A stretch of 32,000 nucleotides of DNA from Aquifex aeolicus VF5. Its GTDB lineage: Bacteria; Aquificota; Aquificia; Aquificales; Aquificaceae. The notes below the pieces were generated by a model. It was not told where the DNA came from and made no database searches. It worked only from the letters and a program-made list of their open reading frames with translations. Position 1 is the stretch's first letter. Every line of letters begins with the position of its first letter. Position numbers and translations under genes: made by a program. Where the stretch lies: assembly GCF_000008625.1 (NCBI RefSeq), contig NC_000918.1:180001-212000 (forward strand), read 5' to 3'. Shown here piece by piece: positions 1-32,000 of this stretch.

Positions 1-1378
1 ACCTCTTCAAAAAGTAATCAATAGTCTCAACTCTTATCTTTATAGAACCAGAAGGTTTGTTTTCGTCCAGCTCGTGAAAGGTAAAGTAGGGAGTGTTGGT
101 TTCTTCTAAGATTTCCTCTATTAACGAGTATATGGGGGCGTCGTGCCCGCACCTGAAGGAAGATAGGTCAACTCCTGCAAGGTTCGGGTGTCTTGCCGTG
201 TACTTTGCCGCCCATACTTTCATGGAAGAATTTTCGCTGTAGCACTTCTTCCAGACGTCCCTTATATCCATAGGGTGTTCTATCCTTCCCTCCAAAATGT
301 CCCTCTCAAATATCCTGTAAAGGATGTCCTCGTCCCTCGGAAGGCTCTCTATTGTAAAAATCGGGTAGCCCCTTTTGTTTATCTCGTCTAAGATTTCGTG
401 GTTTATCCCCGGGTCGTTGTGGTAGGGTCTTCCAAGGAGAACTACTCCAACCTTTCCTTCCCTTTCCAGTCTCTCCAGAACTTCCCTTGCCCTTTCCCTT
501 AAAGTTCTCCTGTACTCCTCAAGTGCCCTCAGACCTTCCCTTACCGCCTCCCTGTTTTCCTCTTTCGTTATTCCGAATAAGGGATTAAATACTTTGTAGA
601 GTTGTCTCTCTAAGAGTTCCGTGTCTTCCAAATCCAGAACCGGGTCAAGGTATATCACTCCCCTTTCCCTGAATTCGTCCCTTTCCTTTGTAAAACTAGC
701 CTTCACGACTTCGGGTGTTGCCGAAACTGTGGGACACGCCCAGTGCCCTTCAGCCTTGTATATCTCTCCCTGAAGTGTCCTTATACAGGGGAAAAAGATG
801 ATGTTCACTCCTTTCTTTTCAAAAAGGAGGTTGTGAACGTGGGCTATTGCGACCTTTGAAGGGAAACACGGGTCTATTGATCCCCTCTTTGAGCCTCTTC
901 TGTAGAGCTCTTCGCTCGTGAAGTCAGAAAAAACTACCTTTTTAACTCCGAGGGCTTCGAAGTACGTCCTGAAGAAGGGAGCGTAAGAGTATACGTTCAA
1001 GACTCTCGGAATTCCGATTACCGCGTTCTTCAAGAATTCAAGTTTTTTCTTCCTGAAGAAGTTAATTATTCCATTTTCCTTTACCACTTTTTTCGGTTTG
1101 TAGGACTTGAAGAGGAGTTTATTCGAAATCTCAACGAAGTTCGGGTACTTTTCCTGCAGGGAACTCCTTTCTTTTAGGAGTTTTTTTAGCTCTTCCTTGC
1201 TCTCCACTTCCCCTTTATCGCACGTGGCTATTATGAACCTCTTTTTTTCTTCGTTTACCTTGAGATCTATGAAGGTTCTTATGCACAGGTTCTTACAAAA
1301 GTGACAGCGGGTCTCCTCGCCCCTTATGGTTTCGTAATCAATCTTATCCAGGTTTTCAAAACCTATAAAGTTCGTCAT
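1..1378 (-). CDS. 2-hydroxyacyl-CoA dehydratase-like / activase-associated protein (DUF2229-type). It is 3'-truncated by the window edge.
   Basis: My own translation of the minus strand from ATG 1378..1376 stays open to position 1 (MTNFIGFENLDKIDYETIRGEETRCHFCKNLC...GRPYHNDPGINHEILDEINKRGYPIFTIESLP...RCGHDAPIYS). The start overlaps the upstream activase stop by ATGA. It is absent from the ORF track, presumably because no stop lies in the window. There is an N-terminal Cys cluster, CxxCxxxC...C. Confidence 0.7.
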   Translation of the reverse strand, partial: MTNFIGFENLDKIDYETIRGEETRCHFCKNLCIRTFIDLKVNEEKKRFIIATCDKGEVESKEELKKLLKERSSLQEKYPNFVEISNKLLFKSYKPKKVVKENGIINFFRKKKLEFLKNAVIGIPRVLNVYSYAPFFRTYFEALGVKKVVFSDFTSEELYRRGSKRGSIDPCFPSKVAIAHVHNLLFEKKGVNIIFFPCIRTLQGEIYKAEGHWACPTVSATPEVVKASFTKERDEFRERGVIYLDPVLDLEDTELLERQLYKVFNPLFGITKEENREAVREGLRALEEYRRTLRERAREVLERLEREGKVGVVLLGRPYHNDPGINHEILDEINKRGYPIFTIESLPRDEDILYRIFERDILEGRIEHPMDIRDVWKKCYSENSSMKVWAAKYTARHPNLAGVDLSSFRCGHDAPIYSLIEEILEETNTPYFTFHELDENKPSGSIKIRVETIDYFLKR

Positions 1379-3210
1379 ACTAATACTCCCTCCGCTTCTT
1401 TTACTCTCTTTGCTTCAAGGGCTGCACCTATTGCCCCTGCTACGCTTCCCATGGGGTGAACGTAAACCTTTGCTTCTGGGACTTTAGACTTTATGTAATC
1501 CACCTGAGCTTTTACCACCGCGAGGTTTTTATGGGTTCCTCCCTGAAGAACGAATACCTTTCCGAGCTTCCTCAAGTTCGGCTCCTGCATTACGTAAAGC
1601 CAGACATTCAAGGGCAGAACCTTTGCGAGTCCTGCCATTATCTCTTCCGCGGTCCATCCGAGTTGCTGGAAGTTAACTATGTCCGCCTCTAAAAATACAG
1701 CACAACCAAAGTTAAAGGAGGGACAGTACTTGGCTTTAAAAGCCACGTCCGCATACTCTTCCACCCTGTATCCGAACCTGTTTGCGGTGGACTGGAGGTA
1801 ATAACCGTTTCCAGCGGAACACTGGGTGTTCAGTCTAAAGTCTTTAACCTTTCCGTTCCTGAGGATTATGACCTTTATATCTTGCCCGCCCACGTCGCAT
1901 ATCACTTCCGCGTCGGGGAAAAACTTAAGGGCTCCGAGCGTGTGGGCTACCGTTTCAACTATTGCAACGTCTCCGCCGAAAGCCATCTTGAGAAGATCTT
2001 TTGCGTATCCCGTAAAACCGACTCCTAGAACCTCTATATCAACTCCCTTTTCTTCCATTTCTCTCTTCATCTTCTTGAGAATCCCCTTTGTGTCTTCTAT
2101 AGGGTTTCCTTCCGAGAGTTTGTAGGCCGTTGTAATCACCTCTCCCTCTTCGTTTAAGAGGACTCCTTTTGTTGAAGTAGAGCCCCCGTCAACGCCTATG
2201 TAAACTCCTACCTTTTCTCCTGGGTACAGTGCCGGAGGGGTGAAGGGTTTGGATGTGTACTCCTTGAGGAATTCTTCGAGCTCTTCTTTCGTCTTCCAAA
2301 GGGCTACCTGCCCGCTTTGAGCCTTTATCTTTTCCCTTTCTTCTAGGAACCTGTAAAGTGGAGATAGGTCTTTAACTACAAAGGAGTCCTTTTCCTCAAA
2401 CTGAGAAAGGAGTGCACTCCCGAAGGCAACGTAATACAGGGCATCTTCGGGAACGTATATGGGGTTTTCTTCTTTGACTTCAAAACCTCTTTCTTCCCAG
2501 AGTTTCCTTATTTGATACTCCCACGCTTCCCTGAGAGCGGGGAAGTAGTTGTTCGGACCTCCCAGTAATAGTACTTTTGGTCTTGGTGTGTATCCCCTCG
2601 TCAAAACGGTCAAGTTCTGGAGAACTATGGCGTCAAAGAGGGAAATCATGAGCTCATCCTTGGGAACTCCGTTTTTCTGGAGGGAGTTGATGTCCGTTTC
2701 TGCGAAAACTCCGCACTTTCCCGCAACCGGGTGGACTTTTTTAGGGTCGTACTTTACGTTTTTCACTTCTTCGGGTTTCAGGTTCAGTTTCATTAGAATC
2801 CTGTCTATGGTTGCTCCCGTTCCCCCCGCACACTTGTCGTTCATAGTTGCGAATTTCCTGACACCTTTCTCGTCCCTTATCCAGACAATGAACTTAGCGT
2901 CCTGTCCTCCAAGTTCAAAAACGGAGCCCGCATCCTTGTGAAGGTGTTCCACCGCAAAGCTGAGGGCGTTAACTTCCTGTATGAACTTCCCGCCGAGGAG
3001 TTCCGCTACCTTCCTTCCGCCGCTTCCCGCCGTGAATAGTCTGAACTCCTTTACACCGAGCTCTTCCCTTATCCTTTCCAGGAACTCTATAACTTTCTCT
3101 ATTTGTTTTGTCCTGTGCCTTTCGTAATTTTTCCAAACTATATTTTTGTTTTCGTCTATCACCACAGCCTTTACGGTGGTTGAGCCGACGTCAAGACCTA
3201 CCGTTAACAT
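1375..3210 (-). CDS. BadF/BadG/BcrA/BcrD/HgdC-family double-ATPase (CoA-substrate-specific enzyme activase)
   Basis: 611 aa with two tandem ASKHA ATPase halves, starting GLDVGSTTVKAVV and GVDGGSTSTKGVL. Each half has HgdC-like cluster-ligand Cys motifs (DKCAGGTG/GKCGVFAETD and TQCSAGNG/GCAVFLEAD). SD GGGAGGGG lies 8 nt upstream of the ATG. Confidence 0.85.
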   Translation of the reverse strand: MLTVGLDVGSTTVKAVVIDENKNIVWKNYERHRTKQIEKVIEFLERIREELGVKEFRLFTAGSGGRKVAELLGGKFIQEVNALSFAVEHLHKDAGSVFELGGQDAKFIVWIRDEKGVRKFATMNDKCAGGTGATIDRILMKLNLKPEEVKNVKYDPKKVHPVAGKCGVFAETDINSLQKNGVPKDELMISLFDAIVLQNLTVLTRGYTPRPKVLLLGGPNNYFPALREAWEYQIRKLWEERGFEVKEENPIYVPEDALYYVAFGSALLSQFEEKDSFVVKDLSPLYRFLEEREKIKAQSGQVALWKTKEELEEFLKEYTSKPFTPPALYPGEKVGVYIGVDGGSTSTKGVLLNEEGEVITTAYKLSEGNPIEDTKGILKKMKREMEEKGVDIEVLGVGFTGYAKDLLKMAFGGDVAIVETVAHTLGALKFFPDAEVICDVGGQDIKVIILRNGKVKDFRLNTQCSAGNGYYLQSTANRFGYRVEEYADVAFKAKYCPSFNFGCAVFLEADIVNFQQLGWTAEEIMAGLAKVLPLNVWLYVMQEPNLRKLGKVFVLQGGTHKNLAVVKAQVDYIKSKVPEAKVYVHPMGSVAGAIGAALEAKRVKEAEGVLV

Positions 3211-3234
3211 TCCATACCCCTCCCAGACAGAATT

Positions 3235-3765
3235 TCAGAAGTTCATCCGCAACTTTTTCTGAATCAACTTCCTCTTGCAGATAAGAGACTTTATAACTTC
3301 CTTAACTCCTCCGAGGATTACCCGTGCTACTACCTCCGTGTCGTGAGGCTTTAAAATACCGAGTTTTATCCCCTTCTCGAGGGATCTTGAAATTAAATTA
3401 ACTACGTCTTCAAAGAAACAGTCTATTATCTTCGCGTAATTGGGTTCGCAACTCCTGAAAAGGATTATTTTCGCAAGTTCTCTGTTCTCAAGGGCGTAAT
3501 CTATTACTCTCTTTACGTTTTCCTTTACCTGCTCTACAGGGTCCCGGGATATATCAACGGGTTTTATACGTTCCTTCAAATCCTCAACGACTTTTTTGAG
3601 TATCTCTTCAAAGACTTCTTCCTTGCTCTTGAAGTATATGTAAAAAGTTCCCCTCGCAACTCCCGCACTTTCCACTATGTGAGAAATCTGGGTATTATAA
3701 AACCCCTTTTCCGCAAACTCCTTTGCAGCTGCTTTTATTATCCTCTCCCTCGTCTGAACTGACAT
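3235..3765 (-). CDS. TetR/AcrR family transcriptional regulator
   Basis: N-terminal HTH RERIIKAAAKEFAEKGFYNTQISHIVESAGVARGTFYIYFKSKEEVF. I prefer ATG 3765 (SD AGGAGGTG 6 nt upstream) over the track's GTG at 3774. It lies 24 nt upstream of the activase gene on the same strand. Confidence 0.85.
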   Translation of the reverse strand: MSVQTRERIIKAAAKEFAEKGFYNTQISHIVESAGVARGTFYIYFKSKEEVFEEILKKVVEDLKERIKPVDISRDPVEQVKENVKRVIDYALENRELAKIILFRSCEPNYAKIIDCFFEDVVNLISRSLEKGIKLGILKPHDTEVVARVILGGVKEVIKSLICKRKLIQKKLRMNF

Positions 3766-3782
3766 GTCATTCACCTCCTAAT

Positions 3783-3824
3783 ATGAGTATTATCACAAAA
3801 AGTTCTATGATATTAATCACAAAA
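3783..3824. promoter_or_regulatory. Candidate TetR operator: two similar 18-nt direct repeats in the TetR/nth divergent region
   Basis: ATGAGTATTATCACAAAA (3783-3800) and ATGATATTAATCACAAAA (3807-3824), 24 bp apart. Each contains a partial TGAT..ATCA palindrome. They lie just upstream of the TetR start. Confidence 0.3.
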
Positions 3825-3889
3825 TCCTTTGCGCCAAAAACTTTCTTCTCATTAATGTCCATTCTACAAATCCCATAAAATCTTCCCTT

Positions 3890-4531
3890 ATGAAAAGGGA
3901 AGACGTGCCTAAAGTTCTTGAAATTCTAAAAAGGGAATTTCCGAAATGGAATGCTCCCGTAGTTCACATGATAGCCCAGCACGATAAAGATCCCTTCAGG
4001 GTTCTGGTGTGTGCACTGCTTTCTACGAGAACAAAGGACGAACTCACTTGGAGAGTTTGTAAAAGGTTTTTTGAAAAGGTAAAATCTCCCGAAGATCTTA
4101 TAAAACTTTCCGAAAAAGAAATTGAAGAACTAATTTATCCTGTGGGTTTTTACAGGGTAAAGGCTAAACAATTAAAAGAGATTGGAAAAATCCTGATTGA
4201 GAAGTACGGCGGGAAAGTCCCGGATACACTGGAAGAACTTCTGAAACTTCCGGGTGTGGGCAGAAAGGTGGCAAACCTCGTCCTTTCAAAGGGATTTAAT
4301 AAACCTGCTATAGTCGTTGACGTTCACGTCCACAGGATAGTGAACAGGTGGTGTCTGGTGAAGACGAAAACACCTGAAGAAACGGAGAGGAAATTAATGG
4401 AAATAGTTCCAAAAGAACTCTGGAGCGATATCAATTACCTTTTGGTTGCCTTTGGGCAAACGATATGCCTTCCGAGAAAGCCGAAATGCGAGGAGTGCCC
4501 TGTAGAAAAGTACTGCGGAAAGTGCCTTTAA
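3890..4531 (+). CDS. nth: Endonuclease III (DNA-(apurinic or apyrimidinic site) lyase / glycosylase)
   Basis: HhH motif [13 protein letters not shown]-terminal 4Fe-4S motif C-x6-C-x2-C-x5-C ([17 protein letters not shown]). 213 aa. Confidence 0.9.
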
Positions 4532-5025
4532 CTCTTTTCACCGCCTATTTCAAAGTCTTCGGGTTTAATATTTTCGAGCCACTCCCTTAACTTCTTCTTC
4601 TCTTCGTCCTCTTCGGGTTCCGGCAGTTTTGACTGTTCAAGGACATGTTCCGCCACGTATATGGGAGCTCCGAACCTGAGGGCGAGGTTTATAGCGTCGC
4701 TCGGCCTTGAATCTATAACGAGTGTGTTGTTCCCCTGATTTATGTAAATTTCCGCGTAGTAAGTGCTGTCTTTGAGGTCGTTTATTACAACCTTTTCAAC
4801 GTTTCCGCCCATTTCCGTGATTATGTTTTTAAGGAGTTCGTAAGTCATGGGTCTCGGGGGTTCTACACCTTGGAGTTTCATGGCTATGCCGTTTGCCTCA
4901 AAGGCTCCTATCCATATAGGGAGTATTAAGTTTTCGTCTTCCTTTCCCTTTAAAACAACTATAGGCATCTGAGTCGTGGGATCAAGAGTAATTCCGTGAA
5001 CTTCCATTTCAACAAGTTCGCTCAT
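4528..5025 (-). CDS. Bifunctional nuclease (BFN/DUF151) domain protein
   Basis: Pattern typical of DUF151: VVLK...[31 protein letters not shown]...[25 protein letters not shown] overlap with the miaB stop. Confidence 0.75.
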
Positions 5026-6344
5026 TTTATCACCTCCAAAAGTTCGCCCTCTAAACTGAAGGGAGAAGACTTAATAACCTTTATCTTCACTATCTTTCCT
5101 AAAAGTGAAGGGTCTCCCTTAAAGGAAGCCCACTTGTTCGTTGTTGTTCTGCCTATAAGTTCACCGTTCTTCTCCTCTTCAACAAGGACTTCCTGAACCG
5201 TTCCTTCGTACTTTTTGGCTATTTCCGAGAGTATTGACTTTTGGAGTTCTAAGAGTCTCCTCATCCTTTCCGTTTTCACATCATCGGGAATCTGTCCCTC
5301 CATTTCCGCGGCGGGTGTTCCAGGTCTCGGAGAGAACTTGAAGGAGAACACCTGTTCAAACCTTACCTTTTTAAGGACGTCCAGTGTGTGTTCAAAATCC
5401 TCCTCAGTTTCCGTGGGAAATCCAACGATTACGTCCGTGGACATTGCGATGTCCTTAACTTTTTCCTTTAGTTTTTCTATCTTTTCAAGGTATTCCTCTT
5501 TTGTGTATCCTCTGTCCATCAAGGCAAGAATCCTGTTTGAACCTGCTTGGAAGGGAAGGTGGAGTGCGTTGCACACCTGCGGAATGTCTGCCATAGCCTC
5601 TATTATGTCGTCTGTGAGATCTCTCGGGTGTCCAGTAGTGAACCTTATCCTCTCAACGCCGTCTATCTTTGAAACCTGATACAGGAGTTCTGAGAAGGGA
5701 ATGGGTTTTTCAAAGTCTTTGCCCCATGCGGTTACGTTTTGACCAAGGAGGTGTATCTCCCTTACCCCATCGTCAACAAGTCTTTTCACTTCGTCAAGTA
5801 TGCTGTGAAGTGCTCTTGAACGCTCTTTACCTCTAGTTCTCGGAACTACGCAGTAGGTGCAGTTCTTGTCGCAACCCTTTATTATCGTCACGTAGGCGCA
5901 GTACTTATTATCCCTCTCTACGGGGTATTCCCATATCTTGTCTTCGTCTTGGGGAAGCTCGTCAAGGATTGCAATAGCCTTATAGCCCGCCTGAGCTTGA
6001 TTTATGAGTTCGGGGAGCTGGTGCATGTTAAAAGAGGAAAACATTATGTCTATTACGGGAGCTTTTTTTACGAGTTCCCATCCCGTTCTCTGAGCTAGGC
6101 AACCCGCAACCGCGATAAGAGCCTTCGGGTTCTTTTCCTTAATTTTTTTATACTCACCGAGGTGGGATAAAACCTTCTGGTCGGGTTTTTCCCTTATGGT
6201 ACATGTATTTAAAATTATTAAATCCGCCTCTTCCCAGTTGTCTGTCTGCTCGTATCCGATAGTTTTAAGGAGTCCCCTTATACGTTCGCTGTCGTTGAAG
6301 TTCATCTGGCAACCGAAAGTCTTTATGAAAAACTTTTTACTCAT
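5022..6344 (-). CDS. miaB: tRNA-i6A37 methylthiotransferase (radical SAM MTTase)
   Basis: N-terminal MTTase cysteines (FGCQMN, NTCTIRE, AGCLAQ), radical-SAM CDKNCTYC (Cx3Cx2C) and a C-terminal TRAM-like domain. 440 aa. Confidence 0.9.
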   Translation of the reverse strand: MSKKFFIKTFGCQMNFNDSERIRGLLKTIGYEQTDNWEEADLIILNTCTIREKPDQKVLSHLGEYKKIKEKNPKALIAVAGCLAQRTGWELVKKAPVIDIMFSSFNMHQLPELINQAQAGYKAIAILDELPQDEDKIWEYPVERDNKYCAYVTIIKGCDKNCTYCVVPRTRGKERSRALHSILDEVKRLVDDGVREIHLLGQNVTAWGKDFEKPIPFSELLYQVSKIDGVERIRFTTGHPRDLTDDIIEAMADIPQVCNALHLPFQAGSNRILALMDRGYTKEEYLEKIEKLKEKVKDIAMSTDVIVGFPTETEEDFEHTLDVLKKVRFEQVFSFKFSPRPGTPAAEMEGQIPDDVKTERMRRLLELQKSILSEIAKKYEGTVQEVLVEEEKNGELIGRTTTNKWASFKGDPSLLGKIVKIKVIKSSPFSLEGELLEVIK

Positions 6345-6372
6345 AGATTATTAATTTATAGTTTTCGCAGGA

Positions 6373-6900
6373 TTAATGGTGTTTGTGTTCTTTCTCCTCC
6401 AGGTGTTCCCTGTGGGACAGGTAAAGGGCTAAAGCTATACTTACGAGCCCCAATCCGAAGAATAAGAAGTCTATAGATTGTGTAAAGTTGAAAAAAAGTG
6501 CCTGTTTGAAGAAGTAAACCGAGAGAACCATTATAACTATCTTTCCCAGTTTCATTTTGAGGTCTTCCAAGTTCCTTACTATTAAAATTCTCGAACTCCT
6601 CTGATCCCTTTCCGCGGGGTCTATCTTTGATATGAAGAGCTCGTAAAGTCCCAAGGAGAAAATTATCAGGAATGTAGCTATTAAAAACAGGTCAAGGGAG
6701 GAGATAACCGAAGCGAGTATCTTCCTCTGAAATATCTCGTAATCTCCTGTATCTACGAGTTTTATTACCGGGTAAATTATCTCGTATACTCCGGCAAGAA
6801 ACAGCAAAAGCGAGGCAAATAAAGACATTACAACCGCTATTAATACCAAGAGCCTTGACTTCCACAGAAAGTTTTCAAAGATTATTTCAAGCAATCTCAT
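6373..6900 (-). CDS. YqhA/UPF0114-like integral membrane protein
   Basis: 175 aa with several hydrophobic helices. The N-terminal layout resembles the YqhA family, from memory only. The start overlaps the smpB stop by 1 nt. Confidence 0.5.
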   Translation of the reverse strand: MRLLEIIFENFLWKSRLLVLIAVVMSLFASLLLFLAGVYEIIYPVIKLVDTGDYEIFQRKILASVISSLDLFLIATFLIIFSLGLYELFISKIDPAERDQRSSRILIVRNLEDLKMKLGKIVIMVLSVYFFKQALFFNFTQSIDFLFFGLGLVSIALALYLSHREHLEEKEHKHH

Positions 6901-7373
6901 CAGAGGTGTATTTTACCTTTAAACTCTCTTTCGAGTTCCCTCTTCATAGCTTTTTCTTTGAGTTCTCTCCTCCTGTCGTAGAGCTTCTTACCCTTTGCAA
7001 GGGCTATCAGAACCTTCACTTTGTTGTTCTTCCAATAGAGCTTTAAGGGAATTATAGTGTAGCCCTTTTCCTGAACTTTTCCGTAGAGCCTCATTATCTC
7101 CCTTTTGTGAAGAAGGAGCTTTCTCTTTCTTAATGGATCGTGGTTTTCTATAGTCGCGTGTTTATACGGGGCTATGTAGAGGTTGTAGAGCCACGCCTCT
7201 CCGTTTTCTATCCTTACGAAACTATCCTTAAAGGAAACGGTTCCCTTTTCCCTCAGGGATTTTACCTCGGAACCTTTCAAGACTATTCCCGCTTCGTAGG
7301 TCTCAAGTATGTCGTACTTGGCTTTTGCTTCCTTGTTTTCAGCTATAGGGATAATTTTGTCGCTTTTGCCCAT
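6900..7373 (-). CDS. smpB: SsrA-binding protein SmpB
   Basis: 157 aa. IAENKEAKAKYDILETYEAGIVLKGSEVKSLR...LLLHKREI is the canonical SmpB pattern, with a basic C-terminal tail. Confidence 0.95.
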   Translation of the reverse strand: MGKSDKIIPIAENKEAKAKYDILETYEAGIVLKGSEVKSLREKGTVSFKDSFVRIENGEAWLYNLYIAPYKHATIENHDPLRKRKLLLHKREIMRLYGKVQEKGYTIIPLKLYWKNNKVKVLIALAKGKKLYDRRRELKEKAMKRELEREFKGKIHL

Positions 7374-7380
7374 AATAAGT

Positions 7381-8349
7381 TCACTTTATCATTTCGGCGT
7401 AAGTTCTCGCGAGTTTAAAGAACTTAGTAGCCCTCTCCTTTGCCTTCTCCTTTTCTTCTTGAGTTAAGTTAGGATCGTCAAGTAAGAAGGAGTTCACCTT
7501 CCCTCTCACGTAAGCCCTGTAGCACTTGAAAAAGGGAAGCATAAGGTCAAAGTCGGGATCTTTTGATATCCTCCTGTACTCTTCCTCGTAAGCCCTTGCG
7601 AGGTATTCCCTTCCGAAGTACTCCAGTTCCATAGAAAGGAAGCACATGTCGTTGAGAACGTCTCCGTACCTGAACCTGTCGTTAAACTCAATACAGTCAA
7701 AGATACACACTCCTTCTTCCAGGAAGGCAACGTGTTCCGTCCTTATGTCCCCGTGCCCGTCCCTTATCCTCCCTTCCTTTATCCTCTTTTCGAAAATGTC
7801 CGCGTGCTTTTCGTAAAATTCGTTTGTCTTTCTCTTTATAAAATCGTAGTCCTCCTTGCTTATCGTTATCCCTATATACTTTTCAGTCTGGGCGAAGTTC
7901 TCGTCGGTGTTGTACTTCATTACTTCCATCTTTCCGAACTCGTCCACCCTCTTAGCCCTCACGTGGAAGTCCGCAACAACTTTTGCGACCTTTTTCAAGT
8001 CTTCTTCCGTTGTCTTATCGAGTCTGTTTGAGAGGATAGCTTCATCCGGTATCCTTCTCATCTTTACGGCGTACTCCACCACGTTCTCGTCGTTTTCTAT
8101 TACCCACTTACCCTTTACTTCGCTTATGGGAACTACACCTATGTAAACCCAGGGGCACAGCCTCCTGTTGAGTTCCACTTCCTTGTAGCACATTTCTTTC
8201 CTTTTCTCGAGCGTTGAGTAATCGAGAAAGCCGAAGTTCACAGGCTTTTTTATCTTGTAAACAACGTCTTTCAAAAGTAAAACCCATGAGGTGTGGGTCT
8301 GGATAACTTCTGCACCCAGTTCTTTTGCGAGTTCAAGTACTTTGCTCAC
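7381..8349 (-). CDS. Aminoglycoside-phosphotransferase-like (protein-kinase-fold) protein, stand-alone
   Basis: Catalytic-loop-like HGDIRTEHV, followed by FDCIEFNDRFRYGDVLND (the APH/choline-kinase Brenner and DxD region). GTG start. Substrate unknown. Confidence 0.65.
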   Translation of the reverse strand: MSKVLELAKELGAEVIQTHTSWVLLLKDVVYKIKKPVNFGFLDYSTLEKRKEMCYKEVELNRRLCPWVYIGVVPISEVKGKWVIENDENVVEYAVKMRRIPDEAILSNRLDKTTEEDLKKVAKVVADFHVRAKRVDEFGKMEVMKYNTDENFAQTEKYIGITISKEDYDFIKRKTNEFYEKHADIFEKRIKEGRIRDGHGDIRTEHVAFLEEGVCIFDCIEFNDRFRYGDVLNDMCFLSMELEYFGREYLARAYEEEYRRISKDPDFDLMLPFFKCYRAYVRGKVNSFLLDDPNLTQEEKEKAKERATKFFKLARTYAEMIK

Positions 8350-8377
8350 AAGTGTAATTTTAACTTAGAATGTTTTT

Positions 8378-9856
8378 ATGTTTTCTAAAGTCCTGAGCGG
8401 AGGGCTGTGGGGAGTAGAAGCCTTTCCGGTAGAAGTTCAGGTAGATATCTCTCAGGGGCTTCCTTCCTTCAACGTAGTGGGGCTTCCAGACAGTTCCGTA
8501 AAAGAGGCAAGGGAGAGGGTAAGGAGTGCTGTAAAGAACTCCGGATTTTCCTTTCCCTTGAAACGGATAACCGTGAACCTCTCCCCTTCCGACAGGAAGA
8601 AACAGGGGACCTTTTACGACCTTCCCATAGCCCTCGGTATTTTGCAGTCTTCCGGAGAAATTCCGGAACACGATTTCGTAGTTCTGGGGGAACTTTCCCT
8701 GGACGGGAGCTTAAATAAACTCAGCGGATTACTTGCGGTCCTGATTTCTTTAAAGGAGAAAGGCTTTAAGAAGTTCATAATCCCGAAACAGAACGCAGGA
8801 GAGGCTTCTCTTATAAAAGGTGTAGAGGTTTACACCTTTGAAAACTTGAAAGAAGTAGTTGAGTTTTTAAGGGGAAATCTGAAAAGAGAACCTATTTCCC
8901 ACAGGAAACATCAAGTGATAGAAATTTTTGAAGGAGACTTAAAAGATGTAAAGGGACAGGAACTCGCAAAAAGAGCCCTTGAGATATGTGCTGCGGGCTT
9001 TCATCACCTTCTCTTTGTAGGAAGTGCGGGAGCGGGAAAGTCCATGCTTGCCACAAGGATTAAGAGCATAGCCCCGCCGATGGAAGAGGAAGAAATTCTT
9101 GAAGTATCAAAAATCTACAGCGTTGCGGGGATGCTTGAAGAGAGCCTGATAACCGAAAGGCCCTTTCAAGCTCCTCACCACACGAGCTCAGAAGTCTCCC
9201 TGATAGGTGGAGGAAATCCTCCGAAACCCGGACTCATATCCTTGGCCCACAGGGGTTACTTATTTCTGGATGAAATGGCTGAATTTCCGAGGCGATTTAT
9301 AGAGTCCTTAAGGCAGCCTATGGAAAACGGTAAGGTTCAGGTGAGCAGGGCCGGAAGTAACGTAGTTTTTCCTGCGGAGTTTACCCTGCTTGGGGCCATG
9401 AACCCCTGCCCCTGCGGAAATTACAAAAACCCTTTTAAGGTTTGCACGTGTTCGGAAAGGGAAATAAAAAATTACAACAAAAAGATATCAGAACCAATAA
9501 AAGACAGAATAGACCTCAAAGTTTGGGTGTACCCCCTGAAGGAGGAGGAACTCGTAAACCTCCCTGAAGGGGAAAGTTCCGAGAAAGTAAGGGAAAGGGT
9601 GATAAGGGCCTTCCGGATACAAAAGGAGAGGGGAAAGTTTAACTCGAGACTCTCCAACGAAGAGGTAAAGAAGTACTGTCTGGACATGCTGTCAAGGGAA
9701 GCAAAAGAACTCTTAAAAGAAGCCGTTAAAAACTTAAACCTCTCGGCACGTTCCTACTTTAAACTCCTTAAAGTGGCAAGGACTATTGCGGACCTGGAGG
9801 AAAGTGAAAGGATAGAGGATTATCACATTTCCGAGTGTTTGCAGTTTAGGGATTAA
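8378..9856 (+). CDS. comM: YifB/ComM family Mg-chelatase-like AAA+ ATPase
   Basis: N-terminal Lon-protease-like domain (VVGLPDSSVKEARERVRSAVKNSGFSFP..ITVNLSPSD), Walker A GSAGAGKS, Cys-rich insert NPCPCGNYKNPFKVCTC, and a ChlI C-terminal domain. Confidence 0.9.
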   Translation: MFSKVLSGGLWGVEAFPVEVQVDISQGLPSFNVVGLPDSSVKEARERVRSAVKNSGFSFPLKRITVNLSPSDRKKQGTFYDLPIALGILQSSGEIPEHDFVVLGELSLDGSLNKLSGLLAVLISLKEKGFKKFIIPKQNAGEASLIKGVEVYTFENLKEVVEFLRGNLKREPISHRKHQVIEIFEGDLKDVKGQELAKRALEICAAGFHHLLFVGSAGAGKSMLATRIKSIAPPMEEEEILEVSKIYSVAGMLEESLITERPFQAPHHTSSEVSLIGGGNPPKPGLISLAHRGYLFLDEMAEFPRRFIESLRQPMENGKVQVSRAGSNVVFPAEFTLLGAMNPCPCGNYKNPFKVCTCSEREIKNYNKKISEPIKDRIDLKVWVYPLKEEELVNLPEGESSEKVRERVIRAFRIQKERGKFNSRLSNEEVKKYCLDMLSREAKELLKEAVKNLNLSARSYFKLLKVARTIADLEESERIEDYHISECLQFRD

Positions 9857-9866
9857 TATACTAACC

Positions 9867-10262
9867 ATGAACAAACTCACTCTCTTGCTTAAGTTTTTGA
9901 TACAAGCCTTCATGTGGTTTGCCATAGCTTCGGAATTCGTCTCCTTACTTTACGAGATATTTCACTCCTTAAAAGAGAATTACTTTTTAGGTTTAGAGAC
10001 TCACAAGATACTAGTTAAAGTTCTGAATGTCATCATTATATACGAGCTCTTCACTACTCTTTTGATAGCACTTGAGGAAAGGAGGATAAAACTTATCCTG
10101 ATAATAGACACCGCGATGATATTCTTCATAAGGGAACTTCTCATCGTTCTCTTTACCTACAAAAAGCTTGAACTTAGTGAGGGTATCGCTTCAGCTTTAA
10201 TTCTCGGGACACTTGGTATCTTGAGGTTTCTCTACTTGAAGTACAAGATAGATGTAGAGTAA
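9867..10262 (+). CDS. Small integral membrane protein (possibly PsiE-like)
   Basis: 131 aa with about 4 predicted TM helices. The family assignment rests on overall pattern only. Confidence 0.45.
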   Translation: MNKLTLLLKFLIQAFMWFAIASEFVSLLYEIFHSLKENYFLGLETHKILVKVLNVIIIYELFTTLLIALEERRIKLILIIDTAMIFFIRELLIVLFTYKKLELSEGIASALILGTLGILRFLYLKYKIDVE

Positions 10263-10267
10263 TTCTT

Positions 10268-11383
10268 ATGAAAAAGTTCTTTCCCCTCCTTCTCCTTCTG
10301 CTCCTGACTTTCGTTCCCGCTTTATACCTCCTCAATAAAAAAGAGTACGAAATTTATACCGTAAAGAAGGAAAAAGTTGAAAAAACCGTTTACGCTACCG
10401 GGTATGTAAAGGCTTTAAACGAAGTTGAGGTAAAGGCCAAGGTTGCCGGGTATGTATCGGAAGTTTACAAGGATGTGGGTCAAAAAGTCAAAAAGGGAGA
10501 ACCCCTCGCACGCATACAGAATAAACCCCTTGAAGAAAAAGTGAAAATTTTAGAAATTCAGCTTCAAAATTTAAAAGAAAAAATAAGGGAAGATTCACCC
10601 TTCATACGGGCTTACGAACTGAAAATAAAAGCCCTCCGCGAGGAGGTAAAGGAACTAGAAGAGAAACTCAAAAGGAGAAAGAGACTATATGAAAAGGAAC
10701 TAATTTCCAAGGAAGAGTACGAAAGCCTGAAGAGGAAGTACAGAGCAAAACTGGAAAGCTTAAAAGCCCTTGAGAGTGAATTCAAGGAGAGCGTTGAAGA
10801 AGTGAGGAGAAAGATAAGGGAAGTAAAGGCGAATTTAGAAAAGGCTAAAGAGGAACTCGGAGAGTACACAGTCAGGAGTCCCATAGACGGAGTTATTTTG
10901 AAGAAGAACGTGGAAGTCGGAGAGTACGTAAACACATTCATGGAGACAAAACCACTTTTTGTGGTGGGAAATACAGAAAAACTAAAAACTTACTTAGAAG
11001 TTGACGAAGAGTACTCCTCACTTGTAAAAAAGGGACAGGAAGTTTACGTAAGCGTTGAGTCTTTAAAGGACAAACTCTTTAAAGGGAAAATCGTAAAAGT
11101 TCACAAAAAGGTGGACGAAAAGAAGAAGGTTTTTTTAGTTGAAGCGGAGGTGGATTATTCAGAGAAAGTTCTTCCGGGAACTACCGTTGAGGGATACATC
11201 GTGGTTTACAGGGGAGAAGCACTTTTGATACCCGAAAAAGCTATTTTAGAAGGAAACAGAGTGAAGATTTTGAAGAACGGGAAAATCATCGATAAGACTA
11301 TAAAACTCGGTGAAACTTACGGGGACAAAGTGGAAGTCCTTGAAGGTTTGAAAGAAGGCGACAGGATAGTGATTGAGAAATGA
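10268..11383 (+). CDS. HlyD/MacA-type periplasmic adaptor (membrane fusion protein)
   Basis: N-terminal signal anchor FFPLLLLLLLTFVPALYLL, a lipoyl-like motif (GYVSEVYKDVGQKVKKGEPLARI), a long K/E-rich coiled coil, and a C-terminal beta-barrel region. Confidence 0.8.
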   Translation: MKKFFPLLLLLLLTFVPALYLLNKKEYEIYTVKKEKVEKTVYATGYVKALNEVEVKAKVAGYVSEVYKDVGQKVKKGEPLARIQNKPLEEKVKILEIQLQNLKEKIREDSPFIRAYELKIKALREEVKELEEKLKRRKRLYEKELISKEEYESLKRKYRAKLESLKALESEFKESVEEVRRKIREVKANLEKAKEELGEYTVRSPIDGVILKKNVEVGEYVNTFMETKPLFVVGNTEKLKTYLEVDEEYSSLVKKGQEVYVSVESLKDKLFKGKIVKVHKKVDEKKKVFLVEAEVDYSEKVLPGTTVEGYIVVYRGEALLIPEKAILEGNRVKILKNGKIIDKTIKLGETYGDKVEVLEGLKEGDRIVIEK

Positions 11384-12622
11384 GGGCTGTTCTCTTTCTG
11401 TCCTTTAAGTTCTTCGTGGAGAGGAAAAGACAGAGCTTTATAGCTACTCTGGGGGTGATGATAGGAACGACTGCTTACATCGTTATGAGTTCAATGGTAA
11501 ACGGCTTTCAGAAGTACTTCTTAGAAGAAGCCCTTAACATAAACGGACACGTAAAGATATTCGTGGAAGCAAGGGAAAAGGGAGAAAGTTTTTTAAAAAA
11601 GTTCTTTCCCGATAAAAACTTCAAGATTCTGGGAGAAAAACCGGAAGAGACAAAGGACAAAATAGCGAACTACCGTGAAATCCTGAGGAAATATTCACAG
11701 GATAAAAACGTCATAGGGATAACCGTTCACCTCATCGGAAACGGAGTCCTCACTTACGGGGTAAAGGAAAAACCCGCTACCTTTGTGGGCATAATCCCAA
11801 AGCTTGAGGACAAAACTTTAAACGTTTCAAAGTATTTACAAGAGGGAAGACTTAACGAACTTGAAAGAAACAAGGACTACGTAATTCTCGGTATAAAGCT
11901 CGCTCAGGAACTGGGAATAAGGGAAACGGGAAAAAAGGTTCTCCTTTACGCTCCGAGCGGTGAGGTCTACAGACTCAAAGTAATAGACTTTCTAAACACC
12001 GGGATAACCGAGATAGATAAGTCCAGAATCTACCTTCACATAAAGAAGCTCCAAGACATTCTTGAAAGACAAGGGGAAGTAAATGAAGTAGTTTTAAAGC
12101 TAAAGGATCCAGACCTTGCACCTTTTTACGCGGAAAAGCTCTCAAGAGAAACGGGCTACAAGGCGGAAAGCTGGCAGGAGTCTTTTAAAAACTTCCTCTC
12201 TATATTCAAAATTCAAAAGATAATCACGCGTTCCGTAGTCTTTTCCATACTTTTGGTTTCGGGTTTTGGGATATTCAACATAATAATGATGACAGTGATG
12301 GAAAAGCGAAGGGAAATAGCGATTCTAAAGGCTATGGGCTACGAAAAGAGGGATTTAATCCTCATCTTTACCCTTCAGGGACTCATCATAGGACTCTTGG
12401 GCGGTATCCTCGGAAACATCCTTGCCTACGGAATGCTTGAGTGGCTCGAAACCCTAAGGATAGAAGTTGAGGGAATTATCAGAGCGAAGGGTTTTATCCT
12501 TGACAGGAGTTTGTGGTATCACTTCTTCGGTTTTGTGTTTGCGCTCCTCACCTCTTACCTTGCCTCCTTTTATCCCGCATACAGGGCTTCAAAGTTCCAT
12601 CCCGTGGAGGTCTTCAGAAGCG

Positions 12623-12630
<8 letters not shown>
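11380..12630 (+). CDS. FtsX-fold ABC transporter permease (MacB/LolC/E-like) with a large periplasmic domain
   Basis: 416 aa: TM1, an approximately 230-aa extracytoplasmic domain, then three C-terminal TMs (the FtsX domain). ATGA overlap with the adaptor gene. Confidence 0.85.
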
Positions 12631-14564
<1,934 letters not shown>

Positions 14565-14570
14565 AACAAG

Positions 14571-14580
14571 AATTATAATT
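14571..14580. promoter_or_regulatory. Palindromic AATTATAATT giving TATAAT on both strands between divergent serS and glmS
   Basis: Plus-strand TATAAT is at 14574-14579, 11 nt before the glmS ATG. Minus-strand TATAAT is at 14577-14572, 10 nt before the serS ATG. Neither gene has an SD. The whole intergenic region is 29 bp. Confidence 0.35.
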
Positions 14581-14590
14581 GAAGTTAGAC

Positions 14591-16369
14591 ATGTGCGGGA
14601 TAGTCGGATACGTAGGGAGGGATTTAGCCCTTCCTATAGTCCTCGGAGCTCTTGAGAGACTCGAATACAGGGGTTACGACTCCGCGGGAGTTGCCCTTAT
14701 AGAAGACGGGAAACTCATAGTTGAAAAGAAGAAGGGAAAGATAAGGGAACTCGTTAAAGCGCTATGGGGAAAGGATTACAAGGCTAAAACGGGTATAGGT
14801 CACACACGCTGGGCAACCCACGGAAAGCCCACGGACGAGAACGCCCACCCCCACACCGACGAAAAAGGTGAGTTTGCAGTAGTTCACAACGGGATAATAG
14901 AAAACTACTTAGAACTAAAAGAGGAACTAAAGAAGGAAGGTGTAAAGTTCAGGTCCGAAACAGACACAGAAGTTATAGCCCACCTCATAGCGAAGAACTA
15001 CAGGGGGGACTTACTGGAGGCCGTTTTAAAAACCGTAAAGAAATTAAAGGGTGCTTTTGCCTTTGCGGTTATAACGGTTCACGAACCAAACAGACTAATA
15101 GGAGTGAAGCAGGGGAGTCCTTTAATCGTCGGACTCGGAGAAGGAGAAAACTTCCTCGCTTCAGATATTCCCGCAATACTTCCTTACACGAAAAAGATTA
15201 TTGTTCTTGATGACGGGGAAATAGCGGACCTGACTCCCGACACTGTGAACATTTACAACTTTGAGGGAGAGCCCGTTTCAAAGGAAGTAATGATTACGCC
15301 CTGGGATCTTGTTTCTGCGGAAAAGGGTGGTTTTAAACACTTCATGCTAAAAGAGATATACGAACAGCCCAAAGCCATAAACGACACACTCAAGGGTTTC
15401 CTCTCAACCGAAGACGCAATACCCTTTAAGTTAAAAGACTTCAGAAGGGTTTTAATAATAGCGTGCGGGACCTCTTACCACGCGGGCTTCGTCGGAAAGT
15501 ACTGGATAGAGAGATTTGCAGGTGTTCCCACAGAGGTAATTTACGCTTCGGAATTCAGGTATGCGGACGTTCCCGTTTCGGACAAGGATATCGTTATCGG
15601 AATTTCCCAGTCAGGAGAGACCGCTGACACAAAGTTTGCCCTTCAGTCCGCAAAGGAAAAGGGAGCCTTTACCGTGGGACTCGTAAACGTAGTGGGAAGT
15701 GCCATAGACAGGGAGTCGGACTTTTCCCTTCACACACATGCGGGACCCGAAATAGGCGTGGCGGCTACAAAGACCTTCACCGCACAGCTCACCGCACTCT
15801 ACGCCCTTTCGGTAAGGGAAAGTGAGGAGAGGGAAAATCTAATAAGACTCCTTGAAAAGGTTCCATCACTCGTTGAACAAACACTGAACACCGCAGAAGA
15901 AGTGGAGAAGGTAGCGGAAAAGTACATGAAAAAGAAAAACATGCTTTACCTCGGAAGGTACTTAAATTACCCCATAGCGCTGGAGGGAGCTCTTAAACTT
16001 AAAGAAATTTCTTACATACACGCGGAAGGTTATCCCGCAGGGGAGATGAAGCACGGTCCCATAGCCCTCATAGACGAAAACATGCCGGTTGTGGTAATCG
16101 CACCGAAAGACAGGGTTTACGAGAAGATACTCTCAAACGTAGAAGAGGTTCTCGCAAGAAAGGGAAGGGTTATTTCTGTAGGCTTTAAAGGAGACGAAAC
16201 TCTCAAAAGCAAATCCGAGAGCGTTATGGAAATCCCGAAGGCAGAAGAACCGATAACTCCTTTCTTGACGGTAATACCCCTGCAACTCTTTGCCTACTTT
16301 ATAGCGAGCAAACTGGGACTGGATGTGGATCAGCCGAGAAATCTCGCCAAAACGGTCACGGTGGAATAA
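14591..16369 (+). CDS. glmS: Glutamine--fructose-6-phosphate aminotransferase (isomerizing)
   Basis: Starts MCGIVGYVG (catalytic Cys2), has two SIS domains, and ends in the canonical ...LAKTVTVE. The track's TTG 14579 start would bury the N-terminal Cys. Confidence 0.96.
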   Translation: MCGIVGYVGRDLALPIVLGALERLEYRGYDSAGVALIEDGKLIVEKKKGKIRELVKALWGKDYKAKTGIGHTRWATHGKPTDENAHPHTDEKGEFAVVHNGIIENYLELKEELKKEGVKFRSETDTEVIAHLIAKNYRGDLLEAVLKTVKKLKGAFAFAVITVHEPNRLIGVKQGSPLIVGLGEGENFLASDIPAILPYTKKIIVLDDGEIADLTPDTVNIYNFEGEPVSKEVMITPWDLVSAEKGGFKHFMLKEIYEQPKAINDTLKGFLSTEDAIPFKLKDFRRVLIIACGTSYHAGFVGKYWIERFAGVPTEVIYASEFRYADVPVSDKDIVIGISQSGETADTKFALQSAKEKGAFTVGLVNVVGSAIDRESDFSLHTHAGPEIGVAATKTFTAQLTALYALSVRESEERENLIRLLEKVPSLVEQTLNTAEEVEKVAEKYMKKKNMLYLGRYLNYPIALEGALKLKEISYIHAEGYPAGEMKHGPIALIDENMPVVVIAPKDRVYEKILSNVEEVLARKGRVISVGFKGDETLKSKSESVMEIPKAEEPITPFLTVIPLQLFAYFIASKLGLDVDQPRNLAKTVTVE

Positions 16370-16714
16370 TCACTCTTCCTCTTCCACGAAGGTTGCGAGT
16401 ATCGTCTCTATAATTCCGAGAATAATAGATACTATATTCGCCGCGAGGGCTCCCATGGCGAGTCCCACAGCCTCCTCAACGCTTCCAAGGAAGTAAACAA
16501 AGCCCGCGGGTATCAGGTGAAGGTCCGCAACCAAACTGGAAGCCATGAGCTCGTTCGAGAGAATTCTTCCTTCTCCCATCTTAAGGATTGTGGCAAATAG
16601 GTTTGCGGAAATCGTGATGGCAAGCTCGTAAGGATTGGGACTCAAAACGAAACTTATGTTCGTGGTAAGAGCCATGAGTATAAAGAAGTGGGTAAGTATT
16701 TTCCTTAATCTCAT
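16370..16714 (-). CDS. Small hydrophobic membrane protein of unknown function, translationally coupled to the K+ channel gene
   Basis: 114 aa with about 3 TM helices and an acidic EEEE tail. ATGA overlap with the upstream channel gene. Its stop abuts the glmS stop with a 0-nt gap. Confidence 0.5.
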   Translation of the reverse strand: MRLRKILTHFFILMALTTNISFVLSPNPYELAITISANLFATILKMGEGRILSNELMASSLVADLHLIPAGFVYFLGSVEEAVGLAMGALAANIVSIILGIIETILATFVEEEE

Positions 16715-17817
16715 ACCTTAGCCTCCACTTTTCTGAGCAGAATCCTTTGAGCCTTTCTCAGGTTTTTAGGATGACCAAACAGTATTAAAGTGTCTCCTGG
16801 TTCTATTTTCGTTTCACCGCTCACGGTAACGATAAGTTTTCCGTCTGGTTTCCTTACCGCTATTACCGTAACACCGAGGTTTTTCCTGAGATCGAGTTCC
16901 TTTAACTGCTTTCCTACGAGCTCGGAGTCTTCTGGCACCGTTACTTCAAGTATATCTATTTCCGTCTCTTCACCGAAAGCTATCCTGTCAAAAAGGTCCG
17001 AGATAAAAGCAGAACCAGCATGGAATACATAAGCTGCCACCCTCGTCGCCAAGAGCCTGTAAGGAACTACTGCCCTGTTTGCACCCAGTTCTTCCAGTTT
17101 TTGAGCCGTGTCTTCGGAAGAAGCGAAGGAATAAATGAAGAAGTCTTCCTTTTTAGGTCTCATTAACCTCGCGGTAACTATAACAGCTATGTTTTTAGCG
17201 TCGTCTCCTAGATTCACTACCATTCCCATTGCCTTATATATGCCAGCAGCCTCAAGAACTACTCTCTTGTATGGTTCTTCAATTATGTAGTACTTAACCT
17301 TTGATTCCTTTATCTGCCTTTCAACTTCTCTCCTGCTATCCACCACTACGATTTCTATCTTTCTCTTCCTCAGGAGCCGTATTAATTCCTGAGAAGTTTT
17401 GTTAAATCCAACTATTATGAAGTGTCCCCTAAGCTTCTCTATATCCCTTAACATTTTCCAGGCTCTTAAAACACCTATAAAGTCTTCCTGAAAGAATATT
17501 CTAATGAGAATGGTAACCGAAGTTGTAAAAACACCTATTCCGCCGAGAGCCAGAAAAGTGGTAAAAGTTCTTCCGATGAGTGTGTCGCTTCCCTCGACAA
17601 CCTCTCCGTACCCAATAGTTCCAACCGTTATAACAGTCATGTAGAGGGAGTTTATAAAGTCACCATCGGACAAAATCATGTACCCAAGAGTTCCTATAGT
17701 TAGTACAGTATGGAGCATAAGGAGGGGAAGACGAAAGAGGGAAAGGATTTCAAAGAGGCGGTTCTCGTAAATGTCTATAAGTCTTTTTCTTCTCTTCTTT
17801 TTTCTAACAAACCGCAT
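16711..17817 (-). CDS. 2-TM K+ channel with RCK (TrkA-N/TrkA-C) domains, MthK-like
   Basis: Selectivity filter TVGTIGYGE, Rossmann-like RCK domain ([18 protein letters not shown]), and a C-terminal TrkA-C domain. The start overlaps the ileS 3' end by 14 nt. Confidence 0.85.
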
Positions 17818-20674
17818 TAAGCTCTATACCCATCTCGGAAAGTGCTTTTGCACACCTTTTGCAAACGCATCCCACGAACTCCTCTTTCTGGTAGTATATC
17901 CAGCATCTCGGACATTTCTCCCCTTCCGCTTTATTTACGCCTACCTTAACGGGAAGTTCTTCTCCTTCTATCTGAACTTCTCCTCCCTCTCTCAGCTCAA
18001 CCTGACTGACCGTAAAGAAGAAGTTCAGGTAATCCTCGTACTTTTTAAGGAGACTTTCTACACTCTCGTCACCCCTTATGTAAACCTTTGCTTCGTAAGG
18101 GTGCTTGATTATTCCCTTTTCCTTCCTAGCCACTTCCAGTGCCCTCATCACCTCGTCCCTTACCTTTAGGAGAATTTCGTAGTCCTTTAGTACTTCCTCA
18201 TCTTTCAGATTCTCATCGGGCTTTGGCATTTCGTAGAGGAATACGCTCTCGGGAAGTGAAGGGTCAAGCTTCCCTACGTGCTCCCATAGCTCTTCTGCTG
18301 TAAAGCTCAGATATGGAGCTGTGCTCGTTGTGAGTGCGATAAGTAGGTGCCACAGGGCTGTTTGAGCAGAGCGCCTCTCCCATGAGGCCGGAGCGTAAAC
18401 GTAGAGTCTATCCTTTAAAACGTCAAGGTATATCGCAGAAAGGGTAGTTATTACGAAGTTCTTTATGTGGTTGTGAACGCGATAAAAGAGGAACTTCTCG
18501 TAATTTTCGTGAACCTTCTTAAGTAAGTTCTGGAGTTCGGAGATTATCCACCTGTCAAAGTGGTGGAGCTTTTCAAAGGGAAGGGCATTCGTTCTTGGGT
18601 TAAAGTCGTACAGGTTTCCTATAATGAACCTTAAAGTGTTTCTTATCTTCCTGTAGTCATCAGCTATCTTCTTTAAGAGGTTTTTACCGAGCTTTACATC
18701 TTCTGTGTAGTCCTCGGACACAACCCAGAGTCTTAAGATATCCGCCCCGAACTCCTTTACCACTTCCTGAGGGGATATCACGTTCCCGAGGGACTTGGAC
18801 ATCTTTCTTCCTTTCTCGTCCACTATAAATCCGTGGGTGAGAACCGCTTTGTAGGGAGCTTCTAAGTATGAGCCTACGGACTCAAGGAGAGATGCCTGGA
18901 ACCAGCCTCTGTGCTGGTCCGAACCTTCTAAGTATAGGTCCGCCTTCTGAAAGCCGAGAGGTCTTATTACCGCTGCGTGGGAACATCCCGAGTCAAACCA
19001 GACGTCCAGGATATCTTCTTCCTTTGTAAAGCTATCTCCTCCGCACTTGGGGCATTTGTAGCCCTCTGGAAGGAGCTGGGAGGAGGTGAGTTCAAACCAC
19101 ACGTCGCTTCCCTTTTCCGAGTTCTCAACGAGCTGGGCTACTCTCTCAAAAACTTCCCTATCTTTTATAATCTCCCCGCAGTTCTCGCAGTAAAAGACCG
19201 TTATGGGAACACCCCAGAACCTCTGTCTGGATATACACCAGTCGGGTCTGTTCTCAACCATGCTCTTTATCCTGTTCTTACCGTACTCGGGAATCCACTT
19301 AACTTTTTCTATTTCCTCCAGTGCCCTCTGCCTTAAGGTTTTCCCGAAAAACTCAATGTCCATGCCTATGAACCACTGGGGTGTAGCCCTGAAGATTACT
19401 GGGTTTTTACAGCGCCAGCAGTGGGGATAAGAGTGCCTTATCTTTTCCTCGTGAACTAAAAAGCCCTTTTCTTTCAGAACTCCTACGATTAAGTGGTTTG
19501 CGTCAAAAACGCGAACGTTTATGAGAAATTCGGGAGCAGGTTCTACAAACCTCCCCTCGTCGCTGACGGGTGCGTAGGGCTCAAGTCCGTACCTCTGACC
19601 GACTACGTAGTCTTCCTGCCCGTGTCCGGGAGCCATGTGAACGAGTCCCGTTCCCGTATCTAAGCTAACAAATTCCGAGGGGTATATCTTCCACATGTTC
19701 TTTAAGGTTTCCTCGGAAAGATGTCCCTTTAACTTTTCCTTTTCCACGAATGGGTGGGTGTATTCAAGTCCCACTAAATCCTTTCCCTTTACGGTTTCAA
19801 GGACTAAACCTTCTGGTCTGTTTACGGTTTCAAAAAATTTGTCCATTAATTCCTTTGCCACTATCCAGACCTCATCTTCAACTTCCACGAGGACGTAGTC
19901 CGCGTCTTCCTTTACCATTATTCCGAGGTTTGCGGGAAGGGTCCACGGAGTTGTGGTCCAAATAATCGCGAAAACTTTCTTATCCTTAATACCGAACTTT
20001 TCTCCGCTCTTTAGGGGGAACTTGACGTAAATGGAGGGGTCCTCTTTTTCGTAATACTCCACTTCCGCTTCCGCTTCCGCTGTTTTGTCGTATATACACC
20101 AGTAAACGGGCTTCTTACTCCTGTAAGCGAGTCCACGTTCAAAGAACTTCCCGAGCTCCCTTATCTCCTGAGCCTCGTATTTGGGGTCCATGGTGAGGTA
20201 AGGGTGTTCCCAGTCTCCGAGCACTCCGAGTCTTACGAAGTCCTCCCTTTGTATGTTTACGTATTTCTTTGCGTATTCCCTGCAAAGTTCTCTGAACTCT
20301 GTCTTTGGGAGGCTCTCTTTTTTTATTTTCTTCTTGGAGAGCTCCTTTTCCACAGCTCTTTCTATGGGAAGACCGTGGCAGTCCCAGCCGGGAATGAAGT
20401 TAACGTTCTTTCCGATAAGGAGGTTGTACTTATTTATAACGTCCTTGAGGATTTTATTTAGGGCATGTCCCACGTGTATGTGTCCGTTAGCGTAAGGGGG
20501 TCCGTCGTGGAGCACGAAAACCTCTCTACCTTTTCTCTCCTTCTGTATTTTTTCGTAGAGTCCCTTCCACTTTTCCAGGATTTGGGGTTCTCTCTGGGGC
20601 AGGTTTGCCTTCATGGGAAATTCCGTTCTGGGCAGATTCAGAGTGTCTTTCAGGTCAACCTTCTTCTCTTCCAT
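17804..20674 (-). CDS. ileS: Isoleucyl-tRNA synthetase
   Basis: 956 aa with a HIGH-type motif (HIHVGH), KMSKS, a CP1 editing domain, and C-terminal Zn-ribbon cysteines (CPRCW...CVCKRC). Confidence 0.97.
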
Positions 20675-20712
20675 AAGGATTATTTTACGAAATGGTTTAA
20701 ATTTTCTTTCTT

Positions 20713-23292
20713 ATGGAGAAATCTGAGAAAGAGCTCACTCCCATGCTCTCACAATACCACTACTTCAAAAATCAGTACCCCGACTGTTTGCTTCTCTTCA
20801 GACTCGGAGACTTTTACGAGCTCTTTTACGAAGACGCTTACATAGGCTCTAAAGAACTGGGACTTGTTCTCACCTCAAGACCCGCGGGAAAGGGAAAGGA
20901 AAGGATACCCATGTGCGGAGTTCCCTACCACTCCGCAAACTCCTACATAGCTAAACTCGTAAACAAGGGATACAAAGTAGCCATATGCGAGCAGGTGGAG
21001 GATCCTTCTAAGGCAAAAGGTATCGTAAAGAGGGAGGTAGTAAGGGTAATCACTCCCGGAACTTTCTTTGAAAGGGACACGGGAGGACTCGCATCACTCT
21101 ACAAAAAAGGAAATCATTACTACGTAGGTTATCTAAACCTTGCGGTAGGGGAGTTCTTGGGAGCTAAGGTAAAGATAGAGGAACTCCTTGACCTTCTCTC
21201 AAAGTTAAACATAAAAGAAATACTCGTAAAAAAAGGGGAAAAATTACCAGAAGAACTGGAAAAAGTTTTGAAGGTTTACGTAAGCGAGCTGGAAGAGGAG
21301 TTCTTTGAAGAAGGGAGTGAAGAAATTTTAAAGGATTTCGGGGTTTTGAGCCTTCAAGCCTTCGGTTTTGAAGAGGACACTTATTCCCTTCCCTTGGGAG
21401 CTGTTTACAAGTACGCAAAAACGACACAAAAGGGCTACACACCTCTCATTCCGAGACCAAAACCTTACAGAGATGAAGGCTTCGTAAGACTCGACATAAA
21501 AGCGATAAAAGGGCTTGAAATTCTGGAAAGCCTTGAGGGTAGAAAGGACATATCTCTCTTCAAGGTAATAGACAGAACCTTAACGGGGATGGGAAGGAGG
21601 AGGCTAAAGTTCAGGCTTCTTTCTCCCTTTCGTAGCAGGGAAAAGATTGAAAGGATACAGGAAGGTGTGCAGGAGTTAAAAGAAAACAGGGAAGCGCTTT
21701 TGAAGATAAGGCAGATACTGGAGGGAATGGCGGACCTAGAAAGACTCGTTTCCAAGATAAGCTCTAACATGGCAACACCGAGGGAGCTCGTTTACCTCAA
21801 AAACTCCCTGAAAAAAGTGGAAGAACTCAGACTCCTCCTTTTGGAATTAAAGGCTCCCATCTTCAAGGAAATCTTACAAAACTTTGAAGACACAAAAAAG
21901 ATAATAAACGACATAGAAAAGACGCTCGTTGAGGACCCTCCCCTTCACGTAAAAGAGGGCGGGCTCATAAGGGAAGGTGTGAACGCGTATCTTGACGAAC
22001 TCAGGTTCATCAGGGACAACGCTGAAACTTACCTCAGGGAGTACGAAAAAAAACTGAGGCAAGAGACGGGCATCCAGAGCCTGAAGATTGGCTACAACAA
22101 GGTTATGGGCTACTACATAGAAGTGACAAAGCCAAACCTAAAGTACGTCCCTTCCTACTTCAGGAGAAGGCAAACTCTTTCTAACTCCGAGCGTTTCACC
22201 ACGGAAGAACTCCAGAGACTTGAGGAGAAAATACTTTCCGCCCAGACACGCATAAACGACCTTGAGTACGAACTCTATAAAGAGCTCAGGGAAAGAGTAG
22301 TAAAGGAACTGGACAAAGTAGGAAACAACGCAAGTGCGGTTGCGGAAGTTGACTTCATTCAGTCCCTTGCACAAATAGCTTACGAGAAGGACTGGGCAAA
22401 ACCCCAAATCCACGAAGGTTATGAGCTGATAATAGAGGAGGGAAGGCATCCCGTAATAGAAGAGTTCGTAGAAAACTACGTCCCTAACGACACGAAATTG
22501 GACAGAGACTCCTTCATACACGTGATAACAGGTCCGAACATGGCGGGCAAATCCAGTTATATAAGGCAGGTGGGAGTCCTCACACTCCTTTCCCACATCG
22601 GTAGTTTTATCCCTGCAAGGAGAGCAAAAATACCCGTCGTTGACGCCCTATTTACGAGGATAGGTTCGGGAGATGTTCTGGCTTTAGGAGTTTCAACCTT
22701 TATGAACGAGATGCTTGAGGTTTCTAATATCCTGAACAACGCAACCGAAAAAAGTTTAGTAATCCTGGACGAGGTGGGAAGGGGAACTTCCACCTACGAC
22801 GGCATAGCTATATCAAAAGCCATAGTAAAGTACATAAGCGAAAAGTTAAAGGCAAAAACTCTTCTCGCCACACACTTTCTGGAAATAACCGAGCTGGAAG
22901 GAAAAATAGAAGGAGTAAAAAATTACCACATGGAAGTGGAGAAGACCCCCGAAGGAATAAGGTTTTTATATATTCTCAAGGAAGGAAAGGCTGAAGGCAG
23001 TTTCGGTATAGAGGTAGCAAAACTCGCAGGACTTCCTGAAGAAGTGGTAGAAGAGGCGAGGAAAATTTTAAGAGAGCTTGAAGAAAAGGAAAACAAGAAG
23101 GAGGATATCGTTCCCTTGCTTGAGGAAACCTTCAAAAAATCCGAAGAGGCTCAAAGACTTGAGGAGTACGAGGAAATAATCAAAAAGATTGAAGAAATAG
23201 ACATAGGGAACACAACTCCCCTTCAGGCACTCCTTATACTTGCGGAGCTAAAAAAGAAGTGCAGTTTCTCTAAAAAGGAGTCCGGAGCTTGA
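20713..23292 (+). CDS. mutS: DNA mismatch repair protein MutS
   Basis: Mismatch-binding GDFYELF, Walker [29 protein letters not shown]. 859 aa. Confidence 0.96.
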
Positions 23293-23337
23293 ACTTACGG
23301 ATTATGGAATTATCTTGACTTAGTAGGAGTGATATGT

Positions 23338-23604
23338 ATGGTAGGAAAAGATGAAATCGTAGTAAAAGTTTTACCTAAAGGACAGATAACCTTGCCCAAG
23401 AGAATAAGAGAAAAACTAGGAATACGGGAAGGCGATATTTTAATTGTTGAAGAAAAGGAAGGAAAATTAGAAATCAGGAAACCTAAAAGCCTTAGGGACT
23501 TCTATGGTTTCCTGAAAGGAAAGAAATCTATTAATAGGGAGAATATAGAAAGAGTTATTGAAGAGGTTGTAAAGGAACGTGAACTTGAAAAAGATAGTCG
23601 TTGA
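23338..23604 (+). CDS. vapB: AbrB/MazE/SpoVT-fold antitoxin (VapB-type)
   Basis: SpoVT-AbrB motif VKVLPKGQITLPKRIREKLGIREGDILIV. SD AGGAG lies 8 nt upstream of ATG 23338. The 3' end overlaps the PIN gene start. Confidence 0.8.
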   Translation: MVGKDEIVVKVLPKGQITLPKRIREKLGIREGDILIVEEKEGKLEIRKPKSLRDFYGFLKGKKSINRENIERVIEEVVKERELEKDSR

Positions 23605-23995
23605 TACAAGCGTATTTATAAGACTGTTTACAAGAAATGATGAGAAGAAATTTGAAAAAGCGGAGAAACTTATAGATGATGCATCCAAGGGTAAAATTCA
23701 GTTATTCGTTCCGTTTATCGTAGTCGCGGAAATAGTTTGGGTCTTGGAGAAGGTTTACAAAGTTAATAGAGAAAACATAAGGGATGTGGTGGAGGCACTT
23801 ATCAATACACGTCCACGTAGCAATTACAGCATCGGAAAACTTTATTCTTTTTTCTACGTATAATTTTATAGCGTTAAGGATTAAATCTCTTTGTTCCACA
23901 TGTATACCACACTCATGAAAAACTTAGATGAACTAGTCACCTTTGACGAAACCGATTTCAAGAAATTAAAAGATATAAGAGTGAGAATTCTTTAG
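23579..23995 (+). pseudogene. vapC: PIN-domain toxin (VapC-type) disrupted by an internal 96-bp inversion
   Basis: The N-terminal part is on + (23579..23812, KKIVVDTSVFI...VAEIVWVLEK...EALINTR). The middle is on - (23908..23813, GIHVEQRDLILNAIKLYVEKRIKFSDAVIATW). The C-terminal part is on + (23909..23995, TLMKNLDELVTFDETDFKKLKDIRVRIL*). As it stands, the + frame stops at 23861-23863 after 94 aa. Confidence 0.8.
23813..23908 (-). other. Inverted internal segment of the vapC PIN gene (32 codons, including the third conserved acidic residue)
   Basis: The codon-by-codon reverse complement gives GIHVEQRDLILNAIKLYVEKRIKFSDAVIATW, which is in frame with both flanks once flipped. The breakpoints are ambiguous by 2 bp (GT at 23811-12, AC at 23909-10). 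Confidence 0.8.
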
Positions 23996-24007
23996 AAACT
24001 CTATTGC

Positions 24008-24754
24008 TTACGTTTTGAGCTTCCTCCCAAAAACCAAGTACGCCGTGTGGGCCACCATTTGATCCTCGGGTCTGAACCTTTCTGAGATAGTCTTGTAATG
24101 CCTGTGGAGTATCTCAACCACTTCAAGATTTCCGAAGTAATTTTCTATACTTTCCAGGAGCTTTATAACTTGATTTGCGGTGGGAAGGAGAAAACCAACT
24201 GGAGCACCCTCCATCAAGCTTTTGTGAACCTTTTCCAGATAATGCCAAGGTTCCCTTACGTCCACAAAGGCAGCGTGGAATATTCCTTCCGGGACTTCCG
24301 CGTCTTTGAAGTCCACGTTGAAAAACTTTACATTCTTTCCCAGATTGAACTTCTTCAAATTCTTCTGGGCTGTTTTGTAAAACTCTTCTACTGCTTCAAA
24401 GGTCCACACCTCTCCCGCAACTTCCGAGAGAACTGCAAGGAGTGCCCCGCTTCCAGTCCCGAACTCCAGAACTCTCTTTTCTTTGTTCAGGTTTAACTTC
24501 AGGGCTATATAAAAGGAATCCTTCGGGTATATTATCTGGGTTTTCCTCTCAAATCCGAGGAGTATGATCTCCTCGAGCGTTGGTCTGTAAACTTCAAATC
24601 CGTTTATCTTTACACCTTCGGGCTTTCCTATAACTTCGTCAAACTTTAAAACACTTTTCTTTACACTTAAACTCTGTTTTGGTAGCAGTTTCCTCAGGAA
24701 CTTCTTTTCCCCAAAGCGTATGAGGACGTACTCTCCTTCCTTAAAAGAGTTCAT
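24008..24754 (-). CDS. trmI: tRNA (adenine58-N1)-methyltransferase (TrmI/Gcd14 family)
   Basis: 248 aa with an N-terminal beta domain, SAM motif I VLEFGTGSGAL, and overall Gcd14-like organisation. Confidence 0.85.
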   Translation of the reverse strand: MNSFKEGEYVLIRFGEKKFLRKLLPKQSLSVKKSVLKFDEVIGKPEGVKINGFEVYRPTLEEIILLGFERKTQIIYPKDSFYIALKLNLNKEKRVLEFGTGSGALLAVLSEVAGEVWTFEAVEEFYKTAQKNLKKFNLGKNVKFFNVDFKDAEVPEGIFHAAFVDVREPWHYLEKVHKSLMEGAPVGFLLPTANQVIKLLESIENYFGNLEVVEILHRHYKTISERFRPEDQMVAHTAYLVFGRKLKT

Positions 24755-25580
24755 CGGAGAATATCTTTTCCGGGATTTCCGCCTTAATTATACCCCTTTC
24801 CTTTCCAAGTCTAAGTAAAAGCCTTACCGCTTCTCTTCCATCTTCTCCGTAATCCACAGTTCTCTCGTTCACGTACATACTCACAAACTTCTGAGTCCTT
24901 TCTAAGTCCTCGCTCAAATCCCTCGCGTAATTTATTGCGTATTCTAACGCCCTTTTCCTTTCCTTCAGTGCGTACTCAACACTTTCTCTCATAAGTCTCT
25001 CTATTTTCTTTACGACTTCCCTTCCGAGATCCTTTCTCACAACGTTGCAACCTAGAGGCAGAGGCAGTCCGTACTTTTCCTTCCACCACTCTCCCAGATC
25101 AACGATTTTCTTCAGTCCGTAGTCCTTGTAAGAGAGCTGACCTTCGTGAATAACTAGCCCCGCGTCCACTTTTCCTTCCAGCACTGCTTGTATTATCCTG
25201 TCAAAAGGAATGACTACGTGTTCAAAATCGGGTTCGTAGAGCTTAAGCGTTAGGAAAGCGGTTGTAAGCTCCCCGGGAACTGCTATCTTCTTCCCTTTTA
25301 AAGTACCGAGTTCTTCCCTTGCCACCACTATCGGACCGTAACCTTCTCCTATGCTTCCGCCGCTTGGAAGAACCGCGTACTTGTCTGCAACGTACGGGTA
25401 AGCGTGAAAGGAAATCGCAGAAACCTCGTAAGTTCCTTTGAGTGCTTCCCTGTTCAGGGTTTCTATATCCGCCAATACGTGTTCTATTTCAAGACCTTCC
25501 GTATCAATTAAACCCTTCACGAGCGGATAAAACATAAAAGCGTCGTCCGAATCGGGACTGTGAGCTATCCTGATCCTCAT
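24741..25580 (-). CDS. MqnA/MqnD/SBP-family protein (futalosine-pathway menaquinone biosynthesis family)
   Basis: The N-terminus IAHSPDSDDAFMFYPL resembles the SPCPNDTFxFYAL motif of the MqnD/VitK2-biosynthesis family. 279 aa. The exact step (MqnA or MqnD) cannot be resolved by eye. Confidence 0.65.
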   Translation of the reverse strand: MRIRIAHSPDSDDAFMFYPLVKGLIDTEGLEIEHVLADIETLNREALKGTYEVSAISFHAYPYVADKYAVLPSGGSIGEGYGPIVVAREELGTLKGKKIAVPGELTTAFLTLKLYEPDFEHVVIPFDRIIQAVLEGKVDAGLVIHEGQLSYKDYGLKKIVDLGEWWKEKYGLPLPLGCNVVRKDLGREVVKKIERLMRESVEYALKERKRALEYAINYARDLSEDLERTQKFVSMYVNERTVDYGEDGREAVRLLLRLGKERGIIKAEIPEKIFSDELF

Positions 25581-25588
25581 AATCTTAA

Positions 25589-26026
25589 TTATTGTAATAA
25601 CAGATAAAGAACCACGGAAGTGATCAGTCCTCCCACCACATCGTCCATCATAACTCCAAGTCCACCGGGGAAGTTTTCAAACAGGTTCACGGGAAAGGGT
25701 TTAAGAATGTCCACAACCCTGAAAATAATGAATGCGAGAATTAAGGATTTTAGGGTAGGTTCTACAAAAAGGAAACACAGTAAGTACCCTACGATTTCGT
25801 CTATAACAACCTGTTCCGGATCTTCGTCTCTTAAGTTCTGAACCATGTACTCCGAGGAAATCCAACCGAGAAAAAAGAAAATTAAAGTTCCAAAAAGGTA
25901 TAAATTCCTGTCAAGGTAAAGAAGTAAAACTAAAGGAATTCCCACAAGTGTTCCAAAGGTTCCTGGGGCAACGGGCAGTTTTCCCACGAGGAAACCCGTA
26001 GCTAAAAACTCTAGAATTACGGACAT
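25589..26026 (-). CDS. pgpA: Phosphatidylglycerophosphatase A
   Basis: PgpA motifs APGTFGTL, DPEQVVIDEIVG and FRVVDILKP. 145 aa membrane protein. Confidence 0.8.
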   Translation of the reverse strand: MSVILEFLATGFLVGKLPVAPGTFGTLVGIPLVLLLYLDRNLYLFGTLIFFFLGWISSEYMVQNLRDEDPEQVVIDEIVGYLLCFLFVEPTLKSLILAFIIFRVVDILKPFPVNLFENFPGGLGVMMDDVVGGLITSVVLYLLLQ

Positions 26027-26134
26027 AGGTTTACATTTTAACTTTATGGAACAGGTTATTTTTCTGTTACTGCTGGCACTAATAGGCGGACTCCTTTTGT
26101 GGAAAGGAAGGAGAAAGAAAAATTGTTGTGAGGT

Positions 26135-27067
26135 TTAAACCTTTTCGGGAAATCTTATCTCCACTTTCGTTCCCTTTCCCCTTTCACTTTGTATGTTTAT
26201 TTTTGCCCCGTAATTCTGGGCTATCTTCTTCACGAGTGCAAGTCCAAGTCCAAGACCTTTGCTCTCTTCTCCTTTTACAAAAGGCTCAAGTATTAAAGGG
26301 ATTTTCCTGTTTTCTATACCTATTCCCGTATCTTCTACGGAAAGAACAATTGCGTTTTCGTCTTTTCGGGTTTCTACTAAGACTTTCCCTCCTCTCTTGT
26401 TGTACTCCACCGCGTTCTGGAGCAAATTCCTGATGATAACCTTTATCTCCTCTCTGTTTCCCTTTAAGCATTTTTCCTTTAAATCAATTTCTACGGAAAT
26501 TTCTTTCTCCTTTATGTTTTCTTCTAAATCTTTCAAAACTTCACTTAAAACTTCTTCTAAATTTACTTCCTCCCTGACCTTGCCCTTTCCTTTAGAGAAG
26601 CTGAGCATGTAAACGGTTTCCGTCAGGGATATAGCTTCCTTTACCCTCTTCAGAGCCCTTCCTATGAGTTCCCGTTTTACAGACTCTTCTTCCATGTCCA
26701 GCAAGGTTTCTAACGTGTTCATCACAACCGCCAGAGGGGTCTTCAATTCGTGACTGAGGTTTGCTAAAAATTCCTTTTGTGTCTCCTTCATGAGTTCTCT
26801 ATCCGTTATGTCCTTGACTAGTATACCAACCCCGTCCTCGTAAAGAAAGGTTCTTACCGCGTAAGTTCTATCCCTGAAGGTTATTCCTTTTTCCTGCGGT
26901 GTTCTGGTCTGGTAAGTTTCTTGTATTAAACCAATCAATTCTACACTCCTCAAACTCTCGTAGTATGTCCTTCCCTCTTTGCCTAAACTCTCCTTTAACC
27001 TCTGGTTCATGAATTTAACGTTCCCCTCCCCGTCAAAAATCGCTACACCTTCTTCCAAGAAGTTCAA
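26135..27067 (-). CDS. Soluble PAS-domain sensor histidine kinase
   Basis: N-terminal PAS (EEGVAIFDGEGNVKFMNQ), H-box LANLSHELKTPL, N-box NLLQNAVEYN, G1 VEDTGIGI, G2 GLGLGLALVKKI. No TM segment. TTG start with no obvious SD, so the N-terminus is uncertain. Confidence 0.85.
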   Translation of the reverse strand: MNFLEEGVAIFDGEGNVKFMNQRLKESLGKEGRTYYESLRSVELIGLIQETYQTRTPQEKGITFRDRTYAVRTFLYEDGVGILVKDITDRELMKETQKEFLANLSHELKTPLAVVMNTLETLLDMEEESVKRELIGRALKRVKEAISLTETVYMLSFSKGKGKVREEVNLEEVLSEVLKDLEENIKEKEISVEIDLKEKCLKGNREEIKVIIRNLLQNAVEYNKRGGKVLVETRKDENAIVLSVEDTGIGIENRKIPLILEPFVKGEESKGLGLGLALVKKIAQNYGAKINIQSERGKGTKVEIRFPEKV

Positions 27068-27209
27068 AAAGCTCGAACATAGTAATATATTAATAAGTCT
27101 TGAAATCTTATACTAATATACTTAAATTTTCTATTAACATTAATTTAAAACATTTCCTTAACCGAAACTTAAAATTTGGGGTTTAAAACCTTAAGTAAGG
27201 AGGTGTGAG

Positions 27210-27386
27210 ATGAAGGTCTTAGCAGTCAGGAATAAGAGGCAGAAAGAGAGGGTAATTAGTAGGTTTTTGAAAAAGAGGAAGGTTGTAGCGGTTGTGAACA
27301 ATCCCTCTCAGCTGAAGAACGATATTTTAAAGAAAGCGGATGTTGTAATTTATGAGGAGGAAGATGGAAAGGATAGCTCTAATTGA
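27210..27386 (+). CDS. Small 58-aa ORF with a strong Shine-Dalgarno, upstream of and overlapping the response-regulator gene
   Basis: TAAGGAGGTG (27196-27205) lies 4 nt upstream of ATG 27210. Translation: MKVLAVRNKRQKERVISRFLKKRKVVAVVNNPSQLKNDILKKADVVIYEEEDGKDSSN*. It falls below the 60-aa cutoff of the supplied ORF track. Confidence 0.4.
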   Translation: MKVLAVRNKRQKERVISRFLKKRKVVAVVNNPSQLKNDILKKADVVIYEEEDGKDSSN

Positions 27387-28038
27387 GGACGACAAGGATT
27401 TAGCCTTTCTCGTGAAACTGAATTTAGAAAGGGAGGGGTTTGAAGTAGAGCACTTTGAACGTGCCACTCCCTTCTTTAAGTTCATTTCTGAAAACAGTGT
27501 AGACCTTATCCTCATAGACATTATGCTTCCCGACCTAGATGGATTCAGGATAGCTAACTTCTTAAAGAGCAGGGCGGATTTAAAAGAAATTCCCGTTATA
27601 TTCATAACCGCAAAAGGGGAGGAAGAGGACAAACTAAAGGGCTTTGAACTGGGAGCGGACGATTACATAACTAAACCCTTTTCCATGAAAGAGTTAATAG
27701 CAAGAGTAAGAGCCGTTCTAAAGAGGTATAAAAAGGTTTCCGAGAGCAAAGTTTTAAAGTACGAGGGCGTTGAGCTGGACACGGAAAGACAAAAACTTTT
27801 CGTGGACGGTAGGGAGGTATACCTGACTCCTGCGGAGTTTAAAATCCTGAAAACCTTGATGGAAAACTTCGGAAGACCTGTCAGTCGTTCGTCCCTCGTT
27901 GAAAAGCTCTGGGATTACGAGAGGGAAACCACGGAGAGGGCTATAGACGTTCACGTAAAGCACATAAGAGACAAGCTCGGAAAGTATAAGGGTCTTATAA
28001 AAACTGTGAGGGGTGTCGGATACAAGTTCGAAAATTAA
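27352..28038 (+). CDS. OmpR/PhoB-family response regulator
   Basis: Receiver domain (IALIEDD, DLILIDIMLPDLDG, FITAKG, KPF) plus a winged-helix domain (LTPAEFKILKTL...VRGVGYKF). An alternative start is ATG 27364 (MERIALIEDD), with AGGAGG 3 nt upstream. Confidence 0.9.
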   Translation: MRRKMERIALIEDDKDLAFLVKLNLEREGFEVEHFERATPFFKFISENSVDLILIDIMLPDLDGFRIANFLKSRADLKEIPVIFITAKGEEEDKLKGFELGADDYITKPFSMKELIARVRAVLKRYKKVSESKVLKYEGVELDTERQKLFVDGREVYLTPAEFKILKTLMENFGRPVSRSSLVEKLWDYERETTERAIDVHVKHIRDKLGKYKGLIKTVRGVGYKFEN

Positions 28039-28048
28039 ACTTTTATTT

Positions 28049-28645
28049 ATGTCCAAACTCAAGACTGAAAAAGAGTTGAAGAAACGGGAAATAATGAGGG
28101 TAGCCTGTAAACTCTTTGCCCAGAAAGGCTATCACAACACCACTATGCCAGATATAGCTAAAGCATTAGGTATGAGTGTTGGAAACCTCTACAACTACTT
28201 CTCCTCAAAAGAAGAACTGGCAAAGGAGATAATGCTCTTTACCTCTAAACTCGTGGGGGAAAGATTGAGAAAGGTAAACGAGAGTAATCTGGATTTCAAG
28301 GAAAAGACAAAGCTTCTCGTCAAGAGCTTTTTACAAATAGCCCTCGAAGAACCCGAACTCATAAATTACTTCCTGAAAGTTTACCTCGTAAATACGGAAG
28401 TTTTTAAAGATGATTGTAAAGGTTTTGCGTGCGTCAGTGACGTGGTAACGGAAGTTATGATATTTGTGAGTGACGGGGTTGAAAAGGGCATTTTCAGGAA
28501 TCAGGACTTCTTCACAGCCTTTGTAACCATTATGGGTCCTCTTGGGGGTATAGTATTTCTCCACAACGAAGGACTCCTCGAGAAACCCCTTCTTGAATAC
28601 GCCGAAGAACTTGCACAGAATATATGGAACGCTTTAAAAGCTTAA
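28049..28645 (+). CDS. TetR/AcrR family transcriptional regulator
   Basis: HTH REIMRVACKLFAQKGYHNTTMPDIAKALGMSVGNLYNYFSSKEEL. ATG 28049 lies 10 nt after the regulator stop. The track's 28013 start lies inside the regulator gene. Confidence 0.85.
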   Translation: MSKLKTEKELKKREIMRVACKLFAQKGYHNTTMPDIAKALGMSVGNLYNYFSSKEELAKEIMLFTSKLVGERLRKVNESNLDFKEKTKLLVKSFLQIALEEPELINYFLKVYLVNTEVFKDDCKGFACVSDVVTEVMIFVSDGVEKGIFRNQDFFTAFVTIMGPLGGIVFLHNEGLLEKPLLEYAEELAQNIWNALKA

Positions 28646-29841
28646 CAAATCTTATCAAAAGCCTGTTTTTCTAAAAATCCTACAAGGTGTTTAAACTTCC
28701 TATCCTTTTTCTTCTCCTCCTCCACGGACCTTATGGCGTGTATGACCGTAGTGTGATCCTTCCTCTTAAAAGCCCTTGCGATTTCTATCAGACTTGCGGA
28801 ACACACCTTCCTGCACAGGTACATCGCTATCTTTCTCGCCTCGCTCGTCCTTTTATTCCTCTTGTCAGAGAGTATGTCTTCCACCTTCACCGCGTAGTAA
28901 TTTGCCACAAACTCTACTATTTGCATTAGCTTGTCCCTTTCCTTCCTTTCTTTTCTTTCTAAGCCTTCAAATCCCTTTAACTTTATGAGTTTAATCTTCC
29001 CCTCTATCTCCCTTACGTTTTTCGTGTTCTCTAAAAGGTAATCAATAACTTCCTTTCTGAGTTCAAGGTTAAACTCCTTTAACTTTTCCTTTATTATCTT
29101 GAACCTCGTTTTATTGTCCAGCTCTATCTCTACCAGAATACCGCCTTCGAACCTGCTCACCAGTCTGTCAGAAACTCCGTCGAGCTTTTGAGGGTGTCTG
29201 TCTGAGGCTAGGATTATCTGCTTTTCTAGGAGGTAGAGAGTATTAAAAATGTGGAAAAACTCTATCTGAGTTCTTTCCTTCCCCGAAAGGAATTGAACGT
29301 CGTCGAGGAGAAGAAGGTCAACACTCTTGTACATATTCCTGAACTCGTTTATCGTTCCCTTTTTCAGATGTTCAACCATAGCCTGTGCAAAGTCGTCCGC
29401 CGAGGAGTATATAACTCTGTAGCCTCTCTTTTTCGCTTCGTTTCCCGCGGCCTGAAGGAGGTGTGTCTTTCCAGTTCCCACGCTACCGTATATAAAGATC
29501 GGGTTGTACAAACTTCCGAGGTTTTCTAAAGCTTCCTTTACTACCTCGTAAGCGAGTCTGTTCCCCTCACCTACTATAAAGTTCTCCAGAGTGTACTTGG
29601 GATTGAGGAAGTCCTTTATCTCTACCTTTTTCTTTTCTTCCTTTTCTTTTACCTCTATAAGTTTTCTTACTTCTTCTTCTAAGAAGGTGTTCACTATTGT
29701 CTCGAGCCACTCTCTGTAGTCTTCTCCTGGAGCTATGAACAAAAACTTTCCCTTTTCCTGTTTTATCTCGAATTTTTTCAAAAACTCCCTCGCGTAGGAG
29801 TCCACGCTCTCTATCTTCTTTATTAGTGCGTTTAGTTCCAT
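28642..29841 (-). CDS. dnaA: Chromosomal replication initiator protein DnaA
   Basis: 399 aa with Walker A GSVGTGKTHL, Walker B LLLDDVQF, sensor/box VII region, and domain IV HTH ...RKIAMYLCRKV...DHTTVIHAIRSV. Confidence 0.97.
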   Translation of the reverse strand: MELNALIKKIESVDSYAREFLKKFEIKQEKGKFLFIAPGEDYREWLETIVNTFLEEEVRKLIEVKEKEEKKKVEIKDFLNPKYTLENFIVGEGNRLAYEVVKEALENLGSLYNPIFIYGSVGTGKTHLLQAAGNEAKKRGYRVIYSSADDFAQAMVEHLKKGTINEFRNMYKSVDLLLLDDVQFLSGKERTQIEFFHIFNTLYLLEKQIILASDRHPQKLDGVSDRLVSRFEGGILVEIELDNKTRFKIIKEKLKEFNLELRKEVIDYLLENTKNVREIEGKIKLIKLKGFEGLERKERKERDKLMQIVEFVANYYAVKVEDILSDKRNKRTSEARKIAMYLCRKVCSASLIEIARAFKRKDHTTVIHAIRSVEEEKKKDRKFKHLVGFLEKQAFDKIC

Positions 29842-29855
29842 CTACAAAAAGCTCA

Positions 29856-29864
29856 TTATCCACG
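29856..29864. promoter_or_regulatory. Single DnaA-box-like site (TTATCCACg, 8/9 match to TTATCCACA) just upstream of dnaA
   Basis: On the dnaA strand it reads cGTGGATAA, and its GATAAT part (29860-29855) doubles as a -10-like hexamer 13 nt upstream of the dnaA ATG. Confidence 0.45.
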
Positions 29865-29931
29865 GGAAAGTGAAGGAGGTAAACTCAAAAAAGTCAAGGA
29901 GAGTGAAAGGGAAAAGAGGAAAGAACTTAAA

Positions 29932-30942
29932 TCACTTAAAGAGTGTTAAAAACTTTTCCCTCTCTACCGGCGGTATTTCAAGGACTTTGATGTTTTCGAG
30001 CAGGTGTTGAGTCTTGCTCATTCCTATTAGGAAAGTTCCCACTCCCGGGGTGCTCCTTACAAACTGTATGGCCACGTGAACGTCGTTTTCAAGTCCGAAG
30101 AATTCCTTTAACCTTTCGGGTACTCTTCCTATTACGTTTCCCTGATAAATGGTTGCGCTGATATACGTGTAAACGCCGAGTTCCTGTGCAGCTTCCAGAG
30201 TGGATAGCGTTTTGCCACTTACCTGCTGGTTCTTAAGCGTGAAGGCTTCCGGCATACCGAGGTTGTAGGGGAGCTGTATGAACTTAAAGTGGTGGTTTTC
30301 GCCCGCAACGCTCTTTGCTATGTCCAGAATTTCCAAAAGACTTAAGTACTGCCTAGAAGAGGGAGTAAGTCTAAAACCGTGCCACGTTGCAAAGCCGTAG
30401 AACTTGAGCTTTCCTTCCGAAACCTTCTCCTCTAAAAGTTCAAAACACTCGGCCACCTTTTTATTGAAACGATTCCTGTCCACGTAAAGGAGTTGCTCCT
30501 CTGGGTTATGTAGGAAGTACACGTCTATGTAATCGGTTTTCATGTTTTCAAGGCTTTTGTTGAAGCACCAGTTTATGAATTCCCTTCCAAGGTAGTGTCC
30601 CTGAGGTGTCATTTCAGAGAGGTCTATAATCCCCGTCTTTAGAAAGTTCTTTTCAAAGTACTCCTTAGGGTCTTCACCGCTTTCTACGTCGTAGGGGATG
30701 TATCCGCCTTTTGTGGAAACAATTACCTTTTCCCTTTCAACCTCCTGAAGGACTTTACCCACAACCCTTTCGCTCTTCATGTACCTGTAATTGATTGCGG
30801 TATCAACAACGTTTATTCCAAGCTCAACAGCCTTCTTTATCGTTTCGTAATAACCCCTGTCCGTCTCCTCGTCGAGCTCACCGAGATACGTCCCGACGCC
30901 CATTTCTGAAAGTCTTAATCCTTCAAACTCTTTGTAAAGCAT
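29932..30942 (-). CDS. Aldo/keto reductase family oxidoreductase
   Basis: 336 aa with an AKR pattern: GINVVDTAINYRY, VVGKVL, VSTKGG, YIDVYFLHNP, and C-terminal IGMSKTQHLLENI. Confidence 0.85.
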   Translation of the reverse strand: MLYKEFEGLRLSEMGVGTYLGELDEETDRGYYETIKKAVELGINVVDTAINYRYMKSERVVGKVLQEVEREKVIVSTKGGYIPYDVESGEDPKEYFEKNFLKTGIIDLSEMTPQGHYLGREFINWCFNKSLENMKTDYIDVYFLHNPEEQLLYVDRNRFNKKVAECFELLEEKVSEGKLKFYGFATWHGFRLTPSSRQYLSLLEILDIAKSVAGENHHFKFIQLPYNLGMPEAFTLKNQQVSGKTLSTLEAAQELGVYTYISATIYQGNVIGRVPERLKEFFGLENDVHVAIQFVRSTPGVGTFLIGMSKTQHLLENIKVLEIPPVEREKFLTLFK

Positions 30943-31033
30943 AATGTAGTTAATTTTAAGTTAGGAACACAGCTTGGGATTTCCTTAAGGGAATATAATA
31001 TTTATTTAGTAAATCTTTATAAGGAGTGGAGAA

Positions 31034-31816
31034 ATGTACACGCTCAGAGAACCCTACAAAGGCTACGAGGTCAAAGTAACGCTCCTGCCTATAGAGGATA
31101 TAGTAATCCCTCCCATACAGAGGGATTTATCGGAGACATTGATAAAGAAGTTAATGCTCAGCATAGAAAAAGTTGGATTTGTAGATCCCATACTCGTCGT
31201 TGAAGGAGAAGAAGGAAAGTACGAGGTGATAAACGGTCAGCACAGACTCAAGGCTGCGGAACTCCTCGGCATAAGGGAAATTCCCGCAATAATTCTGCCT
31301 CAGGAAACTAAAGACTACATAATATCCCTCAACGTTGAAAAGGCACCGAACTTAAAGGACAAGGCTCATCAGGCTTACGAGATATTCATGAAGTACCTTA
31401 AGGAAAATCCCGAAATGGAGGAAGTGGAGCTCGAAAACATGGTGGAAGAACCTTACTTCCTTACGGTTGGTTTCATTACTGACCGCTTCGGAGAAAAGAG
31501 GTTTCCCGCTTACGCCTTTGAAAAGGTTCTGAAAAAAGTAGACGAGTTTTTAGGTCTTCCCCTGGAGGAAGCGGAGAGGGAAAGGGAAAACAGGGCAAAC
31601 GTCCTGAGAGACGTCAGGGAAGTTATGGAGGAGAAGTATCAGGAACTCGGACTCACAAACGCCCTTCACAAGGAAGCGATAATTTCTAAAGCCTTCCAGT
31701 CCGTGTACGGAAAGAGAGTAAGGAAGGTAGATGACGACTTTTATACGGTATTTGAAAAGATAAAGGAAGCCATACCCAGAGTTTCCTTTACCGAAGAAGA
31801 GCTGGAAAGCTTTTAA
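31034..31816 (+). CDS. ParB/Srx-fold N-terminal domain protein with an NGQHR motif and a helical C-terminal region of unknown function
   Basis: LLPIEDIVIPPIQRDL...DPILVV...YEVINGQHRLKAAELLGIREIPAII matches the ParB-like nuclease domain pattern. SD AAGGAGTGG is upstream. There is no canonical GERRxRA box and no obvious ParB HTH. Confidence 0.7.
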   Translation: MYTLREPYKGYEVKVTLLPIEDIVIPPIQRDLSETLIKKLMLSIEKVGFVDPILVVEGEEGKYEVINGQHRLKAAELLGIREIPAIILPQETKDYIISLNVEKAPNLKDKAHQAYEIFMKYLKENPEMEEVELENMVEEPYFLTVGFITDRFGEKRFPAYAFEKVLKKVDEFLGLPLEEAERERENRANVLRDVREVMEEKYQELGLTNALHKEAIISKAFQSVYGKRVRKVDDDFYTVFEKIKEAIPRVSFTEEELESF

Positions 31817-32000
31817 AGAACGAATACTTCCGAGGTTATCTTTGGCTCTACTTCCTCTCCGAGTATTAACTTAATTAACCTCTCTAAATTCTGAGACCTG
31901 TCCGTAAAGTAAAGCTCAAGACTTCCGCTTCCTTCGTTTTTTACAAAGTCCTTTAAGGATTTCGCGGTTGCACGGGAGGAGTCTATCACATTCACACCTT
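31813..32000 (-). CDS. murI: Glutamate racemase, C-terminal fragment (5' end outside the window)
   Basis: The frame is open to the window edge. ...GVNVIDSSRATAKSLKDFV... resembles the C-terminal region of MurI (V.lIDSg.a.A). The stop overlaps the ParB-like gene stop (TTAA). Confidence 0.6.
   Translation of the reverse strand, partial: GVNVIDSSRATAKSLKDFVKNEGSGSLELYFTDRSQNLERLIKLILGEEVEPKITSEVFVL

Follow-up and report, generated by a model that had tools for sequence, protein, structure and literature searches.

A vapC toxin gene interrupted by an inverted segment of about 100 bp, next to an intact vapB gene, in Aquifex aeolicus

The vapBC locus and its split toxin gene

The window, that is, the whole 32-kb stretch of Aquifex aeolicus DNA analyzed here, carries a vapBC cassette flanked by mutS (20713..23292) and, on the minus strand, by a gene for a GCD14-family (PF08704) tRNA methyltransferase (24008..24754). 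The antitoxin gene vapB (23338..23604, plus strand) is intact, as the first-pass annotation of this DNA had claimed for an AbrB-type antitoxin gene upstream of the toxin. It encodes an 88-aa AbrB/MazE/SpoVT-type DNA-binding protein, which matched the Pfam MazE_antitoxin family (6.5e-12) and an NCBIfam AbrB-family domain (4.5e-15) and was identical in sequence to WP_164930581.1 of A. aeolicus. The antitoxin gene comes first, and its end overlaps the start of the toxin gene by 20 to 26 nt.

The toxin gene vapC lies in three pieces. Its 5′ part (23585..23812, plus strand) encodes the N-terminal part of a PIN domain, 76 residues when counted from a TTG codon, matching positions 1 to 63 of the Pfam PIN profile and including D9 and E51 (138-aa numbering), both of which were invariant in our alignment of homologues. 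The middle part (23813..23908) is encoded on the minus strand and supplies residues 79 to 110, GIHVEQRDLILNAIKLYVEKRIKFSDAVIATW, with the catalytic residue D104. The 3′ part (23909..23995) is again on the plus strand and supplies residues 111 to 138, TLMKNLDELVTFDETDFKKLKDIRVRIL, with the catalytic residue D123 and the terminal stop codon; this part has kept its original frame but is stranded behind stop codons. The translations thus agreed with the earlier description of D104 as lying on the wrong strand and of D123 as lying in an orphan fragment. The open reading frame (ORF) now present (23579..23863, plus strand; 94 aa) follows the native PIN N-terminus up to EALINTR and then continues for 16 missense residues, PRSNYSIGKLYSFFYV, which are the antisense reading of the inverted piece, before ending at a TAA codon (23861..23863).

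Two candidate start codons were found for vapC, namely GTG at 23579 (94 aa at present, 138 aa when restored) and TTG at 23585 (92 and 136 aa, respectively). The true start is probably the TTG codon, because it yields the 136 aa found in every close homologue, the 92-aa version in RefSeq, and the 20-nt overlap with vapB seen in relatives. Of the restored protein proposed in the first-pass annotation, the four acidic residues D9, E51, D104, and D123 therefore stood, whereas the length of 138 aa should probably be shortened to 136 aa.

Two further reading frames at the locus were considered. Gene callers reported the stranded tail of vapC (23903-23995) as a 31-aa protein, MYTTLMKNLDELVTFDETDFKKLKDIRVRIL, on five read-derived contigs; the inversion gave rise to this ORF, which is not a genuine gene. 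A 65-aa ORF on the minus strand (23702..23899) was rejected as an independent gene, as it was absent from the protein collection and none of 85 related loci matched the minus strand. A scan of 23150-24150 for promoters and terminators returned counts at the level of shuffled sequence and was uninformative.

Elsewhere in the window, a 322-aa ORF (7381-8349, minus strand) matched no Pfam family at an E-value of 1e-5 and was the sole large ORF left with no domain assignment. A 399-aa DnaA-family protein with Bac_DnaA and Bac_DnaA_C domains is encoded at 28642-29841 (minus strand), and a 260-aa protein with ParB_N and GmrSD_N domains is encoded about 1.2 kb from it (31034-31816, plus strand). A replication origin may lie near this end of the window.

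Reversal of the inverted segment and the restored PIN protein

Reverse-complementing 23813..23908 rebuilt one unbroken 417-nt PIN/VapC ORF. The identical ORF was obtained by flipping 23812..23909 or 23811..23910, the latter equivalence having been pointed out earlier, but flipping 23810..23911 altered the product. Since only these three flips work, the ambiguity at the junctions is exactly 2 bp, consisting of GT on the left (23811..23812) and its complement AC on the right (23909..23910), and the left breakpoint may be placed anywhere from the 23810/23811 step to the 23812/23813 step. The inverted segment can accordingly be described as 96, 98, or 100 bp in length. The first-pass annotation had also held the retention of codon phase at both junctions to be unusual, and this point did not survive. 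An inversion leaves length unchanged, so that whatever follows the inverted segment necessarily remains in frame and an exact flip-back always restores the ORF. Moreover, the ambiguity in length leaves three possible positions for the breakpoints, which are therefore not assignable to a codon phase; a preserved codon phase is one chosen description rather than a property of the event.

The restored ORF behaved as a complete PIN domain. The present ORF scored 45.2 bits against Pfam PIN (PF01850; 120 profile positions; cut-off, 23.6 bits), with a match confined to positions 1-63, whereas the restored ORF scored 61.3 bits and was matched at positions 1-118. Against the NCBIfam VapC equivalog NF047959, the restored protein scored 26.5 bits, below the cut-off of 80, and it therefore belongs to a divergent PIN subgroup outside this narrow equivalog. 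Among about 5.8 billion protein clusters searched, 21 relatives were found, 13 of which were 136 aa long and 57% to 68% identical to the restored sequence over 97% to 99% of its length. In an alignment of the restored protein with 18 homologues of 112 to 137 aa (136 aa in 16 of the 18), D9, E51, D104, and D123 were invariant across all 19 sequences and no gap fell at either junction; the A. aeolicus sequence retained all 14 near-invariant residues of the family. The homologous PIN proteins were thus collinear with the reconstruction across both junctions, including the flipped segment. When five homologues were compared with the whole window by tblastn, with no prior assumption of an inversion, their residues 77-109 matched the minus strand at 23908..23810 or 23908..23813 (E-values from 1.7e-9 to 6.5e-6). 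These matches and the rebuilt ORF bear out the first-pass claim that an internal inversion has split a vapC PIN gene.

Structural modeling pointed in the same direction. The AlphaFold2 model of the restored protein (mean pLDDT, 95.9; pTM, 0.87) placed the flipped piece in a strand (80-82), a helix (85-97), and the start of a further helix (102-113) that carries D104. In a Foldseek comparison with the Protein Data Bank, the matches listed were almost all PIN-domain proteins, the best at a probability of 1.00, and included many VapC toxins of VapBC complexes from Mycobacterium tuberculosis, Rickettsia, Klebsiella, Shigella, and others, with TM-scores of only 0.35 to 0.49 against solved PIN/VapC structures. 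The single restored sequence matched no solved structure at an E-value of 0.01; the family profile matched one, PcrIIC1 (8wmm; E-value, 1.4e-4). PcrIIC1, a small PIN-like protein solved together with a type II-C Cas9, was the closest solved structure both by profile and by fold and is not a classical VapC, although both similarities were weak (TM-score, 0.48). On its domain content, the restored gene pair is a vapBC type II toxin-antitoxin cassette with a predicted PIN toxin.

In its present state, the cassette would yield a very different product. Ribosomes initiating at the vapC start would read 76 to 78 native residues and then the 16 antisense residues before terminating at TAA 23861..23863, giving a 92- to 94-aa N-terminal PIN fragment that would lack strand 3, the helix that follows it, D104, and D123. 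By the AlphaFold2 model, about one third of a compact single-domain fold is missing from this fragment. Since it lacks half of the catalytic acidic quartet (D104 and D123), the fragment should have no RNase activity, and the truncated VapC is expected to be inactive and unstable. VapB could still be produced from its intact gene.

Derivation and origin of the inversion

To place the arrangement among its relatives, 85 related loci from other organisms were compared. Of these, 83 were collinear over at least 120 aa; one of the remaining two was cut by a contig end, and the other had a decayed N-terminus. The piece was found on the minus strand in none of the 85. Since the related loci are collinear and none is reversed, the inversion is derived and unique to A. 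aeolicus, and a shared arrangement with a conserved minus-strand gene, against which the first-pass annotation had advised checking, was not seen. The locus with the decayed N-terminus (L071, ~4850-5285), from a deltaproteobacterial relative, has a PIN match over residues 42-136 only, with in-frame stops upstream; judged by its sequence, it looks like a second, independent toxin pseudogene with an N-terminal lesion rather than an inversion.

The closest relatives (in loci L084, L086, and L087) are vapBC pairs with the same 20-nt overlap in different neighborhoods. In L084 (2271-5411) and L086 (2271-6726), vapBC lies between hsdM (N6_Mtase) and hsdS (Methylase_S) of a type I restriction-modification system, and is thus a toxin-antitoxin cassette embedded in a defense locus; in L087, from Venenivibrio, it lies downstream of recJ. 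As its closest relatives occupy other neighborhoods, this vapBC family appears to have changed genomic context as a cassette. In L086, the hsdM-vapBC-hsdS block is followed by a gene for an SMC_N/AAA_15/AAA_21 ATPase. A PsiE-family gene followed by a membrane-fusion (HlyD/RND-adaptor) gene was found both in the window (9867-11383) and in L084 (108-1624), so that gene order is locally the same in A. aeolicus and in the organism carrying L084; in the latter, the pair sits just upstream of the hsdM-vapBC block, with vapBC about 3 kb away, compared with about 12 kb in A. aeolicus.

The present orientation was also found outside the source record. An inversion this short, with hardly any homology at its junctions, could resemble a mis-join or a deliberate edit, and the first-pass annotation had listed an assembly or engineering artefact among its explanations. 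The truncated product is nevertheless present in RefSeq as WP_164930582.1, "PIN domain-containing protein [Aquifex aeolicus]" (92 aa, starting at TTG 23585), located on a 1,551,335-bp A. aeolicus record, and the 94-aa truncated protein with its diagnostic 16-residue tail was predicted on six contigs built from publicly available sequencing runs. Three of these contigs, from the separate runs SRR29904084, SRR22575695, and SRR22575694, matched the window at 100% over 6,285, 3,891, and 3,456 bp, respectively, and ran straight through the inverted piece into several kilobases of identical flanking sequence. Because independent read-derived contigs match completely, misassembly is excluded, as is an edit made in the window alone, and we regard an artefact of assembly, sequencing, or engineering as having a negligible chance of being correct. 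All available A. aeolicus assemblies probably represent one isolate, VF5.

Another explanation raised earlier was a reversible ON/OFF switch, in which an intragenic inverton would be flipped by a recombinase encoded elsewhere and a subpopulation of cells would make active VapC. The inversion is clean, with no second lesion in the restored ORF, and the absence of further decay would also be expected of a maintained, reversible element; in other bacteria, premature stops are known to be introduced by intragenic invertons, some of which may be fixed in a single orientation (bioRxiv 10.1101/2023.03.11.532203). Known invertons are, however, defined by flanking inverted repeats that an invertase recognizes, and the repeats at these junctions were at chance level. 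No inverted repeat lying within 25 bp of both junctions was longer than 5 nt when exact or 8 nt with one mismatch. Among 1,500 random pairs of positions 96 bp apart in the same window, the corresponding means were 5.3 and 7.3 nt, and 82% and 40% of the pairs, respectively, were at least as good. A repeat search with a 6-nt seed over 23650-24060 found no inverted or direct repeat at the junctions, and 2-bp junction complementarity occurred in 16% of random pairs, so that the earlier statement of 2-bp microhomology with no flanking repeats was upheld. The same is true of the statement that no recombinase gene is nearby: no integrase, resolvase, invertase, or transposase domain was detected in the 28 annotated ORFs of at least 110 aa in the window (Pfam searches for 26 ORFs; precomputed domains [locus L081] for the two largest, MutS and a class-I aminoacyl-tRNA synthetase). 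Both the reference record and the six read-derived contigs carried the OFF form only, at contig level, where a minority orientation would not show. Furthermore, no related locus was in the flipped state (0/85), and the ON protein, whether of 138 or 136 aa, was absent by exact look-up from a collection of about 15 billion proteins. In homologue searches with the restored protein, identity did not exceed 68% for any sequence other than the truncated A. aeolicus protein, and a metagenome scan with a degenerate pattern for the A. aeolicus-specific peptide VYKVNRENIRDVVEALINT gave no matches. A reversible switch is thus very unlikely. A working variant with no repeats at all, in which minimal junction sequence would allow low-frequency flipping by a recombinase or topoisomerase encoded elsewhere and rare cells would re-arm VapC, appears slightly less likely still; if true, a toxin gene of a hyperthermophile would contain an inverton that lacks repeats. 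It is also conceivable that the inversion was accidental and that the PIN fragment still has a function, such as assisting VapB as a co-repressor or as a partner devoid of toxicity; the locus would then be a remodeled regulator rather than a dead gene. The truncated ORF does retain its start and its overlap with vapB, vapB itself is intact, and no further decay has set in. Against such a role, the truncated form occurs only in A. aeolicus, with the other family members found at 112 to 137 aa and mostly at 136 aa; the 16-residue tail is antisense read-through; and a protein missing about one third of its fold would be unlikely to fold stably. We consider such continued use improbable, though less so than a switch.

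Our findings argue strongly for a single, non-programmed inversion of about 96 to 100 bp, with 2-bp microhomology at its junctions, that very probably made a pseudogene of vapC while leaving vapB intact. The chance-level repeats and the OFF-only assemblies support the corresponding explanation in the first-pass annotation, in which a natural illegitimate inversion locked the toxin off. Illegitimate recombination would be the most likely source of the lesion, and likely routes include two double-strand breaks that were misjoined, subunit exchange by a topoisomerase or gyrase, or a pair of template switches primed by microhomology, among which the sequence does not discriminate. Once restored, the ORF contains no further stop or frameshift, and all invariant and near-invariant residues of its family are retained; the inversion therefore looks recent or specific to the sequenced VF5 lineage. 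It may have arisen in nature or during laboratory propagation.

At the restored left junction (window 23808-23823 + 23898-23907; restored ORF 230-245), the palindromic hexamers CACGTG, GTATAC, and ACATGT fall within 16 bp; palindromic hexamers average 10.3 per kb over the window. Among the three equivalent breakpoints, one is the exact center of CACGTG, a site that the inversion destroyed. Cutting and re-ligation by a single enzyme at palindromic hexamers was considered and rejected, as the right junction has no matching site; the palindromes at the left junction are a curiosity, not a mechanism.

Implications and comparison with known systems

The inversion has direct consequences for annotation. 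The 92-aa "PIN domain-containing protein" in the RefSeq genome of this widely used model hyperthermophile is the front of the vapC pseudogene, and the locus should be scored as a disabled toxin with an intact antitoxin gene whenever toxin-antitoxin systems of A. aeolicus are counted; a toxin-antitoxin census that mentions A. aeolicus and VapC (PMC2374986) does not describe the inversion. More generally, homology searches on both strands recover inverted fragments that are missed by pseudogene callers based on frameshifts or stops. The locus provides a clean bacterial case of an exact inversion of about 100 bp with no flanking inverted repeats, in contrast to the repeat-flanked microinversions of primates, and it may interest those who study how illegitimate recombination proceeds at high temperatures. 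The lesion is a further case of a kind already known, and no new mechanism emerges from it.

The A. aeolicus locus shares with VapBC type II modules an antitoxin gene that comes first and overlaps the toxin gene, a MazE_antitoxin/AbrB antitoxin, a PIN-domain toxin, and the four acidic residues, and the predicted fold of the restored toxin matches solved VapC toxins. It differs from them in that the toxin gene is broken, with two catalytic residues gone, and in that the toxin belongs to a divergent PIN subgroup. Intragenic invertons, as described by Chanin et al. (bioRxiv 10.1101/2023.03.11.532203), have flanking inverted repeats, presumed invertases, and both orientations in clonal samples. 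The inverted segment of vapC resembles the premature-stop class of these elements in lying wholly inside a coding sequence, introducing a premature stop, and leaving two smaller ORFs, whereas its repeats are at chance level, recombinase domains are absent from the window ORFs of at least 110 aa, and a single orientation is found in the assemblies.

Spontaneous microinversions (PMC8755829) and template-switch events (PMC5453318) offer a parallel, as they are likewise one-off changes to the exact reverse complement, with no bases gained or lost. The 59 definite human-chimpanzee microinversions reported by Potapova et al. (2022; PMC8755829) measured 17 to 33 nt and all had perfect or near-perfect flanking inverted repeats. 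The vapC event, at 96 to 100 bp, has only 2-bp junction complementarity, and models of template switching that depend on repeats and of break-induced replication therefore fit it poorly.

In its outcome, the locus resembles the toxin-first decay of chromosomal toxin-antitoxin loci, with a disabled toxin beside an intact antitoxin gene, as may also be compared with the deltaproteobacterial relative L071. The lesions that usually disable toxins are point mutations, frameshifts, deletions, and insertions of IS elements, whereas in A. aeolicus the lesion is an inversion.
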